Shown piece by piece: positions 1-64,000 of a stretch of DNA of 64,000 nucleotides; position 1 is the first letter of the stretch; each line of letters opens with the position of its first letter. Under the pieces are notes generated by a model, which saw only the letters and a program-made list of their open reading frames with translations, was not told where the DNA came from and made no database searches. Source of the DNA: an uncultured Gammaproteobacteria bacterium (lineage in GTDB: Bacteria > Patescibacteriota > Microgenomatia > Levybacterales > UBA12049); the NCBI GenBank assembly GCA_964416505.1, contig CAYQEJ010000004.1:59331-123330 (forward strand), in the 5' to 3' direction. A program made the position numbers and the translations under genes.

Positions 1-40
1 AGTAGTAGACGTTCTATATGGAGATCTTATTACAAGAAGC

Positions 41-1705
41 TTGATGATTCCTAGAAGCAGAGAGCGATCATCTCAATTAATTGATGCTTCCATAGACTCC
101 CGAGATAGAGCAAAAGAAAAAATTGAAACCATAAACCGAGAAAGACAGGCAAAAGGACTTAGGACATTTTCGTTAACTAGTGACATAGATTATTCTCAAA
201 CAGGATTTCATTTCCATAATAAAGGTCCTGTAGACGGCTACAATCTCCATTTCCACATGGCAGAAAGACCAGATTCTCCAAGATTAAGAGCTTATATCAC
301 ACTCTCTCTTGATGACATTGATCAGGTAGCAGATCATTTCATTGACCTCTCAAATACTCTTTATAATGCAGGTGTAAATTTTTCAGGAAAAGTTGATTCT
401 CCCGCCGGAGCAGCTGAAAGAACAGAAAATATGGTCTTTTACATAAATGACGCTGATCAACCTAAAGCTGCTGAGATAATAAGAAATTTCTTAAGTACAA
501 ATAGGATCGGCGAAGGTCATGTGCTAGCTGCGATCCCAAGCAAGCAAGAAGGATTATCGTGGGCATTTGAACCTGGTCAAGCAGAAGTCAAACTATATCA
601 AGAAATTACTGGGTCCATAAAAAATGCAGCAAGCTTTAACCAGTTTGCATCTGCAATGACAATTCCAACATATTTAACCCGATTAGCAAATGCACATGCT
701 ACGAATGGAAATACCTTAGAGGCTGAGACATTTAGAAAAGAAGCGGAAAGAGTAAGAACTCTAATTCGTTCTTATGAATCTTCACTTCCTAAACCACCTA
801 CGCCAAAAGGTGGAATAACTGGTAGAGTTTCGCAGGCAGGAGAAAGACTACAATCAACACTAAGAAGATCTGAGGGATCTAAACCTGAAAGATTTGATTA
901 TAAAAAGGCGTATGTTGAAAGATTTACAAGAGATGGAGAAAAAACTTCGGAAGACGGAGCAGATAACTATGTTTATCCACCTGATATAAGACAAGGATGG
1001 CAACTCCACTTAAATCTGGTCGCAAAATCCAGCAATCTCCTCCCTGAAATTTATAGCTTCCTTAAAGAAAATGGATTATTTGGAGAATTTAGATATAGTG
1101 AAAATCCCGATGATCAAGGAATTTTCAGTATATATGTGGGAAATAGAAACGACAGTCTTAAATTCGCAAGATTAATTCAGGAAAAGTTTGGTGACAGACT
1201 GGCGCCACCTACCCAAACTATGAAATTAAAAGACACTCCTCTGCTCGGAAGAGATGTGTCAATAGGAGCTTCCTTTGACTTAACAGAAGGACAAAAAGTA
1301 GACGGATTACCCAAAGTAGATGAAATGTTTAAGCGAGGCTCAGGAGGATTAATTTACCTGGAACAAGATGCACCAAGATCTTCATATGCTTCAGTCCGCC
1401 CTGAAGACATTGATCAGATTGTCGCAAACGCAGATGCGCAGTTTAGAAAAGTTTTCGGCGCATTCTACACTGGCTCAGGAGAAAATGAGTTTAATCCAAT
1501 AAATAGATTTGAAGAATCGGTTACGTCAACAAGAACTACAATACCCCCGCAAAGAACTCCCATTGCACCACCGCTTCCAATTATTTCACCGACTCCAGCT
1601 CCAAAAACTGCCTCAGCTCCTGTATTCACTAATAGACCGCATCTACCACCTGTATCTCCTATACCTAAAGGGTCTACCACTGCAACGCAGCCAAACTCTA
1701 CCTAA
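41..1705 (+). CDS. Hypothetical protein with an internally duplicated domain and a Pro/Thr/Ser-rich C-terminal tail. The reading frame stays open back to the window start, so it may be 5'-truncated.
   Basis: Long ORF. Two similar segments occur: HFHMAERPD...DDIDQVADHF near the N-terminus and LHLNL...EDIDQIVANADAQF near the C-terminus. The C-terminus is proline-rich (PPLPIISPTPAPK). GC content is higher than neighbouring genes. No family recognised. Confidence 0.5.
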   Translation: MMIPRSRERSSQLIDASIDSRDRAKEKIETINRERQAKGLRTFSLTSDIDYSQTGFHFHNKGPVDGYNLHFHMAERPDSPRLRAYITLSLDDIDQVADHFIDLSNTLYNAGVNFSGKVDSPAGAAERTENMVFYINDADQPKAAEIIRNFLSTNRIGEGHVLAAIPSKQEGLSWAFEPGQAEVKLYQEITGSIKNAASFNQFASAMTIPTYLTRLANAHATNGNTLEAETFRKEAERVRTLIRSYESSLPKPPTPKGGITGRVSQAGERLQSTLRRSEGSKPERFDYKKAYVERFTRDGEKTSEDGADNYVYPPDIRQGWQLHLNLVAKSSNLLPEIYSFLKENGLFGEFRYSENPDDQGIFSIYVGNRNDSLKFARLIQEKFGDRLAPPTQTMKLKDTPLLGRDVSIGASFDLTEGQKVDGLPKVDEMFKRGSGGLIYLEQDAPRSSYASVRPEDIDQIVANADAQFRKVFGAFYTGSGENEFNPINRFEESVTSTRTTIPPQRTPIAPPLPIISPTPAPKTASAPVFTNRPHLPPVSPIPKGSTTATQPNST

Positions 1706-1801
1706 AATTCCATAGCAGAAACCCAGAGAAGCGTAATCTAAACCTTCTTGAAATATTAAGATAGAAGCTGAGTAATGCTTAGGAATTAGATTTTCAAAAG
1801 C

Positions 1802-2473
1802 TTAACGCTTTTTTAAAGAGAACTTGGCTAGAAGAATTATTCCCAGATCAATTCCAATAGGAAATAACAAAACCCAAATACCCTTTTTCATAATTTCTAT
1901 AAAAGATTCAGAATTAAAATATTCTATTAGCACTTCTGGGGGTCTTATTCCTAAAAAGTAAGCTGCAATTATTACAAATACAATTACAATAAAAAGAAAA
2001 AGTGAACCTTCTAAATCTTTCTTGCTGGAAAACATCGTGTTTCCTATCTGAAATACCATAAAGAAAACTAATAAATAATTCCAGGGAATACTTAAAGGAG
2101 ATTTTTCAGATAGAAAATAAAAAACGAAAAAAGAAATGAGCATAATTCCGACCAAAACAGGAGCAAAACCGATTATAGCTCTTCTGAATGGATCTGTTTC
2201 TTCAATCCCTACGCTTCCCATTACTATCTTGTCTTCTGATGGCTCTGGAGAAAAGCTAAGACCTCCAGTACGAACCAGCATAGCTTCCGCAACCAAAAGA
2301 TGTGCAAGCTCATGAATTACTACACCTGGTAAAAGAAATAAATGAAAAAGCCTTATTGCAAGAGATTCATTCTTAGCTAATTTCATAAAAACATATGAAA
2401 TCAACCTGGTAAGAATTCTAGAAAGAAAGAAAAGCGTGATGAATTCTAGAATAAATATTAATAAATAGATCAC
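1802..2473 (-). CDS. Polytopic membrane protein with an HExxH motif, a putative intramembrane zinc metallopeptidase (M50-like).
   Basis: HELAHLLVAEA sits inside a hydrophobic segment. Multiple TM helices are predicted. Confidence 0.4.
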   Translation of the reverse strand: MIYLLIFILEFITLFFLSRILTRLISYVFMKLAKNESLAIRLFHLFLLPGVVIHELAHLLVAEAMLVRTGGLSFSPEPSEDKIVMGSVGIEETDPFRRAIIGFAPVLVGIMLISFFVFYFLSEKSPLSIPWNYLLVFFMVFQIGNTMFSSKKDLEGSLFLFIVIVFVIIAAYFLGIRPPEVLIEYFNSESFIEIMKKGIWVLLFPIGIDLGIILLAKFSLKKR

Positions 2474-2478
2474 TCAGC

Positions 2479-3660
2479 TTATTTTAACCTATTTATATTT
2501 TCTTCGCTCGGAATAACAAATAAAATATATAAAGCAAACGGAATAACAAATAAAATTATTTTTGGATGATATTCAAAAATTGGAATAATTAATAAATTTA
2601 AAAATGATATTAGGTAAATTATCTCTTCTTTTTTATTTTCCTTTGCAAAAATAAATAAACTAAGAACGAAACCAAAAAAAGCTGGCAAAGAATATCTAAA
2701 TACAGAAACAATTATGTGGTAATGGTAATCTGAAGGTAGAAATAAAAAAATTACAAAACAGATTGTTCCAATAAATAAATATTTAATTGACTTTGTTTTA
2801 CTTCTTTTCAAAAGATATCTGAACCAAATATAAAGTCCTGTAAAAAAACTAAGTATCCAAAATCCATATTCACCAAAGCCTGCGTTAAGAAAATCTATAA
2901 CTCCGGGTAAAGATTTAAATGAAACTTCCCAAACCTGATTACTCAAGCCATATTCTCCATAAAAAAATAAAAAAGGTTGAGGATAAAATGGATTTCCAGT
3001 AACTATATAATTTCTTGCATACCAAAATAAACCTAAAAATGAAAAAGGAATCATAAACAAAAATATTTTCTGAATACTATTTTTTGCAAATTCTTTGTTT
3101 ACATTTAGAAAAAATAATATTAAAAAATAAATCGGCCCAGTCAATTTAGATCCAATCAACATTCCACTTGAAACACCTAATAATAAAATGCTCTTAAACG
3201 ATAAAACGGATTTTTCCAATAAATATAAAGTCAGAATAAAAAAACCTAACAGCCATATATCTATAATTTGCATATTTATCCATCGAAACATAATCGGGGA
3301 AGATGAAACTGACACAGCAAATACACTTGCGTAACTGGAAGAAAATTTTAAATTTTTTGCCAAAATAAAACTTACTAAAAATACAAACAAAACTCCAAAA
3401 AAATTAAAAAGTTGAATTGGAATTTTCATAAAGATTAGCAAAGCAAGAATACCTTCAGAGGATCCAGGAAAAAACTTTAAATATTTTGCAGCTTCAAAAG
3501 TATTTGGATTTAAAAATGATCCATTAAGGAAAGATTTCGCAATTGGTATGTGATAGTTGAGACTATCCCCATCTGGCGTAGGATATGAAAACGCAAAAAA
3601 GAAAAAATATATTAGAAGATATATAAAACTAATTAGAACTAACTTAGAAAATAAATTCAT
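2479..3660 (-). CDS. Polytopic membrane protein, putative GT-C fold glycosyltransferase (PMT_2/ArnT-like).
   Basis: About 11 hydrophobic helices. The first extracytoplasmic loop carries PDGDSLNY...AKSFLNGSF, which resembles the D/E loop motif of GT-C enzymes. Confidence 0.35.
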   Translation of the reverse strand: MNLFSKLVLISFIYLLIYFFFFAFSYPTPDGDSLNYHIPIAKSFLNGSFLNPNTFEAAKYLKFFPGSSEGILALLIFMKIPIQLFNFFGVLFVFLVSFILAKNLKFSSSYASVFAVSVSSSPIMFRWINMQIIDIWLLGFFILTLYLLEKSVLSFKSILLLGVSSGMLIGSKLTGPIYFLILFFLNVNKEFAKNSIQKIFLFMIPFSFLGLFWYARNYIVTGNPFYPQPFLFFYGEYGLSNQVWEVSFKSLPGVIDFLNAGFGEYGFWILSFFTGLYIWFRYLLKRSKTKSIKYLFIGTICFVIFLFLPSDYHYHIIVSVFRYSLPAFFGFVLSLFIFAKENKKEEIIYLISFLNLLIIPIFEYHPKIILFVIPFALYILFVIPSEENINRLK

Positions 3661-3712
3661 TTCTAAAAATGGATTATACCAAATACTAATTTATGTAGAG
3701 TATAATACTTTA

Positions 3713-5161
3713 AAAATGAAGAAGCTTGGATTCACTCTATCATTCCTAATATTCTCAGCACTGTTTTTATTCGTTATTTTTTATCATACTCATGGAATTG
3801 TTCCATATGACGAAGGATGGTTTTTGCAGGCAGGAAAAAGATTACTAAATGGAGAAAAAATTTATAAAGATTTTGAATTTCTTTATAATCCAGGTGGAGC
3901 TTATTTAAATAAAATTGCTTTTAAGCTTTTAGGGGAATCTGTATTATCTTCAAGAATTATTGCTATTCTAAATACAACAGTATCTGTAATTTTCCTATTT
4001 AAAATATTTAGAAAAATAGAATTAAATGGAATTATTTCTTTGATTTTACTTTTTTCATTTGTTTTTTGGGGGGCAGGCCACATAAATTTTATTTGGCCTG
4101 TAATGATATGCTTAACCTTCGCAATAATATCGATATATTTATTCATAAGTTATTCTAATAAAGAAAGTTATTTTTTACTGGGAGTTCTTACATTTTTTAC
4201 TTTTTTCTTCAAACAAAACTTTGGCCTAGCCATATTTATAGCAAATATTATTTCAATACTTTTACTAAATAAAGAAAAATTTAAAAAAATTAAATTTTAT
4301 ATTTTAGGAATTATTTTTTTATTAATAGTACAAATAATTTACTTTTTAAACCTAGGAATACTTTCAGATTACTTAAAAGATATTTATTTTTATACATACG
4401 TTAAAATTTTTAAAGAAGGTGTTTTAAATTCAGACCTCCCATGGAATTACCCGGCACCCATATTTATTCAATTTTTTAAATTAGTTTTGTACTCATCGCC
4501 AATACTTATTTCATTATTTTCCATTTATTTAGTTGGGAATAAAAAAAATTTACTTTATATACCAATTATAATTATTTGTTTTTCGCTTCTAAGTATTAGG
4601 CCTACTACAGATTTTATTCATTTGACTCCTTTAATTTCACTTTCATTAATCTCGCTTGGTTTAATTTACATTCAAATAAAAAATTTATTTACAAAATTAA
4701 TAATCCTTATATTCTTTGTTTTTGTTTTTAGTTTTGGATTATATTCATCTTTCTATAGAAATTATTACAGATGGAATCCTCCTTTGGTGGGAAATAAATT
4801 CTATATTGAAAACAAACATGTAAAAATCTGGGCAGATAAAAAGGAATTTGAAAATATAAGTTTTTTAGAAAACCAACTTAAATCCTACCATGACGAAGAA
4901 GTATTTATTTATAATTTCGCCCCAATTTACTACTTAACTCTTGATAAGAATAATGCTACAAGATTTGATTATCTTCATAGTGGAATGATTTCCGAAAGTA
5001 ATGAGAATGAGATAATAATGGATTTAAATAAAAAGAAAACACGAATTATTATTTCCAATATTAATGTTTTTATTACTAGAACTAAAGTTGCTAGATATAT
5101 ACTAAGCAAATACAAACCAATAAAATCTGCAAATGAAATAACAGTTTGGAAATTGGATTAA
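3713..5161 (+). CDS. GT-C fold glycosyltransferase (ArnT/PMT family 39/83-like) integral membrane protein. The start is taken at MKKLGF rather than the track's upstream M.
   Basis: The N-terminal TM is followed by a loop YDEGWFLQAGKRLLNGEKIY, the DE motif typical of ArnT/PMT. Many TM helices follow. The upstream start in the track would overlap the convergent gene. Confidence 0.5.
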   Translation, partial: KMKKLGFTLSFLIFSALFLFVIFYHTHGIVPYDEGWFLQAGKRLLNGEKIYKDFEFLYNPGGAYLNKIAFKLLGESVLSSRIIAILNTTVSVIFLFKIFRKIELNGIISLILLFSFVFWGAGHINFIWPVMICLTFAIISIYLFISYSNKESYFLLGVLTFFTFFFKQNFGLAIFIANIISILLLNKEKFKKIKFYILGIIFLLIVQIIYFLNLGILSDYLKDIYFYTYVKIFKEGVLNSDLPWNYPAPIFIQFFKLVLYSSPILISLFSIYLVGNKKNLLYIPIIIICFSLLSIRPTTDFIHLTPLISLSLISLGLIYIQIKNLFTKLIILIFFVFVFSFGLYSSFYRNYYRWNPPLVGNKFYIENKHVKIWADKKEFENISFLENQLKSYHDEEVFIYNFAPIYYLTLDKNNATRFDYLHSGMISESNENEIIMDLNKKKTRIIISNINVFITRTKVARYILSKYKPIKSANEITVWKLD

Positions 5162-6147
5162 TTTTTCCAATTTTGTGGAAGAAGAGGACTACTTAACTCA
5201 ACTTCTTGAAATTTAGGTTTTTGATGCCCCTTCTTCTTTGCCCATCCCCATGTCTTTATTAATCCCTTTTCCAAATCAGTTCTATCTTTATACGCCAAAT
5301 ACTTTTTACTTAATCTATGATCACTTATTGCCTCTTTTACTTCCTGCGGCCTTTCTGGAAGATGAATGGGATTAATTTTGGAATTAGATATTTTAGATAT
5401 TAAATTTGCTAATTCATTTACAGTGTAGACATTGTCTGAACCTATATTAAACGTCATTCCATTTACTTTATTTCCCAGACATTTCACCAAGGCATCAACT
5501 ACATCATCTATATATGAGAAACATCTTTTTTGATTTCCTTTTCCATAAATATAATAAGGTTTATTTGCAAGAATAGAATTCATAAAAATTGTCACTACGT
5601 TTCTATATGGATCCTTCATGTTCTGTCTGGGACCATAAACATTGTGAGGTCTTGCTACAACAAAATCAAAATTGTGAATTTTACTTAAAATTTTTAATGC
5701 ATCTTCAAATGCTAGTTTTGAAATTCCATATAAATCTTCCGGCTTAGGCGTATCTTTTTCTTTAAAAGGTATTTGAAGACTACCATAAACAGCTATGCTT
5801 GAAGTAAAAATGAATTTTTTCATTCCACTTCTTATTCCAGCTGTTAATACTTTAATGCTGCCGTCAAAATTTCTAGAAGTTATGTCTACAGGTGAAAATT
5901 GAGCTTTATTTTCTGCGGCATTTGCAGCAAGATGATATATAACATCTGGTTTATATTCTGAAAGAATTTTATCTATTTTTTTAAAATTTCTTATATCTAC
6001 TTTTACTAACTTAGCTTTTTTATTGCAATTTTCTAAACTTCCTCCAGAAAAATCATCTAAAATTAAAACCTTATGTCCTTTAACAATCAATTTATCAACT
6101 AAATGACTTCCTATAAATCCTGCTCCACCTGTAACTACTATCTTCAT
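5158..6147 (-). CDS. NAD-dependent sugar-nucleotide epimerase/dehydratase (short-chain dehydrogenase/reductase (SDR) family).
   Basis: The N-terminus has MKIVVTGGAGFIGSHLVDKL (a Rossmann GxxGxxG motif). A YxxxK motif is present. The length of 329 aa fits. Confidence 0.8.
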   Translation of the reverse strand: MKIVVTGGAGFIGSHLVDKLIVKGHKVLILDDFSGGSLENCNKKAKLVKVDIRNFKKIDKILSEYKPDVIYHLAANAAENKAQFSPVDITSRNFDGSIKVLTAGIRSGMKKFIFTSSIAVYGSLQIPFKEKDTPKPEDLYGISKLAFEDALKILSKIHNFDFVVARPHNVYGPRQNMKDPYRNVVTIFMNSILANKPYYIYGKGNQKRCFSYIDDVVDALVKCLGNKVNGMTFNIGSDNVYTVNELANLISKISNSKINPIHLPERPQEVKEAISDHRLSKKYLAYKDRTDLEKGLIKTWGWAKKKGHQKPKFQEVELSSPLLPQNWKN

Positions 6148-6860
6148 ATCTTAAACCTATACCTTATTATCGTTTCAAACATTTTAAGTCCTACTAATAT
6201 AGACTTTTTCAATGATCCTGTGATTTTTGATTGACCTACTCTTTCATTATAATGAACAGGAACTTCTATGATTGAATTATTATTTAATAGAGCGAGAACA
6301 ATAAATTCTGAAAGAAAATAAGATCCTCCTACCTTAAACTTCGGAATTATATTTTCAATTGATGATCTTCTCATTACCCTAAAAGTACAACCACAATCCG
6401 TAAGAGATATAAAAGGATTATAAAGAAATTGAATTATTCTTGCTAAAACAATGTTTCCTATCCTTAAAAATCCATGCATATTAGCATTTTTTTCTATAAA
6501 TTTAGAGTTCGTCCTAGTTCCTAGAACAATTTCATATTTATCGATATATCGAAGCAGTTTTAATAAATCATTTGCTGAAAATGTTGCATCTGGTTCGCAA
6601 AAAGCTATTAAATCCCCTTTTACTTCTTTTAATCCTCTTCTAAGTGCATTTCCATATCCTTGTTTTTTTTCAAGAATTACTTTTGCTTTTTTTAATTTTG
6701 CAATTTCTGAGGTTCTATCTTTTGAATTATTATCAATAACCAAAATCTCATCAATTATTTTTAGTTTCTTAAAATCTGATATTGCTTTACCAATATTTTT
6801 CTCTTCATTATAAGCTGGAAAAATTAAAGAAATCTTTTTACCTTTGTACATTTTTACCAA
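6144..6860 (-). CDS. GT2 family glycosyltransferase, polyprenol-phosphate sugar transferase-like (DPM1/ArnC-like).
   Basis: Contains ISLIFPAYNEEKNI and VIDNNSKDRTSEIA, the DxD-type GT2 signatures. The gene overlaps the epimerase by 4 nt, which indicates an operon. Confidence 0.75.
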   Translation of the reverse strand: MVKMYKGKKISLIFPAYNEEKNIGKAISDFKKLKIIDEILVIDNNSKDRTSEIAKLKKAKVILEKKQGYGNALRRGLKEVKGDLIAFCEPDATFSANDLLKLLRYIDKYEIVLGTRTNSKFIEKNANMHGFLRIGNIVLARIIQFLYNPFISLTDCGCTFRVMRRSSIENIIPKFKVGGSYFLSEFIVLALLNNNSIIEVPVHYNERVGQSKITGSLKKSILVGLKMFETIIRYRFKI

Positions 6861-8293
6861 ATAGTTACTATTACAGACTGAAAGATAAACACTTGAACAA
6901 TCTGCAGCAAAAGGAGCAGAAAAAATTGCTGATTACGCAATTTTAATTTATTGGTACTGAAATTTGCAACAGTAATTATTAAAAAAGGAACAAATGGTAA
7001 CCAAATTCTGGCTGTCTCTGCTCTCACGCTCCCGGAAAAATTTACTGCTAACAAAATTATCAAGAATGAGACTCCAATAGCGTCAATTTTTGAAAAATTA
7101 AATTTACTTTTAATTAACAATCTTACATCACTAAACGCACCTAATAGAAATAAAACAGATAATGGGATTCCAGCAAAAAGGAAAAAATCATATAGATCAT
7201 AGAAGAGCCATATTAGATATCCTCTTGTAGACTGAGCAGATTCATGTAGAAACATTATTTTTCTTACCATTTCTATAAAATCTAATCCTAATATAAAGAG
7301 AATAAAAATTGGAAATAAAATTCCTAGTAGAAAATATAATCCAAATCTAAAATGTATAAAAAAATTCTTTTTCTTTAAAAATTCCAGCAAAAATAAAATT
7401 AAAAAGAATAACAAGATCGGAAGGAAAGTTAATGTAAAAAAAGCTCCAATGAATAATACAAATCCAGAAATCACAAAATTAAATTTATTCATTAACTTGT
7501 ATCCTCTTAGAAAGTAATAAAGAGAAATACTAGTAAATAGAGGCATAAAGATATCTATAAGAGGAGAAAACATCAATACGCTCGGTATGAATAATGAAAT
7601 AAATAATGCATTTTTTGCTGCTTTTTTTCCATAGGCAATTTTAGCTGATCCAAAAATAAAGATACTATACAAAGATGCAATAAATGAAATAATTATTCCT
7701 GAAAATATTCCATTTGTCTTTTGAACGATGTCTAGCTGATTCCATACTAATGAAATATTTTGCTCTGAAGGCTGCATGCTTAAAACAAATTTTAAAAGCG
7801 GTTCAAAAGGCCTAAGAAATAAATCAAGCAAATAATAAAGTATTATTCCCCCAGGAGGGTGAAATCGTGCATACATGGGAAATCTTTCAATATTTGTTAT
7901 AAATTCCCTAATAAACTCATTCAAATTAACAATATTTAATGATGCAGTAAAATACCCACTAACTAATGGATTTATCGTTCTACCCAGCAATACCTCAATT
8001 CCTGCTCTGTTAAAAAACAAAAAAGTTATTTGAATAAAAAATCCTATTAAAGTTAAAAATAAAAGCTTAGTTAAAGTTATTTCTTTAAATCTAACAAAAC
8101 AAATTAAAGTAATTAAGGATACCAAAAAGGGTGCCCAAAATTTTAAAAAATTAAAACTCGGCAGATATGTCCATCTCCAATCAGGAGAATATGGTGCTGG
8201 ACCAAATAAAAAAGGACTGAAATTAATTGAAATAAGAACCAGCAGAAAAATGGTAAAAAGAAAAACAAAATACAAGGACTTTGATTTATTCAC
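6854..8293 (-). CDS. Polytopic membrane protein immediately downstream of the major pilin gene. It may be an O-antigen-ligase-like (Wzy_C/TfpO-like) or GT-C oligosaccharyltransferase.
   Basis: 479 aa with about 12 hydrophobic helices. Its position mirrors pilA-tfpO arrangements. No catalytic motif could be verified by eye. Confidence 0.3.
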   Translation of the reverse strand: MNKSKSLYFVFLFTIFLLVLISINFSPFLFGPAPYSPDWRWTYLPSFNFLKFWAPFLVSLITLICFVRFKEITLTKLLFLTLIGFFIQITFLFFNRAGIEVLLGRTINPLVSGYFTASLNIVNLNEFIREFITNIERFPMYARFHPPGGIILYYLLDLFLRPFEPLLKFVLSMQPSEQNISLVWNQLDIVQKTNGIFSGIIISFIASLYSIFIFGSAKIAYGKKAAKNALFISLFIPSVLMFSPLIDIFMPLFTSISLYYFLRGYKLMNKFNFVISGFVLFIGAFFTLTFLPILLFFLILFLLEFLKKKNFFIHFRFGLYFLLGILFPIFILFILGLDFIEMVRKIMFLHESAQSTRGYLIWLFYDLYDFFLFAGIPLSVLFLLGAFSDVRLLIKSKFNFSKIDAIGVSFLIILLAVNFSGSVRAETARIWLPFVPFLIITVANFSTNKLKLRNQQFFLLLLLQIVQVFIFQSVIVTIW

Positions 8294-8353
8294 AGATAAC
8301 TTATAATACCAAAAAACTAAAGAAAATTTGAATATTAGTTAGTATACCGGAGA

Positions 8354-8815
8354 TTAGCGGGAGTTTGTGATTGTTTCTCCATTTTCAGGAGTCATTGCTG
8401 CAACTGTTACTCTATTATTTGCATCTTTTACTACGCTATATCCTGTTGTATATGTAGTACAGCTTGTTACTTCAGCACCATTGTTTACTTGAGGATCAAC
8501 TGGTAGAGCTGGGATGTATGTTGTTAATAGGTCAGTGCAAATATCAGCTTTTCCTGCACCACTACCAATTTCCTGTACTGTAGTAGTTATTCCTGCTGGA
8601 AGTACACCTTTGTGATCTGCTGAATATGCACCAATTGCATTAAGGATCTGAGTTACGTCACTTTTTCTCTTTGTGTTGTTTGCTTGTCCGAATTGTCTTG
8701 CTGGATTAATTGCGATTAAAACAATTGAGAGGAGGATTGCTAAAATTCCGATTACGACTAAAAGTTCTATTAATGTGAATCCTGAATTTTTCTTGAAAAC
8801 TTTTGGGCAGTTCAT
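8354..8815 (-). CDS. pilA: Major type IV pilin (PilA-like).
   Basis: Class III signal peptide ...KNSG|FTLIELLVVIGILAIL with Glu at +5. Two Cys lie in the C-terminal D-region. The length is 153 aa. Confidence 0.85.
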   Translation of the reverse strand: MNCPKVFKKNSGFTLIELLVVIGILAILLSIVLIAINPARQFGQANNTKRKSDVTQILNAIGAYSADHKGVLPAGITTTVQEIGSGAGKADICTDLLTTYIPALPVDPQVNNGAEVTSCTTYTTGYSVVKDANNRVTVAAMTPENGETITNSR

Positions 8816-8847
8816 AGTTATATATCTAGACTAAATAAAATTTAATT

Positions 8848-8861
8848 GCTTGTCAAGGGGG
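8848..8861 (-). promoter_or_regulatory. Promoter-like motif upstream of the major pilin gene. The minus strand reads CCCCCTTGACAAGC, which contains a -35 TTGACA.
   Basis: It shares GCTTGTCAAGrGGG with the hup upstream region and is followed by an AT-rich spacer about 35 nt before the pilA ATG. Confidence 0.35.
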
Positions 8862-8874
8862 TAATTTTTCAGCT

Positions 8875-9714
8875 TTAATTAGCTTCAGAATTATTTTCCC
8901 CAGTTCCACTATTTGATGAAAAATTTGACGAAAAATCTGGAGAAATTGCTGGTGAATTTGATGGCGCTATTACAGAAGGAACAGGAGCCGCTGGGTTATT
9001 AACCGGTAAAGCACTAGTTGGTTTTGGTGCCGAAAAAATATATTTATATAAAACAAATACCAGAATTAAAATAAGAAAAACAAAAACACCTGTTAACATA
9101 TAAAGCCTTTTGTTATCTTTTTTATTTTTCTCATTTGATTGCGCAAGCTGAGCCTGATCCGTGAGTAAGCTATAGGCTCTAAGATCTGGAACCTTATCTA
9201 AGATCAAACCAAGATCAAGATTGTTTTGTAAATTTGGCATAACTTCCATACAAGCTGAAAGAGGAATCACTGAGCTTACAACGAATCCAGAATCGACAAA
9301 CGCATTCCTAACAGCATCACATAGCTCCCTATTCGCAGCGGTAATCTTTGTCTTCTTAGTAAATTTCGATTTCTTGCTCAAGTAATCTTGAAATGGAACC
9401 AATTCTAAAAAATCTTGAACATTTTGATCTATCTGAACAGTACCATCAGTAAAATCTTTATCGAAAGTTACTGTTGTGGAAAGAAGAATTACAATATTCT
9501 CAGGAATTATTTTATAATTTGACACCAATGATTGAATCGCTGTCTCTATCTTTTTTTTGCTTATAACTTCAAGATCGCTAATCATATCCGGAGGAAAATC
9601 CACACCTACCGGAGAAGACAATCCGTGGTCATAAAAAAATCCTCTATTATTTTCTAGATAAAATATTCCTGTGGGTCTTTTTGGTAATTCTTTTTTTAAT
9701 TTATCTCTTTCCAT
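8875..9714 (-). CDS. Bitopic membrane protein within the pilus operon, with a cytoplasmic N-domain, one TM and a Pro/Ser-rich tail. It may play a PilM/PilN-like assembly role.
   Basis: A single TM helix (LYMLTGVFVFLILILVFVLY) follows a roughly 195-aa soluble domain. The C-terminal PxxP/S-rich region follows the TM. The gene sits between the minor and major pilin genes. Confidence 0.25.
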   Translation of the reverse strand: MERDKLKKELPKRPTGIFYLENNRGFFYDHGLSSPVGVDFPPDMISDLEVISKKKIETAIQSLVSNYKIIPENIVILLSTTVTFDKDFTDGTVQIDQNVQDFLELVPFQDYLSKKSKFTKKTKITAANRELCDAVRNAFVDSGFVVSSVIPLSACMEVMPNLQNNLDLGLILDKVPDLRAYSLLTDQAQLAQSNEKNKKDNKRLYMLTGVFVFLILILVFVLYKYIFSAPKPTSALPVNNPAAPVPSVIAPSNSPAISPDFSSNFSSNSGTGENNSEAN

Positions 9715-10064
9715 GAAGTAACAGTTAATTGATTATTTGTATTCGATGTCTGGACTTGGACTTTCCGAATTGTATTCGAAAAAGTAGCTGCACTAGTTAT
9801 CGTACCACTATTTACTACTATTACAACAGATCCACCATCAATACTCATAGTCTCTCCTGTATACGAAGGGTCACGAATCAACCTAAGTAACGCATTTTCA
9901 GCTCCTGTCTCTGCCATATAATATGCGGTAGTCCCCTGATCTACGCTACTAGTTGAGATTGCATTATTTAAAACAACCACCACGACTCCAGTAATTATCG
10001 CTAGGGAAATTGCCATAAAAAAAAGCAAAGTTATCAGCGCATTTCCTTTTTGAGATCTAATCAT
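9696..10064 (-). CDS. Minor pilin-like protein (PilX-like, atypical leader).
   Basis: The N-terminus MIRSQKG|NALITLLFFMAISLAII is a prepilin-like hydrophobic helix but lacks Glu at +5. Confidence 0.5.
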   Translation of the reverse strand: MIRSQKGNALITLLFFMAISLAIITGVVVVVLNNAISTSSVDQGTTAYYMAETGAENALLRLIRDPSYTGETMSIDGGSVVIVVNSGTITSAATFSNTIRKVQVQTSNTNNQLTVTSWKEIN

Positions 10065-10570
10065 CTAAGTCCTCCTGTAGTCTTAAAATTCACGACTTCT
10101 TTTCCTGATCTTCTATTTGCTTCTGAAGTTAAGGTATAAGAAATTTGTAATATATCTTTCCCATTGGAATCGCCCTCTATCCTTAGAAAAGAGAGATTCG
10201 ATACTTTTGTTTCATTGCTATTTAATTGGTCAGATGTGCCAGTAATAGAATTTTCTAGAATTAAATTCCCATCGTCTAATCCGTAAGATATATTCTGACT
10301 ATTAGCTACAATTGTCATAGCAGATCCTGAAGCACCTATTAGAGAAGGAATTGTTATACTTGATGCTCTTGACACATCATACCTAAATCTTTCTGCAATA
10401 TATCTTCCATCTACATTTACAGACGAAGTTGCTTGCGATTCTAATTGTAAATCAAAAACTGATCCATACATCTGAAGAGTTACTGCCAAAAGTATGCTAA
10501 ATATTCCCATATAAATGAGCAACTCTATTAAGGTGAATCCTTTTTTAACTTTAAATATTTTTTTAATCAT
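10061..10570 (-). CDS. Minor type IV pilin.
   Basis: KVKKG|FTLIELLIYMGIFSIL is a canonical prepilin cleavage motif with Glu at +5. Confidence 0.75.
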   Translation of the reverse strand: MIKKIFKVKKGFTLIELLIYMGIFSILLAVTLQMYGSVFDLQLESQATSSVNVDGRYIAERFRYDVSRASSITIPSLIGASGSAMTIVANSQNISYGLDDGNLILENSITGTSDQLNSNETKVSNLSFLRIEGDSNGKDILQISYTLTSEANRRSGKEVVNFKTTGGLR

Positions 10571-13530
10571 TAAGGTGAATAATTAACTCCAAAATCATAA
10601 AGAATTGGCGTCTGCGCTTGATCATTTGAGGACATATATATTTTATATCTCATACACTGTCCTGAATTTTCATAACCAGAGCCATCCGAATTCTTAGGAA
10701 GCTCTCCAGCAGCTGTAAAATAACTGCTTGATGTACCATCAGGCCCAACGTATACATAATTTGCGCCACCACACGATCCACCAACAGGATCTGCGATTGC
10801 CACCTGGTATGTTAATGTTGTTTGAGATGGAACGTTAACTGTAGAAAAAAATCTATTAAACATTGATTCTCCCGTTGCGTTAAAAGGCGCAGATTCAAAA
10901 GTACCAATTGATGAGTAAATCGCATCGTCAGGCCCTCCTTCAATTATTTTTAATTCATTTAGCGTAGTATTTGCCACCATGTAAACAAAATTATCACTAT
11001 CTGCTTCCGTTACTGAAGTTAAATCATTAAATCCTTGATCAAAATTTATTCCTGCACAATAAGTCGGCGAGGCCTCATTGGAACTATTCAAAACCTGGTA
11101 TTCTTCAGCATTATTTGAATTTCCAGTATTTCCATCTTTTCCAACTAAAACCACACGCTCTCCGTTTAGAACGGTTAAGGAACGTCTAGGATAAAGATCT
11201 GCATTAGCACCAGTTCCATAATAAAATCCACTCGTTGGACCATAGCTAGGAGATCCAGATGTGCCAGATAAAAATGCTGGAGCAGTTTTATTCGACGTAT
11301 TAATTACATAGAATTGCTTACTATCGGGCACCCCATTGTTATCCTTGTCGACTCCTCCATTTGATGAAATATAAGCTCTAGTTCCATCTGACTTTGCAAA
11401 TACTGAATTAGCTGCTTCTTCGGTAAACTGCTGAGAATTAAAATCAAGTCCGCTTACAACTTTCCAGCTAGCATCTCCACCTGAAATTGCACCGCAAGTG
11501 TTTTCTGCGCTTCTCGCAGTAGATGGAACAGTTGACACATCAACTATTTCAAATTCTCGGTCAGTTACCCCTCCTACGGCAACGTAAACGTATGTATTCA
11601 CTCCAACTTTAACAGGATATATATCATTTGTGGCATAAAGCTCTATATTTCCACCATCAGAACAGTCAGGGTGAATTGGGGTTGTAGTTGCCCAATTACT
11701 GCCACTTTGGCCTAAGGAATATTTCGCTGCTGAAGAAGTACCCGGATCACACTCATACCCATCCAACTGTATTCTGCAACCTTGCATATCAAGCCCGCTT
11801 GAAGTAGATTTTGTATCAATATTACTTAAATCAAAAATGTATAAAAATCCTCCTGAAGCCACATAACCTTTATTATCATAAACAGCTAATGATGTTGCCC
11901 CATAACCAAAAGGTGATCGGTCATAGGAATCATCATTAAAATAAACCTTAACAGTCGCCCAATCAAGTGAAAAATCACGAGTGGTATCACTCGCTACATC
12001 AATAACTCTAACTCTAAAATTCGAATTTGAAAAATCAGCATCGGCCCATGTTCTTCCCCAGTTATCGGTTGACCCTCCTAAAGAATAGGATACTTCTCCT
12101 GTTGTTAGGTTTGCAGTTGTCTTTGCAGTAGTCCAAGTAGATCCCCCATCCCACGAAAGCTGCACGCAAATCTTCGGGCTCCCCGTAGTAGAATCTGCCT
12201 TTGCATCAAGCCTTACCTCTATACCATTGATCGTGGATCCTGATGGAATATTGACGCCATAATTATAATACCTATGCTTGTCTTTATCTGCGCCCGTACA
12301 ATTCGTCCCAGTACCATTTCCAGAGTTGGTATCTACAGCGAAAGAATTATTATCACTATATGCTCTTGTCGGGTTCGTCGCGTAACCATCTCCATCTCCC
12401 CCAGTATCAGATGCATTTGAGGTTGGATTTAAAAATCCGGTATCTGTAGGAGCGTATGTGGAATAAATTTTTGTGTTAAAAAAAGTCCAGTATTTAAAAA
12501 TTTTATTTATAGGATCTTGATATTCACCAGTATTTGAACTGTTATTCGATGGATCTCCGTCATCCACCAAAACAGCAATTACTTCTTTATTAGGAAGATT
12601 CGTTCCCATAAGAGCATAAGTTTTACCCGCTGAAGATTTATAATACTTAATGTCTGTTGTCTTGAAATTATTATCTAAACCAGTTCCCGTTTGTGGAGAA
12701 TATCCTCCTGAAAACTCAGAAGAATTCATGGTAAATTTACCCGCCAAAACAGCTGAAGGAGTGCTTGTATTTGCCGTCACAGTAACATATGCCATTTTTA
12801 TAGAATTCGAAGTTGTAGGAGACGTAGCAACATAAACATTATTTGGAATACTTACAGAAGAACTAGCAGTAGCAGCAACAGCAACGGGTGGACCATCAGG
12901 AAGATCTATCGTGGTTGCAGAAAATGCCGGAGAACACCACTTAGCTTTGTTATCATTTATCAATTTCAACTCTCCTCCCCCTGTGTTAGTTACTTGAATA
13001 TTACTTGCAGTTCCAGAATTAAACTGAGATGAGGTAGTTTCTGTATATGAGAGATTTTTATATCTAGTAAAGTACGAGGTAGAACTAACATTTGACACAA
13101 GCGGAGTATTCCAGCTAACAGTTGTTACAACTTTTTTTGTTGATGGATCAACTGTTCCTCCAGAATTTACAATACCTCCACTGGAGTTTCTTTGCGCATC
13201 TGAGACATCAACTGAAATTGAAAAACCCTCAACTGCCTGGGCGCCTGATGTAAGCACGTACCTTCCATTGGAAATAACTGCATGGTAACTCCCATTTGCC
13301 GGAATATTACTCCATCCTCTTTCCGCTATGCTTCTTACTGCTTCTTGTGTTTCTTTTAAATAGGTTGTTGCCTGAAGTCTTTGCTCCTGCTGCGCTCTTC
13401 CTCCTCTTCCTGCTGCAAGCCCTGTAAGAAGAGCGGGTAAAATTAAAGTTGCAAGTCCGATAGCAATTAGAAGCTCAACTAACGACTGTCCTTTTTGACT
13501 TCTAAATTTTATCAATTTCCTTAAATTCAT
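10570..13530 (-). CDS. Giant pilin-like protein (986 aa) with a class III signal peptide; a putative modular minor pilin or tip adhesin.
   Basis: The N-terminus MNLRKLIKFRSQKG|QSLVELLIAIGLATLIL has Glu at +5. The remainder is Ser/Thr/Gly/Asn/Tyr-rich and predicted beta-rich. The gene lies between minor pilin genes. Confidence 0.7.
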   Translation of the reverse strand: MNLRKLIKFRSQKGQSLVELLIAIGLATLILPALLTGLAAGRGGRAQQEQRLQATTYLKETQEAVRSIAERGWSNIPANGSYHAVISNGRYVLTSGAQAVEGFSISVDVSDAQRNSSGGIVNSGGTVDPSTKKVVTTVSWNTPLVSNVSSTSYFTRYKNLSYTETTSSQFNSGTASNIQVTNTGGGELKLINDNKAKWCSPAFSATTIDLPDGPPVAVAATASSSVSIPNNVYVATSPTTSNSIKMAYVTVTANTSTPSAVLAGKFTMNSSEFSGGYSPQTGTGLDNNFKTTDIKYYKSSAGKTYALMGTNLPNKEVIAVLVDDGDPSNNSSNTGEYQDPINKIFKYWTFFNTKIYSTYAPTDTGFLNPTSNASDTGGDGDGYATNPTRAYSDNNSFAVDTNSGNGTGTNCTGADKDKHRYYNYGVNIPSGSTINGIEVRLDAKADSTTGSPKICVQLSWDGGSTWTTAKTTANLTTGEVSYSLGGSTDNWGRTWADADFSNSNFRVRVIDVASDTTRDFSLDWATVKVYFNDDSYDRSPFGYGATSLAVYDNKGYVASGGFLYIFDLSNIDTKSTSSGLDMQGCRIQLDGYECDPGTSSAAKYSLGQSGSNWATTTPIHPDCSDGGNIELYATNDIYPVKVGVNTYVYVAVGGVTDREFEIVDVSTVPSTARSAENTCGAISGGDASWKVVSGLDFNSQQFTEEAANSVFAKSDGTRAYISSNGGVDKDNNGVPDSKQFYVINTSNKTAPAFLSGTSGSPSYGPTSGFYYGTGANADLYPRRSLTVLNGERVVLVGKDGNTGNSNNAEEYQVLNSSNEASPTYCAGINFDQGFNDLTSVTEADSDNFVYMVANTTLNELKIIEGGPDDAIYSSIGTFESAPFNATGESMFNRFFSTVNVPSQTTLTYQVAIADPVGGSCGGANYVYVGPDGTSSSYFTAAGELPKNSDGSGYENSGQCMRYKIYMSSNDQAQTPILYDFGVNYSP

Positions 13531-14051
13531 CAGTTTACCCCCGTAATAACACCATACCTATTTATAGTTATAATTATTTCTTTATTAATTGCTATCGATC
13601 TGAGCGTTATAGTATTTGATGATGATGAATAACCTACCATTTCTCCACTTAGGGCTGAGAAAAGAAGAGTATTACTCGGTAATGTAGTACTCTTAATTTC
13701 TAGATCAGAAGGCAAATCTACAGTAAAATTAGTCGAATCTCCGCTGTTGTAGGTTCCACCATGAAACAAAATATATTTATTTGACATAAAATATATTCCG
13801 TAATTATCAGCTGAAGCTCTTCCCTCCGTGTTTCCAGTCATCGCCTTTATTTGCTGAGCTCTAATATCAGAAACAAGCTTATCTGTATTTGAAGTTTCAG
13901 AGGCGGATCCCTGAGCACGCAGTAAATTGAAAGTTATAACTCCAAAAAGGACCATCATAATTGAAGAAGCAAGAAGAATCTCAATAAAACTAAAACCTTT
14001 TTGAGACTTAAATTTCTTTAAATGTATAAATCTTGGCATACTATCTAGCAC
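13530..14051 (-). CDS. Minor type IV pilin (GspH/PilE-like).
   Basis: FKSQKG|FSFIEILLASSIMMVLFGVI is a prepilin motif. Confidence 0.75.
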   Translation of the reverse strand: MLDSMPRFIHLKKFKSQKGFSFIEILLASSIMMVLFGVITFNLLRAQGSASETSNTDKLVSDIRAQQIKAMTGNTEGRASADNYGIYFMSNKYILFHGGTYNSGDSTNFTVDLPSDLEIKSTTLPSNTLLFSALSGEMVGYSSSSNTITLRSIAINKEIIITINRYGVITGVN

Positions 14052-15096
14052 TCACCTGACCAATTAGTCCATATATTGGAGCAATTATTGAAAGCATAAC
14101 TCCACCTACTAAAAGACCTACAACTACAAGCATTACTGGCTCAAGAAGTGTAGTTAAATTTTTCAAACTATTAGTAACTCTATAGTCCTGCTGTTCAGAA
14201 ATATCTTGCATAGATTTATCTAAGGTTCCTGTCTTTTCTCCAGCTTCAACAATTTTTATGATTATTGATGAAAATATTTTCTTCTGGTTTTTGAAACCTT
14301 GCGATAAATTCTTTCCTCCCAAAACCGTATCTTCGGCATATTTTATGGCTGCTTCTATGTCTTTTCTTCTTACAACTTGAATCGATAAATCAAGAGCATT
14401 TGTAATCGTAATTCCTGAAGACAAAAGTAAATACATACTTCTTGAAAATCTTGCCAAGTCGATCTCCTTAACTAAATTAGAAACGACTGGAGCCATATAA
14501 AAGACATTAAGAATTCTTCTTCTCTGAGCCTTGAATAATAAAACTCCAAAAATTAAACTCACCAACATAACTACCAAAAAAGGCACTGTATAATCCAACA
14601 AGAGATTGGAAGCAGATATAAGAATCTTTGTAGGAAGAGGAAGTTTTACATTTAATCTAGAAAATACTGTTGAAATTTTTGGAATTACGACAGTTAAGAT
14701 CAAAAGCAAAACACCGGCAAAAACTGCAAGAATAACAACGGGATAAATCATTGCAGATTTTACCTTATCGTTAAATTCCATATCTTTTTGAATCTGCACT
14801 TTTAAATCTTTAAGAGTTACATCCATTGTTCCTGCTTCTTCTGAAGCACGCAAAACATTAACTGTAACCTTATCGAAAATTTCAGGAAATTTTGCAAAAG
14901 AGGAATATAAATGTTGACCCTGCATAAGATCTTCCCTCATTGTTTCTAAAACTCTTTTGGTATTCCCTTTTGAATCCTCAAGCAAAGAATCTATACTCTC
15001 GAGAATTGGAATTCCAGCAGTAATCATGGTAGATAGATTTCCCAAAAGGGCCAATTTATCACCACCCTTTAATGTAAGCTTTTCATTTGGTGTCAT
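14041..15096 (-). CDS. pilC: Type IV pilus assembly platform protein PilC (GspF family).
   Basis: Two GspF-like repeats contain 3 TM segments. The gene is adjacent to pilB. Confidence 0.8.
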   Translation of the reverse strand: MTPNEKLTLKGGDKLALLGNLSTMITAGIPILESIDSLLEDSKGNTKRVLETMREDLMQGQHLYSSFAKFPEIFDKVTVNVLRASEEAGTMDVTLKDLKVQIQKDMEFNDKVKSAMIYPVVILAVFAGVLLLILTVVIPKISTVFSRLNVKLPLPTKILISASNLLLDYTVPFLVVMLVSLIFGVLLFKAQRRRILNVFYMAPVVSNLVKEIDLARFSRSMYLLLSSGITITNALDLSIQVVRRKDIEAAIKYAEDTVLGGKNLSQGFKNQKKIFSSIIIKIVEAGEKTGTLDKSMQDISEQQDYRVTNSLKNLTTLLEPVMLVVVGLLVGGVMLSIIAPIYGLIGQVSAR

Positions 15097-15097
15097 T

Positions 15098-16780
15098 TTA
15101 TGCTGATTCTACTTTGGTAACTCTAAGAACTTCTTTTATAGTGGTCTTACCTTTTACAACCTTATCTAACCCGTCATCAAGCATAGTAGTCATTCCATCA
15201 GCTATCGCCTGCTTTGCAATTTCATCAGAATCACTTTTTGATGTAATAAGTTCTCTGATTTTTTCTGACATATCAATTACTTCAAAAATTCCAATTCTTC
15301 CACTATAGCCAGTGGCATGACAAACCTTACAACCTTTACCTTCATATACCCTAATCTGATCTCCAGGACCGAAGTATTTTGTAACTGCATCATCAGGAAT
15401 ATCTTTTAAAACTGCTTTTCTACTTATCACTATCTGAGCTTTACAAGAATCACAAATTTTCCTAACAAGTCTTTGAGCAATTATCACGTTCACGGTTGAA
15501 GCAACTAAAAAGGGCTCTATTTTCATATCAATCAAGCGTGGAAGGGTAGTAGCAGCATCATTGGTGTGAATCGTAGATAAAACCAAATGCCCGGTTAAAG
15601 CTGCATTTACGGCAATTCCTGCAGTTTCGCTGTCCCTAATTTCTCCTACAAAAATAACATTTGGATCTTGTCTTAAAATAGAACGAAGTCCGCTTGCGAA
15701 CGTTAAATTTGTTTTAGGATTTACTTGAATTTGATTAACACCTTTTATTCTGTATTCAACAGGCTCTTCAATAGTAGTTATATTTTTCTCTCTAGTATTA
15801 ACAATTTTTAAAATTGCATATACCGATGTTGTCTTACCAGATCCTGTAGGACCTGAGGACAGAATCATTCCGTAAGATTTATTAATTGCATTAGTCACTT
15901 TAGTTAAATCTCTTTCGTTCATACCAAGATCCTGAAGAGTGAATTGTCTAAATTTAGAAGACAAAAGTCTCATAACTATTTTTTCCCCTTCAGTAACTGG
16001 AATTATAGAAACACGAATATCCAGATTCTCCTCGTCTACCACAATTCTCATTTTTCCATCCTGCGCACTCAAATGCTCATCTGTTCTAAGACGAGATAAA
16101 ACCTTAATTCTTGTTACGATTCTGTCGTGAAGTTTTTTATCAACATACAAAACATCATGTAAAATTCCATCAATCCTAAATCTAACAAGTGAATTTTTTT
16201 CCTCTGGCTCTATGTGAACATCTGATGCTTTATCTCGATAAGCATAGGTGATAAGCAAATCTACAATTTTTGCAATCGGTGCCTCATCGAGCGTAGAAGC
16301 CGTCCTTGTTATTTCCGCTTGAAGCATTTGATCAAATGTTTGCTGAAGATCTTTTCTATAGAGCTGAAGCACATTTTCTATATCTTTTTCCGTTGCCATG
16401 TAGACGGTCACTTTTTGACCTGTCTTTTTGCTTATCATCTCAGGAAGTTTTGTATTAACTGGATCTGCAGCTGCAAGCTTTATACCATCTGCATCTTTTG
16501 CAAAAACAATTGCTTTGTGTTTCCTGGCCAATCTCTCCGGAACAATTCTATATACCCCTTCTGAAATCGTAATATTAGACAAAACTACAAAAGGATATTT
16601 AATATGATTCGCTATTAGTTGACCAAGCTTATCATCTGGAATTACATCTTTTTCCATTATTGCTTGCTGGAGAGGAATTCTTCCATTCGCCGCAAATACC
16701 AAAACATCCCTCATGGTCTTAGTGTCAACTAGACCAGACTGAAGAAGCAGTTGTTGTATCTCAATATCGGGCAGAAGCAT
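15098..16780 (-). CDS. pilB: Type IV pilus assembly ATPase PilB (GspE family).
   Basis: Walker A GPTGSGKTT is present, along with GspE Asp/His boxes and a tetra-Cys motif CDSCK...CKVC. The length is 560 aa. Confidence 0.9.
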   Translation of the reverse strand: MLLPDIEIQQLLLQSGLVDTKTMRDVLVFAANGRIPLQQAIMEKDVIPDDKLGQLIANHIKYPFVVLSNITISEGVYRIVPERLARKHKAIVFAKDADGIKLAAADPVNTKLPEMISKKTGQKVTVYMATEKDIENVLQLYRKDLQQTFDQMLQAEITRTASTLDEAPIAKIVDLLITYAYRDKASDVHIEPEEKNSLVRFRIDGILHDVLYVDKKLHDRIVTRIKVLSRLRTDEHLSAQDGKMRIVVDEENLDIRVSIIPVTEGEKIVMRLLSSKFRQFTLQDLGMNERDLTKVTNAINKSYGMILSSGPTGSGKTTSVYAILKIVNTREKNITTIEEPVEYRIKGVNQIQVNPKTNLTFASGLRSILRQDPNVIFVGEIRDSETAGIAVNAALTGHLVLSTIHTNDAATTLPRLIDMKIEPFLVASTVNVIIAQRLVRKICDSCKAQIVISRKAVLKDIPDDAVTKYFGPGDQIRVYEGKGCKVCHATGYSGRIGIFEVIDMSEKIRELITSKSDSDEIAKQAIADGMTTMLDDGLDKVVKGKTTIKEVLRVTKVESA

Positions 16781-16869
16781 AGTCTTTAATCACCAATAAA
16801 GGCTTAATTTTATCCTAACATAAAAAAAGAAAAGTTGTATCAAGTTAATATTAATCTTGTGCTAGAATA

Positions 16870-18603
16870 TTGGAAACAATGAAGCTAATCGCATTTATAG
16901 TTTTTTTAATTGCAGGAATTTTTATTACATATCCCTGGATCTTTCATTTAAGTGATTTCGTAACTGGGTATGGAGACAATTTCGTTTATACATGGATACA
17001 TACTTGGGTAATTGAATCTATAATAAATGGAAATATTACACAAATTTTCAATACTAATATTTTCTATCCTTATCAGGTAGGGCTTTCAGTCTCTGATCCA
17101 AATATATCAACAGCAATCCTCTCAATACCCATTTACTTGTTAACTAGAGAGCCAATTTCGACTGTAAATTTCACAACAATATTTTCTATAGTTTTCCTAG
17201 GGTTTTCCATTTACTTACTTTCTTATTATTTAACAAAAAATTATCTAGCTTCTATTTTTTCCGGACTGCTCATAGCATTTTCACCGGCATATCTTAGTTT
17301 CTATGGACATTTACAAATGATGTCTATTGCCTTTACTCCACTTTCTATTCTTTGTTTTTTAATTTTTATAAAAACCAAAAAACAAAAAAATCTAATAATT
17401 TCTTTATTTTTATTTCTTTTACAAACTTATAATAATTTTTTGGGAGGCTACTTTATTCTTTTTTCCTATTTGATCATTTTTTTATTTAATTTAATTGGAA
17501 ATAAATCAAAAACAATTGGTCTGATTTCCAAAAAAAATATTATTATTTTTATTTCTTTTTTTGCACTAATTATTCCAGTCGCTAATTCATACTTTTCGGT
17601 TTCCAAGGAGTTTAATTACAAAAGAGATATTAGAGATGCAGTTCATTTCGCAAACCAACCTGAAGATTTTCTCCTAACTATGGAATTTAGCCGTTTACAA
17701 AAGCCCTTAAAATCACTTCCTTTTAATCAGGTTTCACAAAATTCAGAATTTAAACCTGCATTTTTAGGATTTATATTTAGTCTTTTGTTCTTATTCTCAA
17801 TTTTTTATTTTTTTAAAAATTTAAAAAGGAAAAACATATATTTAAATTCATTTATGACTATAGCTGCTCTCGGATTTGTCTTAAGCCTAGGCCCCGTACT
17901 TCATCTTGGTAGGCAAACCATACATAATCCTATTATTCCTCTCCCTTATGCTCTTTTTTATTATATTGTTCCCGGATTTCAAGGATTCAGGAATTCAGCG
18001 AGATGGGAAGTTCTCATGCTTATCGGGGCTTCCGTTGTAATAGCTGTTATTCTTAGCAAAGTTTTTGGAAAATTTAGTACCAAGAAACAATTCATAATTT
18101 ATTCTCTTCTAACATTAGTGTGCATAATTGAATTAAATCTTCCTCTTAAGTTCGTAAAAATGCAGTCAATAAAAAATATTCCCCAAGAATACCATTGGCT
18201 CGCAACAACTCCTGAGGATACAAAACTAATTGAAATGCCGGTTTACAACTGGAACATGTTCCCCTATGGCAATCAAGAACTTTGGAGACTTTATTATTCA
18301 ACGAGTAATTTCAGAAGAACCGTAAATGGAACTGGAGGATTTACTCCACCTCCTTGGCAGGAAATGGCATATGAACTAGATGAAAATTTCCCAAATGAAA
18401 AATCCATCACCAAACTAAAGAATCTCAACCTCAACTATATTCTTGTTCATAAAAATGAATTTGATAAATTAAATAGTGATAAATTTACAATAAATAAAAA
18501 AATTATACCTAGTGGAGAATTCGTTATTAGAAATTTAAATAAAAATCCAGAATTAAAACTTATCAACAGATTTGGGGATACGTATATTTACAGCCTTAAT
18601 TAG
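16870..18603 (+). CDS. Polytopic membrane protein with a C-terminal soluble domain; a putative GT-C-like glycosyltransferase. The likely ATG start is at 16879.
   Basis: About 12 TM helices. An early loop carries TGYGDNFVYTW. A roughly 150-aa C-terminal extracytoplasmic domain follows. Confidence 0.3.
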   Translation: METMKLIAFIVFLIAGIFITYPWIFHLSDFVTGYGDNFVYTWIHTWVIESIINGNITQIFNTNIFYPYQVGLSVSDPNISTAILSIPIYLLTREPISTVNFTTIFSIVFLGFSIYLLSYYLTKNYLASIFSGLLIAFSPAYLSFYGHLQMMSIAFTPLSILCFLIFIKTKKQKNLIISLFLFLLQTYNNFLGGYFILFSYLIIFLFNLIGNKSKTIGLISKKNIIIFISFFALIIPVANSYFSVSKEFNYKRDIRDAVHFANQPEDFLLTMEFSRLQKPLKSLPFNQVSQNSEFKPAFLGFIFSLLFLFSIFYFFKNLKRKNIYLNSFMTIAALGFVLSLGPVLHLGRQTIHNPIIPLPYALFYYIVPGFQGFRNSARWEVLMLIGASVVIAVILSKVFGKFSTKKQFIIYSLLTLVCIIELNLPLKFVKMQSIKNIPQEYHWLATTPEDTKLIEMPVYNWNMFPYGNQELWRLYYSTSNFRRTVNGTGGFTPPPWQEMAYELDENFPNEKSITKLKNLNLNYILVHKNEFDKLNSDKFTINKKIIPSGEFVIRNLNKNPELKLINRFGDTYIYSLN

Positions 18604-18620
18604 GATAGTGGCATTTTTTG
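18596..18620. repeat. Left copy of a 25-bp perfect direct repeat, ttaattaggatagtggcattttttg.
   Basis: It is identical to 20425-20449, and the pair flanks the 18630-20237 gene. Confidence 0.9.
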
Positions 18621-18629
18621 AACTGCTGA

Positions 18630-20237
18630 TCAATTAGGAGACCATATAGCATTTTCAAATTTTATATTTTTATCCTCATAATTGATCTCACCAGTTTTTT
18701 CTCCAGTTTCTTTATCTTTAAATTGCAGTCCGGCATTAGTTTCTTCTATTTTTGAAGTTATTATTTTATTAAAAGTGTTATATAAATCTGTAAACTGCTT
18801 CTCGCTAAGAATTGCATTTGGTGATGAAATTGAATCAACTAAATCTGACTCAGATCCTGTCTTTAGATCTAATAATTTTACATAAACGGAATCTGATAAT
18901 TTATAAGGCTGAAAGTTACCAGCATACCTACCAATTAAAATTACAAATCTTTTACGTGAGTCGACGTGTAATAATTCAGGTGGAATAGGTGCATTAATTT
19001 TTAGATCATATATTTTTTTAGGGAATTCTCCTTTTTTTAAAACATAAATCCCATCACCTGCTAATAAATTGTACTGCGAATTAATTTTTTCCAAGGGGTA
19101 ATAACTTTTAAGAAACCCCATATCTCTGCTTATTATTCTATTTTCTTCATCTATAAATTTATATTCAGCCTGCGGTGCAATATTTTTTATAGGCACGGTG
19201 TCTTTTGGAATACTGGTAACTAATTTCCAATTCTTATTGGAAATATCATAGGCGTAACTTTTCCAAACATTATCTTGAGCTAATTTGAAATAGATAAATG
19301 AAGGAGAATAGGAAACTATTTCATAATTCTTAAATTCAAACGGAATCAGCGGAGATTCAATCCACCCATTCTTTGTTTGAATGAAGATTTTCTTACAACT
19401 TCTTATCCCATCAAATAGATTTGTATTTACTTTAACTAATCTACCATCTAAACAGCCAGGGATTCCCAATTCTTTAGGCAATTGATCTTGGGGAATGATC
19501 TTAATTTCATTTGAAACAGGATCTATTTTCGTTATCAAAGAATTTCCATTTACAAAATTAAAATCATTTAAAATTAAAATTTTTCCATTCTGATTAAATA
19601 ATTCAGAATTAACAAAATAAGGTTTACTCGATGATTGCTTGGAATAATTAACTACTTCTGGATCCTCATAGGAATCAAAATATTCTGAAGTTATATTTCC
19701 TGAACTTAAATCTAATTTATAAATTCCTCTCTTTATTTGCTTTGAAGAATTACCACAAAAGATAAATAAGAAATTATTAACTTTAGCTACTGAATTCACA
19801 CATCCGAAGACAGTAGGATTTAATTGTCTAACGATGTTTTTATTTTTTGGATCATATTCTACTATCCAATTTAAACCAGCAATCAACTGATGCTCTTTAT
19901 ACTGATAAACTGCACGAACTTCAGGGAAGAAATAAAGAAAATCTTTTTCACTAAGACTATCAAAATTATCAATATGATCAATAAAAACATTTTTTATAAC
20001 TTCATTTTTTACATTTACAGCAACAGTATTTACAATCTCCGAATCCTGCTTTCTATTCTCATTAATAGTAAAGCGACTGCTTAATATTGAAATTATTCCT
20101 ATAAAAAGCGGAATCAAAATTATTACAAAGATAAATAAAAATAATTTTTTTCTAGCAGTTTTTGAAGTTTTTTGGGACCAAGATAAAGCTTTTGGAAGCT
20201 CTGCCCTAGCGCTTTTGTCTGATTGATTTTGATCCAT
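18630..20237 (-). CDS. Hypothetical exported protein anchored by an N-terminal TM. It sits on a cassette bounded by 25-bp direct repeats.
   Basis: An N-terminal basic stretch and TM (LFLFIFVIILIPLFIGIISIL) precede a large Asn/Lys-rich ectodomain. No family recognised. Confidence 0.5.
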   Translation of the reverse strand: MDQNQSDKSARAELPKALSWSQKTSKTARKKLFLFIFVIILIPLFIGIISILSSRFTINENRKQDSEIVNTVAVNVKNEVIKNVFIDHIDNFDSLSEKDFLYFFPEVRAVYQYKEHQLIAGLNWIVEYDPKNKNIVRQLNPTVFGCVNSVAKVNNFLFIFCGNSSKQIKRGIYKLDLSSGNITSEYFDSYEDPEVVNYSKQSSSKPYFVNSELFNQNGKILILNDFNFVNGNSLITKIDPVSNEIKIIPQDQLPKELGIPGCLDGRLVKVNTNLFDGIRSCKKIFIQTKNGWIESPLIPFEFKNYEIVSYSPSFIYFKLAQDNVWKSYAYDISNKNWKLVTSIPKDTVPIKNIAPQAEYKFIDEENRIISRDMGFLKSYYPLEKINSQYNLLAGDGIYVLKKGEFPKKIYDLKINAPIPPELLHVDSRKRFVILIGRYAGNFQPYKLSDSVYVKLLDLKTGSESDLVDSISSPNAILSEKQFTDLYNTFNKIITSKIEETNAGLQFKDKETGEKTGEINYEDKNIKFENAIWSPN

Positions 20238-20424
20238 GTTCTTATTTAGGCAAATTTCTAATTCCTAGTCAATAAAATCCACATGGTAATAGGTGGTTAT
20301 AAAAAGTGATTTTTTGAATAAACAAAAAGTAATAAGTTTACCAAAAATCTGAAAATTTATGAGGCTAGTAAATTTCTCCTGTAAGGCAACTAAATCATGG
20401 ATCTAGATTGACTTGACAATCTAA

Positions 20425-20449
20425 TTAATTAGGATAGTGGCATTTTTTG
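20425..20449. repeat. Right copy of the 25-bp perfect direct repeat. It coincides with the secA 3' end, encoding ...KKCHYPN*.
   Basis: Identical to 18596-18620. Confidence 0.9.
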
Positions 20450-23166
20450 TATTTTTTTCCGCTTCCACACCAACATGGATCATTTCTACCTAACTTCTTT
20501 TTATCAACCGGTGCCGAAGTATTTACCGGAGATAAATTTGGAGCTACAGATATTGGCACACTTTTAGTTTCTTTTGATTTTCTTGCTGATTTTTTAGGCG
20601 CTTCATCAGCTCCCAATTCTCCACCTGCAGGAGTTTCATGAATATGCATATGTGGAGTTTCGGGAGTAGCTACATGAACCTTGAATATTCTATGAGAGAT
20701 CTCATCGTTAATTCCAGCAATTAATTTTTCAAACATCTTAAATGCTTCATTTTTATATTCGACTAGTGGATCCTTCTGACCGTATGCTCGAAGTCTTATT
20801 CCTTCTCTTAAGTTATCTACTACGTCCAAATGCTCCATCCAAAGATTATCTATCACCGAAAGAGTCACGAAATTATCAATTTGACGCATGGTTTTTTCAC
20901 CAAGCTCTTTTTCCCGATTCTCATACATATCTCTGGCTATATTACTTAAAAATTCTATCCTTGAATTAATTTCAGGCCTATCTTCAATTTGCTTAGCAAG
21001 CTCTTTCTGTGACGCCTCATCAAAAGGAATAATTGTTGAGAATTCAGAAATAATTTTTTCAGAAACACTTTCGCCAGCTGCGCCTAAATCTCCTGAATTT
21101 ACAATATTGGCGATAGAGGTATCCAAATTTTCTAAAATTTCCTCTTTAGAAGTTTTTGATTGGGCATGTGCATTTTCGAGCGCTACTCTTCTTCTTTGAT
21201 AAATAATCTCTCTTTGTTTATTTAAAACATCATCATATTCAACGAGCTGCTTTCTTGAATCAAAATTAAATCCTTCAACCTTAACTTGAGCCTGCTCGAT
21301 TGCCCGACTTACAATCGGATGCTCCAATGGAACATCTTCAGGCATGTTGAATTTAGTCATAATTCCAGCGATACTATCTCCTCCGAAAAGCCTCATGATT
21401 TCATCATCAAGCGCCACATAGAATCTGGATTTACCAGGATCTCCCTGACGTCCAGATCTTCCCCTTAACTGATTATCAATTCTTCGAGATTCATGTCTTT
21501 CGGTACCAATGACATAGAGTCCGCCAAGAGACAATACTTCATCATGAGCCTTCTGCCATCTTTCCCATTCGCGAGTACCTTTAAGATCTATTCCATCCTC
21601 TCCCACCGGAGCAGCTCCACCAAGAATAATATCAACTCCACGTCCAGCCATATTTGTGGCTACCGTTACCGCTCCTTTTTCTCCTGCTTTGGCAATAATT
21701 TCTGCTTCTCTTTCATGATTTTTTGCATTAAGAAGTTCGTGTTTTATGCCGCGTCTTCTAAGAAGCTCTGAGAGAATTTCATTTTTATCAATTGAAGTTG
21801 TTCCTACCAAAACAGGCTGACCTGTTTTATTGGCTTTCTCTATTTCTGCAACAACTGCGCTAAACTTAGCTCTAGTGGTTTTGTAAATAGCATCAGAAAA
21901 ATCTTCTCTCTGAACTATTTTATTGGTAGGAATTACTACTACATCAAGCTTATAAATTTTATGGAATTCCTGAGCTTCTGTTACTGCTGTACCAGTCATT
22001 CCAGCCAATCTTTCATACATCCTGAAATAATTCTGAAGCGAGACCGTAGCTAAAGTTTTTGATTCGCGCTGGATCGCAACTCCTTCTTTGGCTTCAATTG
22101 CTTGATGAAGACCATCAGACAAGCGACGACCAATCATAAGACGCCCGGTAAATTCATCAACCAAAATTACTTCTCCATCTCTAACGATATAATCTTTTTC
22201 TTTTTTAAATAACGTTCTTGCTTTTAATGCAGCCTCAATGTGATAAACCGTATCAAAATCTTTTTCGTATATGTTTTGTATTCCAAAAAGCTTTTCTATC
22301 TTTCCAAGTCCATGATCTGTTAAGTGAGCTGTGTGAAGCTTTTCATCAATTTTATAATCGGTATCCGGAGAAAGTTTTTCTACTAACTTAGCGTAATCAT
22401 AATATTTATTTGTGGGAGTTTCATCTGGAGCAGATATAATATGAGGAGTTCTAGCTTCATCAATAAGAACTGAATCCACCTCATCGACTATTGCAAAGTA
22501 ATAACCTCTTTGAGTTACATTTTCAATATTTTGCTGCATATTATCTCTTAAATAATCAAATCCAAATTCAGAATTGATTCCATAAACGACATCTGCTTGA
22601 TATGCCTCTTTTCTAGTTACCGGTTTTAGATGAGTAAGTCTAAAATCGTGCGCATCTTTATTCGCAAAGCTCGAGTCATAAATAAAAGATTGCTCTGAAA
22701 TAATTGATGCAACTTTCATACCAAGAAACTCAAATACAGGGCCCATCCATCCGGCATCACGCCTAGCTAGATAGTCATTAACCGTTACCAAATGTACAGC
22801 TTTTCCTGAAAGAGCATGTAAGTAGAGAGCTGGAGTAGCTGAGAGAGTTTTTCCTTCTCCTGTTTTTTGCTCTGCAATTTTTCCTAAATAGAGAGACGCA
22901 GAAGCCATAAGCTGAACATCATAATGACGTTGCCCTATGGTTCGCCTTGCAGCTTCTCTGACTAAGGCAAACGCTTCAGGAAGTAGTAAATCCAAACTTT
23001 CTCCCTCAAGAGCTCTTTTTTTAAGTTCTTTTGTTTTTTTAGGAAAATCTGAATCTTTTAGTTTTTTTGTTTTATCTTCGAGTGCATTTATTTCAGAAAT
23101 AAGAGGTTCTAGCTTTTTTATTTCCTTTTCGTTGGAATCGAATAATTTTCCGAGGATGGGTAACAT
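20425..23166 (-). CDS. secA: Preprotein translocase ATPase SecA.
   Basis: The N-terminus MLPILGKLFDSNEKEIKKL is SecA-like. DEAD-like motor motifs are present, and there is a C-terminal zinc finger CWCGSGKKYKKCH. Confidence 0.95.
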   Translation of the reverse strand: MLPILGKLFDSNEKEIKKLEPLISEINALEDKTKKLKDSDFPKKTKELKKRALEGESLDLLLPEAFALVREAARRTIGQRHYDVQLMASASLYLGKIAEQKTGEGKTLSATPALYLHALSGKAVHLVTVNDYLARRDAGWMGPVFEFLGMKVASIISEQSFIYDSSFANKDAHDFRLTHLKPVTRKEAYQADVVYGINSEFGFDYLRDNMQQNIENVTQRGYYFAIVDEVDSVLIDEARTPHIISAPDETPTNKYYDYAKLVEKLSPDTDYKIDEKLHTAHLTDHGLGKIEKLFGIQNIYEKDFDTVYHIEAALKARTLFKKEKDYIVRDGEVILVDEFTGRLMIGRRLSDGLHQAIEAKEGVAIQRESKTLATVSLQNYFRMYERLAGMTGTAVTEAQEFHKIYKLDVVVIPTNKIVQREDFSDAIYKTTRAKFSAVVAEIEKANKTGQPVLVGTTSIDKNEILSELLRRRGIKHELLNAKNHEREAEIIAKAGEKGAVTVATNMAGRGVDIILGGAAPVGEDGIDLKGTREWERWQKAHDEVLSLGGLYVIGTERHESRRIDNQLRGRSGRQGDPGKSRFYVALDDEIMRLFGGDSIAGIMTKFNMPEDVPLEHPIVSRAIEQAQVKVEGFNFDSRKQLVEYDDVLNKQREIIYQRRRVALENAHAQSKTSKEEILENLDTSIANIVNSGDLGAAGESVSEKIISEFSTIIPFDEASQKELAKQIEDRPEINSRIEFLSNIARDMYENREKELGEKTMRQIDNFVTLSVIDNLWMEHLDVVDNLREGIRLRAYGQKDPLVEYKNEAFKMFEKLIAGINDEISHRIFKVHVATPETPHMHIHETPAGGELGADEAPKKSARKSKETKSVPISVAPNLSPVNTSAPVDKKKLGRNDPCWCGSGKKYKKCHYPN

Positions 23167-23199
23167 GCGTATTAGTATAGCAGATTCGAGGCTAGCTTA

Positions 23200-24459
23200 C
23201 TAGCTTTTCTTCTCTATTTTCGTAAGACCACCAAGGTATTTTTGAAGAACTTCAGGAATAAGCACTGATCCATCAGGCTGTTGATAATTTTCTATAATTG
23301 CAATAAGAGTTCTACCGATTGCAAAAGCAGTTCCATTTAGAATATTTGCGTACTTTTTATTCCCCGCGTCATTATATTTAATATTTAATCTTCTAGATTG
23401 GAAATCAGTTATAGTAGAAACACTTGTAACCTCTCTGTATTTATTTTGACCAGGCATCCACGCTTCTATATCAAATTTTCTAGCTGCTGGAAAACCAAGA
23501 TCACCACTACACATCTTAATTACTTGATAGGGAATTCCAAGCGCCTGAAATAATTTCTCCTCAATAGAAAGAAGAAAATCTTGCTCCTTATCATCTTCTC
23601 CCTCAGGAACGAATGAAACCATTTCTACTTTATCAAACTGGTGAACTCTTAAAATTCCTTTAGTATCTTTTCCATACGAACCAGCTTCGCGCCTAAATGC
23701 CGTTGAAAAACCAACATATCTTAGCGGCATATCTTTAACATCAAAAGTTTCATCCATATGCATTGGAACGACTGAATGCTCAGCAGTTCCAACTAAAGTA
23801 AATCCATCATTTGGAATGTGGAACATATCTTCATCTCCACCATTCTCCATATAACCTAAACCCCTCATTACCTCAGTCTTTATAAGCACTGGAGGAACAA
23901 CAGGCTTAAAACCTTCTTTCATTAGTGTCTCTATTGCAAACTGAACTAATGCAAATTCTAGAAGTGCTCCTTCATTTTTTAAGTAAGCAAATCTTGCTCC
24001 ACTTACCTTTGCGGCTCTTTCAACATCAATAATTCCTAAAGCTTGTCCGATATCTAAATGGTCTTTGGCCTGAAAATCAAACTTAGGTAGTTCTCCCACT
24101 GTTTTAACTACATCATTTTCACTATCGTCTTTTCCTACCTTAACATCAGGCTTTGAAGGATTAGGAACTTTTAAAAGAAGCTCTTTTAATTCTTTATCTA
24201 AATCATTTAATGCGCCTTCTTTTTGATCTAATTCTTCTTTAATTTTTTTGCCTGTCTCAATTTGCTCTGGAGTAGGTTTTCCTTTTATACCAGATACGTG
24301 TTGATTTCTTTTCTCTCTAAGCACCTGAACTTCTGAATCCAAAACTTTCTTTTTAGAATCAACTTCCAGGATTTGAGAAACGTCAATTTTAACTCTTTTT
24401 GCAAGAGCTGCCTTTTCAATTTCCTCAGAATTTTCTCTAATTATTTTTATATCAATCAT
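23200..24459 (-). CDS. serS: Seryl-tRNA synthetase.
   Basis: An N-terminal coiled-coil arm precedes a class II core (FRREAGS..G). Confidence 0.9.
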   Translation of the reverse strand: MIDIKIIRENSEEIEKAALAKRVKIDVSQILEVDSKKKVLDSEVQVLREKRNQHVSGIKGKPTPEQIETGKKIKEELDQKEGALNDLDKELKELLLKVPNPSKPDVKVGKDDSENDVVKTVGELPKFDFQAKDHLDIGQALGIIDVERAAKVSGARFAYLKNEGALLEFALVQFAIETLMKEGFKPVVPPVLIKTEVMRGLGYMENGGDEDMFHIPNDGFTLVGTAEHSVVPMHMDETFDVKDMPLRYVGFSTAFRREAGSYGKDTKGILRVHQFDKVEMVSFVPEGEDDKEQDFLLSIEEKLFQALGIPYQVIKMCSGDLGFPAARKFDIEAWMPGQNKYREVTSVSTITDFQSRRLNIKYNDAGNKKYANILNGTAFAIGRTLIAIIENYQQPDGSVLIPEVLQKYLGGLTKIEKKS

Positions 24460-24466
24460 AGACGTA

Positions 24467-25033
24467 TTATACTACTTTAGCCTCATTTAGGAAATCACTT
24501 AACTTTTTAAGCGCAATTTTACGATGAGAAATTTTATCTTTTTCTGAAGGAGTCATTTCGGCAAAAGTTTTTCTTTCTCCGTCTGGCACAAAAACCGGAT
24601 CCCAACCAAAACCATTTTCCCCTCTTATTTCTTTGGAAATCTCTCCATCAATTTCCCCAATAAATAAATAAGGATTTTTTCCATCATGATAACCAATCGC
24701 AAGCTTTGCTATAGCTTTTCTATTTTCTTCATTTTTTAATAATCTTAAAAGAAGATTTGCGGTATCATTTTCGGACTTTAACATCCATTTAATCAAAGGC
24801 CCAGGAAATCCATTCCATGCGCTAATTTCTAAAGAAATGTCATCGATAATCACAGGGCCTTTTACTATACCGAAAGCCTGATTCAACTTATTCAGTGCAA
24901 CTTTTTCTAAATTAATTTCTTGAATTTCTTCAATTTCGGTTTCTAATATTTCTAAAGGGATATTTAGAATTCTCGAAACTTCTTTAGCTTTTGCCTTATT
25001 TCCTGTGACAAAAGTTATCTTGGAAGTTTTCAT
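24467..25033 (-). CDS. rdgB: Non-canonical purine NTP pyrophosphatase (Ham1/RdgB).
   Basis: ITFVTGNKAKAKE, ...FGWDPVF... and the Ham1 length fit. Confidence 0.85.
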   Translation of the reverse strand: MKTSKITFVTGNKAKAKEVSRILNIPLEILETEIEEIQEINLEKVALNKLNQAFGIVKGPVIIDDISLEISAWNGFPGPLIKWMLKSENDTANLLLRLLKNEENRKAIAKLAIGYHDGKNPYLFIGEIDGEISKEIRGENGFGWDPVFVPDGERKTFAEMTPSEKDKISHRKIALKKLSDFLNEAKVV

Positions 25034-26544
25034 TTTGAGGCCTCTTCTAGTCTTTCTTTCACAAATGATTTATCCAGAGAAAGCAAAAACCAAGCTAGCC
25101 TTGGACCATGATCTTTTCCAATCAATGCTTTATAAAATGCCGAAAATGTATCCCCAGATGCTAATTCAAGACTTTTTCCTAAATCATAAATTTTAGTTTG
25201 GAGCTCCGAAGGATCTTTTACTTCAGAAATAAATTCTGCAGTTTTTCTTAAAAGCTCTTTTTGTTCTTCTGATAGGTCAATATTTTTTGGCAACTCTTTC
25301 TGAACCGTAAATTTTTGATCATCTGGAGCAAACCGTTCCACCCATACCCTGGCATATTTCGCCCATTCCTCCAATCCTCCTTCTTTAATCTTTCCATCCA
25401 TGTTTGGCATTTGCACCCAAGAAGTTAAAATCGAAAATCTAATCATTGGTGGTTTTTTTATTTCTTCTATTTGAGAAATTTCAAATGCTCTGCCTAAATC
25501 TTCATCACTTTTACTGAAATATGCTTCTGCTGCTTTTTGATAATCATCAAAAAGAGAGGGGATAGCATTCTTATCTTCGGGATCAAAATTTGTTTGAGAT
25601 TTAATTCCATTTCTTGCAAACAAAAACCTGGCTACATTTGGAGGAAGTATTTCTATTAAGTCGTGTGCTTTAAGACCCAAACCTTTCGAGGAAGACATTT
25701 TCTTGCCACCGATTAGAATAAATTCATATGGGAGCCTAAACGGAGGAGCGAAATCGAATACCTCTTTGCATATTTCCATTGCAATATCATATGAACCACC
25801 CTTTGAAGCATGATCTTTTCCAGCCCCCTCAATTGTTACCCCAATCACTTTCCAATGAGCTGGCCAATCAACTTTCCACGGAAGCTTCCCAGTTCCACCA
25901 AAGGGAGTAATTTTCCCTTCATATCCACAACCGACAGCCCATTTAACCAAATTGGGTTCACATTTGTATGAAACTTTTTCAGAATCCCATGCGAAAACTT
26001 TGGTGGTTCCCAATTTCCCGCATTGCTCGCAGATAACCTGGAAAGGAAGCCAGCCGGATTGTTTCTTCTGACTTCCAGAAATTCTTTGATAGATATCCTG
26101 AATTTTTTCTGCATTATCTAGTGCCTTTTTTATGACCTCATCAAACTTTCCTTGATGATAAAGTTCCCATGAGGATAATACTTTAACATTAACTCCCAGA
26201 TTTTTTATTGCATTTAGAAAATCCGTAGAAAACAAATCTGCCATTGACTCAAATTTTGGATCAGGTGATTTTGCTAATTTTAAAGGCTTCCCAAGTTCCG
26301 ATTCATGAGTACCTTTTATTTCTGGGAGAAGATCATCTGCGGGATCGAAATCATTTATCACAAATGTATAATCTACCTCTTTCCCAAGATCTTTTAAGCT
26401 TTGAAAAATCATACTATGAATCACAGGCCCCATAAGCGAGCCCACATGTGCATAGCCAGAAGGAGTCTTCATATCATCTACCCAATAGGGGACGTATTTT
26501 CCAGAATCAATAATATCTTTTGCAATTTTATCAGCCCAAAACAT
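25030..26544 (-). CDS. lysK: Class I (archaeal-type) lysyl-tRNA synthetase.
   Basis: The N-terminus MFWADKIAKDII...PSGYAHVG matches class I LysRS. A KMSSSKG (KMSKS-like) motif is present. Confidence 0.7.
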   Translation of the reverse strand: MFWADKIAKDIIDSGKYVPYWVDDMKTPSGYAHVGSLMGPVIHSMIFQSLKDLGKEVDYTFVINDFDPADDLLPEIKGTHESELGKPLKLAKSPDPKFESMADLFSTDFLNAIKNLGVNVKVLSSWELYHQGKFDEVIKKALDNAEKIQDIYQRISGSQKKQSGWLPFQVICEQCGKLGTTKVFAWDSEKVSYKCEPNLVKWAVGCGYEGKITPFGGTGKLPWKVDWPAHWKVIGVTIEGAGKDHASKGGSYDIAMEICKEVFDFAPPFRLPYEFILIGGKKMSSSKGLGLKAHDLIEILPPNVARFLFARNGIKSQTNFDPEDKNAIPSLFDDYQKAAEAYFSKSDEDLGRAFEISQIEEIKKPPMIRFSILTSWVQMPNMDGKIKEGGLEEWAKYARVWVERFAPDDQKFTVQKELPKNIDLSEEQKELLRKTAEFISEVKDPSELQTKIYDLGKSLELASGDTFSAFYKALIGKDHGPRLAWFLLSLDKSFVKERLEEASK

Positions 26545-26598
26545 ATTCGTATTTTACCTCAAAATTGATTTTTTTGCCTCAATTAATTCTTTAGGAGT

Positions 26599-27606
26599 TT
26601 AAAAAGTAAATTTACTGATAATTTCAAATATTTTCTCTTTGTTCTCTTCCGTTACTTTTATTTCCACCATTCCTTCATTAGGTTTACCCTTGGAAGCTTT
26701 AGCGAAAGAGGGCTGACCATAATAAATAGAAAACCCAAGTGGAGCTACGAGAACAGCTGGCAAAACCGTTAAATCTTCTTCTCCATCAATTAAGATCACA
26801 TATTTCTTGTTTGACTCTATACATTTTTTTACTTCTTCAAAAATACTCCCTGAAATTTCACCCGCTGAGTTTTTTATTTTAATTGTTTTAATTTCCTTTT
26901 CGAAATTTAAGTCTTCCATTTTTTCAAACTTTTTCTTTCTCTGAACTTGAAAATCCACAATTGAAAGAATCTGATTAATTTTATTTAGGTTAAATTCTTT
27001 AGTTGTTATGTCACCAATAGTAATTATCTTTTGCCCATCTAGATTTCTTGATATTTTTTTAAGCACATCTCCCATTGGTTTTTGCAATAAAGGTCGCATC
27101 TCTTGCGGTAATTTTAAACTTTTATTTATCCACTCATCTTTAACATATAGTCTTCCATCTCTATTTATTTCTCCGTTTCTGATTCTCGTACTTGATATTA
27201 AACCATTATCTTCTGCTCGATCCATTTCGATAACTTCAACTGCAATTTCCGGAATACCAATAGCTTTCCTTTCTTCATTAATTCCAATTACAGTTCTATT
27301 TGTTTGTGGCGTCACAGCTACAGCCGAAACTTTAAAATTTTTATCTAAGAGAGGACCATAGATATCATCTATTTCAATAATTTCAAGCTTATTTGAGGCC
27401 TTAAGGGTTTTTAAAAAATTAAAAACATTTCGTTCTCGAGTTCTATAATCTTCAAAATTATTATTCTTGAATCTTGATACATATGAATCGCTTGTCACTC
27501 CAATTATAACTTTATCTCCTAATTGGGCTACTTTTTCTAAAAAGCTTTTGTGTCCTTTATGAAGAAGATCAAATGTTCCACCGCTTACTATGACATCATA
27601 TTTCAT
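26599..27606 (-). CDS. Fusion protein: an N-terminal archaeal-type phosphopantetheine adenylyltransferase (cytidylyltransferase fold) and a C-terminal DUF359-like domain (archaeal GTP-dependent dephospho-CoA kinase-like).
   Basis: The N-terminus has GGTFDLLHKGHKSFL...GVTSD. The C-terminal half has GDITT...ILIDGEEDL..LPAVLVAPLGFSIYYGQP. The DUF359 assignment is from memory of the family and needs checking. Confidence 0.45.
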   Translation of the reverse strand: MKYDVIVSGGTFDLLHKGHKSFLEKVAQLGDKVIIGVTSDSYVSRFKNNNFEDYRTRERNVFNFLKTLKASNKLEIIEIDDIYGPLLDKNFKVSAVAVTPQTNRTVIGINEERKAIGIPEIAVEVIEMDRAEDNGLISSTRIRNGEINRDGRLYVKDEWINKSLKLPQEMRPLLQKPMGDVLKKISRNLDGQKIITIGDITTKEFNLNKINQILSIVDFQVQRKKKFEKMEDLNFEKEIKTIKIKNSAGEISGSIFEEVKKCIESNKKYVILIDGEEDLTVLPAVLVAPLGFSIYYGQPSFAKASKGKPNEGMVEIKVTEENKEKIFEIISKFTF

Positions 27607-27610
27607 GAGG

Positions 27611-28798
27611 CTAAATTCCTAATTCTTCTTTTACGCTTTTAAATGCTGCTATACCTTTATCTAAATCCTCTCTTGAATGTGCTGCGGAAGGAATAACTCT
27701 AATTCGAGCTGTGCCTTTTGGTACCATAGGAAAAACAATCGGAGTTGCGAATACATCCATCTCGTATAGTTTTTTAGAGAATTCCTTTGCTTTTTCTTCA
27801 TCTCCAATCAAAACTGGAGTAATGGGGCTTACGCTTTTCCCGGTATTGAATCCTAATTTCTTAAATTCTTCTTTTATATATTTTACATTCTCCCATAACT
27901 TATCAACGGTTTCAGTCGATTCTGAAAGAATATTTATTGCTTCAAGAGCTGCTGCGGTATCGGGAATTGAGAGCGCAATTGAAAAAAGTCTCTGACGCGC
28001 TTTCAGCTTATAATAGCCTATTAATGTTTTATTTCCTGCAATAAATCCGCCCAAAGAAGAAAATGCTTTGGATAAGCTGCCTACTTCAATATCAATTTTT
28101 CCTACTAAGCCAAAATGATCGACAACACCACGTCCACCTTTCCCCATCACTCCTTCACCATGAGCGTCATCAACCATCGTCAATGCATTATATTTTTCTG
28201 CTAGTTCAACAATCTCAGGAAGAGGAGCTAGATCTCCATCCATAGAGAAAACTCCATCGGTAACTATAAGAACTAATGGTAAATTTCCATCAGACTTAAC
28301 ATTCTTTCGAATCTCATCTATTTCTTGAAGTTTTTTTTCTAGATCAGCGGAATCTCCATGCTTGTAAATAAATTTATTTTTTACACCTGATAATCTCACT
28401 GCATCAATTATTGATGCATGGTTTAACTCATCAGAAATTACTATATCTTCTTTACCTATAATCGTTTGAATTGCTGCAGCATTTGCCAAATAAGCACTTG
28501 AAAAAGTTAACGCAGCCTCCGTACCTTTAAATTTAGCAATCGCTTCCTCGAGCTCTAAATGAAGAACGTGTGTTCCGGCCAAAGTTCTATATCCTGTCCC
28601 AATTCCATATTTCTCAACAGCTGCAATCACTGCATCTTTTACTTTTTGATTTTCTGCTAATCCTAAATAATGACTTGAACAAAAATTGAGTTTTCTTACA
28701 CCATCAATAGTAAGATATGCTCCTTGACCTGATTGAATAACCCTAGGAGTAACACCAGCTTTTACAACTTCTTCAAGTTCTTTATAAAAATCATCCAT
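27611..28798 (-). CDS. kbl: 2-amino-3-ketobutyrate CoA ligase (glycine C-acetyltransferase), a PLP-dependent enzyme.
   Basis: Class II aminotransferase fold with an SLSKAF lysine motif. It is adjacent to tdh. Confidence 0.8.
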   Translation of the reverse strand: MDDFYKELEEVVKAGVTPRVIQSGQGAYLTIDGVRKLNFCSSHYLGLAENQKVKDAVIAAVEKYGIGTGYRTLAGTHVLHLELEEAIAKFKGTEAALTFSSAYLANAAAIQTIIGKEDIVISDELNHASIIDAVRLSGVKNKFIYKHGDSADLEKKLQEIDEIRKNVKSDGNLPLVLIVTDGVFSMDGDLAPLPEIVELAEKYNALTMVDDAHGEGVMGKGGRGVVDHFGLVGKIDIEVGSLSKAFSSLGGFIAGNKTLIGYYKLKARQRLFSIALSIPDTAAALEAINILSESTETVDKLWENVKYIKEEFKKLGFNTGKSVSPITPVLIGDEEKAKEFSKKLYEMDVFATPIVFPMVPKGTARIRVIPSAAHSREDLDKGIAAFKSVKEELGI

Positions 28799-28800
28799 AG

Positions 28801-29820
28801 TTAAGGGGTAAGAACTATTTTTCCGCTTTCTCCAGATTTCATTACCTTCATAGCCTCCTCAAAATCTTTAAGAGCAAATCTATGTGTAATGATTTTAGAT
28901 AAATCTACTTTTCCCGAAGTTAATAATTCCGAAGTCTGTTCCCATGTTTCCCAAATTCTTCTACCGAAAACGCTTTTTAAATTTAATTCTTTATTTATAA
29001 AATACTTACCAAAATCAACTGCAACAGGTGCTTTAGGAATTCCAAAAATTATTATTACTCCAGCTATTCTTACTGCATCAAGAGCTGTTTGAATAGCGTC
29101 TGGATTTCCCGACATTTCTAAAACAGCATCTATCTTATTTAAATATTTTTCAGGAAGCTTGTCATAAATCTCATCTGCACCCATTTTTTCCGCAAGCTTT
29201 CTTCTATATTCTCCACGGTTGAGAGCGATTACTTTCTTCGCACCAAAGGCCTTAGCAGCTGCCACTGCACATAATCCGGTAGGACCAAGTCCCGTTACCA
29301 AAACCGTTTTCCCCTCAACTTCTGCTTTTTTTGCTACATGAACGGCATTTCCAAGAGGCTCTTGAGAACTCATTGCCTCCAAAGGAACTCTAGGATCATT
29401 TTTCCATGATGTTCTAATTGGAATTGTCGCATACTCTGCAAATCCACCATTTCTTCCAATTCCAAAAAGCTCCATATTTTCACAAATATGCTTATTGCCA
29501 ATTTCACATTGATAACATTTTCCACAATAAATATGAGTTTCAGATGAAACTAAGTCTCCAATTTTTAAACCTTTTGGATTATCTCCGTTGATTTCAAGAA
29601 TTTCTCCTACTACCTCATGACCTATCACGATTGGTGGAGCGATATGCCCTTCTGCCCAGGGAGTCCAATCATAAATCGAGATATCTGTACCACAAATTGA
29701 GGCTGCTTTTACTTTTACTAAGAGTTCTCCATCTAGAGGCTTGGGGATGGGGATTTTTTTAATAGAAACGCCTGGTGCTTTGTTTTCCTTAAGAACTGCG
29801 AGCATCAGATCATTAGCCAT
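28801..29820 (-). CDS. tdh: L-threonine 3-dehydrogenase (zinc-dependent alcohol dehydrogenase (ADH) family).
   Basis: ICGTDISIYDW...GHEVVGE and the NAD-binding glycine motif GLGPTG are present. Confidence 0.8.
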   Translation of the reverse strand: MANDLMLAVLKENKAPGVSIKKIPIPKPLDGELLVKVKAASICGTDISIYDWTPWAEGHIAPPIVIGHEVVGEILEINGDNPKGLKIGDLVSSETHIYCGKCYQCEIGNKHICENMELFGIGRNGGFAEYATIPIRTSWKNDPRVPLEAMSSQEPLGNAVHVAKKAEVEGKTVLVTGLGPTGLCAVAAAKAFGAKKVIALNRGEYRRKLAEKMGADEIYDKLPEKYLNKIDAVLEMSGNPDAIQTALDAVRIAGVIIIFGIPKAPVAVDFGKYFINKELNLKSVFGRRIWETWEQTSELLTSGKVDLSKIITHRFALKDFEEAMKVMKSGESGKIVLTP

Positions 29821-29821
29821 A

Positions 29822-30283
29822 TTAATTTATTGCTTCTATCGTGTAAATAATTTTCCCTGCTGGAGCTTCAACTTCTACCTTTTCGCCAACCTTTTTACCT
29901 AAAAGAGCTTTTCCCAAAGGAGATTCATGAGAGATTTTACTTTCTTTAGGATCCGCTTCCCATTCTCCTACTACTGTAAATGTTTCTTTTCCTGAATCTG
30001 TGTTTACTTTCACTGTTGAACCTAATTTTATAGTATTTGAATGATTATTGCTAATTATCGCAACTTGCTTTAAAAGCTCTTCAAGCTCATCAATTCTGCC
30101 ATCTATAAAGGATAATTCTTCACGAGCTACTGTATATTCTGCGTTTTCAGAGAGATCTCCCATGTTTCTGGCTTGAGAAACTCTTTCTAAAACTTCAGGT
30201 CTTTTAACTTTCGTGAGCTCTTCCAATTCTCTCTTTAGTTCGTCTAAACCTTCTTTTGTTAAATATATTTTTTTACTATCCAT
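29822..30283 (-). CDS. greA: Transcription elongation factor GreA. The start is taken at MDSKKIY.
   Basis: An N-terminal coiled coil (LTKEGLDELKRELEEL) precedes an FKBP-like C-terminal domain. Confidence 0.85.
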   Translation of the reverse strand: MDSKKIYLTKEGLDELKRELEELTKVKRPEVLERVSQARNMGDLSENAEYTVAREELSFIDGRIDELEELLKQVAIISNNHSNTIKLGSTVKVNTDSGKETFTVVGEWEADPKESKISHESPLGKALLGKKVGEKVEVEAPAGKIIYTIEAIN

Positions 30284-30390
30284 AATAAAAATCCCTCCAA
30301 AGAGCAGTTGGTGGGAAATAAGTTCTGGAAGATGATAAATCAAATCTAAATCAATGTCAATGTCCTAGAGTTAATGAAAAATATTAATTT

Positions 30391-31893
30391 TTACTTTTTA
30401 ACCGTTGGCTGAGGTTCAAGTTTTTGGAAAACGGAATTAAGTCCATCAATTATAGATCCTGAAGCACTATCTACGTTTTCATTTTGCAATATAGAATTTA
30501 TACTTTCCTGCAAAAGCTTATTTGATTCCAAATTAAGACTTGAGTCAAACGTTGAGTCCGCGAAAGGACTAGAAACAGCATTTAGGCCTTGATCAGAGAA
30601 AACTTTAATATCAGAATTTTTAAATTCAGCTATCAAACTTTTTCCAGCGGGAACTTTTCCTAAACCATTTTTCTTTACTTGCTGTTCATATATTTTTCTT
30701 TGAGTCTCCTCGCTTAATAAAAATTTCATAAACAACATCGATTCTTTTTGATGCAAACCTCTAGAAGAAACTCCATTTACCCAATAACTTGCTATGTTAG
30801 CTTTACTATCTTGCAATAACTGCGGAACGGGATAAACCCTGAAATCAAGATCTGAGTTTTTTGATTTAATTTCGACAAAGTCCCTATGATATCCAAAAAT
30901 CATTGCAACCTTACCCTGAGAAAAAGCTTCCATTGAAGGCTCCAGAGTAACATCCCAAACCGAATTTTCATTTAATGCAAAAGTGGTATAGAAAGTAAGC
31001 GCATCCGATATTTTTTCTACAAATTCATTTGGTTTTTTTATATTTACTCCATTTTGCGCAAACAATAGAGAAATTAAATCAGGTGCATTTTTTATATTGT
31101 CATAAGTCCCAATCGCAGCACCACCTATAACTATTTTTCCTGTTTCATCTCTTTTCGTTAAAACTTCACTTAAGTCAATAAATTCTTGCCATGTTTTCGG
31201 TGCAACTAATTGCCTGTTAAAACTTTTAGAAGCACTTTCAATAATAGCGGTATTTATGAAAAGCGCTAGAGTATCCATCTCTAACGGAATACCATAAATT
31301 GCACCATTTTTAATTAAGTCGTCTTCATTTACATTGTAAAATCTTTTAGTAAATTCTTCTTTGGAAATTGTCTCCTGCGTAAGGGGAGAAAGATTATTTT
31401 TAAATATTGGATACCATGTGTTATGGAACATGAATACATCTGGCCCATTACCGTTCTCAATTCTTGTTGTAAGCTTTTCTCTATAATCAATTATATCTTC
31501 TTGGGAATACGATACTTTTATATTCGGATTTTTTTTCTCAAAATCGGATATTACAGGATTTATTACCTCAGGGTCTTCATTAACCCCCCAGTAAGAAATA
31601 GTAACTTCTTCAGCTTTACCCCTGTTCCCTCGATTAATAATTGATGAAGCAATAAACACAACCGTTAAGATTAAGAAAATTAAAAATCCAATTTTTAAAA
31701 TTCCTCTTGGGGAAAATCTTGAATGTTTTTTTTCATTAACTACAGATTCATTTTGGGATTGAGGGATATTAGTGGGATTATTTTGAACGTCAGAAACCCC
31801 ATCCTGAAAGATTGTTCCTTCTGGCATACTTATATAGTATAATATCATGATCTTAGCCACAATGAAATCTTCCATAAAAAAGATAAACAGCAT
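30391..31893 (-). CDS. Extracellular solute-binding protein (ABC transporter family 1-like) with an N-terminal membrane anchor.
   Basis: A TM anchor is followed by ISYWGVNEDPEVINPVISDFEKKNPNIKV, typical of the SBP_bac_1 family. Confidence 0.5.
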   Translation of the reverse strand: MLFIFFMEDFIVAKIMILYYISMPEGTIFQDGVSDVQNNPTNIPQSQNESVVNEKKHSRFSPRGILKIGFLIFLILTVVFIASSIINRGNRGKAEEVTISYWGVNEDPEVINPVISDFEKKNPNIKVSYSQEDIIDYREKLTTRIENGNGPDVFMFHNTWYPIFKNNLSPLTQETISKEEFTKRFYNVNEDDLIKNGAIYGIPLEMDTLALFINTAIIESASKSFNRQLVAPKTWQEFIDLSEVLTKRDETGKIVIGGAAIGTYDNIKNAPDLISLLFAQNGVNIKKPNEFVEKISDALTFYTTFALNENSVWDVTLEPSMEAFSQGKVAMIFGYHRDFVEIKSKNSDLDFRVYPVPQLLQDSKANIASYWVNGVSSRGLHQKESMLFMKFLLSEETQRKIYEQQVKKNGLGKVPAGKSLIAEFKNSDIKVFSDQGLNAVSSPFADSTFDSSLNLESNKLLQESINSILQNENVDSASGSIIDGLNSVFQKLEPQPTVKK

Positions 31894-33295
31894 AAAAAAA
31901 GCTCACTTAAAATCAGCAAGCAAAACTGTCTTTTGGTTCTCGATGGGAGCCGTAATGGCTCTATTTTTAATTTCTAGTTTTTCCTACATAGGATTTCAAA
32001 AATACTATAAAAATAAAATTTATCCAGGAATAACAATCGATAATGTTAATTTTGGTAGCAAATCAAAAGAACAAGTTGTAAAGCACATTCAAGAAAAAAA
32101 TGATAAAGCCTCAAATGGTGTTTTTGTTTTTAAATTTGATGACGAAATCGCAACAGTTTCTGCAAAAGAAATTGATTTTGGATACGATGAAAACCTACTA
32201 GCTGAACAGGCTATCAGCATTGGCCGCTCAAAAGACCCAATTACAAATTTAAGTTTAATTTTTCAGGCATATACAATTGGGATAAATCTTTCCCCTGCAT
32301 ACAGATATTCAAGTGAAAAACTAGATAAAAAGCTTGAACCACTTATTGAAAACATAAATACAAAACCAGTCGAGGCGGTATTTACATTTGAAAATGGGAG
32401 AGTAACAGAATTTAAAGCTTCATCCGATGGCCGAGAAGTAAATAAAGAAGAATTGAATAATAAACTACTTTCGCAAGCTAAAGCAGTCTTAGGAAATTCT
32501 CTTCAAAAAGTGGTGATTATCCAAATTCCAATAAAAATTTTAAAACCAAATCTCACGACAGACAAAGTAAATCAGATGGGAATAAGAGAACTTATCGGAA
32601 CAGGTACATCTTTATATCAACACTCAATTGACAGTAGAATTTATAATGTTGCACTTGCTGCGTCTAGAGTAAATGGAGTGCTTGTCGCCCCAGGTGAAAT
32701 ATTTTCTTTTGCAAAAGCTGTAGGAGATGTCTCTTCGCTTACAGGATACAAACAAGCATATGTTATATCCGGGGGAAAAACGGTTTTAGGAGACGGGGGA
32801 GGAGTTTGTCAGGTATCAACTACACTTTTTAGAGCTGCTCTAAATGCAGGTCTTCCCATAGTCGAGAGACATCCACATGCATACAGAGTTGGTTACTATG
32901 AACAGGATTCTCCACCAGGAATTGATGCAACAGTTTATGTACCAAGCGTTGATTTTAAATTCAAAAATGACACTGGTCATCATATACTAATCCAAACAAT
33001 AGTTGATCCCGTAGAACTTAGGTTAACTTTTATGTTTTATGGAACTAGTGATGGAAGAATTTCTGAAGTATCTAGTCCAGTAATAACCAATCAGGTTCCT
33101 GCTCCTGAAGCAAAATATGAAGATGATCCTTCTTTACCCAAGGGTCAAATAAAACAAGTGGATTTTGCTGCTCCCGGCGCGAAGTCAACTTTTTCCAGAA
33201 TCGTAAAAAGAGATGGAAAAATTATCTCCGAAGATACATTTGTTTCAAACTATAGACCATGGCAGGCAGTATTCTTAAGAGGCACAAAAGAATAG
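31847..33295 (+). CDS. VanW-like protein with an N-terminal TM.
   Basis: GGGVCQVSTTLFRAALNAGLPIVER resembles the VanW core. A TM anchor is present. Confidence 0.55.
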   Translation: MILATMKSSIKKINSIKKAHLKSASKTVFWFSMGAVMALFLISSFSYIGFQKYYKNKIYPGITIDNVNFGSKSKEQVVKHIQEKNDKASNGVFVFKFDDEIATVSAKEIDFGYDENLLAEQAISIGRSKDPITNLSLIFQAYTIGINLSPAYRYSSEKLDKKLEPLIENINTKPVEAVFTFENGRVTEFKASSDGREVNKEELNNKLLSQAKAVLGNSLQKVVIIQIPIKILKPNLTTDKVNQMGIRELIGTGTSLYQHSIDSRIYNVALAASRVNGVLVAPGEIFSFAKAVGDVSSLTGYKQAYVISGGKTVLGDGGGVCQVSTTLFRAALNAGLPIVERHPHAYRVGYYEQDSPPGIDATVYVPSVDFKFKNDTGHHILIQTIVDPVELRLTFMFYGTSDGRISEVSSPVITNQVPAPEAKYEDDPSLPKGQIKQVDFAAPGAKSTFSRIVKRDGKIISEDTFVSNYRPWQAVFLRGTKE

Positions 33296-33771
33296 TGGGA
33301 AAAATTCTAGAAACTGAAAATATTTCTTCTGAAATAAGTATACTTAAAAAACAAAATAAAAAAATTGTTTTAGTAGGAGGCTGTTTTGACATTCTTCATC
33401 TTGGACATTTACTTTTTCTTGAGGCAGCAAAAAAAGAAGGAAACATACTCATAGTTCTTCTTGAAAGCGATGAAAATATTAAAAAACGAAAAGGAAATAA
33501 TAGACCAATAAATAATGCGCACAGCAGGCAAATAATAGTTAGTTCTATAAAGAGCGTTGATTACGTTATTCCCTTAAAAGGCGTGACATCAGATTTAGAA
33601 TATGATAGACTAATGTCTCAAATTAAGCCTGACGTTGTTGCAATAACAGAAGGAGATTCGCAAACCGAAAAAAGAAAAATTCAATGCGAAGAAACTGGAA
33701 CAAAACTAAAAACTGTAATTAAATTGATTGATAATAATTCAACTACTGCTCTTATCAATAAAATAAAATAA
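33259..33771 (+). CDS. Cytidylyltransferase-family nucleotidyltransferase (RfaE domain II / RibL / TagD-like).
   Basis: GGCFDILHLGHLLFLEAAKKEG...KG.NRP (HxGH plus the downstream KG/RP motif). Confidence 0.65.
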   Translation: MAGSILKRHKRIVGKILETENISSEISILKKQNKKIVLVGGCFDILHLGHLLFLEAAKKEGNILIVLLESDENIKKRKGNNRPINNAHSRQIIVSSIKSVDYVIPLKGVTSDLEYDRLMSQIKPDVVAITEGDSQTEKRKIQCEETGTKLKTVIKLIDNNSTTALINKIK

Positions 33772-34244
33772 TGGAAAGCTTATCAAAATTTCTAAAAGAA
33801 AACATTCGACTTTTATTAGGTGCAATTGTAGTTATATTTCTCGCATTATTAATAATCAGTTATGTTTTAAGTAGACAAACCACAAAAGTCACTGTTGGGA
33901 CAACCACTTTCAATGCAAAAATCGCCGACAGTGAAAAAGAAAGAGAAATAGGTCTTTCAAAAACTAATAAACTCACAGACAAAGAGGGCATGCTTTTCTT
34001 ATTTGAAAATTCTTCAAAATATTCTTTTTGGATGAAAGACATGAAATTTCCAATAGATATTATTTTTATTAGAAATGGAAAAGTTGTAGATGTAGTAAAA
34101 AACGCAAAACCAGTTAACGCAAACTCTCCTTTAGATATTTACCAACCAGAAGAAGAAGCTGATAAGGTTCTGGAAATTAATGCTGGACTAAGTGATAAAT
34201 TAAATATCGTAAAAGGTACAATTATTAAAATAGAAAACCTCTAA
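33771..34244 (+). CDS. DUF192 family protein.
   Basis: An N-terminal TM is followed by GLS..EGMLFLF..PIDIIFI, typical of DUF192. Confidence 0.5.
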   Translation: MESLSKFLKENIRLLLGAIVVIFLALLIISYVLSRQTTKVTVGTTTFNAKIADSEKEREIGLSKTNKLTDKEGMLFLFENSSKYSFWMKDMKFPIDIIFIRNGKVVDVVKNAKPVNANSPLDIYQPEEEADKVLEINAGLSDKLNIVKGTIIKIENL

Positions 34245-34247
34245 CTT

Positions 34248-35273
34248 ATGCTAATTCTAGGCATCGAAAGTAGTTGCGATGAAACAGGCGCAGCAATAAT
34301 TAAAGGAAAAACCAAGGCAGAAAAAGTTGAACTTTTATCAAATACTGTTGCTTCTTCATTGGTTATGCATTCGAAAACAGGTGGAATAATTCCAGAAAAC
34401 GCAGCAAGAGAACAAGTAAAGTACATAATTCCTGTTGTCAAAGAAGCGCTTGATCAAGCAAAACTTAATATTACAGATTTAGATGCAATATCTGTAACAT
34501 ATGGTCCGGGCTTAATTGGATCACTTCTGATTGGTGTTGAGACTGCAAAAGCAATTTCCTATGCAACAGGAATCCCGATTATTCCAGCAAATCATCTTTA
34601 TGGACACATTTATGCGAATTGGATCTCCCAGAAAACAAATGAACAGATTGAATTTCCTGCAATAGGTCTAATTGTTTCAGGGGGACACACTGACCTTATT
34701 CTTATAAAAAATCATGGAGATATTACTTGGCTTGGAGGAACTAGAGACGATGCAGCAGGAGAAGCATTAGATAAAATTGGAAGACTTTTAAATATTCCCT
34801 ATCCTGGTGGACCTCATATAGAAACATTTGCAAAACTAGGTGATCCGAAAAAATTTAATTTTCCAAGACCATTGATCGGATCAAAAGATTATGATTTCAG
34901 TTTTAGCGGATTAAAGACTGCTGTGCTTAGAGAGGTAAGTTCTATAAAAAGCATAAATGAACAAACAAAAAATGATTTATGCGCCAGTGTTCAGAAAGTA
35001 ATTATTGAAATTTTAGTAAAAAAAACTCTAAACGCAGCTAGGGAATTTGGCGCCAAAAAAATACTCATTGGTGGAGGAGTTGCAGCCAATTCAAAACTTA
35101 GAGAAGAACTTGAAAACTCAATATCAGGTTCTAATTTAAATAGTAAGCTAATTGCCCCTCCAAAATATCTTTGCACTGATAATGGTGCAATGATTGCGGC
35201 AACTGCTTTTTATAACGATCAAAAAAAAGAATGGCGGGAAATCGACGCCAATCCTAATTTATACTTTGACTAA
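34248..35273 (+). CDS. tsaD: tRNA N6-adenosine threonylcarbamoyltransferase TsaD.
   Basis: MLILGIESSCDETGAAII... and HxxGH metal-site motifs are present. Confidence 0.9.
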   Translation: MLILGIESSCDETGAAIIKGKTKAEKVELLSNTVASSLVMHSKTGGIIPENAAREQVKYIIPVVKEALDQAKLNITDLDAISVTYGPGLIGSLLIGVETAKAISYATGIPIIPANHLYGHIYANWISQKTNEQIEFPAIGLIVSGGHTDLILIKNHGDITWLGGTRDDAAGEALDKIGRLLNIPYPGGPHIETFAKLGDPKKFNFPRPLIGSKDYDFSFSGLKTAVLREVSSIKSINEQTKNDLCASVQKVIIEILVKKTLNAAREFGAKKILIGGGVAANSKLREELENSISGSNLNSKLIAPPKYLCTDNGAMIAATAFYNDQKKEWREIDANPNLYFD

Positions 35274-35292
35274 TGTGGTAAAATATTGATCC

Positions 35293-36312
35293 ATGCAAAT
35301 AGACCTGCTCATAATAATTGCAACTCTTCTAATAGGATTCTTCTCTTTGTACTTTCTTTTGAATAAAAAAAATAAAAATAATCCTGAATCCAACGATGCT
35401 TTAGTGGAATGGCTTAAAAGCATGCAAACTTCCCTTGATGAAACTAATAAAAGCCTCAATCAGTCTATGAGAAACTCCTCTTTAGAAATGACAAGAACTC
35501 TTCAAGAAAATAATAAACAAATTAATGACAGACTAACTAAAGCAGCTGAGGTTATCAGAGATGTATCAAAAGAAGTAGGACAAATGTCGGAGATAGGAAG
35601 AAGCATGCGAGAACTTCAGGATTTCCTAAAAAGCCCAAAGCTTAGAGGAAATATCGGAGAAGAAGTATTAAAAGATTTAATTTCCCAAACGTTTCCTAAA
35701 AACAGTTTTAATCTCCAATACCAGTTTCGCTCTGGTGAAAAAGTTGATGCTGCAATAAAAACAGATGCAGGGATTCTACCAATCGACTCTAAATTTCCCA
35801 TGGAAAATTTCCAAAAAATGAATAAAAGTGAATCTCAAACAGAAAAAGAATCTTATAAAAAAGAGTTCGTTAGAGATGTTAAAAAACATATCGATGCCAT
35901 TTCGAAGAAATATATTCTACCCGATGAAGGAACTATGGATTTCTGTCTTATGTATATACCTTCAGAACCAGTCTATTATGAAGTTGCAAATAATCCTGAA
36001 CTTCTAGACTACGCTAGAAAAATGAGAGTCTATGCAGTATCACCCACAACTCTTTATGCTCATCTCCAGGTTATTCTTCTATCATTCGAGGGAAAGAAAA
36101 TTGAATCAAAATCTCGTGAAGTATTCGCACTACTTAGAGGATTAAAAGTAGATTACGATAAGGTAAATGAAAATTTAGGAGTATTAGGAAAGCATATTGG
36201 AAACTCATCGGCTCAATTCAATAATTTATTATCTTCTTTTCAAAAAATTGGGAAAAAACTTGATAGCACAAGAAATTTAGAACCTGAAGAACAAAATACA
36301 TTACCAAGTTAA
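35293..36312 (+). CDS. rmuC: DNA recombination protein RmuC-like.
   Basis: An N-terminal TM, a central coiled coil and a conserved C-terminal region (YVSPTTLYA) fit RmuC. Confidence 0.5.
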   Translation: MQIDLLIIIATLLIGFFSLYFLLNKKNKNNPESNDALVEWLKSMQTSLDETNKSLNQSMRNSSLEMTRTLQENNKQINDRLTKAAEVIRDVSKEVGQMSEIGRSMRELQDFLKSPKLRGNIGEEVLKDLISQTFPKNSFNLQYQFRSGEKVDAAIKTDAGILPIDSKFPMENFQKMNKSESQTEKESYKKEFVRDVKKHIDAISKKYILPDEGTMDFCLMYIPSEPVYYEVANNPELLDYARKMRVYAVSPTTLYAHLQVILLSFEGKKIESKSREVFALLRGLKVDYDKVNENLGVLGKHIGNSSAQFNNLLSSFQKIGKKLDSTRNLEPEEQNTLPS

Positions 36313-37019
36313 TACCCTGGGAAATTTTCTTTAAATATTTTTTCCTCTTTTATCCCAATACTTTTAATAATCTCATATACTCCATATTCAAAATCTTCAG
36401 AACCAACTATATAATACTTCGCTTTTTTATAATTTTTAGAATACCCCTGGATTAATTCCTCTGATATTCTTTCATTTTCAAAATTTTTTATTTTTTCTTT
36501 TGTAACATTAAAAATAATTTTTAAGTTTTCATTTCTTGACTCAATCTCCTTTAACTCATCATAAAAAATAACATCATTTTTTTTTGAAAAAGAAGCGATT
36601 AATTTAATTTTGGTATTAATTTTTTCTTGATCTATAAATTTTATGATTGAATGAAAAGGAGTAATTCCCATGCCACCAGACAGAAAAATTTGCTCCTCTC
36701 TATTTTTTGGATCAAAATTAAAATATCCCATTGGACCAAACGCGTTTACATTATCTCCTGATTTTAAGTTTTTTAAATATTTCTTAAAACTGCTTTTTCC
36801 GATTCTAGTAGTAATTGCTATAAATTTATCCAATGGACTTGATGAAATAGTAAAATATCTTGATGTTCCTTTTTCATCAGGATTAGGAATAGGCAAATTA
36901 AGTCTTATATACTGTCCTGGTAAAAAATCTACTTTTTTATCAAAATAAAATATAAAAATATTTTTATTTAATTCATCTTTTTTTTGAAACTCAAGAATAA
37001 TTTTTTCTGCTTTTTTCAT
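36309..37019 (-). CDS. FAD/NAD(P)-binding oxidoreductase (ferredoxin-NADP reductase (FNR)-like flavin reductase domain).
   Basis: RYFTISSSP (an RxYS FAD motif) and LSGGMGITP (an NAD(P) motif) are present. Confidence 0.6.
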   Translation of the reverse strand: MKKAEKIILEFQKKDELNKNIFIFYFDKKVDFLPGQYIRLNLPIPNPDEKGTSRYFTISSSPLDKFIAITTRIGKSSFKKYLKNLKSGDNVNAFGPMGYFNFDPKNREEQIFLSGGMGITPFHSIIKFIDQEKINTKIKLIASFSKKNDVIFYDELKEIESRNENLKIIFNVTKEKIKNFENERISEELIQGYSKNYKKAKYYIVGSEDFEYGVYEIIKSIGIKEEKIFKENFPGY

Positions 37020-37048
37020 TTTGATTCGTTTGATTATAACAGCTACTT

Positions 37049-39949
37049 ATGATAGAGTTAATACCACTCCAAACTCATCAAATGGCAGAAAAAAAACTTA
37101 ACCCAGAACAACTTAGCGCGGTAGAACACGGAAAAGGTCCGCTTTTAATCATTGCAGGAGCAGGCACTGGAAAGACAACTGTTATTACTGAAAGAATTAG
37201 ACATCTAATAATTGACGAAAAAAATCCCCCACACTCTCTACTAGCTTTAACATTTACGGAAAAGGCTGCATACGAAATGCAGGATCGAATTGATAAGCTG
37301 CTTCCATATGGCTACACAAATTTATGGATCTACACTTTCCACTCTTTTTGCGACAGAATACTTCGAGATGAAGCACATAGCATAGGACTTGATCCAAGTT
37401 ATAAACTAATTTCTGAATCAGAGTCGGTGTTCCTAATGAGACAGAATATTTTTGAGCTCGGTTTGAAAAAATTCAGACCTCTAGGAAATCCCACTAAATT
37501 TCTAGAAGCACTCTTAACACATTTTTCTAGATTAAAAGATGAAGATATTACCCCGGTAGAATATTTAGAATGGGCAAATAAAAATAAAGATATCGAAGAG
37601 AAGGAACAATACCTAGAACTCGCTAATGCATATAAAAATTATGAAGAAATAAAAATCAAGAGCTCCGTAATGGATTTTTCTGACTTAATTTCCAATACAT
37701 TAAAGTTATTTAGAGAAAGAAAAAATATTCTTAAAAGATATCAGGATCAATTTAAATTTGTTTTAGTTGATGAGTTCCAGGATACTAACTATGCCCAAAA
37801 TGAATTATCAATTCTCTTAGCTGGAGAGAACAAAAATCTTACTGTAGTTGCTGATGATGATCAATCAATTTACAGATTCAGAGGCGCTGCAGTTTCCAAT
37901 GTTCTTCAATTTAAAAATAATTTTCCACAAGCAAAAATTATTACCTTAAACAAAAACTACAGATCTACCCAAATAATTCTTGATGCATCATATTCCTTAA
38001 TTCAAAATAATAATCCTAATAGATTAGAGGTCGTTGAAAATATAAATAAAAAACTTATTTCTGAAACCAAAAATCCAGATATTGAAATCGAAATGATTTA
38101 TGAACAAAGATCCGAAGATGAAGCGGATGAAATTTCTAAAAAAATTAATGAACTATCTAAAAAATATGATTATAAAGATATTGCAATTCTGGTTCGAGCA
38201 AATAATCATTCGCAACTTATTACATCTTCTTTAGCAAGAAGAAAAATTCCATATCAATTTTTAGGACCTGGGTATTTATTTCAACAGGAAGAAATAAAAG
38301 ATTTAATTGCATACATTACTTTTTTGACTAATCTCTCTGACACAATTTCTCTTTTCAGAGTTTTATCTATGGACATTTTTAAAATTCCTTATCTCGAACT
38401 TAATTATTTACTAAACTTTGCAAAGAAGAAAAACTTAACACTTTTCGAAGCACTTGAAACCCCGGATCAGTCTTTCCTAAAAGAAAATACTAAGGAGAAA
38501 CTTATAGATTTTCGAAAAATGGTTTTGAGTCACTTAGAAAAAAGTAAAAAAGAACAAGCTGGACAAGTACTTTATGATTTCTTAGTTGACTCCGGATTAT
38601 ATGAAACATTTAATGAAACAAAATCCACTAAAGATGAAAAAAGAATACAGAATGTGGCAAAATTCTTTGATAGAATTAAAAACTTTGAAATGGAAAGGGC
38701 TGACGCAAATATATTTATATTAGCTGAGTGGCTCAATCTCATGCTTCAAATGGGAGATAGTCCTACAGCCGCAGATGTTGATTTAAGAGATAGAAATGCA
38801 GTAAATATCTTAACAGTACATTCCTCAAAAGGACTCGAATTTAAAATAGTTTTCTTAGTGAATCTTGTTTCAGATAGATTCCCATCTCGCGAAAGATCAG
38901 AAAAAATTCCTCTACCTGTAGAGATACTTAAGGAAAAATTAGCAGACGGAACTGATTTCCATCTAGAAGAAGAGCGAAGATTATTCTATGTAGGAATGAC
39001 AAGAGCACGGGAAAGATTATATTTTACAGCGGCAGATTTCTATGGAACCGGAAAGAGAGTAAAAAAAATTTCTCCATTTATCTATGAGGCTTTGCCAAAA
39101 TTAAAAAAAGATCAAGAAATAAAGAAAAGCGTAAAACAATTGTCCTTACCAGAAGTTCTTTCTTCATATGAGGACTTAAAAGAAGTTGAAGAAAAAAAGA
39201 TAGATTATAAAGTAAACTATATTACCTTTTCAAACCTACAGATGTTTGATATTTGTCCGTTGCATTATAAGGCAAAGGTAATCTTTAATATTCCAAGCCC
39301 TGCAACTTCGGCTCAGAGTTTTGGAATTTCCATGCATGCAACACTTCAGAATTTCTACAAACTCGCACAAGAAAGAAATACTTACCCATCTGAAAAAGAA
39401 CTGCTAAAAATTCTCCAAGAAGAATGGGAAAGTGAGGGATATGTAAACAAAAAGCATGAGGAAGAAAGATTCGCCCAGGCAAAAGAAGTCTTAAAAAAGT
39501 TCTATTCCACGGAATGCCAAAAAATCAATATACCCTTAAAACTTGAATATCCTTTTAACTTTAATTTAAAAAATGGAATTAAGGTTTTTGGGAAAATAGA
39601 TAGAATTGATTCCAAAGGAAACGGAATAGAAATTATTGACTATAAAACTGGTGAAGATAATCCAAAAGCAGAAGAAGCACACAAACTACAGCTTGCAATT
39701 TACGCCCTAGCAGCAAGTAGAGTTAGAGACGAAGTATTGAATAAGAATGCAGAAAATATAACCCTAACTCTTCATTTCCTAGACGGAAATACTAAAAAGT
39801 CAATGAATTTTAATACTAAAGATTTAGAGGAACTTGAGAACAATCTATTAGAAAAAATAAAAGATATAGAAAAAAGTGAATTTAATTGCTCGGGAAGTGT
39901 ACTTTGCGTCAACTGTGAATATAAACTTCTTTGTAATACTATAAGCTGA
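37049..39949 (+). CDS. UvrD/PcrA-family ATP-dependent DNA helicase fused to a C-terminal PD-(D/E)xK nuclease with a 4-Cys cluster (AddA/AddB- or Cas4-like nuclease module).
   Basis: Walker A AGAGTGKTT, a UvrD motif Ia/II (VDEFQDTN) and motif VI (YVGMTRAR) are present. In the C-terminus, EIIDYKTGE is a nuclease motif III, and the Cys pattern is C...CSGSVLCVNCEYKLLC. Confidence 0.8.
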   Translation: MIELIPLQTHQMAEKKLNPEQLSAVEHGKGPLLIIAGAGTGKTTVITERIRHLIIDEKNPPHSLLALTFTEKAAYEMQDRIDKLLPYGYTNLWIYTFHSFCDRILRDEAHSIGLDPSYKLISESESVFLMRQNIFELGLKKFRPLGNPTKFLEALLTHFSRLKDEDITPVEYLEWANKNKDIEEKEQYLELANAYKNYEEIKIKSSVMDFSDLISNTLKLFRERKNILKRYQDQFKFVLVDEFQDTNYAQNELSILLAGENKNLTVVADDDQSIYRFRGAAVSNVLQFKNNFPQAKIITLNKNYRSTQIILDASYSLIQNNNPNRLEVVENINKKLISETKNPDIEIEMIYEQRSEDEADEISKKINELSKKYDYKDIAILVRANNHSQLITSSLARRKIPYQFLGPGYLFQQEEIKDLIAYITFLTNLSDTISLFRVLSMDIFKIPYLELNYLLNFAKKKNLTLFEALETPDQSFLKENTKEKLIDFRKMVLSHLEKSKKEQAGQVLYDFLVDSGLYETFNETKSTKDEKRIQNVAKFFDRIKNFEMERADANIFILAEWLNLMLQMGDSPTAADVDLRDRNAVNILTVHSSKGLEFKIVFLVNLVSDRFPSRERSEKIPLPVEILKEKLADGTDFHLEEERRLFYVGMTRARERLYFTAADFYGTGKRVKKISPFIYEALPKLKKDQEIKKSVKQLSLPEVLSSYEDLKEVEEKKIDYKVNYITFSNLQMFDICPLHYKAKVIFNIPSPATSAQSFGISMHATLQNFYKLAQERNTYPSEKELLKILQEEWESEGYVNKKHEEERFAQAKEVLKKFYSTECQKINIPLKLEYPFNFNLKNGIKVFGKIDRIDSKGNGIEIIDYKTGEDNPKAEEAHKLQLAIYALAASRVRDEVLNKNAENITLTLHFLDGNTKKSMNFNTKDLEELENNLLEKIKDIEKSEFNCSGSVLCVNCEYKLLCNTIS

Positions 39950-39951
39950 TA

Positions 39952-39960
39952 TGGTATAAT
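39952..39960 (+). promoter_or_regulatory. Extended -10 promoter element TGgTATAAT upstream of rnpB.
   Basis: A perfect TGnTATAAT lies about 4-5 nt upstream of the predicted P1 5' strand of RNase P RNA. Confidence 0.45.
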
Positions 39961-39962
39961 AC

Positions 39963-40318
39963 TGATGCCGGGAAGAAGATCTGCTAGTCCGATACATTAG
40001 GACAGGAAAGTCCAGACAGATCTTAAAACAGGGATGGAGCATAAGCTCTGACTAGTGATAGCTGGTGACTAAATTCTTAGACTACTAAACGGAATTAAGT
40101 ACAGGTTTTGAATTGACAAAACTTGAGAGCAACAGAGACGAGTAGTTATGAAACGGGCAATCCTACCTGCTGCAACCCATGACCAATGCGTTTGAGCTTT
40201 TTTAAGGCGAGCATTAAAAATGGGGCATCCTGATAACATCAGGACAGGTGACTAAACATCACAATGAGAAAGATTGCAGATTAAAACAGAATCTGGCTTA
40301 CTACCTTCCCGGCATTAT
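39963..40318 (+). ncRNA. rnpB: RNase P RNA (bacterial type A-like).
   Basis: The P1 helix pairs atgccgggaag (39965-39975) with cttcccggcat (40305-40315). A conserved GGAAAGUCCaGaC lies near the 5' end and ACAGAAuCuGGCUUAcuACC near the 3' end. The region is non-coding. Confidence 0.8.
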
Positions 40319-40590
40319 TATTTAACCGCTTTTTTAAGAGTTTTTCCTGGAGTAAAACCTGGCGCGCGGCGGGCAGGTAGTGTTATTTTTTCTCCTGTTT
40401 TCGGATTCCTTCCTGGACGTTCTGATCTATTTCTAATACTGAAAGTTCCAAAACCAGTTATTACCACTTTCTCTCCTTTTTTAAGTGAATCTCTAATACC
40501 ATTGAGCATAGCCGTAACTGAATCATTTGCGGCTTTATTTGTTAAATTTGCTTTCTTAGCAACATGCACTATCAAATCTTTTTTAGTCAT
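40318..40590 (-). CDS. hup: DNA-binding protein HU.
   Basis: MTKKDLIVHVAKKANLTNKAANDSVTAMLNGI...GFGTFSIRNRSERPGRNPKTGE is an HU/IHF fold signature. Confidence 0.9.
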   Translation of the reverse strand: MTKKDLIVHVAKKANLTNKAANDSVTAMLNGIRDSLKKGEKVVITGFGTFSIRNRSERPGRNPKTGEKITLPARRAPGFTPGKTLKKAVK

Positions 40591-40667
40591 ACAAATCACC
40601 TACCTCTAAAGTTGAAAAAGAAAAACGAAGAATGCTCAATCAGACTTACAATACAATGCAATCAAAT

Positions 40668-40681
40668 AGCTTGTCAAGAGG
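40668..40681 (-). promoter_or_regulatory. Promoter-like motif upstream of hup. The minus strand reads CCCTCTTGACAAGC, which contains a -35 TTGACA.
   Basis: A near-identical motif lies upstream of the major pilin gene. The spacing to a TATTGT -10 candidate is 17-18 nt. Confidence 0.35.
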
Positions 40682-40689
40682 GATGAAAT

Positions 40690-41946
40690 TTACTCATTTC
40701 CCGAGACCGCGCGGAATTCTCTAATAGCAGTGACTTTCACTTCTCCTGGAATTGCTAAAGATCTACTTACTTCTTCTCTTATTTTATCAGCAATAAGTGT
40801 TGTTTCTGAATCATTCAACTTACCAGGATTAATGATCACCCGAAGCTCTCTTCCAGCTTCAAAAGCATAAGCATCCTCTACTCCATCATATTTCTTAGCG
40901 ATATCCTCCATCTCAGAAAGCCTTACACCATATTCCTCTATGTCTTCGTAACGCGCACCAGGTCTTGCTCCAGAAATTTGATCAGCGATATGAACAATTA
41001 CAGATTCGACTGATGAAAAAGGCTTATCCTCATGATGCTCAGCAACACAATTGATAATAGGTTCAGGAATATTATGCTTTTTAAGCAAATCTACTCCTAA
41101 TTTAACATGGCTTCCTTCTCCTGGAACGACCTTTCCAATATCATGAAGCATACAGGCGATCCTCACTATATTTACATCTGCTTTAATTTCTTCAGCGATA
41201 TGAGTTCCTATTTTTGCTGTTTCGAGCAAATGAAGTGTTAAGTTTTGACCATATGATGTTCTGAACTTTGCTCTTCCTAAAACTGCGATAAGATCTGCTG
41301 GAAGATTAAATACACCTACTTCATGTGAAAGTTTTTCTCCTTCTTCAAACATAATCTTCTCAACTTCTTTTTTTGTTTCTTCAACTATTTCTTCTATCCT
41401 AAAAGGCTGAACTCTAGTATCCTTAATAAGCTTCTCAAGTGATCTTCTGGCAATTTCACGTCTGACTTGATCAAAAGATGAAAGCCTAATCACTCCTTCC
41501 TCATCTAAGTCCACATCGACACCCGTAGCCTGTTCAAAAGCCCTAATATTTCTTCCTTCTTTCCCTATTATTCTTCCTTTTATTTCTTCATCAGGAATTC
41601 TAACGATAGAGACTGTATATTCTGGAATATAACTAACGGCACCATGGCGCATTGATTCCACTACTATCTCTTGCGCTCTTTTATCTGCAGTTCTTTTTGC
41701 CTCTTCTTCTCTTTCTCTAATTATTTTTGCTAAAATCTGCGCTTCTTTTTCTTCTATTTGGAGAAGTAACTCCTTCTTTGCCTCCTCTGAAGTTAACCCT
41801 GAAACTTTTTGAAGTTTTTCTATGTATTCATCTTTTTTATCTGCAATTTGCTTTTTTTCGCGCTCCAAATCTTCCCGCGCTTCATCGAGTTTTTCTTGTC
41901 TTTCTATTAATTTTTTTTCTAATTGGATTAAATCTTGATCAGCCAT
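40690..41946 (-). CDS. rny: Ribonuclease Y (KH + HD domain endoribonuclease). It lacks the usual N-terminal TM helix.
   Basis: An N-terminal coiled coil precedes a KH motif (IGKEGRNIRAFE) and an HD domain (HLLETAKIG...MLHDIGK). Confidence 0.8.
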   Translation of the reverse strand: MADQDLIQLEKKLIERQEKLDEAREDLEREKKQIADKKDEYIEKLQKVSGLTSEEAKKELLLQIEEKEAQILAKIIREREEEAKRTADKRAQEIVVESMRHGAVSYIPEYTVSIVRIPDEEIKGRIIGKEGRNIRAFEQATGVDVDLDEEGVIRLSSFDQVRREIARRSLEKLIKDTRVQPFRIEEIVEETKKEVEKIMFEEGEKLSHEVGVFNLPADLIAVLGRAKFRTSYGQNLTLHLLETAKIGTHIAEEIKADVNIVRIACMLHDIGKVVPGEGSHVKLGVDLLKKHNIPEPIINCVAEHHEDKPFSSVESVIVHIADQISGARPGARYEDIEEYGVRLSEMEDIAKKYDGVEDAYAFEAGRELRVIINPGKLNDSETTLIADKIREEVSRSLAIPGEVKVTAIREFRAVSGNE

Positions 41947-42094
41947 AAACTAAGAATAAAAAGAAATTCGGAAATAAATCCGGAAGCTTATCCTTCTATC
42001 AAATTGAGGTATAAATTAGATTTCATAATCCTCTTTTGACAATTTCTTCTTGTCTAATGCGTATTATATTACTTATGCTTTAGAAAATCAAAGT

Positions 42095-42125
42095 TAGCCT
42101 CGCAAGGCCAGGCCTTGCGAGGCTA
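42095..42125. repeat. GC-rich perfect palindrome TAGCCTCGCAAGGCC-a-GGCCTTGCGAGGCTA, repeat family copy 1. It lies downstream of recX.
   Basis: 15-bp perfect arms. Near-identical copies occur at 62621 and 63651. The GC-rich element stands out against an AT-rich background. Confidence 0.85.
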
Positions 42126-42152
42126 ATGAAATACAATTCTTTAATTAAAAAT

Positions 42153-42626
42153 CTAGGAAAATATTTTTTTAACTATATCATAAGAAAAACCTTTTCTAAG
42201 TAAATAATTCATTACTTTCTCATGTCTTTTTTTAGGCTCCAAAGCTCTATAGAAATCCAATTTCTTTTCAGCTAACTTTTTAGCACTTTCGTAATCTATA
42301 TCTTTATTTTCTCGATCTTCAAGCAACTCGCTTACTAAACTTTGTGAAATCCCCTTCTGACTTAATTCATACCTAATAACCCTAAGGGGCCTGTTTCTAA
42401 ACTGCGTTCTCTGTTTTATCCAAAATTTTGCAAACTCTAGATCATTTATAAATTTGTATTCTTGAAGCTTAGACATAATTGAAAAAATCATCTCATCTGT
42501 TAATCCTGGAGATTTTTTCTGCTTTTCTTTTAGATAATCTAGAACTTCTTTTTCACTACGAGGCCTATATGAGAGGTATCTAAGAGACAGATTGTAATAG
42601 CGGGCAAAAATGATATCCGTGTCCAT
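42153..42626 (-). CDS. recX: Recombination regulator RecX.
   Basis: RecX repeat helices are present (YLSYRPRSEKEVLDYLKEK), and the gene immediately follows recA. Confidence 0.8.
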   Translation of the reverse strand: MDTDIIFARYYNLSLRYLSYRPRSEKEVLDYLKEKQKKSPGLTDEMIFSIMSKLQEYKFINDLEFAKFWIKQRTQFRNRPLRVIRYELSQKGISQSLVSELLEDRENKDIDYESAKKLAEKKLDFYRALEPKKRHEKVMNYLLRKGFSYDIVKKIFS

Positions 42627-43718
42627 TTAAGATTCTTCACTATCAGAATCTTCATCGTTTTCAACTCCCACTTCGACAGGGGTTCCGTCTGATTTATTTT
42701 TCTTCATAATCTCATCTGTAATCTTTTTTGCCAGATTTGGATTTTCTTTCAAATAGTCCTTCGTTGCTTCTTTTCCTTGACCTAACATATCTTCCCCATA
42801 TCTATAAAACGCCCCTGATTTATTAATAATCCCCATCTCAACTCCCACATCTACAATTGCTCCTTCACGAGAAATCCCACCCTGCATAACATCATATTCT
42901 GCAATTCTAAAAGGCGAGGAAACTTTATTTTTTACTATTTTTACTCTATGACGAGATCCAATTACCTTATCTCCATCTTTTAAAGTTTCTATTTTTCTAG
43001 AATCAAGACGTACTGAAGCATAAAATTTAAGCGCTAAACCTCCAGTTGTAGTTTCTGGATTTCCAAACATGACCCCAATTTTTTGCCTTAGCTGATTAGT
43101 AAAAATTACAACTGTTTTAGACTTAGAAATCACTCCGGTAAGCTTTCTTAAAGCTTGAGACATAAGCCTAGCCTGAAGACCTACCATAGCATCTCCCATT
43201 TCTCCTTCTATTTCTGCCCTTGGGACAAGCGCCGCGACTGAATCAATTACTAAGACATCAATTCCCCCGGATCTAATAAGGCTTTCTGCAATTTCCAGTG
43301 CTTGCTCTCCAGTGTCTGGTTGAGAAATTAATAAGTCATCTAACTTCACACCAATTGTTTCTGCCCAAATCGGATCCAGCGCATGCTCTGCATCAATAAA
43401 TGCTGCTACTCCGCCTGTTTTCTGAGCTTCAGCAATCAAAGACAATGCTAAAGTGGTTTTTCCAGAAGCTTCTGGTCCATAGATTTCAATTATTCTACCT
43501 CTTGGAAGCCCACCAACTCCCAGCGCTATGTCCACAGGAAGAATTCCTGTGGGAATTACCTGGATATCTAGCTTCTGAGCTGCTTCCCCCATACGCATGA
43601 TAGAACCTCTACCATACTGCTTTTCAATTTGCTCCATAGCCATCCTAACTGCGTCAAGCTTTGCGGATTGCTCTACTTTTTCAACTGCTGGAAGTGGATT
43701 TTTTGCGGTCCTTGCCAT
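42627..43718 (-). CDS. recA: Recombinase RecA.
   Basis: [19 protein letters not shown] is a RecA Walker A. The L1/L2 loops are present, and there is an acidic C-terminal tail. Confidence 0.95.
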
Positions 43719-43776
43719 GTCAAAATAATAGACTACATTTCAGTAAAATTCAAGAACCGATTTCGTAAGAGATTAG

Positions 43777-43847
43777 TCGGGGTGCCGAGAATCGAACTTG
43801 GACCACACGGCCCCCAGCCGCGCATTCTACCACTAAACTACACCCCG
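43777..43847 (-). tRNA. tRNA-Pro (anticodon GGG).
   Basis: Manual fold: acceptor CGGGGUG/CACCCCG, anticodon stem CGCGG/CCGUG with loop CUGGGGG (U33, G37), T-loop UUCGAUU, discriminator A. No CCA is encoded. Confidence 0.75.
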
Positions 43848-43909
43848 AAATCACAAGTATTTTACCATAAATTTGTTCTTTAGCCTCCTCTCAAGTATAA
43901 TTAACTACC

Positions 43910-44656
43910 ATGAATGATCTTTCTGAAAAAAGAAAAGAAGCTATAAAAAAATATCCCAAACTAGGAGAAGTGTCCGATGAAAATTTTCCTAAACATATTT
44001 TTATAATTCCTGATGGAAACAGAAGGTATGCTTCGAAAAACAATAAACCTGCATTTTGGGGACATGAAAAAGGATTTAAAGTAGCAATTAATTTACTTAG
44101 ATTTTTCAGACCATTTCCGATAAAAACAGTGACACTTTGGGGTTTTTCTTCTGACAATTGGAAAAGAGACACTGGGGAAATTAAGAATCTCATGCGAATC
44201 TTCGGATTCATAATAGACAACTACTTAGATGAAATTAAGGAGTACAACTCCAGATTTGTTCATCTCGGGAGACGCGATAGATTACCAAAAAATCTGCTTA
44301 ATAAGATAGAAAAGGCTGAGAGAGAAACTAAGAATAATACTGGTCAGATTGTCTGTCTGGCGCTGGACTTCGGCGGAGAAGACTCTAACGTAAGAAGCGC
44401 TTTAAAAGCCAGGCAAACAAACTTTGAAATAAATGAAGAAACGATTTGGAAATTAAGAGACACTGAAGGCTTAATAAGATCAGCAGATTTAATCTTTAGA
44501 ACCAGCGAAAAAAGAACATCTGATGTGGGTTTTCTGAACGGAAAACACTCTGTATTGTTTTTTGCAGAAGATAAATTATTCCCTGAAGTAACTGAAGATG
44601 ACCTAGCAGATGCAATTTATTATTATTCACAAACAAAAAGAAACGAAGGAAAATGA
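43910..44656 (+). CDS. uppS: Undecaprenyl (isoprenyl) diphosphate synthase.
   Basis: IPDGNRRYA is a cis-prenyltransferase signature. A second conserved region ...FRTS... is present. Confidence 0.85.
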   Translation: MNDLSEKRKEAIKKYPKLGEVSDENFPKHIFIIPDGNRRYASKNNKPAFWGHEKGFKVAINLLRFFRPFPIKTVTLWGFSSDNWKRDTGEIKNLMRIFGFIIDNYLDEIKEYNSRFVHLGRRDRLPKNLLNKIEKAERETKNNTGQIVCLALDFGGEDSNVRSALKARQTNFEINEETIWKLRDTEGLIRSADLIFRTSEKRTSDVGFLNGKHSVLFFAEDKLFPEVTEDDLADAIYYYSQTKRNEGK

Positions 44657-45195
44657 TGCTTAATTATTACAAACAAAAGCAACTTATTGCTAAAGTTGAC
44701 GAGAAAGGAAATATATTAGGAGAGATTGAAAAATGGGAAGCACATAAAAATGGAATTCTTCATAAAGCTATAACAGTAACAATTTTTTTTAATAATAAAC
44801 TCATAATCCAACATAGGCGACATCCAGCTTTTGACAAAACTTACGACGTAACCTCATCTTCACACCAGCTATTTATAAAAGGAAAGCTCCAAACTAGTAA
44901 AGATACAGCAAGAGATTGTTTAAAAAGAGAATGGAATCTTAACGAAGATCAATATTCTAATTTAAAAAATCTTGGATCAATATACTATAAAGCAAAGGAT
45001 CCCAATAGCGAATTTACAGAACATGAGATTTGTGACGTTTTAACAGTGGAAGTAAATAGTAAACCTGAACCAAACTTAGATTTTTCCTATGACGCTCTCT
45101 TGGTAAGTCTCGAAGAATTAAAAAATAAAGATTCGAGGATTTTTAAAAACCTTGCACCGTGGGTAAAGGTAATGATAGAAGAAGGAAAAATTTAA
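44653..45195 (+). CDS. Nudix-fold protein resembling type 1 isopentenyl-diphosphate isomerase. The catalytic Cys is not evident.
   Basis: EKWEAHKNGILHKAITVTIFFNNKLIIQHRRHPAFDKTYDVTSSSH parallels IDI-1 ...AH..G.LHRAFS..LFN...LLLQRR....W.NTCCSHP. It overlaps uppS by 4 nt. Confidence 0.4.
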   Translation: MMLNYYKQKQLIAKVDEKGNILGEIEKWEAHKNGILHKAITVTIFFNNKLIIQHRRHPAFDKTYDVTSSSHQLFIKGKLQTSKDTARDCLKREWNLNEDQYSNLKNLGSIYYKAKDPNSEFTEHEICDVLTVEVNSKPEPNLDFSYDALLVSLEELKNKDSRIFKNLAPWVKVMIEEGKI

Positions 45196-45665
45196 CGTTT
45201 TGGAGATTGTTTTTGTCTTCTTGCTTTTCCGCCAGTTCCAACTTTTCTTCTCTCCCTAACTCTTTGATCACGAGTTAATAATCCTTTTTTTCGAAGCACT
45301 GGCTTTACTCCCTCATCAATTGCAGCTAAAGCTCTAGAAAGACCTAAAACAAAAGCTCCAAGTTGAGATGCAGTTCCTCCACCGACTACTCTTGCTGTAA
45401 TAGCATACTTATTCAATGCATCTGCTAATTTAAGTGGTTCTTCATATGTAGCTTTTGCTACAACTCCACTAAAATATTCAGAAATATTTCTTCCGTTAAC
45501 AACTAAATCGCCTTTCTTAACTTCGTATTCTTCAAATTTTAGAGCATCTGGAACTTTAGAATAGACTCTAACACGAGCCACTGCTGCTCTTCTTCGTCCT
45601 ACAGCAAACATAAATTCCTTATATTTTTTTGTTCCCCCAACTTGTGTTTTTAATTCTTCTGCCAT
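45192..45665 (-). CDS. rpsI: 30S ribosomal protein S9.
   Basis: GRRRAAVARVRV... and a C-terminal basic tail ending KR are present. Confidence 0.9.
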   Translation of the reverse strand: MAEELKTQVGGTKKYKEFMFAVGRRRAAVARVRVYSKVPDALKFEEYEVKKGDLVVNGRNISEYFSGVVAKATYEEPLKLADALNKYAITARVVGGGTASQLGAFVLGLSRALAAIDEGVKPVLRKKGLLTRDQRVRERRKVGTGGKARRQKQSPKR

Positions 45666-45667
45666 AT

Positions 45668-46090
45668 TTAGTTTGTACCTTTCTTTGTAAATTTATCTGA
45701 AAATGTATGCTCAACTCCACCAAATACCTTAAGTCTTCCTAGCATTTCATCCCTTAATTTGTTTTGAGGAAGCATTCCTTTTACAGCGTGAACTATTATA
45801 TCAGAAGATTTTCTATTTCTAAGCTCTCCAAGCGTTTCTTCTTTAAATCCTCCTGGATATCCAGAATGTCTTCTGTAAACTTTTTTTGTTTCTTTATTTC
45901 CTGTAACTGCAACTTTATCTGAATTTATTACAACTACAAAATCTCCGCAGTCTAAGTTCTTAACAAAGTATGGTTTACCTTTTCCCATTAAAAGTCCTGC
46001 AATTTCAGTTGACGTTCTACCTAGATTTTTACCATCTACATCAATCAAATGCCACACTCTTTTTATTTCTGCTGCTCTTGTTGCTTTCAT
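45668..46090 (-). CDS. rplM: 50S ribosomal protein L13.
   Basis: WHLIDVDGKNLGRTSTEIAGLLMGKGKPYF... Confidence 0.9.
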   Translation of the reverse strand: MKATRAAEIKRVWHLIDVDGKNLGRTSTEIAGLLMGKGKPYFVKNLDCGDFVVVINSDKVAVTGNKETKKVYRRHSGYPGGFKEETLGELRNRKSSDIIVHAVKGMLPQNKLRDEMLGRLKVFGGVEHTFSDKFTKKGTN

Positions 46091-46572
46091 TATTTAGTTT
46101 TCCCTTCTGTTTTCTTTGCTGGTTTCTTAACTGTCTTTACCTTAACTGCTTTAGCTTTTACTTCCTTGGGTTTAGCTTCTTTCTTTGATTCTTTAGCTTC
46201 TACTTTCGGAGCAACTGCTTCGCCCTCCACCCATTCCATTATAACCATCGATGCATTATCATTAAATCTATTTCCCGCTCTTACAATCCTTGTATATCCT
46301 CCAGCTCTATTCTTAAATCTTGGTGCAATATCTGAAATCATCTTATCTAGCTCATGCTTTTTAAGGCTACCTGATAAAAGTCTTCTTGCGTTGATTTCTT
46401 CTTTCTTCGCCTTTGTAACCATTTTTTCTAGATCAGCTCTTATGGATTTTGCTTTTTCCTCTGTTGTACTTATTTTTCCATACATTATCATAGAAGAAAT
46501 AAGACCATTAAATAAGGCTTTTCTTTCATTTGAATCTCTTTTAAATTTTCTACCAAAAACTTGTTTTCTCAT
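46090..46572 (-). CDS. rplQ: 50S ribosomal protein L17, with a Lys/Glu/Ala-rich C-terminal extension.
   Basis: MRKQVFGRKFKRDSNERKALFNGLISSMIMYGKISTTEEKAK; the C-terminal roughly 45 aa are highly basic. Confidence 0.9.
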   Translation of the reverse strand: MRKQVFGRKFKRDSNERKALFNGLISSMIMYGKISTTEEKAKSIRADLEKMVTKAKKEEINARRLLSGSLKKHELDKMISDIAPRFKNRAGGYTRIVRAGNRFNDNASMVIMEWVEGEAVAPKVEAKESKKEAKPKEVKAKAVKVKTVKKPAKKTEGKTK

Positions 46573-46580
46573 AATCTAAA

Positions 46581-46678
46581 AAATCCGAAGCTCGAAATCA
46601 GAAATACGAAACAATTTTCAAAACTTTAATCTTTCAAAATTTTTTTGTTTCGAGTTTCGAAATTCGAATTTCGGATTT
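46581..46678. repeat. Long imperfect inverted repeat (about 32-nt arms) in the rpoA-rplQ spacer.
   Basis: The arm aaatccgaagctcgaaatcagaaatacgaaac matches the reverse complement of gtttcgagtttcgaaattcgaatttcggattt at about 75% identity. Confidence 0.5.
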
Positions 46679-46681
46679 ATA

Positions 46682-47605
46682 TTAGGCAGACAGCTCTATC
46701 CCTTTTTCTTTAAGCTTATCTTCAATTATAGAGATAGATTTTCCTCCCATATTTCTCATAGAAATAAGGTCTTTTCTAGGAGCTTCTACTAGCTGTCCAA
46801 TTGTTTCAATTCCGCCATTCCTTAGAGAATTATAAATTCTGGTTGGAAGATCCAATTCATCTATTGTTAATTTAAGTGTAGTATCTGGGATATCAGATCT
46901 AGATGAATCTGACTCAGAAACTACTTCTGTTTTTGGATCAAATATTTGATGGAAGTATGAATTAAGATTTCTAGCTGCATAATCAAGAGCTTCTTTTGGA
47001 GATACTACTCCATTTGTCCAAATATGAAGCGTAAGTTTATCTAAATTAGTTTGTCTTCCAACACGAGTTGCTGAAACTGTATAATTAACTCTTTTTACTG
47101 GTGTAAAAATAGCATCAGTTGGAATCACTCCAAGAGATGAGCTTCTTCTTTCTTCGGAAAGAGAATAACTAAATCCCCTCTCAATAGTCATTTCAAGATC
47201 TAATTTTCCTTTCTTATCTGCAAGTGTTCCTATGTAATGATCTGGATTTGCAATCTCTACATCTTCAGGGAGATCTAAATCCTTTGCGGTAATTTCTTTT
47301 GGACCTTTTACTGATAACTTAACTACGCTTTGATCTTTTGAATTTAGAAGTTTAAAGTTAAGCCCTTTTATATTTAATAAAAGGTCAATAACATTTTCCT
47401 TAACCCCAGGAATAGTAGAGAATCTATGCTTTGCTCCTCCGATCTTAACTGAAGTTACTGCAACTCCGGGCATAGAGATTAGAAGAACGCGTCTAAGAGC
47501 TGTTCCCAATGTATGTCCGTAACCTGGCTCTAAAGGTTCTATTACGAACTCTCCGTAGTCAGCTGTCAACTTTTCTTCTTTAATTTTAAAGGTTGGTTCT
47601 GTCAT
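46682..47605 (-). CDS. rpoA: DNA-directed RNA polymerase alpha subunit. The C-terminal domain is short.
   Basis: The N-terminal domain has ...EPLEPGYGHTLGTALRRVLL.... A C-terminal helix-hairpin-helix (alpha-CTD) is present. Confidence 0.9.
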   Translation of the reverse strand: MTEPTFKIKEEKLTADYGEFVIEPLEPGYGHTLGTALRRVLLISMPGVAVTSVKIGGAKHRFSTIPGVKENVIDLLLNIKGLNFKLLNSKDQSVVKLSVKGPKEITAKDLDLPEDVEIANPDHYIGTLADKKGKLDLEMTIERGFSYSLSEERRSSSLGVIPTDAIFTPVKRVNYTVSATRVGRQTNLDKLTLHIWTNGVVSPKEALDYAARNLNSYFHQIFDPKTEVVSESDSSRSDIPDTTLKLTIDELDLPTRIYNSLRNGGIETIGQLVEAPRKDLISMRNMGGKSISIIEDKLKEKGIELSA

Positions 47606-47622
47606 AAAGAATTATTTTACCA

Positions 47623-48225
47623 TTATCTTGAATAATATTCAATAATCAACTGTGTATTGAAAGGGACCTCTAGATCGTCTTTTTTTGGCGCTTTTAAAAG
47701 TTTTCCTACGCTTCCTTTACGCTCAACAAATGCAACCAAATCCTGTCTTTCTTCCATAGCCTGTAATATTAATGGATTGGCTTGTGATTTTTCCCTTAGC
47801 GAAATAACATCGTCAACTTTAACCTGATATGAAGGAATGTTTACTCTTTTATCGTTTACTAAAACATGACCATGAGAAACTAATTGTCTTGCTCCAGCAC
47901 GTGATCTAGAAAATCCAAGTCTATATACGATGTTATCCAGCCTAGTTTCTAAAAGAGAAACCAAAAGCTCGCCCGTTTCATCTGTTTGATTTTCTGCATA
48001 TTTAAAAAGCTTTTTAAATTGCTTTTCCATAATGCCATACATTGCTTTTGCTTTTTGTTTTTCTCTTAACTGTTCTCCGTATTCAGAAAGTCTCTTTTTT
48101 CTTTTTCTTGCATGCTGTCCTGGTGGGATATTTAATCTTCTGGATAAGGTATTTGATGTCTTATCTAAAAGATTTATTCCTTCGCGTCTAGATAATTTAT
48201 GTTTTGGTCCTGTATATCTTGCCAT
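47623..48225 (-). CDS. rpsD: 30S ribosomal protein S4.
   Basis: MARYTGPKHKLSRREG... and an S4 domain are present. Confidence 0.95.
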   Translation of the reverse strand: MARYTGPKHKLSRREGINLLDKTSNTLSRRLNIPPGQHARKRKKRLSEYGEQLREKQKAKAMYGIMEKQFKKLFKYAENQTDETGELLVSLLETRLDNIVYRLGFSRSRAGARQLVSHGHVLVNDKRVNIPSYQVKVDDVISLREKSQANPLILQAMEERQDLVAFVERKGSVGKLLKAPKKDDLEVPFNTQLIIEYYSR

Positions 48226-48227
48226 AA

Positions 48228-48626
48228 TTAAATTCTTCTTTTCTTACTTGCTCTTGGTCCATTATGTGGAATTGGTGTCGTATCTGCGATTTGAATAATT
48301 GAAAGACCCGCACCTTTAATTGCTCGAAGCGCTGAATCTCTTCCCGCGCCTGGTCCTTTAATATAAACTTCTACGCTTTTTAGTCCCCCTGCTATAGCTT
48401 TTTTTGCAACTGATTCAACAGCTGTACTAGCTGCAAAAGGAGTAGATTTTCTGGTTCCTTTAAATCCGCTTGCTCCAGCCGAAGACCATCCGATCGTATC
48501 GCCTTTATTATTTGTGAAAGTTACTAGCGTATTATTAAATGTTGCAGTTATATAAACCTTACCGTTTTCAGTAATTCTATTAACTTTTTTCTTTGTTGTT
48601 ACTTTTTTTGTTGCTTCTTTTGCCAT
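48228..48626 (-). CDS. rpsK: 30S ribosomal protein S11.
   Basis: ...[17 protein letters not shown]...[13 protein letters not shown]... Confidence 0.95.
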
Positions 48627-48631
48627 ATTTA

Positions 48632-49024
48632 TTATTCAGATAATCCCATTTTTACTGCTACTTCTTTTTTAATTGCTCCGATTGTTACTCTCTTTCCTCT
48701 TTTTGTTCTTGCATTTGATCTTGTTCTTTGTCCTCTGGATGGTAGATTTCTAGCATGCCTCATTCCTCTGTAGGCTCCAATATCTCTTAATCTCCTAATA
48801 TTTGCATTAACTTCAGTTCTTAAATCTCCTTCAGTTTTATATGTCTCAAGAGCCTGCTGAATCATTTTTTGCTCTTCTTCTGTTAATGCTTTAACTCTTT
48901 TTGATCCATCAACTTTAGCTTTTTCAAGAATTTCATAAACATTTTTTCTTCCAACCCCATAAATATAGCCTAATGCTATTTCTAATTTCTTTTCATCTGG
49001 TATGTTTACTCCTGAAATTCTCAT
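48632..49024 (-). CDS. rpsM: 30S ribosomal protein S13.
   Basis: [25 protein letters not shown]... Confidence 0.95.
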
Positions 49025-49027
49025 AAT

Positions 49028-49141
49028 TTAACCTTGTCTTTGCTTATGTCTAGGATTATCACAGATAACCCTTACGACTCCACGTCTTTTAATAACTTTA
49101 CATTTTGAACATCTTGGACCAATACTTGCTTGAACTTTCAT
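49028..49141 (-). CDS. rpmJ: 50S ribosomal protein L36. It is not in the ORF track and was found by manual translation.
   Basis: The minus strand translates to [37 protein letters not shown], a perfect match to the L36 pattern (C..C...C..H zinc ribbon). It lies between infA and rpsM. Confidence 0.9.
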
Positions 49142-49142
49142 A

Positions 49143-49361
49143 TTACTTTAACCTAAAGGTTATCCTTCCTTTTGATTCATCATATGGCGTCATCTCTACT
49201 CTCACCCTGTCTCCAGGAAGAATTTTTATAAAATGCATCCGCATTTTTCCAGACAAATGACAAATGATTATTTTGCCATCCGGAAGCTCAACTCTAAATA
49301 ATGTATTAGGCAGAGATTCCAAAACTTTTCCTTCAACTTCAAATGACCCCTGATGCGCCAT
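49143..49361 (-). CDS. infA: Translation initiation factor IF-1.
   Basis: ...[52 protein letters not shown]... Confidence 0.95.
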
Positions 49362-49453
49362 AAATATTAAACGATAGATCTAGAAGATAGACTCCTATTT
49401 CTACCGTCGTTATTGTGCCCTCAATTATAGCAAAACAGGCTCGAAAGAGCAAG

Positions 49454-50212
49454 TTATTTTGTTAAGATTTCTACGCCACCTTCAGATACTAATACTGTTC
49501 TTTCGAAAAGACCTGATAAAGAGCCATCTTCAGTCGAAATTGTCCAGTTGTCATCATTATAATATTTAACTTCAAAACTACCCATATTATAAATTACTTC
49601 TACAGCAATGGTCATACCTTCTTTAAGTAGAGGGGTTTTCTCAATTTTTTTATTTAAATAACCTGGAACCTCTGGATCTTCATGTAAATTTCTCCCAACA
49701 CCATGCCCAATAAGACTCCTAACTACAGAGTATCCATTTTCTTTTTCAACAATATCCTGGATCGTTTTGGAAATATGACCAATACGATTTCCCGGCATAA
49801 CTTGTAAAATAGCTTCATTTAGAGCTCTTTCTCCCACTTCAAGAAACTTTTCTAATTCAGAACTTTTTTTATTACCTACAATTTTTGAATGAGACATGTC
49901 CGTATGAAAACCTTTATAAAAAACTCCACAATCTACTCCTACAATATCTCCATCTTTAAATACATAGTTGCTAGGAATTCCATGAACCACTACATCATTC
50001 GTAGAGATGCAAGTTGCATATGAATAGCCCTCTACTTTTTTGAATCCAGGTTCTCCTCCTTTTTCAACAATTAGTCGATCAGCTAAAGCATCTACTTCTT
50101 TCTCCGAAACACCGGGTTTTATAAAATCCATTACCTCCCATAATGTTTCAGCAAGAATTTTGCCTCCTGCTCTCATTATTTCAATTTCTTCTTTTGTCTT
50201 TATATCAACCAT
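49454..50212 (-). CDS. map: Methionine aminopeptidase type I.
   Basis: The pita-bread fold is indicated by the D, D, H, E, E metal ligands (...VVHGIP..., ...DCGV..., ...HGVG...). Confidence 0.9.
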   Translation of the reverse strand: MVDIKTKEEIEIMRAGGKILAETLWEVMDFIKPGVSEKEVDALADRLIVEKGGEPGFKKVEGYSYATCISTNDVVVHGIPSNYVFKDGDIVGVDCGVFYKGFHTDMSHSKIVGNKKSSELEKFLEVGERALNEAILQVMPGNRIGHISKTIQDIVEKENGYSVVRSLIGHGVGRNLHEDPEVPGYLNKKIEKTPLLKEGMTIAVEVIYNMGSFEVKYYNDDNWTISTEDGSLSGLFERTVLVSEGGVEILTK

Positions 50213-50753
50213 AAATATAGCTAATTATTTTATTATGAATCTCGTCAATTGGACCAGTTCCATCAATTTCTCTTAAAAGTCCTTCTTTTTTATAGAACTC
50301 AAGAACTTTTTCTCTATCTCTATCCTGATTTTCCCTTCTCTTTAAAACTATTTCTGGCTTATCGTCATCCCTTCCGCGATAAACCATTCTCTTTAACATT
50401 TCTTCTTTAGAAATATTTAAATAAAAAACATAATCAACCTTAAGTTTTTTTTCTTTAATATAATTATTAAAAGTCTCTAAGTCTTCTTGTGTACCAGGAA
50501 AATTATCAATTATACAGCCATTTACCGTTTCCTCAATTTTATCTTTTAAAAGCTCGAATTTAAGATTAACTGGAACATGCATTCCTTTCATGCTATATTT
50601 TTCAAATCCTTCAACTGCCCTAGGGTCTTTTCTTTCATATGCATCTCGAATCAAAGCACCCATAGAAAAAACTGGCAAGTTAATTCTTCCCCCCAACATT
50701 TTTGCTTGAGTATCTTTTCCTGAAAAAGGCGGACCAGTAAAAATAATTATCAT
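50205..50753 (-). CDS. Adenylate-kinase-like NMP kinase paralog (short type, possibly a UMP/CMP or second adenylate kinase).
   Basis: GPPFSGKDTQA (P-loop), DNFPGTQEDL (NMP-binding) and RGRDDDKPEIVLKRRE (a LID-less RxDD motif) are present. Confidence 0.6.
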   Translation of the reverse strand: MIIIFTGPPFSGKDTQAKMLGGRINLPVFSMGALIRDAYERKDPRAVEGFEKYSMKGMHVPVNLKFELLKDKIEETVNGCIIDNFPGTQEDLETFNNYIKEKKLKVDYVFYLNISKEEMLKRMVYRGRDDDKPEIVLKRRENQDRDREKVLEFYKKEGLLREIDGTGPIDEIHNKIISYIYG

Positions 50754-51310
50754 AATTTATTAAAAAGCTCTTCCAATTTTTCTTCTAAATTTCCTCCATT
50801 GTTTGAAATAAAATAATCAGCAACTGCAAAACACTTAGCTACCTGTAAACCATTAATTTCATTTTCAGAAATTCCTAAATCTCTATAATCAAGCCTATCG
50901 AAAAGCTCAGGTGTAAGTTCTTCTCGATTTTTTATTTTTTTTACTCTTTCGAATCTTATTTTTCTATCTGCTACAATTCCAAGCAATATAAATTTTTCAA
51001 ACTTCTTTAACTCTTCTATTTCACCTAAATTTCTTATTCCATCAATTACTGCTCTTTCAATATTATTTTCTCTAATAAAGTCGATTGCTTTTTTTGCCAG
51101 AACCCCAGCTCCTTCATTTTTTCTCCATAAATTCCCTAAGTCTTGCAGATTATTCCTAGTTATTTCTTTTTTATTTTTCGAGAGCTCTTTCTCAAGAAAT
51201 GATGAAAGAGTTATTTTAGTAAAATCTTTTGCTTGAAAAAAAGAAGCTGCGGTAGATTTTCCGCTACCAAATGGCCCGGTAATTCCTATAACAGTTACAT
51301 TCCCATTCAC
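50750..51310 (-). CDS. P-loop nucleoside/nucleotide kinase (dephospho-CoA-kinase-like or other small kinase).
   Basis: VIGITGPFGSGKSTAASFF is a Walker A. The 186-aa protein is all-alpha/beta and sits between adk and the adk-like gene with 4-nt overlaps. Confidence 0.4.
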   Translation of the reverse strand: MNGNVTVIGITGPFGSGKSTAASFFQAKDFTKITLSSFLEKELSKNKKEITRNNLQDLGNLWRKNEGAGVLAKKAIDFIRENNIERAVIDGIRNLGEIEELKKFEKFILLGIVADRKIRFERVKKIKNREELTPELFDRLDYRDLGISENEINGLQVAKCFAVADYFISNNGGNLEEKLEELFNKL

Positions 51311-51852
51311 TTCTGAATACTCCTGAGAATTTCTTTTGTAATATCTTCAACCGACTGTTCGCCATCAATCTCTATTAACTGTCCCTTTTCTCTATAATAT
51401 TCAATAACTGGTTCTGTAAATTTATGAAAAAGATCAATTCTTTTTCTAATGGCGATGAGCGTCTCATCCTCTCTTTCTGCTTCTCTTCCTGAAATCCTCC
51501 ATAGAGCTTCCTTATCTGAGATCTTTAAATAAATTACTTTATCAATTCCATTCTTAAAACTTTTAGCTTGAACTAAAGTTCTTGGATATCCATCCATAAT
51601 ATAACCTTTTTCATATTCTGAACGAGAAAGATAATCACTTACAATCTTATTTGTTTTTTTATCAGAGATAAGAAGTCCTGCATTCATAACCAACTTTATT
51701 TGACGTCCAAGTGGAGAATGCTCTTTAGCAAGATTTCTAAAAATATGTCCTGTTGATAAATATGGAATACCAAGTTTTTCAGAAAGATTATTTCCCTGTG
51801 TAGATTTTCCTGATCCTTGTATTCCAATTAAAATTAATTTCATCAAAATCAC
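51307..51852 (-). CDS. adk: Adenylate kinase (short form).
   Basis: MKLILIGIQGSGKSTQGNNL..., ...DGYPRT..QA... and its position right after secY fit adk. Confidence 0.85.
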   Translation of the reverse strand: MILMKLILIGIQGSGKSTQGNNLSEKLGIPYLSTGHIFRNLAKEHSPLGRQIKLVMNAGLLISDKKTNKIVSDYLSRSEYEKGYIMDGYPRTLVQAKSFKNGIDKVIYLKISDKEALWRISGREAEREDETLIAIRKRIDLFHKFTEPVIEYYREKGQLIEIDGEQSVEDITKEILRSIQK

Positions 51853-51859
51853 CCCTTTT

Positions 51860-53146
51860 TTATTTTTGATAGATTTCGTAATTCTTCATTACAAGCTGTG
51901 CTTCTATTGATTTAATAGTTTCAAGTACTACTGAGACCACGATAAGCATTCCAGTTCCCCCCAGTAAAAGAGTTTGAACATCTGTAATATGTCTACTTAC
52001 TACTGGAAGAATTGCAATAAGACCTAAGAAAAGAGCACCACCTGATGTGATCCTAGATAATATGTAATTTAAGTACTTTGCGGTTTCTCCTCCTGGTCTA
52101 ATTCCTGGAATAAACCCTCCTTGTTTTTGAATCTCTTCAGAAATTTTCTTCGGATTAAAAACAACTGCCGTATAAAAATATGTAAAAACAACTACGAGAA
52201 CAAAATAAACAACATTGTAGGTCATACCATTTGGATTAAACCAAACTGAAACATTTGCAGCAAAACTTCTTAAAGCCGCATTTGAAGAAGCAGTTAAATA
52301 ATTAGCAAATAAGCTTGGCAGAAGAACCAAAGATACTGCAAAAATAATTGGTATTACTCCTGCCTGATTTAATCTAAGAGGCAAATGAGTTGACTGACCT
52401 CCATACATTTTATTTCCTCTAACTCTTTTTGCATAATTGATAGTTATTCTCCTTGTAGCTTCGTTCACAATAACAATCAAAATTACCACAGCTAAAGACA
52501 TCACTCCGAAAGTTAAAATATTAAATAAATTCTGAGATGAAGTTGTTGATGCTGTTTGCCCTAATGAAATAGGAAGTCTTCCTACTATTCCTGCAAATAT
52601 TAATACCGAAATTCCATTACCCACGCCTTTTTCTGTTATAAGCTCTCCAAGCCAAACCAAAAGCATTGTTCCTGCAGTCATCGTAAGAATAAAAGCTAAA
52701 ATCTGAATTGGATTATTCATAGCTATAATATTTTGACTCTTAAGAAGAGCAAACATTCCAACCGCTTGAACAGCAGCAAGAGGCACAGTAAGAATTCTTG
52801 TGTACTGATTAATTTTCTGCCTTCCAGTCTCTCCTTCTTTTTGAAGCTCTTCAAGCTTTGGAAATACCAAAGTTCCAAGATTCATAATAATAGATGCGTT
52901 AATGTATGGATTAAGTCCTAAAGCCATTACAGAAAAATTGGCTAACGTTCCACCTGAAAAAATATCTAAAAGACCTAGAAGTTGGTTTTGTGAAAATAAA
53001 GATTTAAGCTGAACAAGATCAACTCCAGAAACTGGAATATGTGCGAATATGCGGAAAACTACGAGGACTAAAGCCGTAAAAAGTATTTTTCTTCGAACGT
53101 CTGGAGCTCGAAAAATATTTCTAAATAAACTTAAAAGATTATCCAT
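51860..53146 (-). CDS. secY: Protein translocase subunit SecY.
   Basis: 10 TM helices are predicted, with the SecY signature regions. It follows rplO. Confidence 0.95.
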
Positions 53147-53154
53147 TTATGGGA

Positions 53155-53607
53155 TTATTTCTTTGGATTAAGCTCTAATTTTCCACCTGCTTTTTCAATT
53201 TTCTTTAGAGCGCTATTTGAAACTGGAATTCTAAATATTAAGCTTTCCTTAATCTCTCCATCTCCTAGTATTTTAACACCAAATTCTTTTGCGTCGTTTG
53301 CTTTAACAATTCCCCTCTTAACAAGCGATTCGACATCTACTACATCATTCTTTTTAAAATCCACTAAATATTTTAAATTAACAATTAATGGAACATTTCT
53401 AAAACTTTTATTTCTACCTTTACCACGCCTAAATGGAAGTCTTTTAATTAATGGTAGAGCTCCTCCTTCGAAATACAAAGGAACTTTACCTCTAGCTTTT
53501 TGACCCTTCGTTCCTCTTCCTCCTGTTTTAACTTTTCCTGATCCATGACCTTGACCTAGTCTTTTTTTAGATTTTGATTTTATTTTTACTAACTTATTAA
53601 GACTCAT
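53155..53607 (-). CDS. rplO: 50S ribosomal protein L15.
   Basis: ...GQGHGSGKVKTGGRGTKGQKARG... Confidence 0.9.
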   Translation of the reverse strand: MSLNKLVKIKSKSKKRLGQGHGSGKVKTGGRGTKGQKARGKVPLYFEGGALPLIKRLPFRRGKGRNKSFRNVPLIVNLKYLVDFKKNDVVDVESLVKRGIVKANDAKEFGVKILGDGEIKESLIFRIPVSNSALKKIEKAGGKLELNPKK

Positions 53608-54107
53608 TATTTAGTTTTCCTTTCTTCTTCCCTCTTATATCTTTGAGCCAAAAGTCTCAATGCTTCAATCGTTGCATAAACATTACTTGCTTGATTTTTC
53701 GTACCAAGAACTTTAGAAGAGATATTGTGAATTCCAGCAGCTGTCACAACACTTCTAACTGCTCCACCAGCGATTACACCTGATCCCGGAGGTGCTGGCT
53801 TAATTAAAACCTTTGCTGCACCTAATTTTATATAAAATTCAAAAGGAATCGTACCATTTATGATTGGAACTTCAACTAAATTTTTCTTTGCAGTTAGAAC
53901 TCCTTTTCTAATCGCCGCAGAAACATCAGGCGCTTTTCCAAGACCAACCCCTACTTTTCCTTTTCCATCTCCCACAACTGCGAGAGCAGAAAAACCTATC
54001 TTATTTCCACCTTTTGTTTTTTTAGAAACACGGCTTACCTGAACAATTTTTTCTTCAAAATCATCCTGTCTTCGGTCTATTTGATTCGTAAATCTTGCGT
54101 CAGCCAT
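53607..54107 (-). CDS. rpsE: 30S ribosomal protein S5.
   Basis: ...IVQVSRVSKKTKGGNKIGFSALAVVGDGKGKVG... Confidence 0.95.
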   Translation of the reverse strand: MADARFTNQIDRRQDDFEEKIVQVSRVSKKTKGGNKIGFSALAVVGDGKGKVGVGLGKAPDVSAAIRKGVLTAKKNLVEVPIINGTIPFEFYIKLGAAKVLIKPAPPGSGVIAGGAVRSVVTAAGIHNISSKVLGTKNQASNVYATIEALRLLAQRYKREEERKTK

Positions 54108-54448
54108 TAGAATTCCATTCCTCCTTCACGTAATCCTTCTGCGATGTTTTTAATTCTTCCATGATATGCATAACTTCCTCTATCAAAAATTATTTTTGTT
54201 ATTTTTTTTGTTTTTAATTTATTGGCTAATTCCAATCCAAGAGCTTTTGCTTTTTCTGTTTTGGTTCCAGTTGCTTTAATATTTTTTTGTGAAATCCCAA
54301 CAATTGTTACACCTTTTATATCATCAATCGCTTGTGCCGCAACATATTTGTTTGACCTATATACTGAGACTCTTGGTCTATCGCTAGATGCATTTATTTT
54401 AGATCTAACTCTTATTTGTCTCTTATTTTTTCTAGCTAATTTGTTCAT
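54107..54448 (-). CDS. rplR: 50S ribosomal protein L18.
   Basis: ...RPRVSVYRSNKYVAAQAIDD... Confidence 0.9.
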   Translation of the reverse strand: MNKLARKNKRQIRVRSKINASSDRPRVSVYRSNKYVAAQAIDDIKGVTIVGISQKNIKATGTKTEKAKALGLELANKLKTKKITKIIFDRGSYAYHGRIKNIAEGLREGGMEF

Positions 54449-54450
54449 AA

Positions 54451-55008
54451 TTATTTTGCTCCTGCAGCTCCTACTGCTTTTGCCGCCTTTCCAACTTTTC
54501 TCCTAATTCTTTCTCCCTGATACTTAATTCCTTTTCCTTTGTATGGCTCAGGTGGTCGCACACGTCTTACCTCCGCTGCAACATCTCCCACCATTGCCTT
54601 ATCTACTCCTGAGACTATAACCACATTGTCTTCAACGCTAAAAGAAATTGTTGGATCAGCTTTTATAATAACAGGATGCGAATAACCAACAGATAAAGTT
54701 AAAGTACTACCTGATGCTTGCGCCCGATAACCTACTCCAGTTAATTCTAGCTTTTTTGTAAAACCATCACTAACTCCTTTAACCATATTTGCAACATATG
54801 CTCTAACAAGCCCTGACAATGCTCTTGCTTTATCATTATCTTCTGTTTGTTTAACCAATACATTTCCTTCTTCAATTTTCACACTAACTCCACCGGGAAG
54901 CGGGAAAACTAAATTTCCTTTTGCACCACTTACCTTCACTTCATTATTTTCAAGTGTTACTGTAACTCCTTCTTTTATTTGAACTGGTATTTTAGCAATT
55001 TTAGACAT
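54451..55008 (-). CDS. rplF: 50S ribosomal protein L6.
   Basis: MSKIAKIPVQIKEGVTVTLE... is a tandem L6 domain. Confidence 0.95.
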   Translation of the reverse strand: MSKIAKIPVQIKEGVTVTLENNEVKVSGAKGNLVFPLPGGVSVKIEEGNVLVKQTEDNDKARALSGLVRAYVANMVKGVSDGFTKKLELTGVGYRAQASGSTLTLSVGYSHPVIIKADPTISFSVEDNVVIVSGVDKAMVGDVAAEVRRVRPPEPYKGKGIKYQGERIRRKVGKAAKAVGAAGAK

Positions 55009-55023
55009 ATATATAAACTCTTA

Positions 55024-55416
55024 TTACCAAATCTCGAATAAGATTTCTCCTCCTACTCCTTTTTTCTTTGCATCAGCTCCACTCATCACGCCTTGGCTTG
55101 TTGATAGAACTACCTTATGCTTTCCACGTCTTTCTACTCCAGCTATTTTATCTGCACCCTTGTAAACTCTAAGAGATGGCTTAGAAACGATTACCACATC
55201 TGATAAAACAGGATTTCTCTTCTCATAGGAAATAGTTACCTGAAGAGTTCTCTTATTTCCATCTTTTATTTCTTTAACTTCTTCTAAAAATCCTTCTTTT
55301 TGTAAAACTTTCCCGATTTCCTTATTAATATTTGAATAAGGAAGCACTATTTGTTTTCTCCTTGCTAAAGAAGCATTTTTTATTCTAATTATAAAATCCG
55401 AAACTGAATGATTCAT
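55024..55416 (-). CDS. rpsH: 30S ribosomal protein S8.
   Basis: ...SDFIIRIKNASLARRKQIVLPYS... Confidence 0.95.
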   Translation of the reverse strand: MNHSVSDFIIRIKNASLARRKQIVLPYSNINKEIGKVLQKEGFLEEVKEIKDGNKRTLQVTISYEKRNPVLSDVVIVSKPSLRVYKGADKIAGVERRGKHKVVLSTSQGVMSGADAKKKGVGGEILFEIW

Positions 55417-55418
55417 AT

Positions 55419-55604
55419 TTACCAGCTTGCCTTTATTACTCCAGGCATTTCTCCTTTCGATGCTAATTCTCTAAAACAAATTCTACAAATTCCAAATTTC
55501 CTCATGTAGCCTCTGTTTCTTCCACAAATCTTACATATATTCTTGTGTCGAACTGAAAACTTTTGCTTTTTTTGATATTTAACTACATTTGATTTTTTTG
55601 CCAT
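55419..55604 (-). CDS. rpsZ: 30S ribosomal protein S14, zinc-binding type Z.
   Basis: 61 aa with [20 protein letters not shown], a C4 zinc ribbon. Confidence 0.9.
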
Positions 55605-55607
55605 ATA

Positions 55608-56147
55608 TTATTTTTGAAAAGGCATTCCTAAGGCTTTTAAGAGCGCCATTCCCTCCTTATTATCTCTAGCAGATGTAACAATTGTTATTTCTAAGCCTTG
55701 TGTTCTCTCAAGTTTTGACGGATCTATTTCTGGAAAAACAATTGGCTCTGCAAAACCTAACGAATAATTCCCTCTACCATCAAAACTTTTTACTGACACT
55801 CCTCTGAAATCTCTTAAACGAGGAAGAACAATATTAACTAATTTTTCATAAAAATCATACATTCTTTTTCCCCTAAGAGTTACTGCCACTCCAATTTTAT
55901 CTCCTTCTCTGAGCTTAAAAGTAGCAATTGATTTTCTAGCTTTGGTAATCTTGGGTTTTTGTCCAGTAATCTGTGATAAAACACCTGCTGCGATTTCAAC
56001 ATTTTTTTTATCAGCAATTGCATCTTTTACCCCAGTATTTATAACAATCTTTTTAAGTTTTGGAATTGCAAAGAAATTATTTATCTCCAATTCTTTCTGA
56101 AGATCGTTAACTATTTTTGTATTAAATTTTGTCATTAAATTATCCAT
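55608..56147 (-). CDS. rplE: 50S ribosomal protein L5.
   Basis: ...LMTKFNTKIVNDLQKELEINNFFAIPKLKKIVINTGV... Confidence 0.9.
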   Translation of the reverse strand: MDNLMTKFNTKIVNDLQKELEINNFFAIPKLKKIVINTGVKDAIADKKNVEIAAGVLSQITGQKPKITKARKSIATFKLREGDKIGVAVTLRGKRMYDFYEKLVNIVLPRLRDFRGVSVKSFDGRGNYSLGFAEPIVFPEIDPSKLERTQGLEITIVTSARDNKEGMALLKALGMPFQK

Positions 56148-56149
56148 AA

Positions 56150-56455
56150 TTAAATTTTCTTTTCGCACTTAGCGCAAATTCTAACCTTTTCTTTGTTATC
56201 AAGTTTATATGCTATTCTTGTTTCCTTATGACAGTTCGGACAAATTAAAGAAACATTTTGAGCCGGAAAAGGTCTTACAATATCTCTAATCTCTGAAGGC
56301 TTATCTTGAACTCTTGATTTGTAATGTCTTTTATAAACATTAAGCCCAGGAATCAAAACAGAATTTAGCTTATCAAAAACCTTTTCAATCTTTCCTCTTT
56401 TTCCTTTATCTTTTCCTCTTGTAATAATAACTTCGTCACCTTTTTTAAGTTTCAT
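56150..56455 (-). CDS. rplX: 50S ribosomal protein L24 with a C-terminal C4 zinc-ribbon.
   Basis: A KOW domain (KLKKGDEVIITRGKDKGKRGKI) is followed by CPNCHKETRIAYKLDNKEKVRICAKCEKK. Confidence 0.85.
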   Translation of the reverse strand: MKLKKGDEVIITRGKDKGKRGKIEKVFDKLNSVLIPGLNVYKRHYKSRVQDKPSEIRDIVRPFPAQNVSLICPNCHKETRIAYKLDNKEKVRICAKCEKKI

Positions 56456-56456
56456 A

Positions 56457-56831
56457 TTATAACACCTCAACAGCCATACTTGAAATTTTCATAAATCCTT
56501 TATCTCTAATTTCTCTTGCGACTGGTCCAAAAATACGAGTCCCAACTGGATTCTTATCTGTTTTATTATCGATTACTACTGCTGCATTATCAGAGAATCT
56601 AATAAATGATCCGTCTGCTCTTCTGAATTCTTTTCTTGATCTCACAAGCACTGCTTCAACCATTTCACTTTCTTTTACAGTTCCAGTAGGAGATGCTTCT
56701 TTTACAACGCACTTAATTACATCTCCAATATAACCAAATCTTCTCTTGGATCCATTTCTTGCTTGGATAACTAGTAAAATTTTTGCTCCACTATTATCTG
56801 CGACTCTTAAAAGACTTCTATGCTGTACCAT
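56457..56831 (-). CDS. rplN: 50S ribosomal protein L14.
   Basis: [17 protein letters not shown]... Confidence 0.95.
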
Positions 56832-57163
56832 TATTTGATTGCCTTTGAAGGACTTCCTTTCTTAGATTTTACTGATTTCTTAACTTCTTTTACTTCTTTT
56901 GGCTTCTCATCTTTTTGCACTAATTTAGCTTTTTGTCCGACAACTTCCATAATCTTAAAATATTTACTTTTTGAAATTGGTCTAGTTTCTACGATTTTCA
57001 CTTTGTTTCCAATTTCTATTTCGAATCCAGTTGTATCTGCTTTTAATTTTTTACTAAGTCTTATTAATTTTTTATACAATGGATGTGGAGTTCTTCTGGT
57101 AATTTCCACTACCGCTGTATTATTTTTATCTTTTGACACTACTAATCCTTCAAAAATTTTCAT
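56831..57163 (-). CDS. rpsQ: 30S ribosomal protein S17, with a Lys-rich C-terminal tail.
   Basis: ...[27 protein letters not shown]... Confidence 0.9.
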
Positions 57164-57164
57164 A

Positions 57165-57395
57165 TTACTTTGCTACCTCTACTTTCTTTTCTTCTTTGGG
57201 CATTAATTCCTTTTCTCTTAATAGAGTTAAGATTCTAGCAATTTCTTTCCTAGTATTAAAGATACTTCTAGAATTCTTTAATGTATTTTTTTTGCTATCC
57301 ATAATTAATTTAAATAACTCTTCTCTCTTAGAAGATACTAAATCTCTTAATTCTTTTTCACTCTTTACGCTAATTTCATTAACATTTTTTTTCAT
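57165..57395 (-). CDS. rpmC: 50S ribosomal protein L29.
   Basis: ...SVKSEKELRDLVSSKREELFKL... Confidence 0.85.
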   Translation of the reverse strand: MKKNVNEISVKSEKELRDLVSSKREELFKLIMDSKKNTLKNSRSIFNTRKEIARILTLLREKELMPKEEKKVEVAK

Positions 57396-57397
57396 AA

Positions 57398-57802
57398 TTA
57401 TTTATCTACAATTCTTGTTGTAACGCTAAGCTTATGAGCTGCTAACCTAAGAGCTTGATGCGCAACATCTGCTGGAACTCCTGCCATCTCAAAAAGCATT
57501 CTGCCTTTTTTTACTGGCGCTACAAACTCCGCAACATCTCCTTTTCCTCCACCCATTCTTACCTCAGGTGGTTTTTTACTAATTGGCTTATCTGGAAAAA
57601 TTCTTATCCAAACACGTCCACCACGCTGTGTATAGTGAGTAATTGCTCTTCTTGCTGCCTCTATCTGACGAGCTGAAATCCAACCAGTTTGCTCACTTAC
57701 CAGTCCAAAATCTCCAAAAGAAATTTTCGTTCCAGCATGCGCTACTCCTTTTAAATTTCCCCTAAATTGTTTTCTATATTTTGCTCTTTTAGGTGTTAAC
57801 AT
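57398..57802 (-). CDS. rplP: 50S ribosomal protein L16.
   Basis: MLTPKRAKYRKQFRGNLKG... Confidence 0.95.
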   Translation of the reverse strand: MLTPKRAKYRKQFRGNLKGVAHAGTKISFGDFGLVSEQTGWISARQIEAARRAITHYTQRGGRVWIRIFPDKPISKKPPEVRMGGGKGDVAEFVAPVKKGRMLFEMAGVPADVAHQALRLAAHKLSVTTRIVDK

Positions 57803-58446
57803 TATTCTTCCTTTCTATTGATCCAAACCTTTACCCCAATGTAACCCTTCTTTGTTAAAGATGGTACGCTTGCATAATTTACATGTTCTCTAATTGTAGA
57901 TAATGGCACGGTTCCCTGCTGAAGTTTTTCACGTCTTCCGATTTCTGCTCCACCAATTCTTCCCGATAGAATAACTCTAATTCCAAGCGCACCAGATGCC
58001 ATTGCTCGCTCAACAGCTTGACCCATAACTCTCTTATGCGGCATTCTTCTAGCAAGTTGATCTGAAATATTTTTTGCAACCAAATAAGCATCAAGATTTG
58101 GTTCTTTTACCGGTTCTATTCTAATATCTAATTTTGGAAGATTTTTCTTTCCTTTATTTTTAGAAAGAAGTTCCACTAAAAACTTTTTAAGATCTTCTAG
58201 TCCCGCTCCGCCTCGTCCGATAACCATTCCAGGCTTCGAGACATAAGCTGTAACCTTAATGCTATTTATGCTTCGCTCGATTTCTACGGTTGAAACTCCA
58301 GCTCCTTTTAATCTTTCAATTATAGATTTTCTCAAATGATAATCTTCTAAAAGGGTTTGAGCATAGTTTCTATCATCAAACCATCTGGAATCCCAATTAT
58401 AAATTGGTCCTATTCTAAATAATTTTGGATTTACTTTATGACCCAT
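57802..58446 (-). CDS. rpsC: 30S ribosomal protein S3.
   Basis: MGHKVNPKLFRIG..., KH domain. Confidence 0.95.
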   Translation of the reverse strand: MGHKVNPKLFRIGPIYNWDSRWFDDRNYAQTLLEDYHLRKSIIERLKGAGVSTVEIERSINSIKVTAYVSKPGMVIGRGGAGLEDLKKFLVELLSKNKGKKNLPKLDIRIEPVKEPNLDAYLVAKNISDQLARRMPHKRVMGQAVERAMASGALGIRVILSGRIGGAEIGRREKLQQGTVPLSTIREHVNYASVPSLTKKGYIGVKVWINRKEE

Positions 58447-58447
58447 T

Positions 58448-58792
58448 TTACTTCGATGCCTCCTTTTCCTCTAATACAATTCTTATATTGCTTGTCCTTT
58501 TCTTATATCTATGGATTCTACCTCTGGTAGAAGGCCTAAATCTTTTCAAAGATGTCCCTTCTCCAACATCGATACTTTTTATTTTTAAATTATTTTTGTC
58601 TAATTTTGAGTTATTTACAGCATTAGCTACAGCTGCATTGAGCGCCTTTCCTAAATCAGTTGCTCCTCTTTTTTCAATAACTGTTAAAGCATCCAACGCT
58701 TCAGGAATACTCAAATTCCTTATAGCATCTGCTACTATCCTTACTTTTCTCGTACTTGTTCTAACTTCATTAAATCTTGTTATAGTTTGCAT
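58448..58792 (-). CDS. rplV: 50S ribosomal protein L22.
   Basis: ...RTSTRKVRIVADAIRNLSIPEAL... Confidence 0.9.
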   Translation of the reverse strand: MQTITRFNEVRTSTRKVRIVADAIRNLSIPEALDALTVIEKRGATDLGKALNAAVANAVNNSKLDKNNLKIKSIDVGEGTSLKRFRPSTRGRIHRYKKRTSNIRIVLEEKEASK

Positions 58793-58801
58793 ATATTCTC
58801 C

Positions 58802-59086
58802 TTATGTCTTTGAAATTTCTCTAGCTACAATTCTTCCATGTGATCTAAATGTTCTAGTTGGAGAGAATTCTCCGAGACGATGTCCTACCATTCCCTCAAC
58901 AACATATACATTTATGAAATTCTTTCCATTGTGCACCGCGAAATTATGTCCCACAAACTCAGGTGGAATTTGACATGCCCTTGCCCATGTTTTTATAGCC
59001 GCTTTATCACCGGTTTGCTTCTGCATGTTTACTTTTTTTAATAATTTTGCGTCCACGAATGGACCCTTTTTACTACTCCTTGCCAT
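58802..59086 (-). CDS. rpsS: 30S ribosomal protein S19.
   Basis: [12 protein letters not shown]...[12 protein letters not shown]... Confidence 0.95.
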
Positions 59087-59088
59087 AT

Positions 59089-59826
59089 TTACTTAGTACC
59101 CCTTTTTTTTAATATAAATTTATTTGAATACTTTTTCGGATTTCTGGTTTTCCCAAATGCAGGACGACCCGCATATGTCTTTGGACGTTTTAGACCGATT
59201 CCTGAGCGTCCTTCTCCTCCTCCATGAGCATGTGATCTTGGATTCTGAGCTACTCCTCTTACAGTTGGCCTAATACCCATGTGCCTTCTTCTTCCAGCTT
59301 TTCCAAAAAACTCATTTTTCCAGTCAATGTTTGAAAGCACCCCGACAGTTGCCATACAAGCTCCAAGAACTCTTCTAACTTCTCCCGAAGGAAGTTTCAC
59401 ATGAACATAATTTCCTTCTCTTGCTTGAACTACTGCTCCAACTCCCGCACCTCTCGCAAGCTGTCCTCCTCTACCGGGTGTTAGCTCAACATTATGAACT
59501 ACTGTTCCAACTGGAATACTTGATAAAGGAAGGGAATTTCCTACTTTAGAAGAAACATCCTTTCCCGAGCTAATTTTATCGTTAACTTTTAGATCAAGAG
59601 GAGCAATTATATATCTTTTTTCTCCATCTGCATAGTGAACGAGCGCAATATCTGCAGTTCTGTTTGGATCATACTCGATAGAGACTACGCGACCAACTGT
59701 TCCAGATTTATCTCTTTTGAAATCTATTTTTCTAAGAAATCTTTTATGTTCTCCACCCTGATGTCTAACAACTACTTTTCCATTGCTTCTTCCTGCATTT
59801 TTCTTTCTAATTACTTTTAATTTCAT
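59089..59826 (-). CDS. rplB: 50S ribosomal protein L2. It appears about 30 aa shorter at the N-terminus than typical bacterial L2.
   Basis: ...[20 protein letters not shown]...[13 protein letters not shown]...GHGGGEGR... Confidence 0.9.
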
Positions 59827-59828
59827 AT

Positions 59829-60119
59829 TTAACTTTCTCCTCCTAATTCAAATAACCCAATTTTTTCTCCTTTTTTAAGAGTTACGATTGCTTTTTTCCA
59901 AGCAGTAAGAGATTTTTCATTTCTTCTTGCACCAACTCTAATTGATTTTCCTTTTAAAATATTTGTTGTAATTTTAGTCACATTTACACTAAATCTTTTT
60001 TCAATTTCTTTTTTGATTTCATCTTTATTAGCAGTTTTTAAAACTTTAAATGTAAATTTCCCATTACCTGCATCCAGCATAGATTTTTCTGTAATTAAAG
60101 CTTGAATTATTGCACTCAT
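59829..60119 (-). CDS. rplW: 50S ribosomal protein L23.
   Basis: ...[19 protein letters not shown]... Confidence 0.85.
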
Positions 60120-60907
60120 TATTTAGCACTCCTTTTTACTCCGCCAAGCGGAGCTAAAACTTCAACTGATTCTTTCATAAAAAGTATATTTTTATTTTTC
60201 AAAACCTCATAAGTATTTAAAAGTTTTGCATTCATAACTTCTACGTTTTTTATATTCCTTGCAGCTCTATAAACATTTGGTAATTCTTTTGGATTTGCAG
60301 AAATTACGAGCAAAACTCTATTCTTTGACTTTACATCTTCAGTTACTTTTACAATTAATTGATTCATGTTTTTTGTTTTTGCTTCTATCTTATCTAAACC
60401 CGAAAGAACAGTAATAGATCCTTCTTTTGCTTTTAGAGAAAGAGCGGATAAAAGAGCTGCTTTTTTCATTTTCTGAGGCATAGAAAGAGAATAATCTCTT
60501 AATCTTGGTCCATGAGCAACTCCTCCCTTTACAAAAATCGGAGCTCTCTTTCCTCCATGTCTTGCTCCACCTGTTCCTTTTTGTCTATAAATTTTCTTAG
60601 TTGATCCTATTACCTCTCCTCTTGTTAAGGTCTTAGCAGATCCTATTCTCTGATTTGCTAGATAAACCCTAACAGCTTGAGCCATGAGAGCATCATTTAT
60701 TTTTCCACCAAATACTTCTTTAGGAAGTGAAAATGTTCCATTTTTAGCACCTTTTACATCAAACATTGGGGCGTTCAAACCAGACACTTTTACTTCTGCT
60801 TCTACTTTTTCTGTTTTCGTAACTTTTGATACAGCAACCTTTTTAGCTGCTGCCTTTTTTACGGGTGTTTTTACTTCTTTAATTGTTTTTGTTTTACTTG
60901 TCGCCAT
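60119..60907 (-). CDS. rplD: 50S ribosomal protein L4 with a Lys/Ala-rich N-terminal extension.
   Basis: ...VSGLNAPMFDVKGAKNG...LANQRIGSAKTLTRGEV... An extra basic N-terminus of about 40-50 aa is present. Confidence 0.9.
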   Translation of the reverse strand: MATSKTKTIKEVKTPVKKAAAKKVAVSKVTKTEKVEAEVKVSGLNAPMFDVKGAKNGTFSLPKEVFGGKINDALMAQAVRVYLANQRIGSAKTLTRGEVIGSTKKIYRQKGTGGARHGGKRAPIFVKGGVAHGPRLRDYSLSMPQKMKKAALLSALSLKAKEGSITVLSGLDKIEAKTKNMNQLIVKVTEDVKSKNRVLLVISANPKELPNVYRAARNIKNVEVMNAKLLNTYEVLKNKNILFMKESVEVLAPLGGVKRSAK

Positions 60908-61775
60908 CTTTTACTTCCTCCTTGTTTTCTTGATTTTCCGCTTGCTCCTCTGCTTCCGTAGATGAAGTTACTTCTTCTGCTGGAGCTACATCTTGTGCAG
61001 AGTTTTCCTCAGCTGGTTTTTCAGCTTCTAATTTTGCTGCTTCTTCTGCAGCCACTCTATCAGCTTCTTCCTGTGCTGCTTTTGCAGCTGCTTCCTCAGC
61101 TGCTACCACTTCAGGATCCCTGAAAAGAGGAACAAATTTTTTATCTTCCCCCGCTTTTTCTATAAAAATCATTCCATTAATGATCCCTGGAACAAGACCT
61201 TTAATTACTAAAACGCCGTCATTTGTAATGTCTACAATTCTCAGATTTTTAACTGTAACTGTGTCATTTCCCATTCTCCCTGCCATTCTTTTTCCTTTAT
61301 AAACTCTTCCTGGAGTTGTTCCCTGACCAATTGAACCAGGAGCTCTCCATCTATCTGACTGACCATGAGTTTTTGGTCCTCCACTAAATCCATGCCTCTT
61401 CATTCCTCCTTGAAATCCTTTTCCTTTAGAAATTCCTGTTATATTTACCAAATCTCCAGGCTGAAAAACTTCTGAAGGATTCAAAGTTACACCTAATTCT
61501 GGAAGCACTTCGTCTTCATCTTTGATTCTTACTTCTCTTAAAAATTTAGGAGCTTTTTCTAAATTAGCTCCTTTTTTTGCGTGTCCTATTTCTGCTCTAC
61601 TAGCCTTTTTCTTAGCGCTAAATCCAAGCTGCACAGCTTGGTAATGATCTTTTTCGTTAGTTTTATGAGACACTACAACATTTCCGTTAACATCCACGAG
61701 AGTAACCGGAATTCTCATTCCGTTTTCTAAAAATCTTTGACTCTGTACTTTCTTGATACCTATTAGAGACTGCAT
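60894..61775 (-). CDS. rplC: 50S ribosomal protein L3 with an Ala/Glu-rich acidic C-terminal extension. The start is taken at MQSLIGIKK.
   Basis: ...LIGIKKVQSQRF...GKGFQGGMKRHGF.... About 85 C-terminal residues are low-complexity (AAEEAAAKAAQEEADRVAAEEAAKLEAEK...). Confidence 0.9.
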   Translation of the reverse strand: MQSLIGIKKVQSQRFLENGMRIPVTLVDVNGNVVVSHKTNEKDHYQAVQLGFSAKKKASRAEIGHAKKGANLEKAPKFLREVRIKDEDEVLPELGVTLNPSEVFQPGDLVNITGISKGKGFQGGMKRHGFSGGPKTHGQSDRWRAPGSIGQGTTPGRVYKGKRMAGRMGNDTVTVKNLRIVDITNDGVLVIKGLVPGIINGMIFIEKAGEDKKFVPLFRDPEVVAAEEAAAKAAQEEADRVAAEEAAKLEAEKPAEENSAQDVAPAEEVTSSTEAEEQAENQENKEEVKDGDK

Positions 61776-61974
61776 ATAGATAAAATTTACAAACAAAAAA
61801 GCGACCACATAGTGTCGCTCAATTCCCAAGTAGAAATTAAACTCAAACAGAAACTATGTAGCTATCACCTCCTGTGTTTGTAAAGCCATTTTGTACATGT
61901 AATTATAGCTAAGCGCGTGCGTAAATGCAAGGGGAAGGGAAGAATTTAATAAGAAAAGATCCCCAAACAAACCT

Positions 61975-62541
61975 TTATGTTCTCTTTTTAATTGGAGCAC
62001 TTGCTGTGTAAGTTTTTGGATTACGCACGTAGCTACCTACTTCATATCCTAATTCTTCAGCAAGCAACCTATATGCAGATAGTTTTTCTCGATCAGTCTC
62101 AGAAATTCCTTTCGGATCAGTAAAACTACCTATTGATCCCTTTTCTGCAGCTGAATGTATGTTTTCTATCATCACTTCCCTCATGCCTGGAGGCTGCCTA
62201 TCCCAAAATCTTTGCGCATACATCTCATCCGGCTTCACTTGTTTTCCTCCTACTACTTCAACTTTTCCATCTTTACCTTTTCTTAACTGTGGTGGATGAT
62301 GCGGCTCATACATTTTCCCATCCATTACAAATGGCTTAGGAATATATGGTCCACCCGGAAGACGCCTTGCTAATGAATTAAGAGCCTGGTTAATTCCTAA
62401 GGGCCCCGTATTCAAATTAGGCTCAATTTGTCGCACAAGACCCGCATTTCCTGGATGAGGAATACTAGGAGACTTGGAAGGACTAGTAGATCCAACTGGT
62501 TCTACTGTTTTAATCGGTTCAACATCTGCCATACATACCAA
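61975..62541 (-). CDS. Hypothetical Pro-rich protein inserted between rpsJ and rplC.
   Basis: 188-aa ORF with a GC content that looks above the local average. No family recognised. Confidence 0.4.
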   Translation of the reverse strand: MVCMADVEPIKTVEPVGSTSPSKSPSIPHPGNAGLVRQIEPNLNTGPLGINQALNSLARRLPGGPYIPKPFVMDGKMYEPHHPPQLRKGKDGKVEVVGGKQVKPDEMYAQRFWDRQPPGMREVMIENIHSAAEKGSIGSFTDPKGISETDREKLSAYRLLAEELGYEVGSYVRNPKTYTASAPIKKRT

Positions 62542-62620
62542 TATAACATTTATAAACGTTATGTAAATATCTTAAGCTCGCTTAAAAATAAAATCACTTC
62601 TTTCCCGATTGATTATATTC

Positions 62621-62651
62621 TAGCCTCGCAAGGCCTGGCCTTGCGAGGCTA
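62621..62651. repeat. GC-rich perfect palindrome, repeat family copy 2 (TAGCCTCGCAAGGCC-t-GGCCTTGCGAGGCTA).
   Basis: Its arms are identical to the copy at 42095. The 3' flank AAGCGCTATAAGATATCTG resembles the flank of copy 3. Confidence 0.85.
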
Positions 62652-62690
62652 AAGCGCTATAAGATATCTGAGAATTAAATTTATCTTGGA

Positions 62691-63239
62691 TTACTTTCTT
62701 CTAATCTTCTGTGCAATTGATTCTCGAACTTTTTTCACTCTATTAACAAAGGGGTCTATCCTTCCTGAAGCAATTAATGCATTAAAAGGAATAAACCACA
62801 CAGGAATTGTTAAGGATGTTGCAATAATACTGTCAACCAAAAGCTGATTATCATGATTATAAACTGCAATGGCATTTATTGGATTCGTTAACTGAAGATA
62901 AACATGATTTCCAGCATGCTCTAGAGCAGAAGACATAACTGGCCTTCCTGTCATAATATTAAAAGTTGTTCCATAGGGACTAGCGCTATATTGTCTTTCT
63001 CTTAAATTTCTCGCTTCTAGAGCAATACTAGCAGCATTCGCTACAAACGATACCCCTATTAATGTAGCTCTTGCTAAATCCGGCGTACCACTTGACAGTA
63101 AATGCGTAGCTGTAGTTAAACCTGCTTCTATTGGAAGTATTGATGGAATTGATGCTGTAAAAATCGCTGAAGTAACAGCAATTCCTTCTGGATTTATTCT
63201 ACCTTTGGCTGATTGATATCTCTCTCTAACGCTTGGCAT
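62691..63239 (-). CDS. Hypothetical protein, possibly membrane-associated, inserted between rpsJ and rplC.
   Basis: 182-aa ORF with hydrophobic stretches. No family recognised. Confidence 0.4.
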   Translation of the reverse strand: MPSVRERYQSAKGRINPEGIAVTSAIFTASIPSILPIEAGLTTATHLLSSGTPDLARATLIGVSFVANAASIALEARNLRERQYSASPYGTTFNIMTGRPVMSSALEHAGNHVYLQLTNPINAIAVYNHDNQLLVDSIIATSLTIPVWFIPFNALIASGRIDPFVNRVKKVRESIAQKIRRK

Positions 63240-63263
63240 ATGCCGGCAATTATAGCAAAGGGG

Positions 63264-63614
63264 CTATTGAATTCCTAAAATTCCTGAACCAATAATTACA
63301 GAGGCAACAGCTATTAATATAGCTACTATTATCAAAAAAAATACCATCCATATACGCTTAGTTCTTCTGTTTAAATCTTTTAAAACAATAGAATCCTGTG
63401 CGTATTGAAAGATTCTATTACATTTTAAACATCTATAAGCAACTACTCTCCTAAGATCTGTGAAATTAGCTTCATTTGTTCCAATAATATAGTTTTTTGT
63501 TCCGGACGGGACATTACCGCTTTTAGCATAACGCTGAATCAAAACTGCTCCGTAAGTACTATCGAGAATAACTCCATTTTCAAAATCTCCACCACAATCA
63601 GGACATTTTTTCAT
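63264..63614 (-). CDS. Small zinc-ribbon protein with a C-terminal TM helix.
   Basis: CPDCGG...CLKCNR forms a CxxC...CxxC ribbon. The C-terminal helix is MVFFLIIVAILIAVASVIIG. Confidence 0.45.
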   Translation of the reverse strand: MKKCPDCGGDFENGVILDSTYGAVLIQRYAKSGNVPSGTKNYIIGTNEANFTDLRRVVAYRCLKCNRIFQYAQDSIVLKDLNRRTKRIWMVFFLIIVAILIAVASVIIGSGILGIQ

Positions 63615-63650
63615 AAACTAATCATTTCAGATATTGCAAGTGAATTCAAT

Positions 63651-63681
63651 CAGCCTCGCAAGGCCAGGCCTTGCGAGACTA
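63651..63681. repeat. GC-rich palindrome, repeat family copy 3. It has one arm mismatch and lies between rpsJ and the inserted genes.
   Basis: CAGCCTCGCAAGGCC-a-GGCCTTGCGAGACTA, with the flank AAGACACTATAAGACTG. Confidence 0.8.
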
Positions 63682-63777
63682 AGACACTATAAGACTGTCA
63701 TAAAATTCACTACGAAATAATTTTCAGTGGGTAAAAAGGGTATAAGATGAAGATTAGAAAATATCAGAGAAGCAAGA

Positions 63778-64000
63778 TTACATCTTTATTTCGATGTTGA
63801 CTCCTGCTGGGAGCTCTAAATGTCCGAGGGAATCCATGGTTTTTTCTGTTGGACTAACAATATCTATAAGTCTTTTATGTACTTTAATTTCAAAATGATC
63901 TCTAGCGTCTTTATCAATGAAAGGGGACTTATTTACTGCGTAGACTGATCTTTTAGTAGGCAAAGGTATTGGTCCCACAACTTTAGCTCCGGTTCTAATA
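63778..64000 (-). CDS. rpsJ: 30S ribosomal protein S10. The N-terminus runs off the window edge, so it is partial.
   Basis: ...[72 protein letters not shown]. The frame stays open to position 64000. Confidence 0.9.

Follow-up and report, generated by a model that had tools for sequence, protein, structure and literature searches.

Accessory genes between rpsJ and rplC in a clade of probably CPR-like bacteria: a candidate operon boundary

Introduction

The adjacency of rpsJ and rplC, the genes for ribosomal proteins S10 and L3, is one of the most conserved in bacteria. In cyanobacteria, plastids and archaea, rps10 belongs with the str/tuf operon and is separated from rpl3, and the two units usually lie far apart. 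Capsule and O-antigen loci are regions of variable content between conserved flanking genes. The attenuators of trp and pyrBI are of the leader-peptide or ribosome-coupled kind.

Two further systems are close to the locus described here. Gaps between concatenated translation operons do get invaded by small sets of genes (Brandis 2021, PMC8046335). Ribosomal-protein operons can also be controlled by their leaders: the S10-operon leader of Escherichia coli combines L4-mediated attenuation with translational control, the infC leader of Bacillus subtilis is the site of L20-mediated attenuation, and the E. coli ribosomal-protein leaders are known to be absent outside model phyla (PMC3616713).

Here we analyze a locus at which a whole clade appears to have turned the rpsJ-rplC junction into an operon boundary that gains and swaps accessory genes. 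If this reading is correct, a core translation-gene cluster can host a plasticity zone once its transcriptional control has been re-wired. A literature search found no description of the island between rpsJ and rplC, nor of the leader that precedes rplC.

Results and Discussion

The rpsJ-rplC junction in the window and in related genomes

The window, i.e., the whole stretch of 64,000 nucleotides that was analyzed, ends within rpsJ, whose 3' part occupies positions 63778-64000 (Pfam Ribosomal_S10, 4.4e-24). The stop codon of rpsJ is at 63778, and the ATG of rplC at 61775; the gap between them, 61776-63777, is thus 2002 nt long, and all genes lie on the minus strand. The rplC gene (60894-61775; Pfam Ribosomal_L3, 1.3e-15) encodes 293 residues with an acidic C-terminal tail and, according to the list of open reading frames, heads the L3-L4-L23-L2-S19... 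cluster. The gap contains ORF1 (63264-63614), ORF2 (62691-63239) and ORF3 (61975-62532). Five sequencing runs yielded independent contigs with the same gene order (L001, L092-L095), and the gap is therefore not an assembly artefact.

A preliminary description of this DNA had reported a gap of about 2 kb with three ORFs on the same strand, had called the junction otherwise very conserved, and had suggested a lineage-specific acquisition. All three statements are borne out by comparison. Of 76 outgroup genomes, 72 show 14-335 nt between S10 and L3, whereas the junction is expanded in all 12 related genomes, to about 0.8-3.8 kb in those cases that show both ends; the complete gaps in the clade are 813, 1095, 2002, 2043, 3255, 3542, 3579 and 3803 nt long. 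The S10 fragment of the window is 99-100% identical to S10 from relatives in which rpsJ directly follows tuf, at a spacing of about 25 nt. The members of the clade are probably ultra-small, CPR-like bacteria, and it is in this sense that we infer a CPR/Patescibacteria placement. As side observations, L30 is absent, the nearest S10 is found in a Patescibacteria MAG, and groundwater samples of the 0.1-µm fraction are among the sources; all three are indirect indications of CPR.

Promoter, leader and terminator of rplC

A predicted promoter of the rplC operon, TTGCAT-17-TATAAT, is located at 61902-61930 on the minus strand, and 13 related sequences share both its hexamers and their spacing without change. 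It is followed on the same strand by a leader RNA of about 100 nt (61794-61894), delineated by conservation, consensus fold and a terminator scan. The leader includes a mini-ORF of 11 codons (61889-61854), a 10-nt stretch, AGGAGGTGAT (61873-61864), predicted to be a perfect Shine-Dalgarno sequence, an inner hairpin, and a terminator predicted by the scan, with a 7-bp stem, an 8-nt loop and a U6 tract (61820-61794). The minimum free energy of the leader is -25.8 kcal/mol, and its alternative, rod-like fold has a z of -3.07.

Over the clade, the rplC control region, made up of promoter, leader and terminator, is 81-92% identical, versus 40-61% at the fourfold sites of rplC; 8 of the 13 leader sequences came from a search for an identical string of 20 nt within the leader, which inflates the apparent conservation of that stretch. 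The excess holds, however, in L002, L004, L008 and L096, i.e., in loci that were found independently of the leader. Most base pairs of the leader are invariant and one pair in the inner hairpin is compensatory, so that support from covariation is minimal. Rfam yielded no match to the leader at E <= 10 (positions 60500-64000) or at the gathering score (whole window, with one tRNA elsewhere), and a covariance model of the leader, when run against the 76 outgroup S10-L3 loci and other loci, matched the window alone.

We predict that this leader controls the rplC operon by transcription attenuation. In the predicted lowest-energy fold, the 3' arm of the terminator and the U-tract are sequestered, with the Shine-Dalgarno sequence paired to the U-tract. 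In the antiterminator, the 5' strand of the leader, which runs through the Shine-Dalgarno sequence and the last part of the mini-ORF, would pair with the terminator, namely with its loop, 3' arm and U-tract; the candidate pairing is GCUACAUAGU with ACUAUGUGGU. Were the 5' strand to be occupied, the terminator would form and transcription of the ribosomal-protein genes would be reduced. Candidate occupants are the 30S subunit or a translating ribosome, or else a ribosomal protein such as L4. We also considered a long-range helix that would join the variable region around codon 3 of the mini-ORF to the tail that follows the U-tract, and rejected it when its one apparently compensatory case, in L104 (CTAAC/GTTAG), failed a tail swap (-33.9 kcal/mol with its own tail versus -32.8 kcal/mol when swapped, with mixed ranks).

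This arrangement resembles the E. coli S10 and B. subtilis infC leaders in that a large ribosomal-protein operon containing rplD is preceded by a structured leader that includes an intrinsic terminator, and in that alternative terminator and antiterminator structures are predicted. The U-run terminator hairpin of the E. coli S10 leader has its counterpart here, but the position and the family do not correspond: the E. coli leader is upstream of rpsJ, whereas the element described here is found past rpsJ, in the stretch that separates ORF3 from rplC. Unlike either leader, it matches no Rfam family, and it features a mini-ORF along with a perfect Shine-Dalgarno sequence. The mini-ORF is reminiscent of the trp and pyrBI types, in that a ribosome translating the short ORF would cover the antiterminator strand; in contrast to these, regulatory codons are lacking, the logic would be inverted relative to trp (the presence of a ribosome would lead to termination), and translation of the mini-ORF is putative. 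As a strongly constrained and unannotated RNA, the leader is a testable candidate for ribosomal-protein regulation outside the model phyla.

To what extent does this element control rplC at all? It might instead be a free-standing gene for a small RNA, or a mere structured 5' UTR or processing site, with rplC relying on read-through or on a different start site. The layout from promoter to terminator is indeed of small-RNA size, the distance from the terminator to the ATG of rplC is 60-250 nt in several relatives, and the antiterminator pairs show no covariation. However, all 13 sequences have the element immediately before rplC and in its orientation; in the window, no further promoter-like site was seen on the way from the terminator to rplC; and a lowest-energy fold that hides the 3' arm of the terminator and the U-tract is typical of attenuators. 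We thus regard the small-RNA or 5'-UTR explanation as a serious contender, albeit a rather unlikely one.

Conversely, the attenuator may be of a new class that senses free ribosomes directly. That is, a 30S subunit on the Shine-Dalgarno sequence, or a ribosome on the mini-ORF, would free the terminator from the AGGAGG/U-tract antiterminator, so that surplus translation capacity would shut off about 20 ribosomal-protein genes; the creation of this element would also have opened the junction to an exchange of leaderless cassettes that requires no recombinase and proceeds through the homology of the flanks. We consider this extended proposal to be speculative, and improbable in its entirety.

Promoters and hairpins within the gap

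Most island genes in the relatives are preceded, 6-9 nt before their ATG, by an extended -10 box, TGCTATAAT, and this distance implies that the genes are leaderless cassettes. In the window, the predicted promoter of ORF2 is such a box, at 63249-63257 on the minus strand, 9 nt before the ATG and of the leaderless type. A promoter-like site for ORF3, TTTACA-16-(TG)TATATT, is found at 62540-62567 on the same strand; according to the promoter scan it has 10 of 12 matches and the TG, and it ends 7 nt before the ATG at 62532. We find no convincing promoter for ORF1, which may be read through from tuf-rpsJ. The cargo genes would accordingly be expressed as independent units, ORF2 and ORF3 as leaderless mRNAs.

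The gap also contains two copies of a 43-nt palindrome, assigned to the minus strand. Copy A (63652-63694; stem, 63652-63681) is located between rpsJ and ORF1, 97 nt past the rpsJ stop codon, and as RNA is predicted to form a hairpin with 14-bp arms, at -25.4 kcal/mol (z -5.5). Copy B (62622-62664; stem, 62621-62651) is between ORF2 and ORF3, 40 nt past the ORF2 stop codon, and its hairpin has 15-bp arms, at -29.2 kcal/mol (z -5.6). The preliminary description was thus right that there are two GC-rich palindromes, but only partly right that they separate the three ORFs from one another, as none is found in the 24 nt between ORF1 and ORF2. No T-run follows the palindromes on either strand, so they fail as canonical intrinsic terminators, and G·U variants, which might indicate the active strand, point in opposing directions. 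As stable GC hairpins past rpsJ and ORF2, they would delimit or stabilize 3' ends.

It had also been proposed that the three genes are co-transcribed with the ribosomal-protein genes, and hence very highly expressed. In that case the S10 operon would have been extended by three genes, with transcription running from the tuf/rpsJ promoter on into rplC and expression at the level of ribosomal proteins. The common strand, the short gaps (24-200 nt), the absence of U-tracts from the GC hairpins, which may therefore not terminate, and the lack of a clear promoter for ORF1 are consistent with this notion. It is nevertheless hard to reconcile with the promoter boxes right before the ATGs of ORF2 and ORF3, a pattern that recurs in the island genes of the relatives; with the invariant rplC promoter, and the hairpin and U6 terminator between ORF3 and rplC; with the stability of the hairpins past rpsJ and ORF2 (-25 to -29 kcal/mol); and with the turnover of the cargo, which is a poor fit to stoichiometric co-expression. 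We consider co-transcription doubtful, and membership in the S10 operon unlikely.

Taken together, the promoter, leader and terminator of rplC, the promoters of ORF2 and ORF3, and the hairpins suggest that the junction behaves as an operon boundary. Our preferred interpretation, which we hold to be probable but far from assured, is that the interval is an accessory-gene island located at an operon boundary that has shifted to rpsJ/rplC in this clade, rather than an insertion inside a working operon. Such an island would be comparable to the inter-operon invasions described by Brandis (2021), where unrelated genes are also found between two translation units, the order of the flanks is intact, and long-distance mobile elements are unnecessary. 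A promoter, a leader and a terminator are predicted before rplC, and are conserved. Here, however, the break between rpsJ and rplC interrupts what in E. coli and Bacilli is defined as the S10 operon, the cargo is not fixed but hypervariable even among close relatives, and a conserved leader has newly arisen at the downstream unit. The linkage of tuf to rpsJ, with rplC at the head of a separate unit, is shared with cyanobacteria, plastids and archaea; in contrast to these, the two units have remained neighbors, and the gap between them collects accessory genes.

Dispersed palindromes and the question of mobility

A third copy of the palindrome, at 42094-42126 (-27.8 kcal/mol), is located outside the island, between recX and rny, and the palindrome is therefore a dispersed repeat, with three copies in 64 kb versus none expected. 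A diverged copy in L002 bears C>T and G>A changes that compensate for each other, so that its stem is intact. These elements resemble REP-like dispersed palindromes, or terminator hairpins without a U-tract, in that identical, perfect, GC-rich hairpins are found at 3' intergenic positions in several loci; they differ from REP-like palindromes in their small number, i.e., only three copies in 64 kb, with no RAYT gene seen within those 64 kb.

Because two direct copies of 43 nt bracket ORF1 and ORF2, and a third is found elsewhere, the interval might be a recent mobile module with these repeats as its ends, such as a prophage remnant, an array of the integron kind or a cassette flanked by MITEs; the variable cargo, and the match of one cargo family of the relatives to Cass2, an integron-associated protein, could be viewed in the same light. 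The preliminary description had indeed offered an inserted mobile module as an alternative. This notion does not hold up well. No integrase, transposase or recombinase domains were detected in the island or the examined flanks (window, L002, L004, L096, L101 and L104); no att-like repeats border the interval as a whole; and scans of viral contigs revealed no relatives of ORF1, ORF2, ORF3 or the palindrome. The GC3 values of the three ORFs, 0.19, 0.19 and 0.25, are within the range of the host (0.09-0.28). ORF1 and ORF2 are found at the same site in relatives, at a divergence like that of L3; most of the relatives' islands lack the palindrome; and the cassettes have promoters of their own and no attC-like sites. 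A recent mobile module is thus very unlikely.

Three more specific candidates were rejected. An integron array, suggested by the cassette-like ORFs and the Cass2-like protein, would not account for ORFs with their own TGCTATAAT promoters and only two perfect palindromes, with neither IntI nor attC found; an integrative element or genomic island is at odds with the lack of a mobility gene and of flanking direct repeats, and with a composition within the GC3 range of the host; and an anti-phage defence island is at odds with the absence of PADLOC matches among 10 cargo proteins. Within the interpretation we prefer, that of an accessory-gene island at a shifted boundary, the island would be an old array shaped by differential loss and occasional gain, and its conserved flanks, tuf-rpsJ on one side and leader-rplC on the other, would favor homologous exchange.

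The cargo genes

The cargo differs in nearly every genome of the clade, and a gene-family matrix of the clade loci comprises at least 17 families. The common genes are colinear, namely those for a 175-aa protein, ORF1, ORF2, the Cass2-like protein and a PMT glycosyltransferase. ORF1 and ORF2 are present at this junction in relatives, whereas ORF3 is not at the junction in other genomes. Hence, of the possibility that the three genes are conserved neighbors, what stands is that two of them are kept at the junction, whereas the complete trio is not. This variability makes the locus more interesting, not less: with conserved flanks and a variable center, it is a compact marker for strain typing and for gene flux in the reduced genomes of uncultured bacteria. 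Conserved flanks with strain-specific content, including some membrane and glycosyltransferase genes, are also characteristic of capsule and O-antigen loci; unlike those, this locus is tiny (1-5 genes), its cargo does not make up one pathway, and its flanks are ribosomal genes.

The coding signal is clear. Homologues of all three ORFs reach down to 35-65% identity, codon positions 1 and 2 are 86-89% identical versus 46-57% at fourfold sites, and each alternative frame contains 12-24 stops; judging from these sequence comparisons, all three are real genes under purifying selection, as the check for a coding signal had been meant to reveal. That the ORFs are spurious and the spacer non-coding, a notion for which one might cite the lack of functional annotation for ORF2 and ORF3, can be dismissed in view of these homologues, the purifying selection, the stops, and the confident AlphaFold2 model of ORF2.

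ORF1 encodes a protein of 116 residues with an N-terminal zinc ribbon (CxxC...CxxC) and a C-terminal transmembrane helix, much as first described; the evidence is a marginal match of residues 4-69 to Pfam DUF6487 (PF20097; 25.2 bits versus a cut-off of 24) and a hydrophobic segment at residues 83-116. Its homologues P0019-P0022 are 49-97% identical, P0022 also carries the PF20097 match, and ORF1 is found at the same junction in L096.

ORF2 encodes 182 residues, as reported at the outset, and belongs to an uncharacterized, all-helical family. It has 12 close homologues, and 66 clusters among 1.84 billion representatives; its divergence is about that of L3 (84/78% versus 80/79% amino-acid identity). 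A profile of ORF2 gave no meaningful match among PDB sequences, and neither did a Pfam search with 53 family members. The AlphaFold2 model reaches a pLDDT of 94.8 with an alignment of 53 sequences, and of 35 with a shallow alignment of 13, and a Foldseek search of the PDB with this model found no fold match (best TM < 0.3). The protein is probably membrane-embedded.

ORF3 can be read as 188 residues from a TTG (61975-62541) or as 185 residues from the ATG at 62532; the latter start is more likely, because the homologue P0013 begins with MADVEP. The N-terminal half is Pro-rich and poorly conserved among the homologues (P0013-P0018), whereas a C-terminal domain of about 90 residues is conserved (RFWxRQPxGMRE...DREKLSAYRxLAxELGYEVG). 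No match was found in Pfam, NCBIfam or PADLOC. The earlier picture of a Pro-rich, GC-rich protein of 188 residues is accurate as to proline and overall GC content (41.6%), but the GC3 of 0.25 is host-like and the length is more likely 185; from the sequence, the excess in GC is due to amino-acid composition.

Many of the cargo proteins are probably membrane or envelope proteins, among them a PMT-type glycosyltransferase of the relatives, and the locus would thereby contribute strain-variable functions at the cell surface, a reading for which the evidence is hydrophobicity, a single high-confidence model that lacks fold matches, and neighbors in other genomes. The locus would thus supply uncharacterized small membrane and envelope proteins of likely relevance to surface variation, including a family whose model is confident but resembles no known fold. 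The sole family named by NCBIfam among the cargo proteins is a PMT-like glycosyltransferase. The cargo of L104, by contrast, is metabolic, and includes a racemase and RidA.

Expansion of the rpsJ-rplC junction

In the window, the rpsJ stop codon (63778) and the rplC ATG (61775) are separated by 2002 nt, as the preliminary description had stated, and an ORF listing confirms its claim that three ORFs occupy this S10-L3 gap on one strand; the rpsJ fragment, ORF1 to ORF3 and rplC all lie on the minus strand. ORF1 (63264-63614) encodes 116 aa with two CxxC pairs, a marginal match to DUF6487 and a hydrophobic helix at the C-terminus. ORF2 (62691-63239), which follows after only 24 nt, encodes 182 aa without a family match, and ORF3 (61975-62532) encodes 185 aa from its ATG, or 188 aa from an upstream TTG, with a Pro-rich N-terminal half. 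Five sequencing runs gave independent contigs with this same gene order, which excludes an assembly artefact.

S10-L3 regions were taken from GTDB species representatives using L3 as the query (handles such as L010 denote loci fetched from other genomes). The outgroup gap measures 14-335 nt in 72 of the 76 genomes showing both genes, and 110 nt in the nearest outgroup locus, L010 (L3 57% identical). By contrast, the junction is expanded in all members of the window's clade (L3 75-80% and S10 95-100% identical). Where both ends are visible, the gap spans 813 (L008), 1095 (L105), 2002 (window), 2043 (L104), 3255 (L096), 3542 (L002), 3579 (L101) and 3803 nt (L004). Between clade members, homology ends at the rpsJ stop codon and returns a few bases before the rplC promoter. 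A single 172-aa ORF lies in the 922-nt gap of L021 (5193-5711), from an unrelated lineage with a 49% identical L3; the junction is therefore occasionally breached outside the clade too. In the L010 gap (5893-6000), a canonical terminator (CCCCGC-CCAA-GCGGGG plus T8) lies 8 nt before the L3 ATG; rpsJ and rplC may thus have had a control point between them before the island arose.

In the spc cluster of the window (53155-54107, minus strand), L15 comes immediately after S5, without an L30 gene; a missing L30 is a trait reported for CPR bacteria. Because of this arrangement, and because the closest outgroup S10 comes from a Patescibacteria MAG, we infer that the window taxon belongs to the CPR/Patescibacteria.

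A predicted promoter and leader of rplC

A predicted promoter, TTGCAT-17-TATAAT, precedes rplC at 61930-61902 (minus strand, as are the leader features that follow), with hexamers and spacing invariant in 13 sequences. The leader, with a predicted start at ~61894, contains an 11-codon mini-ORF (61889-61854), a perfect 10-nt Shine-Dalgarno sequence, AGGAGGTGAT (61873-61864), and a terminator hairpin followed by U6 (61820-61794; -9.7 kcal/mol), 19 nt before the rplC ATG. The 10-mer is unique in the 64 kb, and several genes inside operons have a shorter AGGAGG site ahead of them. Eight leader sequences were fetched through a 20-nt exact match inside the leader. Over the stretch bounded by the -35 box and the U-tract, identity to relatives is 81-92%, compared with 40-61% at fourfold sites of the adjoining rplC; this contrast is also seen in L002, L004, L008 and L096, clade members found independently of the leader.

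The lowest-energy fold of the leader is a rod (-25.8 kcal/mol, z -3.07), in which AGGAGGUG is predicted to pair with CGCUUUUU of the U-tract, and GCUACAUAGU with the loop and 3' arm of the terminator. In this folding model, the rod pairing would be an antiterminator. The inner hairpin shows one compensatory pair; covariation support is thin because the sequence is almost invariant. No match to the leader was found in Rfam, and its covariance model found nothing in the outgroup loci; leader and split junction therefore co-occur, in this sample, in the window's clade only. The closest parallels of the leader are ribosomal-protein attenuators, for example the S10 leader of E. coli (L4) and the infC leader of B. 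subtilis (L20), both reviewed in PMC3616713, but it belongs to neither family, since its position differs and no similarity is found. It could respond to a ribosomal protein or, given the Shine-Dalgarno sequence and mini-ORF, to the ribosome itself. That the conserved element is instead an independent small RNA, or simply a structured 5' UTR, seems to us unlikely, though it deserves consideration. Some relatives (L101 ~4925-5020, L103 ~590-620, L106 ~1585-1605) have another short conserved motif, GCTGAGGTCGC, past the leader terminator and ahead of rplC; the window lacks it.

Taken together, the gap is probably an inter-operon plasticity zone, with rpsJ belonging to tuf and rplC to its own predicted promoter and attenuator-like leader. 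In the window's clade, rpsJ would have remained with tuf while rplC gained this promoter and leader, so that the gap would thus be inter-operon space; this space would then have turned into a plasticity zone, whose unusually conserved flanks would presumably promote homologous exchange. Invasion of inter-operon space by small sets of genes is a known process (PMC8046335). No description of a rpsJ-rplC island or of the rplC leader was found in the searchable literature. Each ingredient belongs to a known kind, whether the invasion of a space between operons, the variable locus with conserved flanks or the attenuating leader; what is new is their place and combination.

Predicted promoters and turnover of the cargo

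The box TGCTATAAT lies 9 nt before the ATG of ORF2, and TTTACA-16-(TG)TATATT lies 7 nt before that of ORF3. In relatives, at least 12 island genes have the exact 9-mer TGCTATAAT 6-9 nt upstream of their ATG (~0.3 expected by chance). Judging from these predicted boxes, the cargo resembles a row of leaderless units, each under its own promoter. No convincing promoter was found for ORF1, which may be read through from rpsJ; for the ORFs as a set, simple co-transcription with the ribosomal-protein genes appears improbable. Orphan TGCTATAAT boxes, not followed by any ORF, occur immediately before the promoter of the rplC leader (L008 5767, L100 1607, L102 1022, L103 404, L105 1372) and look like scars of deleted cassettes.

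The cargo set differs in nearly every clade genome, with at least 17 families across ~12 genomes. From rpsJ to rplC, the window carries ORF1, ORF2 and ORF3; L002 a 177-aa protein, a 145-aa protein, ORF2 and a PMT glycosyltransferase; L004 a 193-aa membrane protein, ORF2, PMT and a 231-aa protein; L096 a 175-aa protein, ORF1, PMT and a 99-aa protein (opposite strand); L101 a 166-aa protein (opposite strand), a Cass2/GyrI-like protein and proteins of 233 and 479 aa; and L104 a 174-aa protein, an Asp/Glu racemase and RidA. L008 has only a 175-aa protein, and L105 only an ORF2 relative (35% identical). The common families nevertheless stay colinear (175-aa protein, ORF1, ORF2, Cass2-like, 233-aa protein; also ORF2 before PMT). 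This variation within a kept order suggests an old array that has changed through differential loss and lineage-specific gains, ORF3 being one such gain. Distant homologues of all three ORFs occur at unrelated positions in other lineages. One of these, the ORF3 homologue P0018, lies immediately behind a DUF8128/DUF87 ATPase of 939 aa, with adk and map further upstream (L088 2589-5827), and likewise adjoins a translation-gene cluster.

GC-rich palindromes

Two GC-rich palindromes had been described as separating the ORFs. Both are present and perfect, but they lie between rpsJ and ORF1 and between ORF2 and ORF3, with none between ORF1 and ORF2. The hairpins (-25 to -29 kcal/mol by RNA folding) always lie 18-97 nt past a stop codon, and no copy is followed by a U-tract. 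In a diverged L002 copy, C>T and G>A changes at paired positions keep the stem. A third copy (42094-42126), in the recX-rny spacer 20 kb from the island and 27 nt past the recX stop, identifies the palindrome as a dispersed repeat; a diverged form of its 5' flank motif, CTTATGCTTTAG, is on the strand opposite to that in the two island copies.

Origin and coding status of the ORFs

The alternative that the interval is an inserted mobile module found little support. Domain searches found no integrase, transposase or defence domain in the cargo of the window or related genomes, scans of viral contigs found no relatives, and GC3 (0.19, 0.19 and 0.25 for ORF1, ORF2 and ORF3) lies inside the 0.09-0.28 spanned by 28 other genes of the window. 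A recent mobile module is thus very improbable. ORF3 does have a higher GC content, as had been noted, but not an unusual GC3; the excess comes from codon positions 1 and 2, i.e., from Pro/Gly content. ORF2 is 84/78% identical to its L002/L004 counterparts and L3 80/79%, so that divergence matches. All three ORFs look native.

They are also genes, and the possibility that they are spurious is negligible: a collection of 5.8 billion proteins holds 12 homologues of ORF2 (65-98% identical), six of ORF3 and four of ORF1, and a profile search of 1.84 billion representatives returned 66 clusters of the ORF2 family, all full-length. Between ORF2 and its relatives, codon positions 1 and 2 are 86-89% identical and fourfold sites 46-57%, the signature of purifying selection.

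Possible functions of the cargo

ORF1 is predicted to be a membrane-anchored zinc ribbon. The AlphaFold2 model of ORF2 (53-sequence alignment) is confident and all-helical (pLDDT 94.8, pTM 0.86), with three long, moderately hydrophobic helices, and a fold search of the PDB gave no match; in L002 and L004, ORF2 is directly upstream of the PMT-family glycosyltransferase. ORF3 has a conserved C-terminal domain of ~90 aa, for which domain and family searches found no known relatives. Because roughly half of the cargo across genomes consists of membrane or envelope proteins, our best guess is a role in strain-variable surface properties, although the metabolic cargo of L104 is at odds with it.

Other features of the ribosomal cluster

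After secY, three tandem adenylate-kinase-like P-loop kinase genes (50205-51852, minus strand) encode 181 aa (ADK), 186 aa (AAA_18 only) and 182 aa (ADK); bacteria usually have one adk at that place. L3 carries an acidic, Ala/Glu-rich C-terminal tail of ~70 aa (60894-61100, minus strand), and L4 a Lys/Ala-rich N-terminal extension of ~45 aa (60770-60907, minus strand); in relatives these tails are similar in character and divergent in sequence. In L002 (18049-18757), the L5 gene is in two pieces (126 aa and 84 aa), reflecting a frameshift or an assembly error in the MAG.
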